This document shows, piece after piece, positions 1 through 64,000 of a stretch of 64,000 bases of DNA (position 1 is the first letter of the stretch; each line of letters opens with the position of its first letter). Under the pieces are notes generated by a model. That model was given only the letters and a program-made list of their open reading frames with translations, ran no database searches and was not told the DNA's origin. The stretch is from the NCBI RefSeq assembly GCF_028641065.1, contig NC_073383.1:33790001-33854000 (forward strand), written 5' to 3'. The translations under genes and the position numbers were made by a program. Source of the DNA: Leucoraja erinacea. Its lineage: Eukaryota.

Positions 1-80
1 ACTAGTGTACGGGTAGTTGCTGGTCAGTGCAGATTTAGTGGGCCAAAGGACCCGTTTCCACGCTGTATCTCTAAACTAAA
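1..80 (+). mobile_element. 3' tail of an HE1-like V-SINE
   Basis: gggccaaaggacccgtttccacgctgtatctctaaactaaa tail shared with other SINE copies in the window. Confidence 0.6.
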
Positions 81-111
81 CACATTGTAGAAGGGATGGA
101 ATAGAACCAGT

Positions 112-235
112 ATAGATAAGAGCAGAATTAGGCCATTCGGCCCATCAAATCTACTCTGCCATTAAATCATGGCTGATCTATCTCTCCCTCTTAACCCCAT
201 TCTCATGCTTTCTCTCCGTAACCCCTGACACCCGT
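112..235 (-). mobile_element. CR1 LINE 3' end fragment
   Basis: Reverse complement of the CR1 3' UTR seen at about 7520-7640. Confidence 0.65.
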
Positions 236-589
236 GTAAGATGGCGTGCAAGATGGAACTTAACAGGATTGAAAAAAGATTACAAAAAGTTATGAGTAAG
301 TGTTTTTGTTGAAAGAAGGGAGATTTAATTGAAGCAATAACATTTTGATGAATTTAGACAACAAGGTATCAGTAATTTAGTAAACTATTCACTATTTCTG
401 GACTAGAAACATGGTGTAATAATTTGGGGATACAAGTTTAAATTCCACAAAGGCATTTGAAAAATCTAATTGAAAATATATTTAGAATTAAAAAACAGCT
501 CAATGTCTTTAATGTTGACCTGGTTATTATTGGTTATAGACATATCTCTCTCACTCTTCTATAGACAGACAGTGACAAAGATGACAAAC

Positions 590-812
590 CTGAGTTTCTG
601 GAGGTTTTGCTGCAGTTCATGTCGAGTCTGTAACGCAGCTTCCAGTTCAATTGTGACTTCAGACAGGTCCGACTTCAGGTCTGACACTGTAGTTTGCTCA
701 GTTTGCAAGTGTTGGCGAAGTTCAGCTGATCTGTCCTGCTCTGCTCTTAGGGAATTCTGCAGATCATTTGCTATAATCTGTTCTTGCTGAAGTTTGTATT
801 CCAGCAACTCTA
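590..812 (-). CDS. PCNT: PCNT exon (VELLEYKLQQEQ...LQKLR), 223 nt, phase 1/2
   Basis: Acceptor tctctgtag; donor CAG|gtttgt. Confidence 0.88.
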
Positions 813-1308
813 CTACAGAGAACAGAACAAGCATACTCAGAAAATAGTTTTTCATGTGAAGTTTGTGCATAATTTTGAGACCTTCATACTAAATCTAATT
901 ATCACTTCTGCATCACATTTGCAATTGAGTTTTCTAGACAGTGGGGATTCTCCACAATTTTCCACAAATCCTGTTCGTGGACCATCAAGTCCTTGAATTT
1001 GCAGGTCAGTAATTGTGAAAACTTGGGTTGTCAGGATCCATCCTACAGCTGCAGATTATAACCCCAAATTGACAGAAAATGTGCTATCATAACCTAACCT
1101 AAAGTCTGTTATACTTTGATTTGTCAAATTACACAAAACAAACTCATGTATGTTCAGATTTTTTTTTAACTTTCATTCAAATACTGAAACTGCAAAAAGA
1201 TATGGAGGTGTTCCTTAGTTAGTCCGGGAACAAATCCACACCGCCATACCTTGACTATGTAGGTTCACACAACCGACAATAAAGAGAATCCAGCTGAAAC
1301 ACAGCAGA

Positions 1309-1494
1309 AGATAGACACAAAAAGCTGGAGTAACTCAGCGGGACTGGCAGCATCTCTGGAGAGAAGGAATAGGGAAGAAGGGTCTCGACCCGAAACATCA
1401 CCCATTCCTTCTCTCCATAGATGCTGCTTGTCCCGCTGAGTTACTCCAGCTTTTTGTTTCTAACTTTGGTTTAAACCAGCATCTGCATTTCCTA
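1309..1494. mobile_element. Penelope-derived palindromic element with a decayed hammerhead core
   Basis: ~60-bp inverted arms 1313-1373 and 1401-1461; central GAAGAAGGGTCTCGACCCGAAAC; 12-bp flanking repeat aaacacagcaga at 1297 and 1495. Confidence 0.7.
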
Positions 1495-1997
1495 AAACAC
1501 AGCAGATCTTGTCTTGGAAATAAACCCAGCAATAATAGCAGCAGTGTGAGGGCCGTGCCTCACAAGGGGCGGGTGACACTTCACTCACAACACAGCAGCT
1601 GGAGTGAAGCCTTGTCAACACTTTCACACATTAAGAATGAAATTCTAGTCACATGACAGAATTGCGCATTTTAAAATAGTTAAGGCTTCCTTTCACAGGA
1701 ATAAATTTCTGCAGTCTCAATTTAAGAAATGAATGTGGGCCTCTATTATCCTCTATTTTCACAAACAGATAACAACTAAGATGTGCATCTACAAAGAAAA
1801 TGAGAAATACATGGTTTTGTTATGTTGTTGCACTTTATTCTACATTTAACCTGCTATATCTGACAATGACAATGTTCTGTTTCTATCTAATTACATATCT
1901 CAACATGATAATATTCACCAAAAAAACGGAAATGTAAAATTCAATAGGCAAGGGAAGAAAACAATGCACCTGTCTGATAAAATGGCACTTAACCCAG

Positions 1998-2065
1998 TAA
2001 TTTTCGCTTGTCTTGCAGAAAGTAATATATTTAATCCTTAATTTCTGCAAGACAAGTGAAAATTA
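1998..2065. repeat. AT-rich hairpin with 28-bp arms (26/28 match)
   Basis: taattttcgcttgtcttgcagaaagtaa / ttaatttctgcaagacaagtgaaaatta. Confidence 0.75.
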
Positions 2066-2312
2066 AAATTAAAAGCGCCAGTTAAATTATCACTGTGACC
2101 AATTATGTAAAGTAGGGAGGAAGTAAAAGAGAGTTGATGCATGTGGTTTTAGCTACTCAGTTTAAGAACAAGGAAATAAAAGCAGTACTGGACCAGTACG
2201 TTTCTATTTTCCATACACTCTGAAGAGCTAATAAATATGATTCTTTACTCGACTGCTGGCCATAAAAGATTGAGTAACTTTAGTTTCTCGAATGTCAAAC
2301 CACATGTAATAC

Positions 2313-2508
2313 CTTGCCTACGAAGTGGCCTCTCCTGCTTCTTGGCCTGCTCCTCTGCACTGGTGAGTGTATCCTGCAGCTGCTGTAGTTTCTCCTGGTG
2401 CTGAAGGTGTGCAACACGGAGCTGTGAACGGAGGTCCTGCACCTCTGACAACAAGCTGCTTCTATCCACCGATAAAAGGTCTTCCAGGGCAGATTGTTGC
2501 TGCTTTTC
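2313..2508 (-). CDS. PCNT: PCNT exon (EKQQQSALEDLLSVDRSSLLSEVQ...LRRQ), 196 nt, phase 0/1
   Basis: Acceptor tatgtgtag; donor AAG|gtatta. Confidence 0.9.
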
Positions 2509-2849
2509 CTACACATAGAGCGTTAAAGGACACAAAGATGGATACGAGTTAATTGCATTCATTGAATGCGAACGATCCTTCGCATACTCATTAAGAAAAT
2601 AGCTATCATGTTCCTACAGTTGGCATGACATGCAAGATTTTTGTATGCTTGCACATCCCTGGAAAATGCCCATCTTCATAGATACTCAACATCGATGCAT
2701 CCTTCTCAATATGCCTTCACAAAACAAATAGTCAAGAATGTTTTATTGTCATATATCCTGGATGGGACAATGAAATTCTTCTTTGTATGTATACCACTGC
2801 CACTGTATGTATCAGCTCATGCATTAAGAAATATTGTGTTCTGTTTTGA

Positions 2850-4970
2850 TCACTCTGCTATGAGGATGTTGAAAAGAGTGCAGAAAATTTACAAGGATGT
2901 TGCCAGGACCTGAGGCCCTGAGCTAGAGCAAGAGGTTGGGCAGGCTGAGACTTTATTCCCTGGAGCGCAGGAGGCTGAGGGGTGATCTTACAGAGGTGTA
3001 TAAGATCATACGGGGAATAGATAAGGTGAATCCACTGGGTCTTTTACCCAGAGTAAGCGAATCAAGAACTGCTGCATGACATTCTCAAGGGGGAAGGAGA
3101 GCAGCCAAAGGTTGTGTGCATATTGGTACAAATGACATGGAATGAGGGAGTTTGGCAAAAGGTTAAAAAGCAGGAACAGGGCAGTGATCTTCGGATTAAA
3201 CCCAGTGCCATGTGCTAGTAAAGATAGGAACAGGAAGATAGGATAGATGAATCCCAGGCTGTGGAGTTGATGCAGAGGACAGCAATTCAGATGTTTGGAC
3301 CATTGGGACCCCTTTTGGAGTAGATGTGATCCCTACAAGAGGGACAAGCTTGCATCTGAACTGGAGGAGAACAAATATCATGGCAGGCAGGTTGCCAGTG
3401 CTACTTGGGTAGGTTTAAACTAGATTGTCTGGGGAGGTGGAGGGGGGGGGGGGGAATCCAATGTAGGACTGAGGCAGGTGAGAGGCGAGAGGCTAGTAGT
3501 AGTTGGTATGAAAGGAGATGAGATAAACCAGTGGACAGGATAGGCAGGTGCATGGCAGAGAGGGAGGAAGGATTGTTGGACTGGATTGCATTTATTTTAA
3601 TGCAAGAGGCCTGCCAGGTAAGGTGGATGGATGAACACAGGGCGTGGATTTGTACCTGCAACTGGGACGATGTAGCTATTACAAAAACCTGGATAAGTGA
3701 GGGACAGGACTGGCAGCTTAAGGTTCCAGGATACTGGTGTTACAGAGGAGATAGAGGTGGGGGGGGAAGGGGGTTGCGTTGCTTTATATACTATGCTTTA
3801 TATACTATGTACAGCAGTAGTCCGAGATGACATTACTAATAGTACCTCCAATGAGGCTATATGGGTGGAGGTGAGAAATAAAAAGAGCATCAAACCATGT
3901 CGGGAGTGTACTATAGTCAATGGTCACCATTAGTCAATGAGAATTAGAAAAACAAAGATGGCAGGAAATTGTAGGCAGCTGCAAGACTTAAAAGGTTATC
4001 AAGGTAAGGGATTTTAATGTTCTCAAAATATACCGTGACTGCCAAGGTGTCAAGAACTTAGAAAGGGTGAAATTGATCAAATGTTTTCAGGAAAGTGGCC
4101 TCATGCAATATGTGGAGAACCCTACAAGGGAGAGGGCAAAGCTTAATTTCCTCTAAGGAAATTGGAAAGGTCAAGTGACTGAAGTGTCCATGGCAGAGCC
4201 TTTAGGGACTTGTGACCGCTGGTTCTATTTGCTTTAAAATAGTTATGGATAAAGGTGCAGTGGGCTCACAAGTTAAAATTCTAAATTGGGGCAAGGCCAA
4301 CATTGATGGTATTAGACAGAAACTCGTTCACGTTCGTGGGGGTAGGTTGTTTGCAGGCAAAGGAATGTGTGGAAAGTGACATGCATTTAAAATTGTGATG
4401 ACAAGTGTTCAGGGCATGCATGTTCTGGTTAGAGGGAAGGGCAATACAGGTGGGAATAAGGAAACAATTGAGGCTTTGCTCTGGAAAACGGCGGCATGAG
4501 ACAGGTATAGGCGGCAGGGATCAAGTGTATCGCTGGCGGAGTTTTGGGAATGAAGGAGCATACTTAAGAAGGAAATCTGGAGGGCAAAAAGGGGGCAGGA
4601 GATGACTCTGGTAGATAATATTAAGTAATATCCTAAGAGATTTTACGTACATTAAGTGAGGATAACTAGAAGAAAAAATGGCTCTTCAGAAACCAAAGCT
4701 GTCATCTTTGTGTCGAGCCACACAGATGGCAAGGTCCTCAATGAGTATTTCACCTCTGTTTGAACCGTAGAGCAAGACATGAAGACTGAGGAACTTGGGA
4801 CAGCTAATAGAGATGTCTCGAGGACTGTCTGTAAAACAGTCAAGGAGGTGCTGGATGTCCTAAGGTGTATGAAGGTAGATAAATCTCCTGGGCCTGATCA
4901 GATATGTCCAAGAACACAGTGGGAAGAGAATCATCATTCGACGTGAATGAGGTGCCGGAAGACTGGAGGC
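2850..4970 (+). mobile_element. Decayed CR1 LINE fragments (3' ORF2 piece, then ORF1 esterase and ORF2 endonuclease region)
   Basis: Remnants HIGTND, WDDVAITKTW, KSPGPD; frameshifts and stops. Confidence 0.8.
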
Positions 4971-5624
4971 CCATTAACTTGTAGTTTGCTACCTATCAAA
5001 AGTTATGAAATGGTTTTATGCTATCTGTTTGATCCTCACCTCATTGGATTCTGCATCATCCAGGTCAGTGTGTAACAGGTTGGGAGGGCTTCATTACTAT
5101 AGGAAACTTTGACTTTTGAACCTTTCCATTGTTGTTCTACCCACTCTTCCACAATGTCCTTTTTATGATTTTTCATTGTACTCATCTCTCATTTTTCCTA
5201 CTGTACCCTAGTTTCTTTTACGATTTATGATCAACAGGATGCAATAAAAGCCCACACATGTTCTGTGACATCATAATGACAAAGTGACAGGATAGGACTG
5301 CTTCAACTTTCTGCCTCAACTGGGCTTCATTTTTGAAAGTGACTGAAATGTTTAAAAACCTTGGAAGGATTAATTTAATCTGTCGCTACTTTAGACATTG
5401 CCGTTTATCATATCTTAATTATCAGCCATTATTAAAGCTAATTGAAGATGAAACCATATCCAAGGAAGTGAGTGAATTTATTTGAATAGAAATTCCCAAT
5501 TTTCAATGAATCTATGATTAAAGAAGCAGAAAACCTGGACGAATACCCTTATGTTTCCAAGCCTCTTTCATGTTAAAATCAATGTAGTTCATTAATAGTT
5601 CCAGGTGTATTTCTGTGCTGAACT

Positions 5625-5672
5625 ACCCCCCCCCCCCCCCCCCCCCACCCCCCCCCCCCCCCCCCCCCCCCC
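5625..5672. repeat. Poly-C tract
   Basis: About 47 C with one A. Confidence 0.9.
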
Positions 5673-5984
5673 TCAACCAGGTTCCTAAATATTATGAGCT
5701 GTATTAGCAGTGGATTTATAGAGAAGGACTGCCTCAATTTACTGCAATGAACAGCAGTCTCAATCGTTTTACTTTACAGGTGTCCAGTCTTGGGCAGTGG
5801 CAACCAATCACTCGTTATCGCAGATTACAGTATATACAAGGAACTGAAAAACTATTGTTCAACAGCCATCTTAGACTTCATTACGGTGAATTGTATATAA
5901 AGCAGGACAGTTAGAATTACTTTAAGTTTCAGCATCATTTCAATTTTCAATCCATTGGCTGAACTGAAGTCATGTGTTAACGCT

Positions 5985-6340
5985 TGACACACGGGGAGAA
6001 GCAGGGCGGCTGAGGGTGGGGGCGTGGGTAGAGTGCGTGGAGACGGGGGTGCGCGGGGAGACGCACCGGGCGCCGAGAGAGAGTGTGGGTGTGCAGAAAG
6101 GCAGGGCGAATGGGGAGACATGGGGGTGATCGGGGAGGAATGGGGAGACGTGGGGGGGGGGGGGGTGCACGGGGAGGCAAACAGGGAGAAGTGGGGAGGG
6201 GGGGCAAACAGGGAGACGGGGGAAGGTAGGTAGGGGGAACAGGGGGACGGGGAGAACAGGGAGACGGGGAGAACAGGGAGACGGGGGGGGAACAGGGAGA
6301 TGGCGGGGGCGGCCTAGGAGAATTTGAGGGGGACGGAGAG
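5985..6340 (+). repeat. G-rich minisatellite-like tract (ggggagaacagggagacg-type units)
   Basis: Repeated GGGGAGA/ACAGGGAGACG units. Confidence 0.7.
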
Positions 6341-6363
6341 CTCTAATATGACTTCTTAATCAC

Positions 6364-6534
6364 CTGCTCTTTCAGTAATTGCAGAAGCTGTTGAGGCAAA
6401 GAGCAGTCCTCTCCAGTGGGCGGGTTCTGTACATACGATCGTAATTCAGCCAATAACGTTCTTTGCTCTTGATTGAGGACAGCCTGCACAGACAGAAGTA
6501 ACTCCTTTCGCCAATCAATTCTACTTGCAGAATC
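6364..6534 (-). CDS. PCNT: PCNT exon (DSASRIDWRKELLLSVQ...LLKEQ), 171 nt, phase 0/0
   Basis: Acceptor cattgacag; donor CAG|gtgatt; DWR-x-ELL motif; translated by hand. Confidence 0.86.
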
Positions 6535-6712
6535 CTGTCAATGATAAAATGGATGGAAAAAGTAGTCAAGGCTTTTGAAAAGTAGATAATGAATGTAACC
6601 ACCGTTTGATGGTTTGAATAAAGGTTACAATAATGATTTAAAAACAGAAAATCACGATTATATCCAACACATCAGGGAGTATCAATGGAAAGAAACAATG
6701 ATCATTTATTTT

Positions 6713-6770
6713 AGTCTGAAGAAGCGTCTTGCCCTGAAATGTCACCTATTCCCCTTCACCAGAGATGCCA
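6713..6770 (+). mobile_element. Penelope 3' remnant with a degenerate hammerhead core
   Basis: CTGAAGAagcgtcttgccctGAAATGTC followed by sequence like the arm of the 1309 element. Confidence 0.55.
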
Positions 6771-6894
6771 CTGAGCAAGAGAAATTTACAAGATGGGAAG
6801 CAATGAACTCATGCAATGTTTTTGAACCTATCTTTTATTGAAATACATGCCTTCTGATGAAGTTTAGAAAGTAAATTAAATGTAACAGTAATGG

Positions 6895-7645
6895 TAGGTT
6901 AACCTATGATGAGTGCTTGTCGGCACTGGCCCTGTACACACTGGAGTTTAGAAGAATGAGGGGGGACCTCATTGAAACATACAGAATAGTGAAAGGCTTG
7001 GATTAAATGGATGTGGAGAGGATGCTTCCACTAGTGGGAGATGTCATAGCTTCATAATTAAAGGACATTCTTTTAGGAAGGAGATAAAAACATAGAAAAT
7101 AGGTGCAGGAGTAGGCCATTCGGCCCTTCGAGCCTGCACCGCCATTCAATATGATCATGGCTGATTATCCAACTCAGTATCCCGTACCTGCCTTCTCTCC
7201 ATACCCCCTGATCCCTTTAGCCACAAGGGCCACATCTAACTCCCTCTTAAATATAGCCAATGAACTAGCCTCAACTACCTTCTGCGGGAGAGAATTCCAG
7301 AGATTCACCACTCTCCGTGTGAAAAAAGTTTTCCTCATCTCGGTCCTAAAAGATTTCCCCCTTATCCTTAAACTGTGACCCCTTGTTCTGGAGATGAAGA
7401 GAAATGTATATCGTCAGAGGGTGGTGAATCTGTGGCATTCTTCGTTGCAGAAGGTTATGGAGACCAAGTCAGTGGATATTTTTAAGGCAGAGATAGAAAG
7501 ATTCTTGATTAGTACAGGTGTCAGAGGTTGTGGGGAGAAGGCAGGCGAATGGAGTTTGAAGGTCGAGATAGATCATCCATGATTGAAAGGTGGAGTAGAC
7601 TTGATGGGCCGAACGGCCTAATTCTACTCCTATCACTTATGACGT
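6895..7645 (+). mobile_element. CR1 3' fragment interrupted by a younger antisense CR1
   Basis: QRVVNLW motif and CR1 3' UTR; host resumes after the insert. Confidence 0.8.
7086..7389 (-). mobile_element. Young CR1 3' end nested in CR1
   Basis: Near-identical reverse complement of 54800-55097; flanked by ggagat at 7080 and 7390. Confidence 0.85.
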
Positions 7646-8234
7646 GACAAATTCACATTAGAGAAAAGTTATATTTTAAGCGAGGTCAATCCAGCACAAG
7701 ATCCAATAAAGAACACTGATGTGCCAAAGACTGCTCTCTTCTATCTGTTCAAACTTAATTGTGGTAAGCTGCGAAAGTTTATCACACTATTTCTGGTGAT
7801 CTGCCACTAACATCACAGTCATTACAAAAGTTATCAGGCTGATGACAAAAACTAATGAACTAATACTAATACTACTATTATTACATATCTCTAACTTACT
7901 TGGTTTATAATAGTTAACTGATTATTGAATAGCCTTGAGGAAATTAAAATGGCAACATTCAAACACAGAAATGACAGACAATTGCATCAAAGAAAAGAAA
8001 GCTCCTGCAATGGACCATGCAAAATTGTTGAACACAAATCAAGCATTTTTAACTTTTAAAAGTGGCATCTTTCTCTGAATAAAGTCCTCTGCTTGAAAAG
8101 ATGATACCAGTTAACTTCACCATATTTCAGTTGTGGTGTGTTTTCTAAGTGATGGGAGAAAGGGCAAAGTATTCCCATGCCTTGGACCAAGTTGGACTTT
8201 GGTACAATTTGTCACAATAGCTGGATAGACTTAC

Positions 8235-8432
8235 CTCATCAAACTTGTTCAGTGCCTTAGAAAGCAAGTCTTTCAATAGCTGAATTGTGTCAAGCAGTCC
8301 CACTTTCTCTTGTTGCCATTCATCCACTGTATTACTGGAACCAGACACACGCTTAGATCCACGGCAGTGGGAAGGCCTTTCTGTTAGTGCGAGCACATGA
8401 CACCCTTCCTCATGTACTTGGTTTAGCAATGC
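8235..8432 (-). CDS. PCNT: PCNT exon (ALLNQVHEEGCHVLALTE...KFDE), 198 nt, phase 0/0
   Basis: Acceptor cttccccaacag; donor GAG|gtaagt. Confidence 0.87.
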
Positions 8433-8789
8433 CTGTTGGGGAAGAAGTTGCGCAGACTTCAATCTCAACAATAGAAAGAATGTTGGAAGCAGCTTAAATT
8501 AACCATTTAACATCAGATCCTAAAATTAAATGGTATGATTGGAAAGAAGTGTAGAGATTAGTTTAGTGATAACCCTCCACAAGGTAGTCGCAACATATTT
8601 TTTACTTGGTATCACCCTCATTGGAGATAATCCAATATTAGCATTTCTAATTGAATTTTGTTTGGACAAGAAAAGTAAAAATGTTTGGCATAAAATCAGC
8701 AAGTTGTATTAAGCACACATTGTTTCAGCAGATTACTGACCATTTACCTGGAGGATCAATGCAACTGAAAGTCTAATACCAGTATGACC

Positions 8790-9800
8790 ACAATTTATCC
8801 ATGTCTATTCCATTTACCTGCATTATGTCTGGATCCTCCTATGCTTTGCCATGGAGGGGGGGGGGGGGGGGGGGTACAGGGTACAGGGAGACGAGGGATG
8901 GAACATCTGATTCCATCACCTCCTCTGGCAGTGTGTTCCAGATACCAACCACTCTCTGTGTAAACATCAACTTTTCCCTCGGATCCCATTTGAAACTCCT
9001 TTCTCTTACATCTTTCATCTTACATCTATGCCCACTTGGTTTTGATACTCTCACCATGGGAAACATATTTAGACTTATTTTTGCCTTTCAAAATCTTGTA
9101 TCCTTTTATTAGGTTAGCTTTCAACCTTATTCACTCCTTGGAAAATAAGACCAGCCTATTTGATCTCTCCCCATAACTAAAGGTCACCAATCCAGGCAAC
9201 ATCCCAATGAATTTCCACTGCATTAACTCGAGTGCAATCACATTTTCCCTGGTGAGCTGACTAGAACTACTCCCAATAAGTGTGGTGTAGCCAATGTATT
9301 TTGAAGTTGCAGCAGAACTCTTATAAGACACACCCTAACTTTTGAAGGCAGCATGCCATATGTCTTCTTCATCACACTATAGACCTGTATTTCAGGGAAC
9401 AATGGATTTGAATCCCTGGGCCTTGCTCGTTATCAACATTCCTCAGTCCCACAATCAACTGTATATGTTCCATCCCTATTCCCAAACAGCAGCACTTTGC
9501 ACATGACAGGATTACATTTAATCTGCCAATGCTCTACCCAACTTTCGCATGGATCTATATCTTGCTGTAGTTTTAAACAACCTTCCTCATTATCCACACA
9601 CCACCAATTTTTGATGTAATTCACTAACATTAATCTTGCCTTCTCCATTGATAATATATAACAAACATCAGTCCCAGCATCAATTGCCTTAGTACACCAC
9701 TAGTCAAAGACTTCCAATTAGAAAACATTTGTCCACCAATAGCGTAGAAAAATAGTCCCACAACAATGTTAGTAATGCACTTCAAAAGGCCCGATGACAT
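8790..9800 (-). mobile_element. Decayed CR1 RT/3' region
   Basis: FTQRVVGIWNTLP, LQQDID and TSGV remnants in minus-strand ORFs. Confidence 0.75.
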
Positions 9801-10939
9801 GGCAGCCAAATGCAACCTGGAATTTATGACAAAACCTAGGGCACTGATAAGTGGTGATGAATGCAAACCAACCTTTTATTATGGCAGGCTGTTGAAAAAG
9901 ATTTAAATCAAATAGCATAGAAACAGGCCCTTTGGCCCAACTCGCTCATGCCAACCAAGATGCCCAATCTAACTTATCCCACCTGCCTGTGCTTGGCCCA
10001 TATCCCCCTAAACCTTTCCTATCCATGTACTAGTCAAGATGTCTTGTGCTTCTTGTGACACGATGCTTCACAAACAAAAGCCAAGAAATTATCATAAACC
10101 AGATCTCCAGCTAGGCTCCAGCTGTAACATTGGTTCTAGGATTGGCAAGTCCATTTCAAGAATGATAAAAAACGATGTGAAGTTGAAATGATTTCCAATG
10201 AAGGATTAACAAATGAGGGACTTCAGTTACCAATGAAATGAGAAGGAAAAAAATGATAAAATAAGAAATCTTAAAAAGTGGAAAATAGGTCAGCAAATAG
10301 AGGGCGAAATTAGGCAAAAGCCCCTGAAGAGAGATTGGAAGATTTTTTATTTATCTACCCATAGAACTGGCCAGGGTCCCAGTTCCAGTTCTCCCTTTAA
10401 ACTTGCTTGCTCTTTTGAAACTTATCTGGTTATATTTCTTGCATTCGCTTGAAATTTATTGGGCTTACAAAACTGTTATTGTATTATGTTCATAAGATTG
10501 TATAAATGCTTCTCAAATGTTATTGTACGTTTGTTTCTTTCTGCAGCAGAGGAAATGGAGGGAAGACCTGGTAGAGGCGTATTAAATGATAAAGAGGCAA
10601 AGATAGTGGATAGTGAAGAACTTTGTTCCCTCATAGCAGAGGAATCTGATACAAAAGGTCATGGGTCTAAGGTGAAGATCAAGAGGTCTATGGAGGATCT
10701 CAAGAAAAATATATTGTTAGAAGTGGTAGTAGTTGGAATGCACTGCGTAAAAATGGATGGAGTATTGATAAAGTTACATCTGGTAGTCTCGAAAATCTGC
10801 TATCCTGGCACCAAAGCCACATGTGTGCCAGATAAAGTATTTTCAAGCTCCACATCCTTCTGCACTTTGAATATAATATGGAAATTATATAAGGATTACT
10901 TTCAATTTAAATTCAATTTAAGCAGTATCTATCTTTAAG

Positions 10940-11650
10940 GAGATCATATAGATGCTTCTCGATGTCTCTCTGGTTCTACCATCACCCCAAACAGTGCATT
11001 CCAGAATGTAACTACCTCTAAAGGGTCTGTCTCACTTGGCGATTTTTTCGGCGACTGCCGGCGTCATATCAGTGTCACCAAAAGATTTTGAACATTTCAA
11101 AATCCAGCGGCGACAAAAAAATGTTGCGACACTTGAAAAAATACGGCACATCATACGTCATCACACCGCGTCACGCCGCAAATTTTTCAGTGACCTGATA
11201 TGTCAGTCAATGATGCCGGCCGTCGCCGAAAAAATTGCCAAGTGGGACAGGCCCTTAACTGAATATATTTTTCTTGGAATTCCCTCTAAACCTTTTAATC
11301 TTCACCTTAAGCCTTTGCCCTTTAATATCAGATACCTCTGCTATGAGGCTAAAAAGTTCCTCACAATCCACTCTATCTTTGCCTCTTGTAATTTTGTACC
11401 CCTCCACCAAGTCTCCCCTCATTTACATCTGCTGCAAAAATAAACAGAGTGCAGGCAACATCCTGGTGAACCTGCACCAGTGCAACCATGCCTTTCTAAC
11501 AGCGTGGTGGCTAAAACGGAACTTAATCCCCCAACCATGGCCTAACTAAAGTTTTATAAAGTTGTATCATGATTGCCCTGCACTTATATTCTATGCCCCA
11601 ATTAATGGCCAGCCATCCTCTGTCTGCTATAAAGTCAACTAGCCAATTTG
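10940..11650 (-). mobile_element. Decayed CR1 3' fragment hosting a MITE
   Basis: Similarity to other antisense CR1 3' regions on both sides of the MITE. Confidence 0.55.
11022..11255. mobile_element. MITE of PIF/Harbinger type, 234 bp
   Basis: ~46-bp TIRs AGGGTCTGTCTCACTTGGCGATTTTTTCGGCGAC / GTCGCCGAAAAAATTGCCAAGTGGGACAGGCCCT; TAA TSD at 11019 and 11256. Confidence 0.85.
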
Positions 11651-11790
11651 CCTTGTATCCCAAGGGCTCAAAAATGTTAGAGCTGCCTTCCATGCAAGAT
11701 TTTCACAATGGCAATATTGAAGTCCACGCAAACTGCTTAGCAGTCCCTCACTGTCCCTATCAAAATTATGAAGTAAAGTTAAAAGCTTAC

Positions 11791-11963
11791 CTGTAGCTGT
11801 GGAGAAGGCACTTCGTCAGCAGACAAGTTATGCGTTGTTGCATGACTACCCACATCTATTAATGCAATTCCACGACTCTGCAGATATTCCACAAAACTAT
11901 TGTCCAGACGTTCTGTGGTATCAAGCTCCTGATTTAGTTTTGCTCCAAGATCCAAACTTGTAC
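11791..11963 (-). CDS. PCNT: PCNT exon (TSLDLGAKLNQELDTTERLDNSFVEYL...PQLQ), 173 nt, phase 1/0
   Basis: Acceptor ccttccacag; donor CAG|gtaagc. Confidence 0.84.
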
Positions 11964-12149
11964 CTGTGGAAGGAAAATTAATCAATATCTTTTCCAAGCC
12001 ATTCTTCCATTAACAGTCAAACCTTTATCAATTTCTTCATGCACCCAAGTTTGTGAAAGGATGTTTTACTATTAAAAAGAGATAGATTGACTGCATACTA
12101 AGAGCATACTACCACACTAAAAGCTAAAACTGCCACCATCATGATGCAT

Positions 12150-15100
12150 GTATTGCTAGGTTCCTCTGTTCTACAACACTTTCAAGTGCTCTGCCTTCCA
12201 CTGTGAAAGTCCTATCCAGGTTTGACTTCCCCAATCCAACACCTTGCACTTATCTGAATTAAACTCAATTTGCTATTCCTTGGCTCATCTACCCAGCTTA
12301 TCAAGATCACACTATAGTTCTTACTAACCTCATTCACTGTCTACGATACCACATATTTTAGTATAATCTGCAAGTTTACTGCCCATGCCTTAAACCTTCT
12401 GACCCAAATTGTTAAGGAAGATGACAACTAATACTGGGCCCTGCACTGACATGATATACATCATGAATCACAGTAATCCAGGCCTAAGTTTGAGACTGAA
12501 CAAGTTCAAAATCAACATCCTCAACTTAAATAAAGGCAATTACAAAGGTATGAAGCAAAAGTTGGCTAGAATGGACAGGGGGAAAAAAGGGAAAAAAGGC
12601 AAAAATAAAATTTTGTAGATGTGAAATGGTAAATATTTAAGCAGCTATTTTATAATGCCCCATCAGAAAATAAACTGATGGGGCATTAAGAGATGAACTA
12701 TGAGTTTAACAAAAGAGATCAATTAAATATCAAATCAAAATCTAGAGCATACAAAGTGGTAAAAGACGGAGGTTTTCCTGGAACCAGAAAGAAGAGCATA
12801 ACATGTTAATAAAGAAAGAGGAAAATTAATTAATAGAATATTGGAAAGTAATACCAAAACAATCTGACAGAGTGTTTTGAAGAAGTAACCAAGGAGGTTA
12901 ATGAGGGCAGATTCGTAGTCTATAGACACTTCAACAAGACCTCCAACAAGGTTCTGTTTGCTAGGCTGTTCTGGAAGGTTAGATCAAATAGAATCCAGGG
13001 AGAACAAGAGGGTGGGTGAGGAAGGTTGTTTGTACACTAAAATAGGTGGTATTGTAGACAGTGAAGATGATTATCAAGAAATACAGCGGGATCTTGATCG
13101 GCTGGGCAAATGGGCAAGGAATGGCAAATAGAATGTGAAGCATTGTATTTTGGGAAGACAAACCAGGGCAGGACCTTCAGAGTGAACGGTTGAGGCCTGG
13201 GAAGAGTTAAAGAGTAGACGGGTCAAGAAGTACATGTTTATTAGTTTAGTTTTTTGTTTACAGATATATCATGGAAACTGGCCCATCAGGTAGGATCTAC
13301 CACGGGTGCTGTATGGAGTTTGCACATTCTCCCTGCGACCACATGGCTTTTCACCAGGTGCTCCGGTTTCCTTCCACATTCCAAAGACATGTAGGTTTGT
13401 AGGGTTAATTGGCATCTGTAAATTGTCCCAAGCGTGGAGGATAGAACTAGTGTTCATGTAATCGCTGGGTGGCGAGGACATGGTGGATGGAAGGGCCTGT
13501 TTTCACATTGTATCTCTAAATGAAACGGGGGTTTTCTTCCGGGTGTTCCGGATTCCTCCCACATGGTCACAGGGAGAACATGCAAACTCCACACAGACTG
13601 TACGCGAGGTCAGAATAGTTCGACAAAAGCAGTGCACAGGTTATATAGGGTGGTGAAGAAGGTTTTTGGTGCGATGGTCTTCACCAATCAGGAAAGGGAG
13701 TACAAAAGTTGGGAAGTTATGTTCCAGTTGTACATGACATTTTTCAGCAAGACGTCCGTCAGTACCCTCTATACCAGAAAATCCATGGACACTTGATGAT
13801 TTGGACACAGAACTGACTTACTCATAGAAGACAGTTGTGGTGGAAACGTGTTATTCAGGCTGGAGGTCTGTAACAAGTGGAGTGCTGGGAACTGTTGTTT
13901 GTGATGTATATAAACAACTTGGATGTAAACGTAGATGGGTTGGTTAGTAACTTTCCAGAGGACATCAAAATTACTGTGGTTACAGAAAAGAAGTGTGGTC
14001 AAATTATACAGCAGGATATAGATCAGCTACAGAAACGGGCAGAGAAATGATAAATGGAGATTAAACCAAGCAAATGTGAAATGTCACACTTGAGGTTGAA
14101 TGCAAAGGTAAAATATACAGTAAATGGCAGGATAAACAGAGGAATCTCAGGGTCAAAGTCCCTAGTTTTCTGAAATTTGCAACGTCGATAAGAGTGGTAA
14201 AGAAATTAAAGAGACAAATAAAATCATATGGCATTTTTATAGGACTTTGGTTAGACCGCATTTAGAGTATTGTGTGCAGTTCTGGTCAAACCATTGCTGG
14301 AAGGATATGGAGGGTTTGGAGAGGTGTAGAAGAGGTTTACTGGATTGCAACCTGGATCAGAGGATATCAGCGATAAGGAGAGGTTGGACATAATTGGATT
14401 GTTTTCACTGGATGTCTGAAGCTGAGGAGAGACCTGATAGATGTATATATAATTATGAGAAGCATAGGTGGGTAGAAAGTCAGAACCTTTTCCCCAGCGT
14501 AAAAATCTCAGAGACTATAAGGCATTGTTTTAAGGTGAGGCAAAGTTTGAAGGAGATATGCAAGCCAGGGATGGTGGTGAAGGCAGATATGATACTGGCA
14601 TTTAGTGGCTTTTGGATAGCCACATGGATATGCAGGGAATAGAGGCATACGAATCTCTGCAGGCAGAGGAGATTGGTTTAACTTGGCAACATGTTTGGCA
14701 GGAGAATAGTGGGATCGAAGGACCTGTTGATGTGGTGTATTGTTCCATGTTAAGTATTGTGGGAGCATCCGTCTTTCCACATTCTAATACTCGGGGAAAA
14801 CGTCACCCTCAGATCCCATGTAAACTTCCTACCTTGTATCCTCTTCCTTAGAAGTCCATGCCAATGGAAATAGATTCTATTTATTCTCCTCACAATTTTG
14901 TGTACCTCTGTCAGTCATTCCTCAATCTTCTGCCAATGCTCCTCCCTATTACAAAATCAACTATGGGTCCACTCTGGCGGCATTCTCTGGATTGACAGAC
15001 TTTAACCTTTGAGCAGGACAGAGTTTCATATATCCATGCTTGCGGATCACATGAAAATAGGTGGCAGGACATGAGGCAATGTGGATATTTGTCTCTGGAA

Positions 15101-15500
15101 CAAAATATAGGAATGACAGAATGGGCAAAAACCTGGCCATCAGAGTTTGTGTGGTCACACACTTTGATGAGAGGAATATAAAGGCAGCCTTTTATCCAAA
15201 TGGAGAAAGGTTGAGGAGGAGCGAAGTAATGAGCAATCTAAGTGTTATTGAATATGAAACACAAGTTAGCAGACAGGCAATGCAAGTTGGAAGGCAATAT
15301 ACATATTAATGCTCATGGCAAGTGAGGTGGAGTTTAGATATAGAGAAAGATTGTTGCAAACATACAGCATGTTGGTAAGGCCATATCTGTGGTATTGTTC
15401 AGTGTTATTCCTCTCAAAGAAAGATGTACTAGTATTGGAGACCAATAAAGAGTTTCACTTGGCCAATTCCAATGGTGAGTTTTGTCCTCTCATAAAGAGC
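12150..15500. mobile_element. Cluster of decayed CR1 fragments in both orientations, with SINEs at ~13290-13615 and a Rex1 scrap at ~13735-13800
   Basis: YKSWEVMFQLY and LVRPYL remnants; V-SINE core tgtatggagtttgcacattctcc. Confidence 0.7.
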
Positions 15501-15526
15501 AATTTAGATCTGCATCTAAAAAAACG

Positions 15527-15618
15527 GACAGCACAGTGGCATAGCTAATGGAGCTGCTACCTCACAACACCAGAGAGCTGGCTTTAACTATGCCCCAAGT
15601 GCTGTTTGTGCAGTTTGG
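15527..15618 (+). mobile_element. tRNA-derived SINE head fragment
   Basis: gcacagtggcatagctaatggagctgctacctcacaacaccagaga, similar to the head of the 46127 SINE. Confidence 0.5.
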
Positions 15619-15659
15619 AATGATTTTTTTGTTTGCGCTGCTCTTTTTGACGTACTTAC

Positions 15660-15762
15660 AGCTGCCACAACCATCACTTATCCAGTCAGGAATTGAAACT
15701 GTTGAAGCCTTATCTTCCTGCAAAGCTGTCAGTGTCAATTCAAGTTGTGCATCATGTTGTGC
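15660..15762 (-). CDS. PCNT: PCNT exon (AQHDAQLEL...PDWISDGCGS), 103 nt, phase 0/1
   Basis: Acceptor ttccctccacag; donor GCT|gtaagt; supplies the phase change needed by the next exon. Confidence 0.8.
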
Positions 15763-16236
15763 CTGTGGAGGGAAACACAAACCGTAAACATCCCTGGAAT
15801 TGTATCAATCTGGTATTCTATTCACCCTAATCATATTGGCAACAGTTTCTGACATATTAGCGGAGGAACTTAGCAAAAAAGAAAGACCTACCAACCCAAA
15901 ACGATAGACATTTTATTTATTCATTCACTTTTATGTCAACGTTACCATATACCGTCCATCCCCAACTGCTCCAGAACTGGGAAGGGAATTACCTCTTGTT
16001 AACTCACAAGAAAAATATTTTATGCCACCATCGTAAATGCATTTCATTCCACCTGACCTACCACATGTTTCCATCATTTTCTATTTTTATTTCAGACTTA
16101 CAAGATTCTGCAGTTATTTTTATTTCTGTTCATCATGTTTGAACTGGTTTAAACAGATGCTGCAATCTAAAATAACAACAGAAAACACTCAGCAGGTTTG
16201 TGGAGAGAAAACAGGATCAATATTTCAGATATATAA

Positions 16237-16604
16237 TGGAGACACAAGGAATTGCAGATGTTCAAGTCTTGAGCAAAACACAAAATGCTGGAGGAACTCA
16301 GTGGGTCAGGCAGCAACTGTGGAGGGAAATGGACAGACTATGTTTCAGGTCAGTACCATTCTTCGATGTGGTGGGAAAGAAACAGGAAAAGACACGTGTG
16401 GATATGGCAAAGCCTAGCAAAGGTTAGGTGGATACAGGTGATGGATTTTTTTGTGGCAGATGGAATAAGTGGCATAAGCCAGAGGCAAAAATGAGACAAA
16501 AGGATGTCAGGTAAAGAGGGATGAGAAGAAGTGAAATTGGAGGGATGGGATCTGGTGGAAGGGGATAAAGGTGAAATAAGTGACAGGGATGTGGAAAGAG
16601 CATA

Positions 16605-16671
<67 letters not shown>

Positions 16672-16835
16672 GGGGGGGGGGGGGGGGGGGGGGGGGAAAG
16701 AAGTGAATAGTGAATGGGGAAAACTGTGTGCACACTATGTGTGTTAGAGGGGGAAGGAGGGGAAAAGGAATAGTAGGGAGTCAGGAAACCTGAAACTGGA
16801 AAATTCAATGTTTATACCGATGGGTGGTAAGTTGG
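16237..16835 (-). mobile_element. Penelope-like element 3' fragment containing a ~90-nt poly-G run (16606-16696)
   Basis: Minus strand reads PIGINIEFSSFR (typical PLE ORF end), then a terminal repeat like the 1309 element. Confidence 0.65.
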
Positions 16836-16859
16836 TGTCAGGTTGCATCTGCACTGAGG

Positions 16860-19800
16860 ATTACACTTGGGAGCGCTGCTCCTTGGTGTAGCTCCTTTCC
16901 AACAGTGTTAAGGAACTGGGGTAGTAGCTGGACCATCTCAGCATCATCCGGGATACTTTGGATGTCATAGATGGGGTTACAGTGAGGTGGTCATGCCTAG
17001 GTTATGGCAGAAAGTAGACAGGAAGCCATCAGGAGAGGGGGAAGACAGAGAATACATGAGACCACTGGAAATATTCTCCCAAAACAGGTATGCCGCTTTG
17101 GTTACTGTTGGGCAGGGTATCGGTCAGGGGAGAGCATTCTTCTGAAGAAATGGCAGGCATGTTGGTGCAGTGTGTTTCCTGCAGGATGTGGGAAGTCAGG
17201 GACACTGTTGATGCTTCTGGAAACTAAACCTGCAGAAATTGTGTCCAGGTGCAGCTCCTGAATGAACGTGTTGGGGAACTGGAGAAGCAGCTGGATGACC
17301 TCAGGGCCATCCGGGAAAATTAGAGTTTCGTGGACAGGACCTACAGTGAGGTTGTCAGGCAAAGGACACAGAAAGAGCGAAGGTGGATGACTGGGAGAAA
17401 GGGGAGTAACCATGGAGTGCAGGAGACCCTAGTGGCAAATGAAAACAGGTGCACCCTTTTGGGAGTTGTCGGGGCAGATGACGTTTCCAGTCCAAACGGT
17501 GGACAGGTCGGTGGCTCCAATCCTAGCGATGTGACTCGACCAGCGAGACCGATATTGGGCAGAGCCATAGTGGTGGGTGACTCCATTGTCCGAGGTGCGG
17601 ACTGGAGATTCTGTGGCGGCAGGCGAGACTCGAAGATGGGATGTTGCCTCCCTGGTGCCAGGGTTCAGGATGTCATGAACCAACTTCAGAACATCCTTGA
17701 GAGAGAAGGTGAAGAGCAGGAAGTAGTTGTGCACATGGGCACAAACGACGTCGGGAAGAAGAGGAAGGAGGTTCTGTAACGTGAGTTTAGAGAGTTAAGC
17801 AGAAGACTGAAAAGCAGGACTTCTAAGTTGGTTATCTCTGGATTGGTCCCAGTACCTTGTGCTAGTGAGGGCAGGAACAGGGAGATAGAGGATCTGAATG
17901 GGTGGCTGGGGGGCTGGAGCAGGGATTTAGATTTATAGACCACTGGGATCTCTTCTGGGGTAGGGGTGACCTGTACAAAAGGGACGGGTTACACCTTAAC
18001 TGGAGGGGGATCAACGTTCTGGCAGGCAGGTTTGCTAGTGCTACACATGTGGGTGTAAACCAAATAGTGGGGGGGAGGGATTGACAAATTGGGAGTATAA
18101 AGATGGAGTTAAAGTGGAAATGAGTACAGGAAAAGTTACAAAAGACTCACCAGTTAATGGGAAGGAAAGTTCGAGAAGGGATAAGAGAGTAAGGTCAGAG
18201 CCAATAGTGCCCAATGTAAGAGGGGAGGTGAATACCGGTTAAATTGTTGTATATGAATGTGCAAAGTATAAGAAATAATGTAGATAAGCTTGAGGCTCAG
18301 TTACAAATTGGCAAGTATGATGTTGTGGGAATTACAGAGACATGGCTGCAAGAGGACCAGGGCTGGGAACTGAATATTCAAGGGTATACGTCCTATCGAA
18401 AAGACAGACAGGAGGGCAGAGGAGGTGGGGTAGCTCTGTTGGAAAGGAATGAAATTCAGTCCCTTGCAAGGGGTGACATTAAAACAGGAGATGTGGAGTC
18501 AGTATGAATAGAACTGAGGAATTGTAAGGGTAAAAAGACACTAATGGTAGCCTGGATATAGTGTGCAGGTTGAATCAAGAGTTAAAATTGGTCGCAAAAT
18601 GTCATAAAGGTAATGCTACGGTTGTTATTTCAACATGCAGGTAGATTGGGAAAATCAGGTTGGTGCTGGACCCCAAGAAAGGGAGTTTGTGGAGTTCCTC
18701 CGTCATGGATTCTTAAAGCATCTTGTACTGGAGCCTACCAGGGAGAAGGCAATTAGTGTTGTGTAATGAACCGGATTTGATAGGGAACTCGAGGTAAAGG
18801 AGCCATTAGGAGGTAGCGACCATAATATGATCAATTTTAATCTACAATTTGAGAGGGAGATTGGAAAATCGGAAGTATCAGTATTACAGTTGAACAAAGG
18901 GAGCCATGGGGGAGGAGCTGGCCAAAGTTGAAAGATACCCTGGCAGGGATGACAGTGGAACAACAATGGCAGGTATTTCTGGGAATGATACAGAAGGTGC
19001 AGGATCAGTTCATTCCAAAGAGGAAGAAAGATTCCAAGGGGAGTAAGGGGTGACCGTGGCTGATGAAGGAAGTCAAGGACAGTATAAAAATAAAAGAGTA
19101 GAAGTTTAACATAGCAAGGATGAGCGGGTGGCCAGAGGATTGGGAAGCTTTTAAAGAGCAACAAAAGGTAACTAAAAAGGGAATGCGGGGAGAAAAGATG
19201 AGGTACGAAGGTAAGCTAGCTAAGAATATAAAGGAGGATAGTAAAAGCTTCTTTAAGTATGTGAAGAGGAAAAAAATAGTTAAGACCAAAGTTGGACCCT
19301 TGAAGACTGAAAAAGGTGAATTTATTATGGGGAACAAGGATAAGTTGAACAGATACTTTGGATCCATCTTCACTAAGGAAGTCACAAACAATCTCCCTGC
19401 TATACTAGTTGCCAGAGGATCTAGGGTGATGGAGGAACTGAAGGAAATTCACATTTGGTAGGAAATGATGTTGGGTAGACTGATGGCTGATAAATCCCCA
19501 GGGCCTGATGCTCTACATCCCAGGGTACTTAAGGAAGTGGCTCTAGAAATCGTGGCCGCATTGGTGATAATTTTCCAATGTTCTATAGATGCAGGATCAG
19601 TTCCTGTGGATTGGAAGATAGCTAATGTTATCCCACTTTTTAAGAAAGGCAGGAGAGAGATAACAGGAAATTATAAACCAGTTAACCTGACCTCGTTGGT
19701 GGGGATGATGCTGGAGTCAATTATACAAGATGAAAAGCAGCACATTTGGATCGCAGTAACAGGATCGGTCCGAGTCAGCATGGATTTACGATGGGGAAAT

Positions 19801-21665
19801 CATGTTTGACTAATCTTCTGGAATTTTTTGAGGATGTAACTAGTAAAATGGACAATGGAGAGCCAGTGGATGTAGTGTACCTGGACTTTCAGAAAGCATT
19901 TGATAAGGTCCCACAAAGGAGATTAGTGGGCAAAATTAGAGTACATGGTATTGGGGGTAGGGTACTGACATGGATAGAAAATTGGTTTGCAGACAGGAAA
20001 CAAAGAGTAGGGATTAACGGGTCCCTTTCAGAATGGCAGGAAGTGACTAGTGGGGTACCGTATATTTACAATATGCATTAATGATTTCGATGAAGGGATT
20101 AAAAGTAACATTAGCAAATTTGCAGATGACACGAAGCCGGGTGGCCGTGTGAACTGTGAGGAGGGTGTTATGTGGATGCAGGGTGACTTGGACAGGTTGG
20201 GTGAGTGAGCAGATGCATGCATGGCAGATGCAGTTTAATATGGATAAATGTGAGGTTATCCACTTTGGTGGCAAAACAGGAAGGCAGATTATTATCTAAA
20301 TGGTGTCAAGTTGGGAAGAGGGGATGAACAATGAGATCTGGGGGTCCTTCTGCAGTTGTACAGGGCCCTAGTGAGACCACAACTGCAGTATGGTGTGCAG
20401 TTTTGGTCTCCAAATTTGAGGAAGGACATTCTTGCTATTGAGGGAGTGCAGCGTAGGTTCACGAGGTTAATTCCCAGGATGGCGGGACAGTCATATGTTG
20501 ATAGAATGGAGCAGCTGGGCTACTATATTCTGCAATTTAGAAGGATGAGAGGGTATCTTATTTAAACACAAAAGATTATTCAGGGTTTGGACATGCTAGA
20601 CGCAGGAAACATGTTCCCGATGTTGGGTTGGAATCCAGAACCAGGGGCCACGGTTTAAGAATAAGGGGAAAGCCATTTAGAACGGAGATGAGGAAAACCT
20701 TTTTCACACAGAGGGTTGTGAATCTGTGGAATTCTCTGCCTCAGAAGGCAGTGGAGGTCAATTCTCTGAATGCTTTCAGAGAGAGTTGGATAGAGCTCTT
20801 AAAGATAGCAGAGTCAGGGGATACGGGGAAAAGGCAGGAACAGGGTACTGAGTGTGGGTGATCAGTCATGATCACAGTGAATGGCGGTGCTGGTTCGAAG
20901 GGCCAAATGGCCTACTCCTGCACCTATTCTCCATTGTCTATTAGCAGCAGCAATCAGGTCTGTAGCATCGAACCGGGCTCTGAGGCAAAGTGGGGCAGGG
21001 TGTTGACAGGCAGAGCTATAGTGATATGAAGCTCGTTAGAAAGAAGGGCTGGCAGGAGATTCTGTGATAGCAAATATGACTGCAAAATGGTGTGTTTTCT
21101 CCTTGGTTCCTGAGTTCATATCTCAGAGCTGCTGCAGAACATTCTCAAGGGGGAGGGTGAGCAGTCGGATGTCATTGTGCACGTTGGCACAAATGATACA
21201 GGTGTGATAAGGGATGCTTCCTGTGGAATGATTACAGGGAGCTAGGCAAAAGATTAAAAAGCAGGATCTAAGGAAGTAGACTCCAGATTGCTCCGTGCCA
21301 CATACTGTTGAAGATAAAAACAGGAATTTATGACAGGTGAATTTGTGGCTGACGATTTAATGTAAGGGGCAGGAATTCAGATTTAAGGACTATTGCAATC
21401 TGGAGCTAGAGCAGAGCTGTATAAGAGGGATGAGTTGCACCTGAGCTGGGACAAACCAATATCCTGATGGACAGTTTCCTAGTGTTACTCAGGAGGGTTA
21501 AAACTAGATTGGCAAGGGGACAGGATCCAATGCCGAGTGAAGCAGGTGAGAGGCTAGAAGGTGGTAAGAAAGGTGATGAAAGCAAGTTCAGTGGACAGGA
21601 TAGGCAGGAGCATGGCAGGACTGTTAGTTTCAGATGCATTGATTTCAGTGCAAGAGGCCTTTTGA
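16860..21665 (+). mobile_element. Older CR1 ORF1 region (16860-17135 and 20943-21665) split by a younger CR1
   Basis: ORF1 remnants continue on both sides (VHVGTND and LHL motifs after 20943). Confidence 0.6.
17139..20942 (+). mobile_element. Near full-length CR1 LINE, inactivated
   Basis: ORF1 SGNH/GDSL esterase (AIVVGDSIVRG, VHMGTND); ORF2 APE (YMNVQSIRN, GITETW) and RT (KSPGPD, YLDFQKAFDKVP, FADDT); CR1 3' UTR; stops and frameshifts. Confidence 0.92.
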
Positions 21666-21776
21666 TAAAATGTAACTATTGTGCTGAGAATGTATGACAC
21701 TAGTTATATAATGCTATGATTGATTCAATCACACACACATAATAAAAGTACAACATTAAAACCGTTTGATGCCCAC

Positions 21777-22328
21777 CTTCTCTGCATTAGAATATTCAGA
21801 GAGTGAATGTGGATAATCAGATGGGGATGGAGAAGGCCGATGCCGTCTGTCTTTTGCAGAGGAAATGCTCCGATCCTCTCTATCTGTGTCTTTTTCAAGT
21901 TCCGATGATCTGCTATGTATCACCTCTATTTCTGCACTGTGAACACCGCTGATCTCAGAAATTCTGGAGTTGTGCAGGCCATTCATCCATTCCAGACTTT
22001 CCTCAAACTTCCTCATCAGCTCTGGAGAACTCAGCATGCTCCCACTCATTGTGTGGCTGTAGGCAAGTGGTCGATGTCCACCTCGACTAAGAGCCTGAGA
22101 ATCTTCATTGTAAATTGATGGGGTGGTCTGTGGCCTATCAGTCTCCGCATTGGATTGCTGCTGCAACTCAAGTCCCTGCCTCTGACATTTCTCAGTCAAG
22201 TCCTCCACTTCTTTTGTCCGATTCGCCAGTTCCTCCTCTTGCTGTAATAAGGCTTCCTGCAGTTGGTTCACCTGAATTTTAAGATTGCGGGAATGGATCT
22301 CTAAGTCAGCAATGGTGTGTTCTTTTAC
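21777..22328 (-). CDS. PCNT: PCNT exon (VKEHTIADLE...SEYSNAEK), 552 nt, phase 0/0
   Basis: Acceptor tttttatag; donor AAG|gtgggc; coiled coil followed by a Ser-rich linker. Confidence 0.84.
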
Positions 22329-22599
22329 CTATAAAAATGAAAATCAACAAATTAAAAAATAAATTAGTAGGAGAATATGCATTTGCTTGCCTATATTAAG
22401 TACTTGACCGACTCTTATAGCAAATTGTAACATTTCCATGCTGCAAATATGATCGACAGACATGGTTGCCATCAAATGTTCTGCAACTGACAAAAGTGAG
22501 CCAGCAACTGGCTTGTTAAACATAACTCACCAAAAACAATGTGAAGGGGGGGAATAAACTTTAATTCTTATCCCCTACCTGGTCACACATTTTGTTAAG

Positions 22600-23060
22600 G
22601 AGTAAGCTCCGCAGCGCTGTGGCCGGTGGGGCCGCAGCGGCGCGGTTGTAGCTCCGACCCCGGCAACTCTACCCCTGGCTGCGATGCCGGACGCCCCAGC
22701 TCCGGAATGTCGGGGGGGGGGTCGCAGCGTGGGATAAGTGTTGTGCCTTTTGAGGGTAATCGCGGATTGAAGCTTTGGCAGGGGTAAAAGCGAGACGCGT
22801 GGCAATGTTGGAAGGAGCGCTAGAGTTTAGTTTGCCCGCTCCCCGCTGGTTTAGACTCCCGACATTCTCGGAGCTGGGACGTGGCGCGCGGGCCGCGCTG
22901 GAACAGCCCCTTCAGCTCCAACCGGCGCCGCCCGCTGACGGACCTCGCCGAGGTTGGGAAGGTAGGGGACTAAGAATTAAAGTTTCCCCCTTCACCCCTC
23001 ACCACCACCCATTCGCACGAGATTCTCCCGGTCCCATGATATGCTCCATTTTCTCATCCT
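22600..23060. repeat. GC/CpG-rich unclassified interspersed element
   Basis: Abrupt CpG-rich block in an AT-rich intron; no credible ORF. Confidence 0.45.
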
Positions 23061-23090
23061 AAAAAATCTCTCTGAAATCCGAAAATGTCC

Positions 23091-23480
23091 ACTAGGGGAA
23101 CTTTACAGAGGCCAATTAATGACAGTGCTGCAAGCTGGTAAAACCAAAAACAATGCCTCACACAGCGAGTGTTGTGTTTTGTAAGTGAAGCTTTGGAGCG
23201 GCATAGAGTTTAGAAAGTGAGATAAGCCCACTGAGACCTCGCCGAACATCAAACTAGTAGGGGAACTTTACAGAGGCCAATTAATGACAGTGCTGCAGCT
23301 GGTAAAACCACTGCCTCACAGCGAGTGTGTAGGGAGCGGCATAGAAAGTGAGATAACATAGAACTAGTATGAATGGATGATCGATGGTCAGCATTGGAGT
23401 CGGCTTGTAAACTAAACCTACAAACCTGCCCATCTTTGGATTGTGGGAGGAAACTGGAGCACATGGAGGAAAATCACAAT
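23091..23480. mobile_element. SINE-in-SINE composite with a tandem partial duplication
   Basis: taggggaactttacagaggccaattaatgacagtgctgca occurs at 23093 and 23258. Confidence 0.65.
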
Positions 23481-24196
23481 TATTTTTTTAAATGTAACAC
23501 AGTTAAATACATTTCTCAGTGAACTAATCATCTTTAAAGGTTACTCTGGAAATAGGATCCAGGTGTGTTTTTAAAGGGAGCTCAAGAAACAGCGTATATA
23601 CATTAACAATTTTGGTAGGTGGAGCGGTTAGTAAGTTTGTGGATGACGTCAAAATTACTGGTGTAGTGGACGGCAAATTTTGTTTCAGGTTACAATAAGA
23701 TCTAGATCAACTGAGAAAATAAGCAAAGGAATAGCAGATGGAATTGAACATGTTTGCATTTGATGCATTTTGGTGAAGGTAAACCATGCAGGGTATACAA
23801 AGTGACAGCCATAACTGGAATATTTTCTTGGATATGTTAACTCTGTGTTAATTCTTTATAAGGTAGCCATTGTTTTGTTTATTATCGCACTCTCCCAATC
23901 TACGATAACCAACTTACCTCTTTCTCTGAACCGTTAAAATTACCTTTCCTTTTTATTTTGTTTTGTACTTAGCTAAGAGATCATAGGTCTCAGTAGGCTG
24001 TATTGATTATACATATTGATTAGCTCAGACAATGTGACCAAAGGTTTTTGTTCACGTCACAACTTGCACAACTTGTTGGTAAACTGGAATATTTTACAAA
24101 TGTAACAGCAAAGTGAATTCAACTGCAAATCACAAGAAAAATAATTGGTTTACATAGAGGAATTTAACAAGACAGTATTAGTCCTTAATCTCTCAC

Positions 24197-24355
24197 CTGT
24201 TCAGCCTCCAGCAGTTTATCTATGTTCTCTACACTAGAGTTTAATTCTTCCTTAACTGCAGAAAGATCTGCTTGCAGGGTCTCATGTTCAATATTTAGCT
24301 GGGTGATGATCATTTCCTTCTGCTGCAAGGTAGCTTCCAACTGTTTCTGTTTCTC
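24197..24355 (-). CDS. PCNT: PCNT exon (EKQKQLEATL...LLEAEQ), 159 nt, phase 0/0
   Basis: Tandem acceptor aag/cag; donor CAG|gtgaga. Confidence 0.84.
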
Positions 24356-25125
24356 CTGCTTATGGAAATAAGAAATACCCATTCCCATTAGCCATTTTGA
24401 GGGCAGAATAGCATTTTAATTTTGTGTAATTAGATTTATTGATCATTAGAACAAATTAGTTCCAATGTTTCCCCTGCAGATTAACTGGAAATATTAAGTT
24501 AGTGAAGATGTATTGAAAAAATAACAAGCATTCATTGCAGCCTGGTACGACTTGGGCAGGGGAAGGATGGAGAGAGAGGGAGTGCAGCATGAAATATACT
24601 TAAAGCATGCAATAGATTAGATGTAGAGATGATGTTCCTCTTCTTGAAGTCTAAAACAGATTCAAACAGTCAAACTAGTGATGGGTCATTCATAATGCAG
24701 TAAATCCATGGAATATTTTCTTTGAGCTGGAGTAAAGTGGAGATTCAGACTTGTACTCAAAGCTGAAACCAACAGTTTTCTGGATATTTTAGGAATCGAT
24801 GGATATGGGAATTGTGGTGGAAATAAAATCGGGTTAGCAGCCACAATCTTGTTGAATGGTGTTCTACGTTCGAGAATTGAATGGGAAACTGTCACATAGG
24901 AAATAATCCTATATCTTTTAACTCTTCAGTTCTTGCTCTGATGAAAAATGGAGATTTAGAACTTTTGCGGGATGTAATATTATGTACTGGAGTAACTACG
25001 TGCATTACCTCACTTACATAAAGTATTACATATTAAACATATTCTAGATAGTGCAAATCTTCACTCTGAAAGTACCCACCATAAATGTTTGTCAGTACTC
25101 TCAGGGGAAGTAGAAATGGACTCAC

Positions 25126-26115
25126 CAAAGCATCATCTTTCACCTTTATTTTTGCAGCAGTCGGGGTAGTGCGAACAGATTGCTGTTCACTCTCAAGTTG
25201 GTTCAATTGATTTTTTAGTTTTTCATTCTGGCCCTCCTGTCTGGATAATTCACCCTCCAAACGCTCAACTTCGACTTGTAGATTCATACTCTTCTGCTTC
25301 AGTGTCTGAAGCAGACAATCACGCTCCAGAAGGTCAGAGTGTAAGGTTTTTAATTCATCATTACATTTTTGGAACAGAGCTGTTTTGTCTGCCAGTTCCT
25401 GTTCAAGCTCCATGATTCTATTTGGAAATAATCTTATATCTTTTAACTCTTCCTGTCTTTGTTTCTCAATCATTTGCAGCAGCTTCTCCTTTTCATTCTG
25501 AGCATCTTCCAGTTCTTGGACGCGTGATGAGAGAAGAGATACATCAGCATCTCTTTGGGAAATGTGAATCTTCAACAAACTGTTATCCTCCTGAAGACCA
25601 TTGGATTGCAGCTGAAGTGACGCGAACTCCTGCTGCTGCTGCTGATTCATCTCCTGCAGGTTTTGAAGGCTTGTTTGCAAAACTTCCAACTTCTCTTGGA
25701 AACAAACTTCATTTTTATCCAAGAGCTGCAGAAAACCTTCTCTAGTTATTGTCTCAGTCTGATCCTGAAACTCTGTTGTGTGCATATAAAGATCTTTTTT
25801 GTAGTCTCCAGCACCTCTGTTATCTACTGACTTAAATGCCAGCTCCTGTTGCAGATTGTCATGAAGTCCTCTGGAGAATGTCGTATTTGGTCCAGAGCCT
25901 TTCTCCATGCTGAAAATATCAAGTTCTTCCTGAGAATCACTGACTTCATGGCAATTTGGACCCAACAGTGACAGTTCTTGCTGCAGTTTCTCTATAACCT
26001 CAATGAGGTGCTCAATCTCCTCTTCTTTTGCCTGACGTAGTCTTTCTTGGTCAATAGTAAGTTGTTCAATTTGTGTTTTCAGCTCTTCAATTTCATCATT
26101 TTTCTCTTCAAATGC
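25126..26115 (-). CDS. PCNT: Large PCNT exon (AFEEKNDEIEELK...VKDDAL), 990 nt, phase 0/0
   Basis: Acceptor tttatttcag; donor TTG|gtgagt (an in-frame alternative would end the exon at 25144); core of ORF 25033..26226. Confidence 0.88.
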
Positions 26116-26781
26116 CTGAAATAAAAAGACAATCACTTCACTGACGTATATCACTTTAGCAAAAAATAATTTTCCTATTATTGTCCCCTTTTGACGCATC
26201 ATTTTGCCCTTCAGTCTCCTGATCATTTCTGCCTTCTAGCCAATCATAAACTTTCTCTTTGATTTTTTACAACCCTTTATCCTCCCAAATACTCCTTTCC
26301 ATCTCTCATATTTGCTTTTAAATTGTTAAAATCAGCAATGTATTCACCATTTAATGTAACCTGAAAGATAAATTCAGAATATCCATTAATAGATGCTGTT
26401 TGACTTGCTGGTCGCTTCCATATTTTCTATCTTTACTCCCAATGCAGTGCATGTTTGAATGTTATAAATATACTGACCAAGGTCATCAAAATGACTAAGG
26501 AAGTAAAAAACTATTCACATTCATCATTACCAAATAACTAATTGGCTATAAACAGCTTTTGGGAGACATTGAAACCATAAAAGAGATCCAGATCCTTCCT
26601 TTCTCATGAGGAGAATGCAGTGATTCAGAATTAGAATAGTGAAAGCTGGATAATTGAAGGATAGTTCAACTCAATACAATGAATTACTTAAAATATATTT
26701 TAACTAAAGAGCTTTATTAATTGCAAACCTAACTGTCATGAAGTGCAATAAACAAGCTGTTGGTAACATAGTCATGGTTAC

Positions 26782-26952
26782 CTTGTTGTCTAAAGTATTT
26801 TCCATTTCCTTCTGCAGCTTGAAGATCTGTTCCTTTAGCTCATCAATTTCCTGGTTCTTCTCCTGCAGCAACGCTTGGGGCAGCTGTAATCCTGATGCTT
26901 TGCCATTATCTACTTCCAAGCCTAAGCGCATATGGAGACTGGCCACATCTTC
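26782..26952 (-). CDS. PCNT: PCNT exon (EDVASLH...LLQEKNQEIDELKEQI...LDNK), 171 nt, phase 0/0
   Basis: Acceptor ccacatacag; donor AAG|gtaacc. Confidence 0.85.
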
Positions 26953-27145
26953 CTGTATGTGGAATTGTTAGGAAGATGTGTTGCAGGATGCAAGTCAGAA
27001 TAAACAAGAGATTGTTAGGTAATGGTACTAAACAATGAAACAGTATCAATCAGTTATTTAGTTATACACCCATTATGAATTGAAGGTATTTTTGTTGACT
27101 AGATTCAGGGTGGGGAAAAAACAAAACAAACAAAAAAAAACTTGC

Positions 27146-27298
27146 CTTCACACGGATGTTCTCCTCATGGAGCTGGTTGATTGTTATTGCCGACTGCTTT
27201 GTTTGGATTTCCAGCTGCATGTTCAATTGCAGCATCTCATCATTTTTATTCATCAAATTTTCTCTGAATTGATCGAGCTGCTCCTCAAGGATTTGGAT
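27146..27298 (-). CDS. PCNT: PCNT exon (IQILEEQL...NKNDEMLQLNMQLEIQ...NIRVK), 153 nt, GC donor
   Basis: Acceptor ttttctag; donor AAG|gcaagt. Confidence 0.83.
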
Positions 27299-27789
27299 CT
27301 AGAAAACGCCAAAATATACCCCATGTTGCTTAAAGTGAGATTGAATTCTTTACCATACAAATTTCAGTAAACATCTCGTCTTCCTAGAGAATAGGAACAT
27401 ATTACCACGCAAGCTTGCACCACTATTTATTAAAAATTAAAATATCCCAATTCCCTTAATATTTGAAGAAATTAACTAAATGAATGTAAACTTGGAAATG
27501 GAAAACTGAAGGATTGTGTGAAAGAAACAACATGTAACTATATATATCAACCTCATTAAAGCCAATAAATTATTTCTGGTGATTTTTTTAGCCACATATA
27601 GTAGCCAATTTACTACCTAAAGTTCCAAAATCAAGTCAAAAAGTCAATGATGATCTCACTGTGCTATTGGTTGCATAGGATGAGAGGATTAGAAATTATA
27701 GTGCTGGTAATCAGATTCTAGAAAGTATTAAATCACACTGTTGTACTGTGATAAATAGCTCTGCACACAATCAGAGGCAGAGCGAAGCA

Positions 27790-28900
27790 TAGATAAACAG
27801 TCAGAGCTTATACCCCAGAAAGGGAAATAACAAATACTGGAGAGCATAGCCTGAAGGTAAAGGCAAAGTTTAAAGAAGATGTGCGGGCAAGTTTTTTTTA
27901 CACAGAATGTGATGAATGCCGTGGTGGAGCGCTTACGATAGTGGCATTTAAGAGACTTTTAGATAACCACATAGTAAGTTATACACGGAATGGACAGATA
28001 TGGATTTTGTGCAGGCATATAAGGTTTGGCCTTGGCATCATGTTCGCCACAGTCAGTGTGGGCCTCGGGCTGGTTCCTGTGCTGTACTGTTCATTGTTCT
28101 GTGTTGATCATCATCGGCAAGTTAGTCTGTGACCAAATGGTCTATCCTAAGTCTTTATAGATAATATAATTACTAAGTCCCTTTCTGTGGCAACTTGCAA
28201 ACTTGGCATGACACACTGATCTGTTCTGCATTATGCCTACAATATTCTGTTGTTCTTCAGCAAGCAAGAACTTCATTAATGCTCACAGAAGCACGTGTGT
28301 TGAGATAAAGCATGCATCACTTAATTTAGTTTTTGGCATCGCTTAATTTAGATTTTTGGTCAGTAACATAATCAAACAATATAGACTGGGACTGTCAGGG
28401 TGCCAAGAACTTAGACAGGGCATAATTTGTCAAATGTGTTCAGGATAATTTCCTCAGGCAATATGTAGTGGGCCCTACATGGGAGAGGGCAAGACTTGAT
28501 CTAGCCATAGGAAATTGGGAGGGGCAAATGGTTGGCATGTTCGTGGACAAGCATTTTAGGACCAGTGACCACTGTCTATTAGCTTTAAGATAGTTATGGA
28601 TAGAGATAGGGCGGACCCATGAGTTAAAATTCAAAATAGGGGCAAGGCCAACTTTGAAGGTATGCAAAGAGAAATTTGTTTAAACAGAGAATGATTATGA
28701 CCTGGAACTCACCGTCTCCAAGGATGACAGAAACAGCCAATCAGGATTTTCAAAGGAACTGGTCAGACAGTTGTGGAAAAATAAATTGCAGACCTACAGT
28801 CTGTTATTGGGGAAACAGAGAAGAATGGACTGGTGTGCAAGGAGCCAGCAAGGATTAAGTAGGCCCTATTTAATTCTTATTTTCCTCTTTATTATTCTAT
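27790..28900 (+). mobile_element. Decayed CR1 fragments
   Basis: CR1 3' end at 27790-28105; APE-region piece at 28380-28670. Confidence 0.6.
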
Positions 28901-29499
28901 GATTCCATTAGATTCATGTTGGATAACTAATGAGGCCATATAAGGTCCCAAACCAACTTTGTGCAATCGACTAAAGAACAGAGAGAATATTGAGATGTGT
29001 ACAGTATCAATATTATATCCTCAATAACTGCTGACCTGAAATTCTGAAAATAATTCCTTTGTTTATTACCTTAGTTCCTTATGGTTTTATTGGTGTCTGA
29101 TCAACAAATTAAGCACTGAACTTCCAGTGGCCTTTCACTTGATTTCTCCATCCAACTCCCATCTTTTGCACTATTCCAATCTCATGAAGTTATCAACTGG
29201 AAGCATTAACTCTGGTTCTCTCTTCACAGATGCTACCCGACCTGCTGAGTCTCGCTGAGAATTTTTTGAATCTGATTTCTCAAAATTAATTCTCTTTTTA
29301 CTTTGAGGTACGGTTTGTTCCAGATTTTCAGGAATTATTAATTAGAGAAGGACATCGGATTAAGTTTACAAACCGAATAAGTTGATTCCCCGATTGCAAA
29401 CTCATTTCATTGGTAGCAATCATGTTGCCTCTGGTTAGGACACCCTAATTAAACTATTATACATTGGAATTAATAATAAATTGTTTCCCTCAATTCTAC

Positions 29500-29670
29500 C
29501 TCATCCTCCTTAGTCTGGAGAGCTTGTCGTTCATCCAGTAACTGCTCCTTTAGTGTCTGACCAGAAAGCCCTTCAGTGGGTACTCTATGTCTCGCTTCAT
29601 CCAGTTTTGACTGTAGAGAAGAGATCTGCATCAGATTACTGTACTGCTGTTGCTGTAAAGATTCTTTGTC
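29500..29670 (-). CDS. PCNT: PCNT exon (DKESLQQQQYSNLMQISSLQSKLDE...TKEDE), 171 nt, phase 0/0
   Basis: Acceptor tttttgacag; donor GAG|gtagaa; translated by hand. Confidence 0.87.
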
Positions 29671-29914
29671 CTGTCAAAAACACAATAAATATATTAGTTC
29701 AGCTAATGCCTTTTTAAAGAAAAATATTCTATTTAGTTGGATTAATTTTGTTCTTATGTATTCTGTGCATTTCAATTTAAATCAACACAAGAATGAGGAG
29801 CAGGAGCTGGCCACACTACTGCTCCACTATTTAATATGATCATGATCACAGCAACCTCTGCGCCACATTCCCTTCTACCCAGATAAATCTTTCACCTGCT
29901 GAGGGAGGCAGAGG

Positions 29915-30205
29915 AGCAATTTGGGATTGCAAGGAATCCATAGACTGAGCAATGTTCAAGGACTTGGCAACAGACCTGAATGAATGCACCACAGTTGTTA
30001 CTGACTTCATAAGAAAACGTGTGGAGGAGTGTGTTTCCTGCAAAACCATCCAATTTTGCCCCCCAACAAGCCGCCTCTGATGAACCAGGTTAGATGTAAT
30101 TTTAGCCGGGACTCTGGTTTAGATATCTGCCTGACCCGCTGAGTTCCTCCTGCACTTTGTGTTTTGCTCAGGATTCCAGCATCTGAAGTTTCATGTGTCT
30201 TTAAT
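29915..30205 (+). mobile_element. Rex1/Babar fragment followed by a Penelope tail
   Basis: MFKDLATDLNECTTVVTDFIRKRVEECV remnant; then ctgcctgacccgctgagttcctcc. Confidence 0.6.
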
Positions 30206-31534
30206 AGCTTGCGGTTTGTTGGTAATTGAAAGAAATTGAATACTATGTAGTTGATGCACAGGTCGATGAAAGTATTCATAGTTTCAAAATCTAATGCCAT
30301 AAAAGGTTTTTTTTAAACTCAAGACAAGTCAACGTGAACAGGATGTAATGGAGCAAATCACAATTAGCTTTTGCAGTAAGTGCACAGTCTTTCTTTGCAA
30401 TTAAGATAATATTTACTCTAGGAAACTAAGTTGGTGTTTTCAAAAGTGAGGGGCGATTTTTGATTTTTAGGCATTGTTCTATTCTGTCTGGATTTTTCAC
30501 ATTCTCAATCTATTTAGCCTGGAGGATTATCCAATACATATGGTATTCAGGAACCATCATAAGTTATAAATAAGGAATTCAGTTCTAAGTCCACCTAGGT
30601 ATTATTATCAGTAGCTATCTAATCAGCAACAACAAGGCTTAAATCTGCAGTAATTTAAAATAATGGGAGATTAATTTGCTCAGTGCAATTTCTTAACATT
30701 TCAAATGTGGGGGAGGGCACGATGATATAACACTCCCTTGCATTGTAAATCTTAGTAAGAATGATTAAGCATTTAAGACACTCACTTATTTTTTACCTGT
30801 ACTTCACATACGACAATGAACTCTATTTAACACTATCATATGTATCTTGGTCACTTAGATTAACATATCATTGTCCCACACCCAAGCTATTTTCCAGCAG
30901 CCAAAAAAATGTCTCCCTTGGATTGACTGCGGGATGTAGAATTATGAGAGGTATAAGCAGTGGACTGCACACAACTTTTCCGCATATCAAAAATTGACAA
31001 CACAAGAGAACATAGAGTTACGAAAAGGAGAAAGTGATTCAGAGAGGAGACAAGAGGGCTTTCTCATCCAGAAAGCGATGAATAACTGGAATGCACTGCA
31101 TGTGAGTGGTGAAAGCAGGATCCCCGACAGTACTTAAGACATTTCTAGAATGAATCATTTAGACATAGAAGACATGGGCCAACAGCTAGGAGACGGAATT
31201 AGTGCAGACGGATGCCCACTATTTGCCACAGATGCAATAGACTAAATGGTCTGGTTTCATACGATCTCTGTGATTGTTAAGTAAATATCTAGCTGCTTTT
31301 TGACACCATAATTTCTTTAAAGTTTAAGACTATACCAGTTGAGATTTAGCTGATAGAAATTATTGGCTTTGAACTCTTTTTTGATTAATTTTAAGGAACT
31401 AATACCAAGATGTCACAATTTAAAGGGAACATCAGTTCCCATAAACCCTCCTCTCCCGACCCCCAGAAATGTCCTATATACCAACTGTTTTGAAGTAAAT
31501 CTTTGGAAAGATATAATTACTGATCCCCAATTAC

Positions 31535-31771
31535 CTGTGATAATTCTTCCTCTCTTCGTCTCATCTTCTGGATCTCCTGCTCAAGCTGACCAATTCGTTT
31601 TTCTGTAACTGCATGCAAACATGCGGCCTCCTCGAGCTCTTTTACCTGTGCTTCCAATTTTACTATTTCTTCACTTTGCTCCTGCATTTCTCGCTCTAGG
31701 CATTCCTTAGTGAGCAACAACTCACTGTAATCATCCGACTTTGACCGAATCTGTGCCTCCATTGTTTCCAT
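31535..31771 (-). CDS. PCNT: PCNT exon (METMEAQI...EEELSQ), 237 nt, phase 0/0
   Basis: Acceptor ctttcctcttaag; donor CAG|gtaatt. Confidence 0.87.
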
Positions 31772-32743
31772 CTTAAGAGGAAAGTGCATAAATATTCAAT
31801 TGGTGAGGTGTACATGGAGAGTTCTTACAATACTTTCCATATTGGTTGATTGAAGTCTTCTTGAAACCGGATATCTGCTTAAACCTTGTACATTGTATAT
31901 ACATTCGAAATGGTTATACAATAGAGGTAAATTTCATCATTTAGTAAAGAAGTGAATCTGATATGAACTGGTTATGTAGATTTAGAATAACACAACTAAT
32001 ACAAAATATTAATGCTAGCATTTATATCAAGAGGACTAGAATACAAAAACAGAGATGTAATGCTGAGGCTCTATAGGCGCTGGTCAGGCCGCATTTGGAG
32101 TACTGTGAGCAAATTTGGGCCCCATATCCGAGGAAGGATGTACTGGCTCTGGAGATTTGAGGAGATATTCAAGAATGATTCCAGGCATGAGTGGGTTAGC
32201 ATAAACTTTCACTACACCTGCAACAAAATTCACTGCAGCAATCAAAGGCCCCCGATCCACAGTTACACTATTTGGAAGAACAATTCAACTTAAATGTGAG
32301 AAAATAAGTATCTCTCCCGATGTAAAGAGAATTCCTGCCACCGGATACCGGGAAAAAAGTGGAAGGTATGGGAATGGAGAGATTGCTCTGCTGCCGGAAA
32401 TGGCATGGATCCAAAGGGTCAAATGTCTCCAACGGGCCAAATATCTCCTGTGTCGTAATAAGAAAGAAACACATTATTGCGACTAGAAAATATTTAACTG
32501 CATCTTCATTGTTGCTATATCTGATCATTGGAAGGATGCTTCAAAGGATCTACTTGACAGCACTGCAAAAGCAACATTATTAGACAGACTGCAAAAATTT
32601 AAGCACGTACGTAACGTGTACAAAATCATGAGAGGAATAAATCGAGTAGATGCACAGTCTCTTGCCCAGAATAAGGGAATCGAGAACCAGATGGCATAAG
32701 TTTAAGATGAAGGGGAGAGATTTGAGAGGAACCCTGAACTTAT

Positions 32744-33345
32744 TTTATTTACACAAAATGCAGTAAACCCTAATTGTTACGGACCTCTTTAAAACAGACT
32801 TCACATATAACAGAAAGAGATTTCCAATTAGTTCTATTTCCCTGTTTTTCATATCCCTGCACACTTTTTCCTTTTCAGCTATAGCACCAACGTGCAAATT
32901 ATTACCCAATCTGCCTAAATCAAGCAGTGTATTAGAACTTGCCAGTGCATCAAAAAGAATAAATAAATACCTCCCTCTTTTGCCAAACATTTGAAGTCTG
33001 GAAATTTGGTTATGAATCCATTTATCAGATGAATTAGTTTTGTACTTCGTACTTTTGGAAAGTAAATTTATATGCCAAAACTTCAAACAAGCTCTTGACG
33101 ATTTATAATTAACAGACTGTAAATTTAAGACTGATCCGATGTCCCAGAATTTTTTTTTACAGAATTGTAGAGCTGATATAAACATGGTTAACAGGTACGG
33201 CACTGGGGCGTTTAGAAATATTTAATGAAGCAAAACCCTTGTGATTAACTGAGTTAGATAGACTAACGCGTATTATTTTACACAAGGAACCACTGACATG
33301 ACGATATTTTTCCAAATTCGGGAATAACCAGAATCTATAACATGG
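32744..33345 (-). mobile_element. Possible decayed L1/Tx1-clade ORF2 fragment
   Basis: AT-rich coding-like ORF 32745..33203 with weak resemblance to the zf-RVT region. Confidence 0.3.
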
Positions 33346-33419
33346 AAATAGGGGAACAAGGAAGAGCAGATGCTGGTTTACATAAAAAGACACAAAGTGT
33401 TCAAATAACTCAGTGGGTC

Positions 33420-34135
33420 GGAAGACTGGAGGTGGCAAATATTTTGCCTCTATTTAAGAAGAGTTGCAAGGAAAAGCCTGGGAACTATAGACCATTGAGC
33501 CTAATGTCCATGGTAGTCTAGTTACTTTTGCCATATTGGCCTCCATCAGTCAGGGTATTGAGTATAGAAGTTGAGATGTTATATTACAGTTGTACAAGAC
33601 GTTGGTGAGGTCACATTTGGAGTATTATGTTCAGTTTTAGTCACCCTGTTATAGGAAAGATTTTGTTAAGCTGGGAAGAGTGCAGAAAAGATTTTTACAA
33701 GGCTGTTCCCAGGGCTTCAGGGCTTGAGATATAGGGAGAGATCAGGCAGGCTAGGACTTTATTCCTTGTAACGCAGGAGGACGAGGGGTGATCTAATAGA
33801 GGTATATAAGATTATAAGGAGAATAGATAGGGTAGATGCACAGTCTATTCTCCAAGGTAGGGGAATCAAAGACCATAGGTTTAAGGTGAGAGAAAGATTT
33901 AATAGAAACCCGAGGGGTCACTTTTTCGTACAGAGGATGATGGGTATATGGAACGAGTGCCTGAGGAGGTAGTTTAGCCAGCTATTATAACAACACTTAA
34001 GACATTTGGACAGGTATATGAATAGGAAATGTTTAGAAGCATATGGGCCAAACGAGGCGACGTCGGACCAGTGTCAAGCATTGAATTTGTCGGCAGGTCT
34101 GAATGCAAAAGTTGGGCCGACAGTGTGTGACTATA
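33420..34135 (+). mobile_element. CR1 ORF2 fragments and 3' end
   Basis: DWRWQ...PGNYRP and LVRSHLEYYVQF remnants. Confidence 0.75.
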
Positions 34136-35246
34136 ACTAATTATCCGTCTCCAAATCTACTTTGTTGTGGCCATTGCACCTGTTTCTTTCTGCACTGTCT
34201 GTAGCATTAGATTCTGCAATCTGTTTCCTTTCTATTTTGTGCTGTTGTGCTCAAGTACAGTATGTTTAGACTCATTACAATCTGCTCGAATAGTGCACAA
34301 AATAGATTTTTCAAAGTATCTTGCTACAAGTGACAATAATAAACCAATACCAATATTATTCATATACGTGCAGTGAGCAAGAGAGAAACATTCTGGTTAG
34401 CTGCATCTCAGTACAGTGGAGATACTTACGATAATGAGGTACGCTGAATCAAAACCCAAACCAAATCATGTATTTTCATACATTTTCTTATAACATGATC
34501 GGAGGTCGTTCAATCCTTCGAGTCTGTGCTGGTTCAGAATAATCCTCTCGATCCCATTTCACATAATTTATTCTCTCATATGTCCATCTACTCCTGGTTT
34601 TCCTAACCTTAAACCTCCTACACTAAGGGCTGCTTAAAGGACCCAGTTATTCTAACAAGTATATCGTTGAAATACAGAAGTGTATCCAGAAGTGCTGGGA
34701 AAAACCACACAGTTGAAAGAAAATAACAGTTTTTACAAATTCAGCACCAGAAGTCTGGATCATCCCAGAGAGGCAACAACACTACCCGATTCACCACTAT
34801 ACCACCTTAGTCAGATGTTCTTGTATTCCTGACCATTTATTGTTCAAGGTTGAATTGCCTTTTTTCTAATTTTACTGTCTGCTCAAACTAACATCATAAA
34901 TACCCAAGTTGGTCACATTATTAGTATTGAGAGTATGAAAAGCTTTTGAATTTAGATAAGGAATTAAAAGACAAACTTAATTACAACATTAACTAGACAA
35001 GTAAGACAGTAAAGATGCCAAAGAGAAATGATTAGGAGCAAAGTGGCATGCAGCCAGGTTGTTACTGATTGAACAATATTTACTCATACCTGAAGGCTCA
35101 AATAATCGTTCTAAAATATCCATGGTTGGGGGTTGGAGGGGTAGGGTGGTGGAAGAAAGAAAAATTCTGTTTAGAAATAACATGAAATGCAAATAGTGCA
35201 TCTGAATGAGAATAATGTGCAGAAAGTGATCCGCAGGGGCAGATAC

Positions 35247-35366
35247 CTTAGAGACTGTAAAATCAGCAACTCCTTGTGATTTGATTCCTTGTTTTAACTG
35301 CTTCTCCAAATTTTCAATCTCTTGTTGGAATTCATCTCGCTCATGTTCACGCTCAGCTGCTTGCTC
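35247..35366 (-). CDS. PCNT: PCNT exon (EQAAEREHERDEFQQEI...TVSK), 120 nt, phase 0/0
   Basis: Acceptor ttttccactcag; donor AAG|gtatct; highly conserved motif. Confidence 0.9.
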
Positions 35367-35394
35367 CTGAGTGGAAAAGGTCACGTGATTAGAG

Positions 35395-35525
35395 TCCCAG
35401 TCATACAGCATGGAAACAGGCCCTTCAGCCCAACTCGCCCACACCGACCAACATGTTCCACTACACTAGTCCCATTTGCCTGTGTTTGGCCTATAACCCT
35501 CTAAACCTGTCCTATCCATGTACTT
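35395..35525 (-). mobile_element. CR1 3' tail inserted ~30 nt from a PCNT acceptor
   Basis: catacagcatggaaacaggcccttcagcccaac, the same tail as at 9915, 39600, 42412 and 50950. Confidence 0.7.
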
Positions 35526-37199
35526 TCTCAGGAATGATTTTGTGACATTTATATGCTCATACAAGCTCACAGCAAACATATGAGCTGGTAGCTGGTAATA
35601 TATTTAGAAGTGAACAAAAGAAACTGCTGGAAGAACTCAATAAGTCAAATAGCCTCAGGACATGCAGAGTCACAATCTGAAATGTTGACACATCCTTTTT
35701 GCCTCTACTGATGTTGCTTGACCCATTAAGTTCTTCGAGCAATTTATTTTTGGCTCCAAGTTACTCTTCATTTCAAGAGGTAGTAGATAGGTACTTAAGG
35801 ATGATGAACTCAGAGGGTTGCAGACATAAAACAGAGCATATGACAAAGAACAATTGTTTCTCCAAAGATCATGCAAAGGTGTAGTGGATCAGGTCGCCTA
35901 CATTTACTCTACATATCTCAACAATTGTTTGAGTTCTGACTTCTGAATTGTTAGTGTTGTCAGCTACCACGGCTCTTCACTTTGTTTGCCCCTCGATAAT
36001 TGAAAGCTATCTCCCCTTTGTTAGGAAGCATCCAGAATCACCAAAATATTCATGGCTGAACAGAGACCGGCTACTCTCTCTTGTTAGTGTTATTAGTAGC
36101 AGTTTACAATATTTAAAACGTGAAGATGAAAACAATCTGCTTGCACCTTTCCCAAGTTTTTATCAATTGCTGATGCCACCTTTCCTCACTCACTTAAATT
36201 ACCCAGCCTAGGAAAAGGGACATGAAACCAAAGCAAGGCAATGCTACGTAACTCATTCTCAATGACTTGTTACCTTAGTTTTTTCCAATATGCAAGGTAA
36301 TCATTTATCTCTGTGGTCCAACACTCAATAGATAAGCAAATAAAAAAGGGTAAATAAAGAAGAAACAAAGTTGAGAATTAAATGATTGCATAGAGGATGA
36401 ACAGAATATAAATTTCACAAAATCATTCCTGAGAAGGTACATGGATAGAATGGGTTGACAGAAAATTAAACAGGTGCTATTGTTTGTATGATAAATTATA
36501 TCGAGGCCTGATTTCTCCTGCTGGTTCAGATTGTTTTAAGATATGCTATGATACAACCCAAAACAAAGCATTTCTTCAGATATATCTTCAGATATACTTG
36601 ACAGCTTTTCTTCCCTTGAAGTAATGGCACCAACAATGATTTAACATGCAAGGGTGACAACCTCAAGTTTTGATTTTCCACTGCATTTTGATCGCTTTGT
36701 CTTTTGCTCTTAATATTATTCCAACAAAGTCCAACATGAAATAAACGGTATCGTATATTACAGAGCTCAGGTTTCTCCAATACATTCAATAATTTCAGAT
36801 ACCCAACTTTTCCAGTGTGCATTAAAATTAGTTCTGATGAAGTGTTATCAACTTCTCCACATTTTAGCTTTTGACTATTTCTTTTCTATCCCTCAACCCT
36901 TCAGACCAAGGTGACTTATATTTGTTCCCATATTTTTCCTCATAATAGCAACTGTCCATCAAACTAATTCACAGGCTGCAAAGTATTTTGGAGCACCAAC
37001 AGGATACAATTATGATGTCAGCTAAAAATGTTTTTCCTACCTTTCAATTTTAAAACCATGTTTTAGTGAATCAATTAACAAGTTGATATTAGTTCCCTTG
37101 CTTTAAAACAATCTGTATACCATTGAAACAGATCAATATTTGAATATGTAATCTAACTAAGTTGAGTTATTATCACAGCTCACATTCTCTTTTACTTAC

Positions 37200-37432
37200 A
37201 TCCATAAACTGTCGATAATTCTTGAGCTGCTTTTCAAGAGCCTGAACTTGCTGTTGCAGGTCAACAACCTCCAAGTGCCACTTGTCTGACAGCTCAATGT
37301 TGCGGCTGGTCTCCTCCTCCAACTCCACTTCCATTCTCTTTGTCCTTGATAGGAGATCAGCAAGATCCTTTTCTGCCTGACATTGGATGTCTAGCTTCTC
37401 TTTGGCCAAACGCTTCGTCTCCTCCAGTAATC
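37200..37432 (-). CDS. PCNT: PCNT exon (LLEETKRLAKEKLDIQCQAEKD...KNYRQFMD), 233 nt, phase 1/0
   Basis: Acceptor tgtccag; donor GAT|gtaagt. Confidence 0.9.
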
Positions 37433-40062
37433 CTGGACATAGCAAATACAATATTAATGAAGCAGATGTGGGAACCGAATGACAACTGCCCAAATCACTT
37501 TCTACACTTTAATGTGAACTTTTCAAAGTCACATTATAATAAAATCTGAACAGTACACACATTCAGTACTTATTTTGTTAATTCATCCAGAGCACTACAA
37601 ACCAATTCCACCTCAACATTTAAAGCAGATTCATCAATATAGCATTCCAGATAGAAAATTTCCAAATTATTGAGGACGTTCCAAATATATTTTGACTCTC
37701 CACCATACTTGAGAAAGAAACATTCCGCACAGCAAGATAAATCCAAATTACCCAGAGGGAAATTCCACTTTTAAATGCCACCAGTGGTGAAGGGTCCTAT
37801 ATATTTAGTATACATCAATCCTTCCAATGACAACAAACACTGTGGATTAACACTGCAATCCTGTAAACAGTTCCTTATGAGCGGACACCTTTTTCAAAAC
37901 ATTTCAGAAGGTAGCTGTTTCACGTACAGTACAGGTCTGGATGGCTTTATGTAGAACCAAGTTCCTATACTGATCCAATGTTTAGCTAGGCATTTTCTTT
38001 GAGCTGGATATTTATGAGGGATGTGTTAAATAAAAATCTTGGCTCCAAAAGTTTTTCATTTGTTTCCAAAGACTAACCATGAGAATTGGCATGAATAAGA
38101 AAAGTTTGTGTACTTTGGTTTTCTTAGTGGAAGTTTTCATGCCTAGAAAATTATGCATCTTGCTTTCAAACTTGGATGCAAAGTCAGACTTTCTCTCTGG
38201 AACACAAGCACAGAGGCTCAACATTTAAACATGCTCAAGAGTATAGCAAGCACCAGACATTATGAACGTGATAATGGAGAGAAGGGCAACATTCCTAATA
38301 CTTTATCAGGTTCAGATCATGCCATGCAGAATTCAAGTAGGAAGAATGCAGGACAATTCTTAATACTCGTAAATGTGTCCTAGTTCCACATACAAGGCTG
38401 GAAATATGAATTCTAAGGCACACTTTCGATAGAAAAAAGACACTTTGTGCAGTAAAATTAAGATTAAAAGATTGCTTAAATATGGAATATTTAGCTTTGA
38501 ATGAAAGGAAATAGGAATGCAAAAGAAAATTGAACGTAAAAAATGTAACAATTTAGAATGGCACAGGGCATGTGAACAACCAAGGCTTGGAGTTATTTTC
38601 AAGCAAAATACACTTTTAAACTGAGATTTTATGCTTCTCTGACACTTGAATAGAACAACAAAGTGCTAGGGATACTGGAGGTCCAATTTACACAGCCGAA
38701 CATCCTACTAATAGTGCAAGATAAATTGTATTATTTCAAGTTTATTTAACTTATTCTATTTTGAAGTGACTTTTGCTTTGCACATATTTAATCTAAATTT
38801 ACATAAATGGCAAATGGAAGTTGAAAATGGCCACACAAATTTGAGGTACACCATGCTTGTAGTCTCGATTTGCACATGCATCACATTTCACAAGCACAGT
38901 GAGTAAAAAATAAGTTTGTGATTACTCTGCCCAGATCAATTTGGCAATAGATTATAAAAAATAAAATGCTGAAACCATTCAAATGTAATTTAAAAATAAA
39001 TACAAACCATATAACATTGTTTTCAAAAAAGGGACAAACCTGAACCTTTATGTGGTTTAATTTGATGGCCTGAGAAACAAAGAATTGAGAAAAGACAATC
39101 ATCACAACCAAATACATTGCTTATGATTAGTACTGCAAAGTGGACAAATTGGAAAATTTAGCGCCAATAATTTGTGCAACTTGAAAACCAATATATAAAT
39201 TGCGATCATTCAGTTGAACAAAACATCTATTAACAGCGAAAATAATTCCAGATTTTTCCAACAACATTTTCTTTAAATGATGAATGGAAAATTGATGCTC
39301 CTGTTTACTCATGTATGGCACTTCCTAGCAAACCCTTATTCCAATGGAGATTTCTCTCAAGACAAATAATTAGGTCATATCAGAGACAGGAATTACAACG
39401 TAAAAGTTTCTGCAATGGCTTGATAACCCATCTGATTTACCAAAGCCAAATTTCCATCAGAAGTGCAGTTAGATTTCTAGCCCAAGATACATACAAAGGG
39501 ACCAACAATGTTTCAGGAAATGCAGAAGATTTTATTGTACTGGCTTCTTGAGTTTCCATCAGCTGTCACTGTCTTCTAAATCACCATGTCAAAGCAATAC
39601 AGTATGGAAACAGGTCCTTTTTCCCAACTGGTCCATGTTGGTGAAGTTACCATTCTGGGCTAGTCCCATTTGCCTACATGTGGCTCACATACCTCTAAAT
39701 CTTTCCTATCCATAATACTGTCCTGAAGTATTTTGAAAGTCGCAACTATATCCACTTCCATAGCTTCCTCTACTACAATTTCGAGATACAGATTACCCTC
39801 TGGGTGGAAAAGTTGCCCCCGAGGTCTTCCTTAAATCTCATACCTTGCCCCTTAAGCCTATGTAATCTAGTTTTGCTCTGGAAAAATGACTAAAGATTTT
39901 TAAAGTATATCAAGGGAAAAAGGGTAACCAGAGAGAGAATAGGGCCCCCTCAGGTATCAAAGGAGTCATCTTTGTGCAGAGCCACAGGAGATGGGCAAGG
40001 TCCTCAATGACTATTTCTCCTCTGATTTTGCCATGGAGAAAAGCATGAGGACAGTGGAACTT

Positions 40063-41768
40063 AGTTTAGTTTATTATTGTCATGTGTACCAAGGTACAAT
40101 GAAAAGCTTTTGTTGCATGCTATCCAGAGAAAAGACTATACACAATTACAATCATGTCGACCACAGTGGGCAGATACTGTAAAGGGCACAACATTTAGTG
40201 CAAGATAAAGTCCGATTAAAGATAGTTAAAAGTCTCCAATGAGGAAGATGGGAGGTCAGGTCCGCACTGTAGCCGATGAGGGGACGGTTCAGTTGCCTGA
40301 TAACAGTTGGGAAGAAACTGTCCCTAGTATGTGCTTCCAAACTTCTATTCCTCTTGCCTGATGAGAGGAGAAAGGGAGTGACTTGGTGAGACTGATCTTT
40401 GATTATGCTGGTGGCCTTGCCGATGCAGCATTAAATTTAGATGGATTAAATGGAAGGGATGTTGGTTGGCCTGATGGTCTGGGCAACGTCCACACTCTGC
40501 AATTTCTTGTGGTCTTGGATGGAGCTGTTCTTAAACCTAGCTGCGATGCATTTCGATAAAATGCTTTCTACGGCGCATCTGTAGAAGTTGGTGAGGATTA
40601 TTGGGGATATGCAGAACTTTCTAAGCCTTCTAAGGAAGTAGAGGCATTTGATGGGCTTTCCTGGTAATGATGTTGCTGGCCAATGAAAAATTGCTGGTGA
40701 TATTTATTCCGAAGAACTTAAAGCTTTCAACCACGTCTACTTCTGTGCCATCAGTGAACGTGTACTGCTTCGCATCATGAAGTAATTCATAATCTTCTTT
40801 TCCTTGCTTTCATTCAGGGAGAGGTTGTTCCTTTGGCACCAAGTTACAAGGCTCACAATCTCCTTTCTATATTCTGTCGCCATTATTTGATATCCAGCCC
40901 AGTACAGTGCTGTCATCTGCAAACTTGCAAAGTTGGACTGGTATTTGGCTGCACAGTCGTGAGTGTATAATGAGTATAGTAGGGCGCTGAACATGCATCA
41001 TTGCGGGGCACCAATGTTGAGGATTACTGTAGAGGATGATTTGTCACCTATCCTCACTGATTGTGGTCTGCTGGTCAAGAAGTTGAGGATACAGTTGCAG
41101 AGGAGAGTGCCAACTCCATGTTTGGAGATTAGCTTAGTTGGCATAATTATTGAAAGCAGAGCTTATAGTCGATGAAGGAGACTCTGATGTGGGGGTCCTT
41201 CTTACCCAGATGCTCCAGGGATAAGTGTAGGGCCAGAGAGATGGCATCAGCATGGGCGTGTTGTGGTGGTAGGCGAACTGCAGTGGATCAAGGCTGCTTA
41301 ATAAACTGGATTTTATAGGTTCCGTAACTAGCCTATCAAAGCACTTCATGATGCTGGATGTTAAGCCCACTGGATGGTAGTCATTAAGGCATGAGGTCTT
41401 CTTTTCTGTGGCACCGAGATCGTAGCCATAGTGGTCTTCCTGAAGTAGATGGCTACCTTAGAACGGAGCATGGAGTAATTAAAGATGCCTGTGAACACTC
41501 CCTCTAGATGGCCTGCGCCGTTCCTAAGGATGCGGTCAGGGACTCTATCCGGGCCAGTTGCTTTCCTTGAGTTCACCCTCAGGAAGGCGGAAATAACTTC
41601 TTCAACAGTGGGGAAAGGCACACTCGAGTCCGACAGGACGGAATGCATCGCCACGTTGTCCTTCGCTCAAAGCGGCCATATAATGCATTAAATGCATCAG
41701 GGAATGCCGAACAATAATCAGGGATGCTGGTGATTGTTCACTTTGCTGCCAATTATAGTATTCAGGCC
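40063..41768 (-). mobile_element. Rex1/Babar non-LTR retrotransposon, 5'-truncated
   Basis: [25 protein letters not shown] and LYSLYTHDC motifs; taaactaaact tail. Confidence 0.85.
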
Positions 41769-41941
41769 TTGGGCAATCAATGGAAATGTGTTGAGGTCAG
41801 TCAATATTGTGGTTGAGGAGGTGCTGAACACCCTAACGCGTATGATGGTAGACAAATCTCCTGGGAATGATCAGATATATCCAAGGGCATTGTTGGAAGC
41901 AAAAGAAGAAATTGCAGTTGCCCTGGCTGAGATATACGAGT

Positions 41942-41995
41942 GGGGTGGAAGATTGCAACCTTCATTTGGTCCGCCCTGTTTCGACTAATGCAATC
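41942..41995 (+). ncRNA. Minimal HDV-like ribozyme fold
   Basis: P1 GGGGTGG/CCGCCCT (G1.U); P2 GATTGCA/TGCAATC; P3 ACC/GGT; L3 TTCATTT; J4/2 CTAA. Confidence 0.78.
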
Positions 41996-42079
41996 AACTC
42001 GACGTGCACAAACGTAAGATCAAATCGAACAAGTTGTCCAACAACTTTAGGCTGTGCACGCCACACGAAAGAAGAAGAC
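41942..42079 (+). mobile_element. 138-bp non-autonomous retroposon (Ingi/Vingi-like) with a 5' HDV-like ribozyme
   Basis: 8-bp TSD atacgagt at 41934 and 42080; GAAAGAAGAAGA tail. Confidence 0.8.
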
Positions 42080-42409
42080 ATACGAGTAATCATTTAATAT
42101 AGGCGAGCTGCCAGAAGACTAGAGGGTGGCAAATGTTGTGCCTCTATTTAAGAAAGGTTGCAAGGAAAAGCCTGGGAACTATAGGCCAGTGAGGCTAACA
42201 TCTGTGGTCTTAGAGTTACAAGAGAGATTCAGAGGGATAAGATGAACATTCATTTAGATAGACAAGGCTGATTAGGGATAGTCAGCACGGTTTTGTACAT
42301 GGGAGATCATGTCTCACAAATCTGATTGAGTTTTTTGAATATGTAACTAAAGAGGTTGACGAGTGCATAACTGTAGACGTGGCCTATATAGATTTCAACA
42401 AGGCATTTA

Positions 42410-43092
42410 TAGTCATACGGCATGGAAACAGGCCCTTTGGCCCAAATTGCCCATGCTGACCATTATGCCCATCTACACTAGTCCCACCTGCCCGCACTTG
42501 GCACATAACCCTCCAAACCTATCATATCCATATACCTGTCCAAATGTCTCTTAAATATTACGATAGTACCTGCCTCAACTACCTCCTCAGCAGCTCGTTC
42601 CATTTACCCACCACCCTTTGTGTAAAAAAGTTACCCTTCATGTTCCTATTAAATCTTTCCCCACTCATTTTAAGCCTATGTTGTCTGGTTCTCGATTCCC
42701 CTACTCTGGGCTAAAGAGTCTCTGCATTACCCCAATCTAGTCCTAGCCCGTTCAACCTTTCCCTATAGCTCAGGCCCTCGAGACCTGGCAACAACCTCAT
42801 AAATCTTCTCTGCACCCTTTCCAACTTGACAACATCTTTCCTATAACATGGTGATCAAAACTGGACACAATATTCCAAATGTGGCCTCACCAATGTCTTA
42901 TACAACTGTAACATGACCTACCAACTTCTATACCTAATACTCTGACTGATGAAGGCCAATGTTATCTACCTGTGATGCCACGTTCAATGAACTATGTACC
43001 TGCACTTGCTCTGTTCTACAACACTCCCAAGAGCACTACCACTCGCTCTGTAGTTCTTGCCCTATTAAGACTTCCCAAACTACAACATCTTG
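42410..43092 (-). mobile_element. Antisense CR1 3' fragment nested in CR1
   Basis: Reverse complement of CR1 ORF2 end and 3' UTR. Confidence 0.8.
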
Positions 43093-44092
43093 TATTTGAC
43101 AAGGGCCCACACAGTAGGATGATCTGGAAGGTTAGATTGCATGGGATCTAAGATGAGCTAGCCGACTAGATGGAAAATTGGCTTCATGGAAGGAAGCAGA
43201 AGGTGATGGTGGAAGGTTGTTTTCCTGACAGGAGGCCTGTGACTAATTGTGTGCCTCAAGGATCGCTGCTGGGCTCATTGGTGTTTGTGGATTATATCAA
43301 CGGGTTGGATAAGAATGTACAAGGCATAGAGTCATAGAGTGATTAGTAAATGTGCAGATTACACTAAAGTGGGTGGTATTGTAGATATTGAAGATGGTTA
43401 TCAAAGATTACAGCAGGATCTTGATCAGTTGGGAAAGGGGGGAGACGGGTCAATGGAATTTAATGCAGATACGTTTGAGGTGTTTAAACGAGTCATTTGG
43501 GGAAGTCTAACCAGGGCAGAGCCGTCACAATGAATGGCAGGGATCTGGGGAATGTTGTAGAGCAAAGAAACCGTGGAGTGCAGGTACGTTTCCTTGAAAT
43601 TGGCGTCACAGGTTGATAATGTGATTAAGAAGGCTCTTGGCACATTGGCCATACCACCTTATCTACCTGTGACACCAATTTCAAGGAAACATACCTGCAC
43701 TCCACGTTTTGTACAGCTATAACATAACATGCCAAATTTATACTCAAAACCCTGACTATGATGTTATGTTATAGCTGTACTAAGTGCTAGTGAGGTCACA
43801 GTTGGAGTATGGTGTTTAGTTTTGGTCACCCTGCTATAGGAAAGATGTTGCTAAGCTGGAAAGACTGCAGAGAAGATACACAAGGGTGTTGCCAGGACTT
43901 GGGGGACTAAACTTTCGGGAGAGGTGTATAAGATCATGATGGGGAATAGATAGATTAGATGAACAGAACATTTTAACCAGAGTAGGGGAATGAAGATCCA
44001 GTGGACAAAGGTTTAAGGTGAGAGGGGAAAGGTTTAATAAGAATCTGAGGGGCAAAGTTTTCACACAGAGGGTGGTGGGTATAGACAATAAT

Positions 44093-44900
44093 TGACAATA
44101 GGTGCAGGAGTAGGCCATTCAGCCCTTCAAGTCAGCACCGCCATTCAAGGTGATCATGGCTGATCATCCCCAATCAGTACCCCGTTCCTGCCTTCTCCCC
44201 ATATCCCCTGACACCACTATCTTTAAGAGCCCTATCTAGCTCTCTTGAAAGCATCCAGAGAACCTGCCTCCACCGCCCTCTGAGGCAGAGAATTCCATAG
44301 ACTCACCACTCTCTGTGAGAAAAAGTGTTTCCTCGTCTCAGTTCTAAATGGCTTACTCCCTATTCTTAAACTGTGGCCCCTGGTTCTGGACTTCCCCAAC
44401 ATCGGGAACATGTTTCTTGCCTCTAGCGTGTCCAAACCCTTAACAATGTTTCAATAAGATATCCCATCATCCTTCTAAACTCCAGAGTGTACATGCCCAG
44501 CCGCTCCATTTTCTCAGCATATGACAGTCCCGATATCCCGGGAATTAACCTTGTAAACCTACGCTGCACTCCCTCAATAGCAAGAATGTCTTTCCTCAAA
44601 TTAGGGGACTCCAGGTGTGGCCTCACTAGGGCTCTGCAGAAGGACCTCTTTGCTCCTAAACTCGACTCCTCTTGGTATAAAAGCCAACATGCCATTCGCT
44701 TTCTTCACTGCCTGCTGTGCCTGCAATCTTACTTTCATAGACTGATGAACAAGGACCCCCAGATCCTATTGTACTTCCCCTTTTCCCAACTTGACGCCAT
44801 TTAGATAGTAATCTGCCTTCCTGTTTTTGATATCAAAGTGGATAACCTCACATGTATCCACATTAAACTTCATTTGCCATGCATTTGCCCACTCCCCCAG
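44093..44900 (-). mobile_element. Antisense CR1 3' fragment (same subfamily as 51062-51887)
   Basis: KPFRTETRKHFFSQRVVSLWNSLP. Confidence 0.85.
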
Positions 44901-45357
44901 GTATATATCCATATATGGAATTAGCTGCCAGAGGAAGTAGTTGAAGCAGAAACTATAACAACAATTAAAAGACATTTGGACAGCTACATGGATAGGGAAA
45001 GTTTAGAGAGATATGGGCCAAACGCAGGCAGGTGGGACTAGTGTAAATGGGGCACCTTGGTTGGCATGGGCAACCTGGACCGAAGGGCCTGTTTCTGCGT
45101 TACATGGCTCCGTGACTTCAAAAAGGTCATCCCTTGGCCTCCTCCGCTCCCAAGAAAAAAGTCCCAACCTATCCAGCCTCTCCTTATGACATCCTCCAAA
45201 CGCTGGGCACCTTGAACTGTACACAACATTCCATGTGGTCTCAACATGTACTTTTACAGCTGTGCCATAATGTCCAACTTTTGTAGTCAACACTCTTCCC
45301 ATTTAATGCAAGCGAGTCAAATATCTTTTCACACCCATTGAGGGAACCATTCACCTG

Positions 45358-45615
45358 CAGTTTGGTTTAGTGATGCGGTGTGAAAACAAGCCCCTTGGCC
45401 CATCGAGTCCCTGCCAACCAGCGATTACCAGTACACTAGTTCTATCCTACATCATAGGGACAATTTACAGAAGCCAATTAACCTACAAACCTGGACGTCT
45501 TTGGAAGGTGATAAGAAACCGTAGCACCCGGAGAAAACCCATGTTGTCACAGGGAGAACGTACAAACGCCATGCAGACAGCACCCATCATGAGGATCGAA
45601 CCCGAGTCTCTGGAC
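45358..45615 (-). mobile_element. HE1-like V-SINE
   Basis: Reverse complement of the SINE core and tail. Confidence 0.7.
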
Positions 45616-46126
45616 AAGAGACTTAACAAGAAATTAAAGCCCAGCAGAGCCAGCAATCATAAAATCAACAGAAATCAAAGAACCCAATAGTATTAAAACA
45701 ACTGATGTGACCCAGAAACACTTTCTATTTTTTTTAAATGAACAAAGCTGCTGGTGTGTGAATTTTCACATGACATGTAACAAGAAAGTCTGTATGAGAA
45801 TTTTCAAACACCATTTTTCAGTGAACTTTTAACACCACAGAATCCTACCATGGTTGTATCACTTCAGAAGAAGCACAGTGTATCAAGAACAAAAATGATC
45901 AACTCATGTTTTGCAAAGCTGATAAAATTTGAAGGCAGAACAGATTCCTTGTGTTCTTTTACAATTCAGATCCAAATTAACAAAATTGTCAAATATCAGG
46001 TAACATCAAATGAGATGAACTACAATTTGACATGGATAGATTCAATGTCTGCTTCATTCCATTGTAATATTTACTTAGTGCCCTGGAAAAGAAGATTACA
46101 ATCTCTTTGCAGGATAAAATATTACA

Positions 46127-46420
46127 AGGTGGCACTGTGGCACAGCTGGTGGCGCTGATGCCTCACACCACCAAAGACCCTGTTCGATCCTGACCTGTGT
46201 GGAGTTTGCATGTTCTCCCTGTGACCGCATGGATTTCCTCTGGCTGCTCGGATTTCCTCCCACATCCCAAAGACATGCGGGTTAATAGGTTATTTAACTG
46301 CTGTAAATTGGTCCTAGTGTGTAGGATGATAAAGTGGGATAAAAAAGAATTGGTGTGAATGGGTGATCAATGGTCAGCGTGGACTCAGTGGACCCGTTTC
46401 AATGCTGTAACACTAAACCA
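46127..46420 (+). mobile_element. Near full-length HE1-like V-SINE
   Basis: tRNA-like A/B boxes (TGGCACAGCTGG; GTTCGATCC), V-domain tgtgtggagtttgcatgttctccc, ctaaac tail. Confidence 0.8.
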
Positions 46421-46672
46421 AACAAAATAACTTATTTTAAGGGTCACTTTGCTGTACCATCCAGGAATGTGCCCAAGTTTATATTTTTAAGGCAGAGATA
46501 GATAGTTTTTTGATTAGGATGGGTGTCAGGAGTTATGGGGAGAAGGCAGGAGAATGGGGTTTGGAGGGAGAAATAGATCAGCCAGATGACTTGATGGGCC
46601 GAATGGCCTAATTCTGCTCCTATCACTTATGATCTTATGACCCAAGTTTGCAGCATTTTGTAAACTGAGAAT

Positions 46673-46724
46673 GGGGTCAAGGAAAGAGCGTTCACGTCAC
46701 GGCCCTGTTTCCGCCAATCTTTCC
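46673..46724 (+). ncRNA. Minimal HDV-like ribozyme fold (one P3 mismatch)
   Basis: P1 GGGGTC/GGCCCT; P2 GGAAAGA/TCTTTCC; P3 GCG/CAC; L3 TTCACGT; J4/2 CCAA. Confidence 0.68.
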
Positions 46725-46806
46725 ACCCCCGCGCACAAGAAGCGACAAGACATACACCATTGTATGCAGATGCAGAGAAGTGTGTTCAGCTCGATAAGAA
46801 GAAGAA
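46673..46806 (+). mobile_element. 134-bp non-autonomous retroposon (Ingi/Vingi-like) with a 5' HDV-like ribozyme
   Basis: TSD ctgagaat at 46665 and 46807; AAGAAGAAGAA tail. Confidence 0.78.
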
Positions 46807-46838
46807 CTGAGAATCACCAGCCTAAAGTTGGTTCTTAC

Positions 46839-47045
46839 CACGTTCTACATCGTTGCCAACCATGACTTGTTTCTGGCGTAGTAGAAGATCATGCTCCTCA
46901 CATAGATGAAGATTCTCCTGGTTGAGTTCATGAAGTTGCTGGCTCAGAAGTTCCACCTGAAGGGCCAGATGCTCCTCCAATTCTTCCTTCTTCTGCAAAG
47001 CTTCTTCCAGTGCTGCTTTCTCCATGACATATCCTTCAATCAACC
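46839..47045 (-). CDS. PCNT: PCNT exon (LIEGYVMEKAALEE...DVER), 207 nt, phase 1/1
   Basis: Acceptor attactag; donor GTG|gtaaga. Confidence 0.87.
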
Positions 47046-48106
47046 CTAGTAATGGCAGATGATCGAGCAAATCATTTTTTTTTAGAAATGATTGCAAATT
47101 CTAAAACTTGTGGTCGGAGCCAACATTAAATTGGTGGCAAGTGTAAAACAAAGCAAGTTTCTTTCTAAGAGGGAACAAGAATGTAAAGAAAAAGGTGATC
47201 AATAGGTGCAGGTGCATGGTTCCTTGAAGGTGGAGTCGCAGGTAGATCGAGTGATCAAAAAGGCTTTTGGCATGTTGGCCTTCATTAGCCAGAGTATTGA
47301 GTATAGAAGTTGGGAGGTCATGTTGCAGTTGTATAAGACGTTGGTGAAGCTGCATTTAAAGCATTGTGTTCAGTTCTGGGCACCGTGTTATAGGAAAGAT
47401 GTTGTCAAGCTGGAAAGGGTACAGAGATTTACGAGAATGTTGCCAGAGCTAGAGGGTCTGAGCTATAGGGAGAGGTTGAATAGGCTGAGACTCTATTCCT
47501 TGGAGCACAGGAGGATGAGGGGTGATCTTATAGAGGTATACAAGGTCATGGGAGGAATAGAGAGGGTAGATGCATAGAGTCTTGCCCAGAGTAGGTGAAT
47601 CGAGGACCAGAGGACATAGGTTTACGGTGAAGGTGAAAATATCTTATAGGAATCTGAGGGGTAACTTTTTCACACAAAGGGTGGTGGGCTTATGGAACAA
47701 GCTGTCAGAGGAGGTAGTGGAGGCAGGATTCCAACATTTAAGAAACAGTTAGACATGTACATGGAAAAAGGGAAGTGCAACGAGACCTGGGTGTCCTTGT
47801 ACACCAGTCACTGAAAGTAAACATGCAAGTACAGCAGGCAGTGAAGAAAGCTAATGGCATATTGGCCTTCATTACGAGATGATTTCAGTATAGGAGTAAA
47901 GAGGTCCTTCTGCAGTTGTACAGGGCCCTGGTGAGACCACATCTGGAATATTATGAGCAGGTTTGGTCTCCTAATTTGAGAAAGGACATCCTTGCTATTG
48001 AGGAAGTGCAGCGTAGGTTCACGAGGTTAATCCCCGGGATGGCGGGACAGTCATATGAGGAAAGATTGGAAAGACTGGGCTTGTATTCACTGGAATTTAG
48101 AAGGAT

Positions 48107-48643
48107 TTTTTGTATTTGTATTTTTTTTTAAGAAGCAGTGTACAGTAGTATAAACCGCGGCATATGACAAACATTTTGTGTACAACTGCTATTTTAAATT
48201 TAACAAGAAAAAGGTAGATCAAGAAAGAGAGAGAGCGAGAGAAGAAAAGAGTGAAGGAAGTAGTGATGTGTAAACCCCTACTGCACCAGAAGGGCAGTCC
48301 AGGGGTGAACAAGTGATAGCCTGTAGAAAAATAAAGACAAAATCCCATAAAATTGTAAAGAAAGAAAGAAAAGGAAAAGAGAAGAGAGAAGAAAAAGAAA
48401 ACAAGAGAGAAAAAAGAGACCTTTGTGTAGGGATATACCTGGTTCATATCTTACCACACCCATCACCAGTTCGTGAATCGGTTTATTTCCAGAGTTGTGT
48501 TGCACCATACTATACTTGTAATAAATCAATAAATGGAGACCATATCTTTAAAAATTGCACTGATTTTCCTGCTAAGACGAGTCTCATATCTTCTAGATGT
48601 AGCGTCTCAGACATGCTTGTGATCCACATTTTAAGCGTTGAGG
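48107..48643 (-). mobile_element. L1-clade 3' fragment with an A-rich tail
   Basis: 16-bp TSD tggaatttagaaggat at 48091 and 48644; minus strand TLKMWITSMSETLHLE...KIWSPFI (L1 ORF2 C-terminus). Confidence 0.85.
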
Positions 48644-49111
48644 TGGAATTTAGAAGGATGAGAGGGATTTCATAGAAACATATTAAATTATAAAAGGACT
48701 GGATAAGCTAGATGCAGGAAAATTGCTCCTAATGTTGGGGGGGGGTCCAGAACTAGTGGCCACAGTCTAAGAATAAAGGGGAGGCCATTTAAAACTGAGA
48801 TGAGAAAAAAGGGTTTTCACCCAGATAGTTGTGAATTTGTGGTATTCTCTGCTACAGAAGGCAGTGGAGGCCAATTCACTGGATGAATTTAAAAGAGTTA
48901 GATAGAGCTCTTGAAGCGAGCGTAATCAAGGGGTATGGGGAAAAGGCAGGCGCGGGTCACTGATTGTGGATGATCTGCCATGATCACAATGAATGGAGGT
49001 GCTGGCTCGAAGGGCCGAATGGCCTTCTCCTGCACCTATTTTCTATGTTTCTATGCTTACATGGATAGGACAGGTTTGGAGGGATGTGGACCAAATGCGG
49101 GCAGGTGGGAC

Positions 49112-49817
49112 CAGGGGCTGAAATCGCTATCAAAACATGGGACACACACAATTTCTTGCGCACACGCGCCCGCGAGGCTTTGGCTGTGGGCCCTGTGAAC
49201 GGTAACATCGGGAGCTGACCTGGTTGGTGACCGACTCCGAACTCCAGCAACAGCAACCTCGTGCACTCCAAATCGTGGGGCTTGAATCGGCCTGTTCGTG
49301 GGGCCTTTCATCGCCCGGCGCTGCTTAAAATCGGCCGGCAGGGGCTTCAACATCTGGAGCCTCGATCTCCTCGACGTAGCAATTTGACCGCGGGGCGGCG
49401 GAAGATCCGGTGGCCGATTTTAATCCGCGCCGGGTGATGAAAGACCCCACGAACGGGCCGATTCAAGCTCCGCTCTATGATCTTTGGACGTCTCCCTCCT
49501 CCAATCACCACGCTCTATCCTCAGTCCCACCTCCCTTCATCCACCTCTGACCGACACCTCCCTCCTCCAATCATCGCGCTGAATCATCATGTCTCGCCCC
49601 ACCCCCCACTGCCTGCTGACCGACGTCTCTCTCGTCCAATCGACGCCTTCGATCATCAGTCCCAGCCCCACTGTCTCGCAGAAAGCAGGGATTTTTTAAT
49701 AGATTTTTTTTTCACCGAATTTCAAAATCCAGATTACAAAACATGGGGGGGGATCGTCCCCCACCTCTCAAAACATGGAGGGGACATGTTCCCCCCCCCC
49801 CGGGATTTCCGCCCATG
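49112..49817. mobile_element. Non-autonomous hAT DNA transposon, 706 bp
   Basis: 8-bp TSD ggtgggac at 49104 and 49818; TIRs CAGGGGCTGAAATC / GATTTCCGCCCATG (12/14). Confidence 0.85.
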
Positions 49818-50298
49818 GGTGGGACTAGTGTAGCTGAGACCGTATGGGCAAATTGGATCAAAGGACCTGTAACCACACTGTATCACTCAATGAGTCTAAA
49901 AAAAATAGAAGTTACAGATAATGTTAACGATTGAAACGACAGTAGAAAGATGTATCAATTGGGGAAATTATCCAAATAAACTCTTGTAGGTTTCTCAGTA
50001 GAATGATCAACTACCATCTGGATGCTGAAGGGGTGAAATTAAGATGTGTAAAAACACACAAAAAAAACTGAGTAAGAATGATAATAATCTGGAAATTCTA
50101 ACTGCAGCATAAAAAAGTTCTGAGGTTAAATACAGCTTTGAATTCAGTCAAGTACTCATCATTAATCCTTTACAAATGAATTGAAATACATTAACAATTT
50201 GATAAAGAGAAAATGTATTTAAATACCACATTCAACAAAGTTGACACAGAGTTTAAAAAAAATTCAATTCTCCAGACTCATTTGTACTTTTAAGAACA

Positions 50299-50619
50299 AG
50301 CTATAGGGAGAGGTTGAATAGGCTGGGACTCTATTCCTTGAAGCACAGGAGGATGAGGGGTGATCTTATAGAGGTATACAAGGTCATGGGAGGAATAGAG
50401 AGGGTAGATGCATAGAGTCTTGCCCAGAGTAGGTAAATCGAGGACCAGAGGACATAGGTTTACGGTGAAGGTGAAAATATCTTATAGGAATCTGAGGGGT
50501 AACTTTTTCCCACAAAGGGTGGTGGGCGTATGGAACAAGCTGTCAGAGGAGGTAGTTGAGGCAGGATCCCAACATTTAAGAAACAGTTAGACATGTACAT
50601 TGAAAAAGGGAAGTGCAAC
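50299..50619 (+). repeat. Near-identical local copy of 47461-47781
   Basis: Direct comparison shows only scattered substitutions. Confidence 0.85.
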
Positions 50620-50661
50620 TCATGTGATTCTGCACAACCTTTCCCCAACTGACAATCTTAC

Positions 50662-50827
50662 CCTCAGCCTTGTGGAGCTCCAGTGCCAGTTCATTCTTCG
50701 CCTCAGATTCAGAGTTCAGGTGTTCTATTAATTTCTGGTGTTGTTTGCCAATTAGCTCCACATTCTCTAGGTTTTGAGCTATGAACCCTTGCTCCACGTG
50801 TTTATGGGTTCCATGATTTTGTATCAA
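50662..50827 (-). CDS. PCNT: PCNT exon (LIQNHG...AKNELALELHKAE), 166 nt, phase 0/1
   Basis: Acceptor tttttgcccag; donor GAGG|gtaaga; ELALELHK motif. Confidence 0.88.
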
Positions 50828-51061
50828 CTGGGCAAAAACAGACATATCACAATAAATCAAGACAAGTTCTAAACCTTAAAGCTTACTATAACTATTGAAA
50901 GGTGATATCTGGTGCAGCTTTTGACATTGATATCATACAGTAATAGTCAGACAGCATGGAAAACATGCCTTTCAGCCCATCTTGCCCATGCCGACGGGAT
51001 GCCCCAACTACACTACTCCGACCTGCCCACCTTTGGCCCATATTCCTCTACACTTTTCCTA

Positions 51062-51887
51062 TTGATGCACAATGCCAAATGTCTTTTAAATGTGAGGTTA
51101 TCCACTTTGGTAGCAAAAACAGGAAGGCAGATTACTATCTAAATGGCATCAAGTTGGGAAAAGGGGAAGTACTACGGGATCTGGAAGTCCTTGTACATCA
51201 GTCTATGAAAGTAAGCATGCAGGTAAGCATGCATGCAAGAAAGCAAATGGCGTGTTGGCCTTTATAACAAGAGGAAACGAATATAGGAGCAAAGAGGTCC
51301 TTCTGCAGTTGTACAGAGCCCTAGTGAGACCACACCTGGAGTATTGTGTACAGTTTTGGTCCCCAAATTTGAAGAAGGACATTCTTGCTATTAAGGGAGT
51401 GCAGCGTAGGTTTACAAGGTTAATTCCCGGGATGGCGGGACTGTCATATGCTGAGAGAATGGAGCAGTTGGGCTTGTACACTCTGGAGTTTAGAAGGATG
51501 AGAGGATATCTCATTGAAACATATAAGATTGTTAAGGGCTTGGACAGGCTAGAGGCAGGAAACATGTCCCCGATGTTGGGGGAGTCCAGAACCAGGGGCC
51601 ACAGTTTAAGAATAAGGAGTAAGCCATTTAGAACGGAGACGAGGAAACACTTTTTCTCACAGAAAGTGGTGAGCCTGTGGAATTCTCTGCCTCAGAGGGC
51701 AGTGGAGGCAGGTTCTCTGGATGCTTTCAAGAGAGAGCTAGATAGAGCTCTTAAAAATTGCAGAGTCAGGGGATATGGGGAGAAGGCAGGAACGGGTTAC
51801 TGATTGGGGATGATCAGCCATGATCACATTGAATGGCGGTGCTGGCTCGAAGGACCAAATGGCCTACTCCTGCACCTATTGTCTATA
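51062..51887 (+). mobile_element. CR1 3' fragment
   Basis: ORF 51252..51803 LVRPHLEYCVQFWSP; 3' UTR. Confidence 0.9.
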
Positions 51888-51889
51888 AA

Positions 51890-52380
51890 CTATGCTGGTA
51901 ATCTTGCTGAGGCAGCGTGAGGTGTAGATGGAGTCAATGGAAGGAAGGTTGTTTTTTGAGTGATGGCCTGAGCTACGTCCGCAACTCTCTGCACTTTCTT
52001 GTTGTCTTGTATGTGGTCATCCCAAACCAGGCTGCGATGTATCCGATGAAATGCTTTCTACGTCATATCTGTAGAAGTTGTTGAGGGCCCACTACAGCGG
52101 TGTCATTTGCGAACCTGTAGATTGAGGGATTGGTTTTTGGCTGCACAGTCATGCGTTTTTAAGGAGAATGGTAGGGTGCTGAGAACACATCCTTGCAGGG
52201 CACCAGTGTTGAGAACTACCGTAGATGATGATTTGTCACCTATTCTCACTGATTGTGGTCTGTTGGTCAGGAAGTCGAAGATCCAGTTGCAGAGCGGAGT
52301 GCTGATTCCACGTTCCGTGAGTTTGGATATCAGCTTGGTTAGGAAAACAGAGCTATGATCAATGAATGATATCAGGCATC
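51890..52380 (-). mobile_element. Rex1/Babar fragment
   Basis: [19 protein letters not shown]...GALQGCVLS. Confidence 0.8.
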
Positions 52381-52429
52381 CCAAATTAGTTCCCCAGGCA
52401 ACTGCAGGGAATGCAACACTTATCCGTTC

Positions 52430-52760
52430 ACCTCCTCCTTTTCCAACCAGTCCTTCCAGTTGAAATAGTAATTCACCTGCACTTCTTCAAATCAAGTGCA
52501 CTACATTCCTTCCATTGACTCCATCTACACCTCACGCTGCCTATGTGACGACCCCCTCTGCATCAGAGAAACTGAACACAGCTTTGCAAAACACCCACAT
52601 TTAGCCTGCAGTAGTGTCCTCCTGTTCCCCATGACCATAATTCATCAACCCACTCACACTGACCGGAATGTCTGATGCCTCCTAAACTAGAAACCATAGG
52701 AATGGCCATTGCAATTGCTAAAAACATCCTTGTTCATGGAATTGCTACAACCCAGTACCA
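52430..52760 (+). mobile_element. Decayed Penelope GIY-YIG endonuclease fragment
   Basis: [12 protein letters not shown] and LCIRET...FAKH remnants. Confidence 0.5.
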
Positions 52761-53089
52761 AAGCACTCCAAGTAGAAAGAGAAGACGTTGAAAGAGAAAG
52801 AACAATGAAAAGTCTGTCTCTCACCAACTTGTGACTTCACTAAAAAAAATCATAACAATAAGGTATCCTTCTGCATAAGTTCAAACAAATTGAAGATATC
52901 TGCCAAATATAAACTGTTCATCAGAACATACCTGAAGGAATTCCAATAACCCAACAGAGCAGGGATGATTCAGTCACAGAATATATCCAAAATAGTTCCA
53001 TAGATTATTTTGATATTAAATGAATCAAGGGACGATGAGCTATTAAATAAGAGTGGGACCAAAGTAAAAGATCAATTACGAAAACTCAC

Positions 53090-53313
53090 CTGTCTTGTGG
53101 ATATTGTAACCAAATCGAGCAATTTTTCCACAGCAGCCTGCAAACGTCCACACGTGCTGAGAATTAGCTCCTCATTTTCAGGTTCACCATCAGGCCCAAC
53201 GAACATACTCTCTGACAACCACTGGGAAAGCTCTAATCGCCCATCTGTCAATGCTGACCACACGCTGTTATCCTCGGTGATAGTAGCACTTTCTTGACTT
53301 GTGTTCAAATCAC
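53090..53313 (-). CDS. PCNT: PCNT exon (DLNTSQES...ENEELILSTCGRLQAAVEKLLDLVTISTRQ), 224 nt, phase 1/0
   Basis: Acceptor tctttag; donor CAG|gtgagt; RLQAAVEKLL motif of the PCNT/AKAP9 family. Confidence 0.88.
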
Positions 53314-53329
53314 CTAAAGAGAACATAAT

Positions 53330-53952
53330 GATTGAAAAGGAAAATACAGCTGTTTGTTCATCAAGAACTGAATACCGAAATGATTATATTTGGAGTAAGG
53401 GGTGACGGGAATAAATTAAATAAACCCCAAAATTCATTCTTTAATTATGGGTTAATAATAGCAAAAAAACTTATACTTAAATTCTGGAAAAATGCTATTA
53501 CACCAACAGTTAAAATGTGGATTAGTAATATGTTGGACACAGCATTTGGAAGGAATGAGACTCCTCCTAATAGACAAACAACACCAATTCTTAATGAGTT
53601 GGTCTCGATTTATTGATTTCTTGGAGTCATGTGGTGCAACAGTATCGTAAAAATTAAAAGTTTCAGGTATGTGTGAAAGACGACATAAAATATTAAAAAA
53701 TCATCTCCTTGTGGCGATTGGATAAACTCCCTCCTGCTTCTTACTCACGCACACTACTCTATCCTTCACTCTTTAACACCTCTTTCTTTTTCTCTTCTTA
53801 CTTTTCTTGTTAAAAAAAAAAGGAAGTTGTACAGAGAATGTAATATGTTAACATAATTTTGGGAACCTGGAAAAAGGTACCACTGTATTGTACTGACTTC
53901 TAATAAATTAAATAAAAAAATAAAAAAATAAAATAAAAAAAACAAAAAAAAA
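53330..53952 (+). mobile_element. L1-clade 3' fragment with a poly-A tail
   Basis: IIAKKLILKFWKNAITPTVKMWI; A-rich tail at 53903-53952. Confidence 0.82.
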
Positions 53953-55097
53953 GTATACAAACTTAAAGCACACGGTATTGGGGTTCAGTATTGATGTGGA
54001 TAGAGAACTGGCTGGCAGACAGGAAGCAAAGAGTAGGAGTAAACTGGTCCTTTTCACAATGGCAGGCAGTGAATAGTGGGGTACCGCAAGGCTCAGTGCT
54101 GGGACCCCAGCTATTTACGATATATATTAATGATTTGGACGAGGGAATTGAATGCAACATCTCCAAGTTTGCGGATGACACAAAGCTGGGGGGCAGTGTT
54201 AGCTGTGAGGAGGATGCTAGGAGGCTGCAAGGTGACGTGGATAGGCTGGGTGAGTGGGCAAATGTATGGCAGATGCAGTATAATGTGGATAAATGTGAGG
54301 TTATCCACTTTGGTGGCAAAAACAGGAAAGTAGATTATTATCTGAACGGTGGCCGATTAGGAAAGGGGGAGATGCTACGAGACCTGGGTGTCATGGTACA
54401 CCAGTCATTAAAAGTAGGCATGCAGGTGCAGCAGGCAGTGAAGAAGGCGAATGGTATGTTAGCATTCATAGCAAAAGGATTTGAGTATAGGAGCAGGGAG
54501 GTTGTACTGCAGTTGTACAGGGTCTTGGTTGGACCACACCTGGAGTATTGCGTACAGTTTTGGTCTCCTAATCTGAGGAAAGACATTCTTGCCATAGAGG
54601 GAGTACAGAGAAGGTTCACCAGACTGATTCCTGGGATGTCAGGACTTTCATATGAAGAAAGACTGGATAGACTCGGTTTGTACTCGCTAGAATTTAGAAG
54701 ATTGAGGGGGGATCTTATAGAAACTTACTAAATTCTTAAGGGGTTGGACAGGCTAGATGCAGGAAGATTGTTCCCGATGTTGAGGAAGTCCAGAACAAGG
54801 GGTCACAGTTTAAGGATAAGGGGGAAATCTTTTAGGACCGAGATGAGGAAAACTTTTTTCACACAGAGAGTGGTGAATCTCTGGAATTCTCTGCCGCAGA
54901 AGGTAGTTGAGGCCAGTTCATTGGCTATATTTAAGAGGGTGTTAGATGTGGCCCGTGTGGCTAAAGGGATCAGGGGGTATGGAGAGAAGGCAGGTACAGG
55001 ATACTGAGTTGGATGATCAGCCATGATCATATTGAATGGTGGTGCAGGCTCGAAGGACCGAATGGCCTACTCCTGCACCTATTTTCTATGTTTCTAT
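53953..55097 (+). mobile_element. Young 5'-truncated CR1 (RT domain to 3' end)
   Basis: SGVPQGSVLGPQLF and FADDTK; tttctatgtttctat tail. Confidence 0.92.
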
Positions 55098-55149
55098 CCT
55101 CTGTGCTTCTACTCAAATTACAACACTGCCTTGATCATCAAAGCTCATA

Positions 55150-55540
55150 GGTTACACATCCTCCCTGTAATGGGGCGACTAGAACTGCACACAATATTCC
55201 AAATGCTGCTGCACCATGACTTCCTGACTTATACTCATTGCCCCGATCTATGAAAGCAAGCAGACCGTATGGCTCCTTTTCTATTCTTATCTACTTGTGT
55301 TGCCACTTTCAGTGCGATGTGAATTTGTTCCTCAAGATCCCCCTGCTCATCAATGCTATTTTGGGTCATGCGATTAATTGTATATTTTCCCTTTACATTT
55401 GATATCCCAAAGAGCAACACCTCACACTCGCTCCGATTAAACTTGATCTGCCATTTCTCCACCCATTTCTGTAGCTGATCTACAGTATATCTTGCTGTAT
55501 ACGTCACAGTCCGCAACGCAAGGAATCTTGGCGTTAGTTT
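55150..55540 (-). mobile_element. CR1 fragment
   Basis: LQKWVEKWQIKFN. Confidence 0.65.
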
Positions 55541-55763
55541 TTTTAGGTGCATTTATAGCAGTTGGCAAGAGTCATTGAGACACCCTGAATTTCCATAGTC
55601 GTTTGAGTAATTGGAGGGCTGGTGTGCTTTCATGGCCAACACAATTTGGACTAGACAAATTGTTAGTCCGTAGAAAATGGGCTAACTCAGATATACTCAA
55701 ATCTTCTTAATGATAAATTTGAAAGAATCCATAATATATTTTAAATAATGCTGGAATCCCCAA

Positions 55764-55995
55764 GAGTCGTACAGTGATGCAGAGTGGTAGAGCTACTGCC
55801 TCTGAGCTCCAATGACCTAAATTCAATCCTGACTGCTGATGCTGTCAGTTTGTGGTGTTTGAACATTCTCTTTGTGGACATACGACTTTCCTCCCACATT
55901 CGAAAAAGGGACGGTAAATTTTCCCGAGTATATATGCGAATAGTAGAATTTGGGAAGAATTGTTGGGATTGTGGGGAGGATAAAGAGAGATTAGT
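55764..55995 (+). mobile_element. Decayed V-SINE
   Basis: tRNA-like head and V-domain remnants. Confidence 0.55.
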
Positions 55996-56078
55996 ACAAG
56001 ATTTGTGTAAGTGCTTAATAGGAGGAGCATACTTAATGTCAAAGGTGCTGTTTCTGGATTCCAAAGCAAAAAGCATAC

Positions 56079-56299
56079 CTTTATCATTTTCCAGCAAGGC
56101 TTTGGTTTTCATCGATGGAGGTCGGCCACTAGTTCCCACCAGGCTCTGATTATTTCCATGATCCAGTGTATTCCCTGGCTCCTCTCCCTTGAAGCACTGT
56201 TCAATTTGCTTACTAATCATGTCTTCTGAGGAAAACACCACCCGCACCACCTCTGAAAACAGCTTTAACATCCGCTCATGGGAATGCTCCAAATTTTTC
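56079..56299 (-). CDS. PCNT: PCNT exon (KNLEHSHERMLKLF...LLENDK), 221 nt, phase 2/1
   Basis: Acceptor ccatttag; donor AAG|gtatgc; phases fit both neighbours. Confidence 0.82.
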
Positions 56300-57719
56300 C
56301 TAAATGGCAATAAAATACTAATTTTTACCCAGGTTATAACTTCTATTATAACTTCCAGTGTACATTTATAACTTTACCGTGTACATTTGCCCAAAGGCTA
56401 CATAACAGCGGAGACCAATCTTTTCAGTCAATGGAGACATCTCCTAACATTGCAAGAAAAGATTCTCATGGCATGTTTAATCAAATAAAGTAAATATAGC
56501 CTGCAGTTTAAGATCAGTTAATCGGGCATCTTCCTATTCTGAAGCAAATCAATGGACAAACTCATAAGTCTAAAGAGATTAAAAAAAAATCACAGGGGAG
56601 TGTTAATGATTCAAATGGTGAAACATATTTTAATTTCGTAGCAAGCCATCTTGGGGGCATTGTTTTTGCAATGACATGCAATGACATAAAAAGTTAACGT
56701 ATTATGCTTTGACCAAATAGCAGAAGACTACAGGACAAACGAGGCAGCAAGACTAAACAGCCAGGGTTGGAAAGATTGAGACTAGGTAGTATCAGTGTTA
56801 ACTTTTCACTAGAAAAGGTTTTGAAATAAATATGTTAAGTTACTGAAAAGGGGAACATGAGGAAAGACAAAATAGGATGGTCTTTCTCTCTCACCCATAT
56901 ATATTTGTGAATCAGGGAATCATATTAATAATGTGGTTTCATTCAATCCATCTGTTTATTATTATCATCACATTATCATGAATGTTGGTGAAGTGGCCGA
57001 CTTACTGAAGGAACAATCTAGCACCAATATGCACCAATAATGTGGAAGGACAAATTCAAATGCTTCTACAACAGCTGTGGAATTGTTAATTAAGTTAAAA
57101 AATTAAAAAGTAAAAGCTCATCTCAGTCATGGTGGCCATGAAACAAATATGATGTGATGATAATAATAAACATATGGATGGAATGAAACCACATTATTAA
57201 TACAGACTATCATTAAAAGAAATCATCTGGTTCACTAATGCCCATCAAGAAAGAGAATTCACTGGTGGTATCAGGCCTGTCAAAGATACAATTCCAAACT
57301 GACAGCAATGCAGTTGATTATTCACTGCCTTCTGAAATTATGTCATTCAGTGAGATTAAATCAGTCTCTGATCTTGTCACAAACACAAACAAATCCTACT
57401 GCATAAATGGTGGAGCTGTGAGTACTTAAGACATTAACAATTTGCTATCTTAAAATACCTTATATTTCTTGGAATAAGAAATACATTGCTGATATTTAAA
57501 TGACCACAGGAAAACTGACCAGTGCAAGAATAGGAATGTGGAAGCTTAAGATCAATATCAACTCTCAGGAATCCTTTGGGGGAAACAAATATGATGATGC
57601 ATAAAGTGTAGGAGTATTAATTCAACAAATGCTTGAATGATCTATGCTAAAGTTACTGTCATGTTAAGAGCAGTTGCCCTCTGCAAAGATTTGAAGCTTT
57701 AATTATCTCCATCAATTAC

Positions 57720-57850
57720 CGTTCAGTAGTCATTCGCTCAAGGTCAGAGCGCAGCATTGCCACCAGATTACCTCCTTCTTCATTTTCACGATCACGGCGC
57801 TGCAACAAAGTATCCTGCTCAGACCGCTTGTCCTGGATTTCTCTCTGCAG
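57720..57850 (-). CDS. PCNT: PCNT exon (LQREIQDK...RRDRENEEGGNLVAMLRSDLERMTTER), 131 nt, phase 0/2
   Basis: Acceptor tttactcag; donor CG|gtaatt; resembles PCNT RRERENREGANLLSML; not in the ORF track. Confidence 0.82.
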
Positions 57851-57902
57851 CTGAGTAAAGGACAATAAATAAAAGCTAAAGAATCCAGCCACTCAGGTTT
57901 CA

Positions 57903-58432
57903 TTTAGTTTAGTTTCGTTTAATTTAGAGATAAAGTGTGGAATCAGGCCCTTCGGCCCACCAAGTTCATGCCGATCAACAATTACCCATACACTAGTTTT
58001 ATACTACACACTGGGGACAATTTACAGAAGCCAATTAACCTACAAACCTGCATGTCTTTGGAATGTATGACGGGCATTTGATGTCTCTAGGCTTGTACTC
58101 AGACGAGTTTAGAAGGATGAGGGGAATCTCATTGAAACTTACTGAATAATCAAAAGCCTAGTTAGATTGGATGCAGAGAGTTTAGGGCCATAGGGCACAG
58201 CCTCACAATAAAGGATGTTTCTTAAGAAAGGAGGAGGAATTTCTTCAATCAGAGGGTGGTGAATCTGTGGAATTCATTACCTCAGACGGCTGTGGAAGCC
58301 AAGTCTTTGGGTATTTTTAAAGCGAGATTCACAGGTTTTACAGGGATAAACCAGAAAGCAGTTGAGAAGGCTAGATCGCTCAGCCATGATTGAATGGCAG
58401 AGCAGACTCAAAGGGCCAAATGGCCTAATTCA
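57903..58432. mobile_element. Antisense SINE tail (57903-58068) plus a CR1 3' fragment (+)
   Basis: Similarity to other copies in the window. Confidence 0.65.
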
Positions 58433-58797
58433 ATAAAGTGGAGAGGGATGTCAGAAATTATTCAAGTGAACTCAAGGACAAAGTGGAAGTTAGTGGTAAA
58501 TTTGATTAAATTGACAGCTTCCACACAGATGCAGGAGGCAGTCATCAATGTAGCAGAAAAAGAGATGGGGGGTGGTGCCAGAGTAGGAATCCTCCATGTT
58601 GGCAACAAAGAGCCAGAGGGAGCTGGGCCCCATGGGAGTGTCCATGACGACCCATATTATCCCTCAATCACCATTAGTATTTGCAGCTGTATTAGTATTT
58701 CCGTGCACAAATTGAACACTGGACATCATTAAAGGATAAAAATTAAGCAGTTTCTTGAAAAAAAACTACATTGACAAAGGATTTTCAAAGATTCAAC

Positions 58798-58944
58798 CTG
58801 TTTGGTTAGCTCCATCTGCTGTTGAAGCTTTGCAGACAATTGTTTCTTCTCATCTTGGTGTGTTTGTTTTGTTTTGTCCTGCTCCTGAGAGAAGACTTCT
58901 TTCAGTTCCTGGAGTGCATAGCTCTTTTCAGCTTCAAACTCCTC
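58798..58944 (-). CDS. PCNT: PCNT exon (EEFEAEK...MELTKQ), 147 nt, phase 0/0
   Basis: Acceptor ctttctgtgcag; donor CAG|gttgaa (weak); coiled-coil peptide. Confidence 0.7.
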
Positions 58945-59021
58945 CTGCACAGAAAGTAATAATAAAACATTCCATAATTGTAAGAGAAATGACTCTGATG
59001 TTAAAGACATATGATCGGTGG

Positions 59022-59086
59022 ATAATATTATTATTATTATTTTATATATTATGGATTATATTATTATTATTATTATTATTATATTA
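59022..59086. repeat. (TTA)n microsatellite
   Basis: Imperfect tta repeats. Confidence 0.85.
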
Positions 59087-59382
59087 GACTGGATTTGTAA
59101 TAACTGAACAATATACTGCTGGCACTGATCTCAAATCCAACTCATTTTTGAGAAACATAACCAATTTCACATTTTATTAAAATATGTATCAGGGCACTTG
59201 ATCCGACCTGATCACTAGTCTTTAGGATCAAACAATTATCATCATATTACCAAAGCACAATACAAAACTGATACTTATCCTCCCTGACCCCTCTGCCTAC
59301 TTCATATCATAGGCTTCCAAATGTGTTTTCTCTAAACACAACATGCAGATGATGGATGATATAAGTAGACTTGACTCTTAAA

Positions 59383-60610
59383 CTAGTAGAGTGGATAGGG
59401 GAGAACCAGTGATGTGTTATATCTGGACTTTCAGAAGGCTTTCGACCAGGTCCCACGTAAGAGATTAGTATACAAACTTAAAGCACACGGTATTGGGGGT
59501 TCAGTATTGATGTGGATAGAGAACTGGCTGGTAGACAGGAAGCAAAGAGTAGGAGTAAACGGGTTCTTTTCACAATGGTAGGCAGTGACTAGTGGGGTAC
59601 CGCAAGGCTCAGTGCTGGGACCCCAGCTATTTACGATATATATTAATGATTTGGATGAGGGAATTGAATGCAACATCTCCAAATTTGCAGATGACACAAA
59701 GCTGGGAGGCAGTGTTAGCTGTGTGGAGGATGCTAGGAGGCTGCAAGGTGACTTGGATAGGCTGGGTGAGTGGGCAAATGTATGGCAGATGCAGTATAAT
59801 GTGGATAAATGTGAGGTTATCCACTTTGGTGGCAAAAACAGGAAAGTAGACTATTATTTGAATGGTGGCCGATTAGGAAAGGGGGAGATGCAGCAAGACC
59901 TGGGTGTCATGGTACACCAGTCATTAAACGTAGGCATGCAGGTGCAGCAGGCAGTGAAGAAGGCGAATGGTATGTTAGCATTCATAGCAAAAGGATTTGA
60001 GTATAGGAGCAGGGAGGTTCTACTGCAGTTGTACAGGGTCTTGGTGAGACCACACCTGGAGTATTGCGTACAGTTTTGGTCTCCTAATCTGAGGAAGGAC
60101 ATTCTTGCCATAGAGGGAGTACAGAGAAGATTCACCAGACTGATTCCTGGGATGTCAGGACTTTCATATGAAGAAAGACTGGATAGACTCGGCTTGTACT
60201 CGCTAGAATTTAGAAGATTGAGGGGGGGATCTTATAGAAACTTACTAAATTCTTAGGGGTTGGACAGGCTAGATGCAGGAAGATTGTTCCCGATCTTGGG
60301 GAAGTCCAGAACAAGGGGTCACAGTCTAAGGATAAGGGGGAAATCTTTTAGGACCGAGATGAGGAAAACATTTTTCACACAGAGAGTGGTGAATCTCTGG
60401 AATTCTCTGCCACAGAAGGTAGTTGAGGCCAGTTCATTGGCTATATTTGAGGGAGTTAGATGTGGCCCTTGTGGCTAAAGGGATCAGGCGGTATGGAGAG
60501 AAGGCAGGTACAGGATACCGAGTTGGATGATCAGCCATGATCATATTGAATGACGGTGCAGGCTCGAAGGGCCGAATGGCCTACTCCTGCACCTATTTTC
60601 TATGTTTCTA
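59383..60610 (+). mobile_element. Young 5'-truncated CR1, nearly identical to 53953-55097
   Basis: ORF 59585..60256 with RT motifs; same tail. Confidence 0.92.
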
Positions 60611-60714
60611 AACAGGGTAGATAATTGTACATTGTGTACAGAATATCTTTGGTGGGTGGGGTGGGGGGGTAAAGAGACATGAAGCCAGTGTAAGTTCAGC
60701 CAGGGTTCAGGAGT

Positions 60715-61285
60715 AGGGTGTTATATAACGCTTGTTGGGAGTTGTATGCAGACCACCAAACAGCAGTAAGAAGGTTGGGGATAGCATCAAGCAGGAAATT
60801 AGGGATGCGTGTAGCAAATGTACAGCGGTTATCATGGGTGACTTTAATCTACATATAGATTGAGCCAACTAAATTGGTAACAGTGTTGAGGAGGATTTCC
60901 TGAGATATAGATGGGATGGGTTTTTAAACCAATGTGTAGAGGAACCGGCTAGAAGCCAGGCCATCCTAGACTGGGTATGGTGTAATGAGGAAGGATTAGT
61001 TAGCGATCTTGTTGTGCAAGGCCCCTTTGGTCTTGAACTTGAATAAAGGAGACTTTGAAGGTATTTAAGAATAAGGAGTAAGCCATTTAGAACGGAGACA
61101 AGGAAACACTTTTTCTCACAGAGAGTGGTGAGTCTGTGGAATTCCCTGCCTCAGAGGGCGGTGGAGGCAGGTTCTCTGGATGCTTTCAAGAGAGAGCTAG
61201 ATAGGGCTCTTAAAGATAGTGGAGTCAGGGGATATGGGGAGAAGGCAGGAACGGGGTACTGATTGGGGATGATCAACCATGATCC
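60715..61285 (+). mobile_element. Internally deleted or fused CR1 (APE piece joined to a 3' end)
   Basis: VVCRPPNS and IMGDFN remnants, then the RTETRKHFFSQ 3' region. Confidence 0.7.
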
Positions 61286-62800
61286 AGGGCTCTCGCTTAA
61301 CCTTTTTTTCCCTGTTGCCAACCGCATACCTGGGCAGCTTTTTAGGTTGACAATTGACAGCTTAGGTGGTCATTTTAGACAGTTTGCATGATGCATGCGA
61401 TAATGTGCTCGGTCGAACTGCGTAGTTACCAGGCGGAATTATGCTCAATGAAGCATTCACATATTATTTCTGCTTCAAAATAAAGTCACAAACTAAACAT
61501 ATTCTTCAATCCAGACATGATATATCACACAATGACATGCAGCAAAATTATAATACAGTATCTCAACTCTTTTTACACATTGCAATTAATGCAATTTCTA
61601 TTAGTTCTTTCCACTTCCAAACTAAAATGTGGTTGGATTATTCAGCATATGATCAACCTATGTCAATAAATCCTGGACCATGGTAACATATATGCTTAAC
61701 CATGCACACTACAGATTGATGCAAGCATTGTTTTCTGTGAAGGACCGAAAATTACCATGACATGGCCATAGCATGGGTCGTTATTGCCATTGGTACAGAA
61801 ACACTCTCGCTTCCCACATAATTTATCCACAACAAAATATACAGGTTGCAAGGAAATTTCTATAAGCATTTTATGATAATAGGTGTTAAAACCGACTATA
61901 CCCATCTGACTGGATAAACATTACACTAACTGACAAGAGATGGCCAAAGGACATAACTGCATATATTTAAAGGTGTCAAGACGTAGATGTACGTGTTGTG
62001 AACAACATTGAAGATATCCAGTTTGTAAGCACCAGATTTAAATAAAATTATTGATAAACGCTGTTTCCATCATTCCCATTTCAGAATTAATGTTAAAATT
62101 TCAACTGAAATATCTCCTGACAAATTTGTGATGTATATGATTGACTGTAGAAGTAAAACCTGGATAAATCCAACATATAGTTGTGAATGTTGCTCATTAA
62201 ATAACTACAGTACCGATACTCCATATTAAGAGCATTTATTTTCCGTTAAAATGAATTCTGTAATAATGTGTCAACGGCAGCAGTGACAATCGAACACTGC
62301 AGTTTTAATGTTTCACGTGTTCACAATATAATTAATCCATCTTTATGGACTAAAACAAACATTTCCAGCACAATAGGGTCAGGGAGGGGTGTGTGTGTGA
62401 ATCAGTGCGGGGTGGATAGATGGCGGGGGTGGGGGGGTTAGAAGGCAGTCAGTGCAGAATGGATGGATTGAGGCAGGTGCAGCTCAAAGATCCTAGATCC
62501 TATGACGGGTCCCGCACAGTGGCAGCAGCGGCCGCAACAGCGGCTTCATCTCCTCCTCCTCCCTGATAGCGGCCGCTGCTTGCAAATCCGCTAACGGCGC
62601 TTTCAAAACAAACCCTCCGGCACGCCAAGGCAGGGAGGAGGGAGGGAGGAAGAGGCCTCGACGTGCGGTAGGGTTTGTTTTGAAAGCGCCGTTAGCGGAT
62701 TTACAAGCAGCGGCCCTTATCAGGGCGGGTGGGGTGCAGGAGGAGGAGGGGATGGAGCCGCTATCGCAGCTGCTGCTGCCGCTGTTCGGGGCCTGTCATT
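61286..62800. mobile_element. Probable hAT-type non-autonomous element, right end missing, with a large internal palindrome
   Basis: CR1 tail is cut at CAGGGCTCTCGCTTAAC (CAG-start typical of hAT TIRs); no matching right TIR or TSD found. Confidence 0.45.
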
Positions 62801-62802
62801 CG

Positions 62803-63110
62803 CTCTGATCCTTGAGATGCTGCCAGCCTTTTTGAGGCAGCGACTGTGGTAGATCCCCTCGATGGTAGGGAGGTCAGAGCCAATGATGGACTGGGCAGTG
62901 TTTACAACTTTTTGCAGTCTTTTCCGCTCCTGGGCGCACAAGTTGCCGAACCAGTCAACGATGCAACCGGTCAGAATGCTCTCTACAGTGCACCTGTAGA
63001 AGTTCGAGAGAGTTCTCCTTGACATACCGACTCCGTAATCTTCTCACAAAGTAGTGGTGCTGATGTGCTTTCTTTATAATTGCATCAGTGTTCAGGGACC
63101 AGGAGAGATA
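62803..63110 (-). mobile_element. Rex1/Babar C-terminal fragment
   Basis: LSNFYRCTVESILTGCI...RKRLQKVVNTAQ. Confidence 0.85.
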
Positions 63111-63114
63111 TAAC

Positions 63115-64000
63115 CATATAACACTTACAGCACGGAAACAGGCCATCTCAGCCCTACAGGTCCGTGCCGAACAATTATTTCCCCTTAGTCCCTTCTACCT
63201 GCACTCAGACCATAACCCTCCATTCCTTTCCCATCCATATACCTATCCAATTTATTTTTAAATGATAAAATTTAACCTGCCTCCACCACTTCCACTGGAA
63301 GCTCATTCCACACAGCTACCACTCTCTAAAGAAGTTGCCCCTCATGTTACCCCTAAATTTTTGTCCCTTCATTCTGAAGTCATGTCCTCTTGTTTGAATC
63401 TTCCTTACTCTCAGTGGGAAAAGCTTATCCACATCAACTCTGTCTATCCCTCTCATCATTCTATCAAGTCCCCCCTTAACCTTCTGCGAATAAATACCTA
63501 ACTTATTCAACCTTTCTCTGTAACTTAGTTGCTGAAACCCAGGCAACATTCTAGTAAATCTCCTCTGCACTCTCTCTATTTTGTTGACATCCTTCCTATA
63601 ATTGGGCGACCAAAATTGTACACCATACTCCAGATATGGTCTCACCAATGCCTTGTACAATTTTAACATTACATCCCAGCTTCTATACTCAATGGTCTGA
63701 TTTATAAAGGCTAGCACACCAAAAGCTTTCTTTACCACCCTATCTACATGAGATTCCACCTTCAGGGAACTATGCACAGTTATTCCTAGATCCCTCTGTT
63801 CAACTGCATTCCTCAATTCGCTACCATTTACCATGAACGTCCTATTTTGATTTGGCCTGCCAAGATGTAGCACCTCACACTTATCAGCATTAAACTCCAT
63901 CTGCCATCTTTCAGACCATTCTTCCAAATGGCCTAAATCTCTCTGTAGACTTTGGAAATCTACTTCATTATCCACAACACCACCTATTTTAGTATCATCT
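63115..64000 (-). mobile_element. CR1 RT-to-3' fragment, runs off the window
   Basis: ORF 63316..63975 WQMEFNADKCEVLHLG, LVRPYLEYGVQFWSP. Confidence 0.9.

Follow-up and report, generated by a model that had tools for sequence, protein, structure and literature searches.

What sets the 5′ ends of two 134- to 138-base mobile elements in the genome of the skate Leucoraja erinacea? A preliminary description, made from sequence alone, proposed that each is a retroposon headed by a minimal HDV-like ribozyme. To address this question, we present here an analysis of the 64,000-nucleotide stretch of DNA that holds both (the window; RefSeq assembly GCF_028641065.1, contig NC_073383.1, positions 33,790,001 to 33,854,000, forward strand). 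Both elements begin, at the very first base after the insertion scar, with a predicted stripped-down fold of the hepatitis delta/CPEB3 self-cutting RNA type. By inference from sequence, this fold most likely trims the element's own 5′ end.

Results

The observation in the preliminary description is confirmed, including its coordinates and features (Table 1). Both inserts start with GGGGT, end in AAG/GAA repeats, and are flanked by perfect 8-bp target-site duplications (TSDs). Insert 1 splits an old LINE reading frame, and removal of the insert plus one TSD copy restores one continuous frame.

Table 1. Coordinates of the features of inserts 1 and 2 and the neighboring exon, numbered from the first base of the window.
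Position	Strand	Feature	Details
41942-42079	+	Insert 1	138 nt
41934-41941	+	Left TSD copy, insert 1	ATACGAGT; exact repeat of 42080-42087
41942-41995	+	Head, insert 1 (predicted P4-less HDV-like fold)	54 nt; P1 41942-41948/41971-41977; P2 41951-41957/41989-41995; P3 41958-41960/41968-41970; L3 41961-41967; linker 41978-41984; J4/2 CTAA 41985-41988; all 17 helix pairs standard or G.U; descriptor hit with 0 mismatches; no Rfam hit at E≤10
41985	+	Predicted catalytic cytosine, insert 1	First base of J4/2; position inferred from the fold
41996-42065	+	Body, insert 1	Predicted 8-bp stem 42003-42010/42053-42060; MFE −17.3 kcal/mol, z −1.49, 21 of 200 shuffles fold as well (weak support)
42066-42079	+	3′ end, insert 1	CGA-AAGAAGAAGAC; shared in form with insert 2
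42080-42087	+	Right TSD copy, insert 1	ATACGAGT
46673-46806	+	Insert 2	134 nt
46665-46672	+	Left TSD copy, insert 2	CTGAGAAT; exact repeat of 46807-46814
46673-46724	+	Head, insert 2 (predicted P4-less HDV-like fold)	52 nt; P1 46673-46678/46701-46706; P2 46681-46687/46718-46724; P3 46688-46690/46698-46700 (C x A mismatch in the middle); L3 46691-46697; linker 46707-46713; J4/2 CCAA 46714-46717; descriptor hit; Rfam CPEB3_ribozyme hit at 46661-46724
46713	+	Private G in this copy	Family has A, just 5′ of the predicted catalytic C at 46714; A in 297265 of 303308 summed depth (run X1), in 128 contigs, and in 143 of 149 RNA reads (run X22)
46725-46791	+	Body, insert 2	Predicted stem 46749-46755/46780-46786; MFE −15.2 kcal/mol, z −1.99, 8 of 200 shuffles fold as well (weak support)
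46792-46806	+	3′ end, insert 2	CGATAAGAAGAAGAA
46807-46814	+	Right TSD copy, insert 2	CTGAGAAT
46841-47062	−	Coiled-coil coding exon of the host gene	Open frame ending at a GTAAGA donor about 25-30 nt from insert 2

Each head is predicted to form the nested double pseudoknot of HDV-like ribozymes, in which P1 is crossed by P2 and P3 lies inside P1. P1 has 7 bp in insert 1 and 6 bp in insert 2 and is closed at the predicted cleavage site by a G1.U wobble (G41942.T41977 and G46673.T46706). P2 has 7 of 7 pairs in both (GATTGCA/TGCAATC and GGAAAGA/TCTTTCC). P3 has 3 of 3 pairs in insert 1 but only 2 of 3 in insert 2, so the earlier claim that P3 keeps its pairing is slightly overstated. The conserved core comprises J1/2 AA, L3 TTCAYKT, a GTTTC linker, and CNAA, in which the predicted catalytic cytosine is the first base of J4/2 (a role taken from PMC10879173). 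For P1.1, between L3 and the bases after P1, only one C-G pair plus a T x T is found in both heads. Between the two heads, eight pairs show double-sided changes (5 of 7 in P2, 1 in P1, and 2 in P3). The helix letters of P2 and P3 are 5/20 identical, while the unpaired core is 15/20 identical (75%).

A structure-only descriptor of the fold has exactly two start sites in the window, both at the first base after a TSD. Forty dinucleotide shuffles gave 4 hits in all (mean, 0.1). The strict descriptor with A, G, or T at the catalytic position gave 0, 0, and 0 hits. Plain minimum free energy (MFE) folding does not single out the heads (z, −0.2 and +0.5), as expected for a pseudoknot, which that program cannot score, and z scores of the whole elements are likewise unremarkable. 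The second stem claimed for both inserts has only weak support (Table 1).

Rfam models were searched with cmscan. The mammalian CPEB3 ribozyme model (RF00622) hits insert 2 at 23.2 bits, below the gathering score of 35, with an E value of 0.0078 for the 5.2-kb region and 0.097 for the whole window. In the alignment, 18 of 20 letters are identical across P3-L3-P1′. Insert 1 has no hit, and a scan of the window at gathering scores gave 0 matches. No other Rfam family was found, including tRNA, 5S, 7SL, and snRNA at E≤10 in 41800-46950, and ARAGORN found no tRNA gene there.

Both inserts belong to very abundant families. Summed contig depth at 46713 is about 303,000, against about 30 in single-copy stretches of the same run, or roughly 10^4 times single-copy depth, and the bin holding insert 1 has 1.1 million. 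Values are similar in the runs of two other organisms, giving three related species in agreement, although depth is not a copy number. Contigs of one of the organisms compared (organism C) reach 36 nt into insert 2 from the right flank and 29 nt into insert 1 from the left flank, so both insertions are shared between close species. Two of two copies in the window start at G1, and searches for more copies found none. That the contig from the left flank stops 29 nt into insert 1 is as expected if the repeated part begins at G1, but this is indirect. In a partial survey of RNA read starts, swamped by other repeats, many molecules begin at 41847 and 42096, but neither G1 appears among these places. 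No LINE in the window shares either terminus, and there is no similarity to either terminus elsewhere in the window.

Discussion

We interpret the inserts as two copies, from two subfamilies, of a very short ORF-less non-LTR retroposon, in Kojima's terms a bipartite non-autonomous LINE, with no polymerase III head (probability, about 0.75). In this view, the 5′ module is a minimal, P4-less HDV-like ribozyme with a CPEB3-type L3 and core, and the 3′ module is a stem plus a CNCGA(N)AAGAAGAAGA end, which a LINE reverse transcriptase would recognize. A copy would be transcribed passively as part of a longer host or read-through transcript, and the head would then fold and cut 5′ of G1. A LINE enzyme would start target-primed reverse transcription on the (AAG)n end and copy the RNA to its last base, so that new copies would begin exactly at G1 and carry 8-bp TSDs. 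The analysis itself establishes the insert anatomy, the fold with compensated helices, its rarity by chance, and high copy number in several related species; catalysis and cleavage, co-transcription, and the identity of the LINE partner are inferred. Insert 2, with its P3 mismatch and a private G next to the predicted catalytic C, may be a dead copy.

The interpretation in the preliminary description, that these are promoter-independent SINE-like RNAs that cut themselves out of host transcripts and are mobilized by an Ingi/Vingi-type LINE, is partly supported. The retroposed nature, abundance, and ribozyme-like head are supported, while self-cleavage and excision from host transcripts remain inferences and Vingi as the partner is only a guess.

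The best-surviving alternative, which we consider unlikely, is that the fold is real but a fossil. The heads would descend from a LINE 5′ ribozyme that no longer cuts, and the uniform 5′ end would reflect full-length reverse transcription of an RNA whose start is set otherwise, for example by an upstream promoter in a master copy. The absence of G1 from the listed RNA starts, the two irregularities of insert 2, and the weak P1.1 are consistent with this. However, the two subfamilies kept the pairing through eight double-sided changes and kept the unpaired core, which argues for selection on the fold during amplification. In addition, insert 1 has no defect in any helix, and both inserts start exactly at G1. 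Much less likely is that these are ordinary SINEs with an unrecognized polymerase III head, or retropseudogenes of a small RNA, with a coincidental fold. Length, TSDs, microsatellite tail, and copy number fit a SINE, and no run of four T lies inside either insert, but no tRNA, 5S, 7SL, or snRNA match was found in 41800-46950, the helices are compensated, and the full descriptor is met twice at the exact TSD boundary against 0.1 expected per window. Unrelated 5′-truncated LINE tails can be all but dismissed, since, although both inserts end in a similar (AAG)n end, such tails share 3′ sequence and have random 5′ ends, and here the 5′ 54 nt share architecture and core while the middle parts are unrelated.

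Ribozyme-headed LINEs and their ORF-less bipartite derivatives are already in print (PMC5786205, PMC6765202). In R2 and its SIDEs, L1Tc/NARTc, ingi/RIME, and RTE, an HDV-like ribozyme lies at the extreme 5′ end, so the element starts at the cleavage site, there is no own promoter, and short derivatives keep only the 5′ and 3′ ends (PMC5786205, PMC3414825, PMC4035085). Here the predicted ribozyme lacks P4 and is only 52 to 54 nt, the whole element is about 135 nt, the host is a cartilaginous fish, and the depth implies about 10^4 or more copies, with no autonomous parent identified. R2 is rDNA specific, whereas these copies sit in an intron and inside an old LINE. Vingi makes many non-autonomous derivatives by internal deletion, and its 5′ UTR fragments occur in SINEs; it is not among the six clades listed as having a 5′ ribozyme (PMC5786205).

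The mammalian CPEB3 ribozyme has the same nested fold as predicted here, a G.U at the cleavage site, and a CNAA J4/2, and the weak form of P1.1 seen here may resemble that of CPEB3. In insert 2, 7 nt replace the 21 model positions of P4, P1 is 1 bp shorter, and the model's own G1 falls opposite the T at 46672. The skate element is multicopy and mobile rather than a single locus in a CPEB3 intron, and the host exon here is from a coiled-coil gene. Minimal HDV-like ribozymes (drz-Mtgn) and theta ribozymes of gut phages also lack P4, have a catalytic C as the first base of J4/2, are active in vitro, and are inactivated by C-to-U (PMC10879173). Those are in metagenomes and Caudoviricetes, often at tRNA 3′ ends, whereas the context here is a vertebrate retroposon with no tRNA nearby. 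That study's search of eukaryotic genomes covered human, mouse, and protists only. In literature searches, we did not find the P4-less, CPEB3-like form described in a cartilaginous fish.

A more far-reaching possibility, which we regard as doubtful but not excluded, is that the skate elements are living relatives of the source of the mammalian CPEB3 ribozyme. A CPEB3-type ribozyme would then have headed a LINE/retroposon lineage already present in early jawed vertebrates, and the single conserved mammalian copy would be an exapted head of such an element. This would supply the outgroup that the CPEB3 literature says is missing. It would also show that P4-less ribozymes, so far reported in phages and metagenomes, are used on a massive scale in a vertebrate genome.

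If the heads cleave, this would be one of the smallest self-processing mobile elements known in a vertebrate, and P4-less HDV-like ribozymes would extend from phages to vertebrates. It would also make the origin of the CPEB3 ribozyme, stated in print to lack any outgroup, directly testable. A genome carrying some 10^4 to 10^5 potential self-cleaving sites inside introns would face consequences for pre-mRNA integrity. A 52-nt natural ribozyme joined to a short LINE-recognized tail is also of interest to groups who build RNA templates for retrotransposon-based gene insertion and already use HDV-like heads (PMC13708176). The host exon beside insert 2 has only generic coiled-coil look-alikes, which do not establish the gene's identity. 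Both copies here are antisense to the host gene, although a sample of two proves nothing.

The insert regions were read directly and their boundaries were checked by script (Table of features), and the observation made in the preliminary description, of two short inserts bounded by 8-bp target-site duplications (TSDs) and headed by a predicted HDV-like fold, is upheld. Both inserts begin GGGGT, and they end CGAAAGAAGAAGAC (insert 1) and CGATAAGAAGAAGAA (insert 2). MAFFT aligned them with many identities in the first 55 columns and the last 15 and little in between. To look for more copies in the 64-kb window, we used BLAST with both inserts, two motif searches, a strict structural descriptor, and a relaxed descriptor allowing one mismatch and a P4 of up to 45 nt; none yielded a further copy. 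The relaxed descriptor gave 9 hits with the putative catalytic C, against 14, 7, and 17 with decoy A, G, and T, respectively, which is noise apart from the two known sites.

Table of features: positions in the window of the two inserts and of other features
Feature	Position	Strand	Description
Insert 1	41942-42079		138 nt, between two copies of ATACGAGT; inside an old LINE
Insert 2	46673-46806		134 nt, between two copies of CTGAGAAT; about 25-30 nt from the GTAAGA donor of a coiled-coil exon on the opposite strand
Private base of insert 2	46713		G in this copy, A in the family
LINE 3' end	46490-46640		Very abundant (…gggccgaatggcct…ctcctat…), directly upstream of insert 2
Abundant repeat	44053-44414		By far the most abundant repeat in the stretch
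Long hairpin	43702-43789		Near-perfect, about 20 bp per arm
Coiled-coil ORFs	21.7-35.4 kb	-	Other than the exon near insert 2
Reverse-transcriptase ORFs	53991-54731, 59585-60256, 51252-51803, 63316-63975(-)		Young CR1/L2-like LINE
Proline-codon run	16350-16808 and 16-22 kb	-	Long (CCN)n run forming a 152-aa ORF, in a stretch of high GC skew
Long hairpin	1328-1445		Probably an inverted repeat of a transposon

The reading frames of the old LINE upstream (…ALAEIYE) and downstream (…SFNIGELPED*RVANVVPLFKKG…) of insert 1 are one and the same frame once the insert and one TSD copy (146 nt, not a multiple of three) are taken out, which serves as an internal empty-site argument for a precise insertion. 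The two other copies of that LINE in the window stop short of the junction and so provide no paralogous empty site. If the other coiled-coil ORFs belong to the same gene as the exon next to insert 2, both inserts are intronic and antisense, which is an inference; a family look-up returned only generic coiled-coil families for this gene, and PCNT, a name suggested in a side note to the preliminary description, is only a putative identity.

Predicted fold

The heads were written out by script (Table of head parts). The MAFFT alignment of the heads is one column out of register in P2 and P3, and pairs were therefore counted by script. P1 crosses P2 and encloses P3, which is the HDV nested double pseudoknot without P4. 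G1 forms the G.U wobble in both heads, and P1.1 can be only one C-G pair plus a T x T. P2 has 5 of 7 pairs changed on both sides, P1 has one, and P3 has two; one P3 pair is broken in insert 2 (C x A), and the P1 of insert 2 is one pair shorter. Letters in P2 and P3 are 5/20 identical, whereas the unpaired core is 15/20 identical, a pattern that a structured RNA with a conserved catalytic core would show. The core identity becomes 16/20 with the family's letter at the private base of insert 2.

Table of head parts: parts of the predicted P4-less HDV-like fold in the two heads
Part	Insert 1	Insert 2
P1	GGGGTGG/CCGCCCT	GGGGTC/GGCCCT
J1/2	AA	AA
P2	GATTGCA/TGCAATC	GGAAAGA/TCTTTCC
P3	ACC/GGT	GCG/CAC
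L3	TTCATTT	TTCACGT
Linker	GTTTCGA	GTTTCCG
J4/2	CTAA	CCAA

The strict descriptor asks only for the helices, G1.U, a C in L3, a G after P1, a 4- to 9-nt linker, and CNAA. It finds exactly two start sites on both strands of the window, 41942 and 46673, while 40 dinucleotide-preserving shuffles gave 4 hits in all. Following the control used for theta ribozymes (PMC10879173), the putative catalytic C was replaced by A, G, or T, which gave 0 hits each. Both true hits start at the first base after a TSD and are followed by the same kind of tail, and neither property was built into the descriptor. Plain minimum free energy (MFE) folding is uninformative (z, -0.2 and +0.5 for the heads and -0.63 and -1.24 for the whole inserts), since it cannot score pseudoknots.

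Within 41800-46950, the only ribozyme family of Rfam matched at an E value of ≤10 is the mammalian CPEB3 ribozyme, which matches insert 2 at 23.2 bits (gathering score, 35) with an E value of 0.0078; a search of the whole window gives an E value of 0.097, nothing reaches gathering, and insert 1 is not hit. In the alignment, 18 of 20 letters across P3-L3-P1' are identical, and 7 nt stand where the model has 21 (P4). The model's first annotated P1 pair falls on 46673.46706, and its own first G falls opposite T46672; P1 here is therefore one pair shorter than in CPEB3, and the register is structural rather than letter-for-letter. The head thus resembles CPEB3 but is not a member of that family. 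Sub-threshold hits to several miRNA-precursor models on both strands came from the hairpin at 43702-43789, which is probably part of a fold-back repeat, and sub-threshold hits to unrelated plastid and miRNA models came from the hairpin at 1328-1445.

One core pattern was scanned in three public sequence collections to look for copies or an autonomous parent, giving 78 loci in metagenome contigs (rough expectation, about 76 chance hits), 39 in genome contigs, and 0 in viral contigs. None passed the full fold test, and none is a skate-type element. Ten of the matched loci (L009-L011, L015, L018, L043, L055, L061, L069, and L076), on gut and other metagenome contigs, carry a recurring sequence that folds as a P4-less HDV-like candidate with a 7-bp P1, a 5- to 8-bp P2, a TTCAC loop, and a TGTTTCC linker. 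These are possibly phage minimal/theta-type ribozymes, which would mean that the same short linker recurs in microbes. A second recurring group, from marine or gammaproteobacterial sources (L025 and L091 and, by eye, L005, L017, L058, and L066), has a 7-bp P1, a 7-bp P2, and a TGTTTCC linker.

Abundance and RNA

An RNA run (X22) and the contigs of three DNA runs from three organisms (X1, X12, and X5) were mapped to 41700-47100 (5,401 bases) at 80% likeness (Table of depths). The LINE flank upstream of insert 1 (bin 41700-41880) has a depth of about 21,000. Summed depth is not a copy number, but as an order of magnitude it means 10^4 or more copies per family in each species. The depth bin that holds insert 2 is confounded by the abundant LINE 3' end directly upstream of it. 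A contig of organism C covers 46771-47100 (36 nt into insert 2), another covers 41700-41970 (29 nt into insert 1, two short of the bridging criterion), and a contig of organism E reaches 46790. These species differ from the window by roughly 1-3% in the flanks. The two insertions therefore predate their split, but that split is shallow.

Table of depths: summed contig depth in the three DNA runs
Run	Single-copy depth	Depth at 46713	Bin 41881-42061 (120 nt of insert 1)
X1	about 30-40	303,308	1.11 million
X12	about 27	228,618	1.66 million
X5	about 21-23	196,453	0.86 million

X22 is a poly(A) RNA-seq run, of which about 6% was read. It covers 46713 with 149 reads, 143 of them with the family's A, and gives mean depths of 204 and 118 on the two mate directions in the insert 1 bin, against about 5 upstream. 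Family members are therefore present in RNA on both read directions, as expected for passive co-transcription. The positions listed as those where many molecules begin are only 41847 and 42096, and neither G1 is among them. This is a result against abundant G1-started RNA in that library, but a weak one: the library is poly(A)-selected, 50,469 of 53,217 mapped reads were only partly on the stretch, and the mapping was dominated by other repeats and did not resolve the junctions of the two inserts.

Interpretation and related elements

The elements are best read as ORF-less bipartite derivatives of a ribozyme-headed LINE. In this view, the RNA would be made as part of longer transcripts, the head would cut 5' of G1, and a LINE enzyme would recognize the 3' stem and the CNCGA(N)AAGAAGAAGA end and copy the RNA to its 5' end. 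The insert boundaries, the paired helices and conserved core of the predicted fold, its rarity in shuffled sequence, and the high depth come from the analysis, while catalysis and self-cleavage, release from longer transcripts, and LINE mobilization are inferred. The predicted 3' stems are only weakly supported (z, -1.5 and -2.0), and no LINE with matching termini is in the window. The preliminary description proposed self-excising, SINE-like RNAs mobilized by an Ingi/Vingi-type LINE, and this interpretation is supported only in part, the Vingi assignment being a suggestion of that description. We put the probability that these are ribozyme-headed non-autonomous retroposons whose 5' end is set by self-cleavage at about 0.75.

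Of the alternatives, a fossil, inactive ribozyme remains possible, especially for insert 2. A classical SINE head is not supported, as within 41800-46950 ARAGORN finds no tRNA and Rfam finds no tRNA, 5S, 7SL, or snRNA match at an E value of ≤10. Truncated LINE tails would not share a 5' architecture.

ORF-less bipartite non-autonomous LINEs have been reported from RTE, Ingi, Vingi, and R2 (PMC5786205), although Vingi is not in the list given there of clades with a 5' ribozyme. Minimal HDV-like ribozymes lack P4 and were first found in metagenomes; nearly 99% lie in Caudoviricetes, and the eukaryotic genomes searched were human, mouse, and protists (PMC10879173). The elements described here differ from the former in their P4-less head and from the latter in their retroposon context. 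Full-text literature searches on ribozymes in sharks, skates, and other cartilaginous fishes including Leucoraja, on minimal HDV-like ribozymes, on Vingi and ribozymes, and on the origin of the CPEB3 ribozyme returned no paper on such an element, although these did not extend to Repbase and Dfam, so that an existing repeat-library entry without the ribozyme reading cannot be excluded, or to the supplementary tables of PMC10879173 and PMC5786205, which might list eukaryotic minimal ribozymes or Vingi 5' ends.

Other repeats in the window

A homology search with LINE proteins of the window gave Leucoraja erinacea and ENA proteins at 88-97% identity. For the reverse-transcriptase ORFs of the young CR1/L2-like LINE, the best named relatives are Leucoraja erinacea proteins at 88-94% identity, and contigs labelled as Aeromonas and Proteus carry the same fish-type reverse transcriptase, which is probably contamination. 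The most abundant repeat in the stretch (44053-44414) has a summed depth of about 16-18 million in X1 and thousands of RNA reads, and loose ends before 44097 read as (ATAGAAAC)n-like repeats, suggesting the tail of a CR1-type element on the minus strand.
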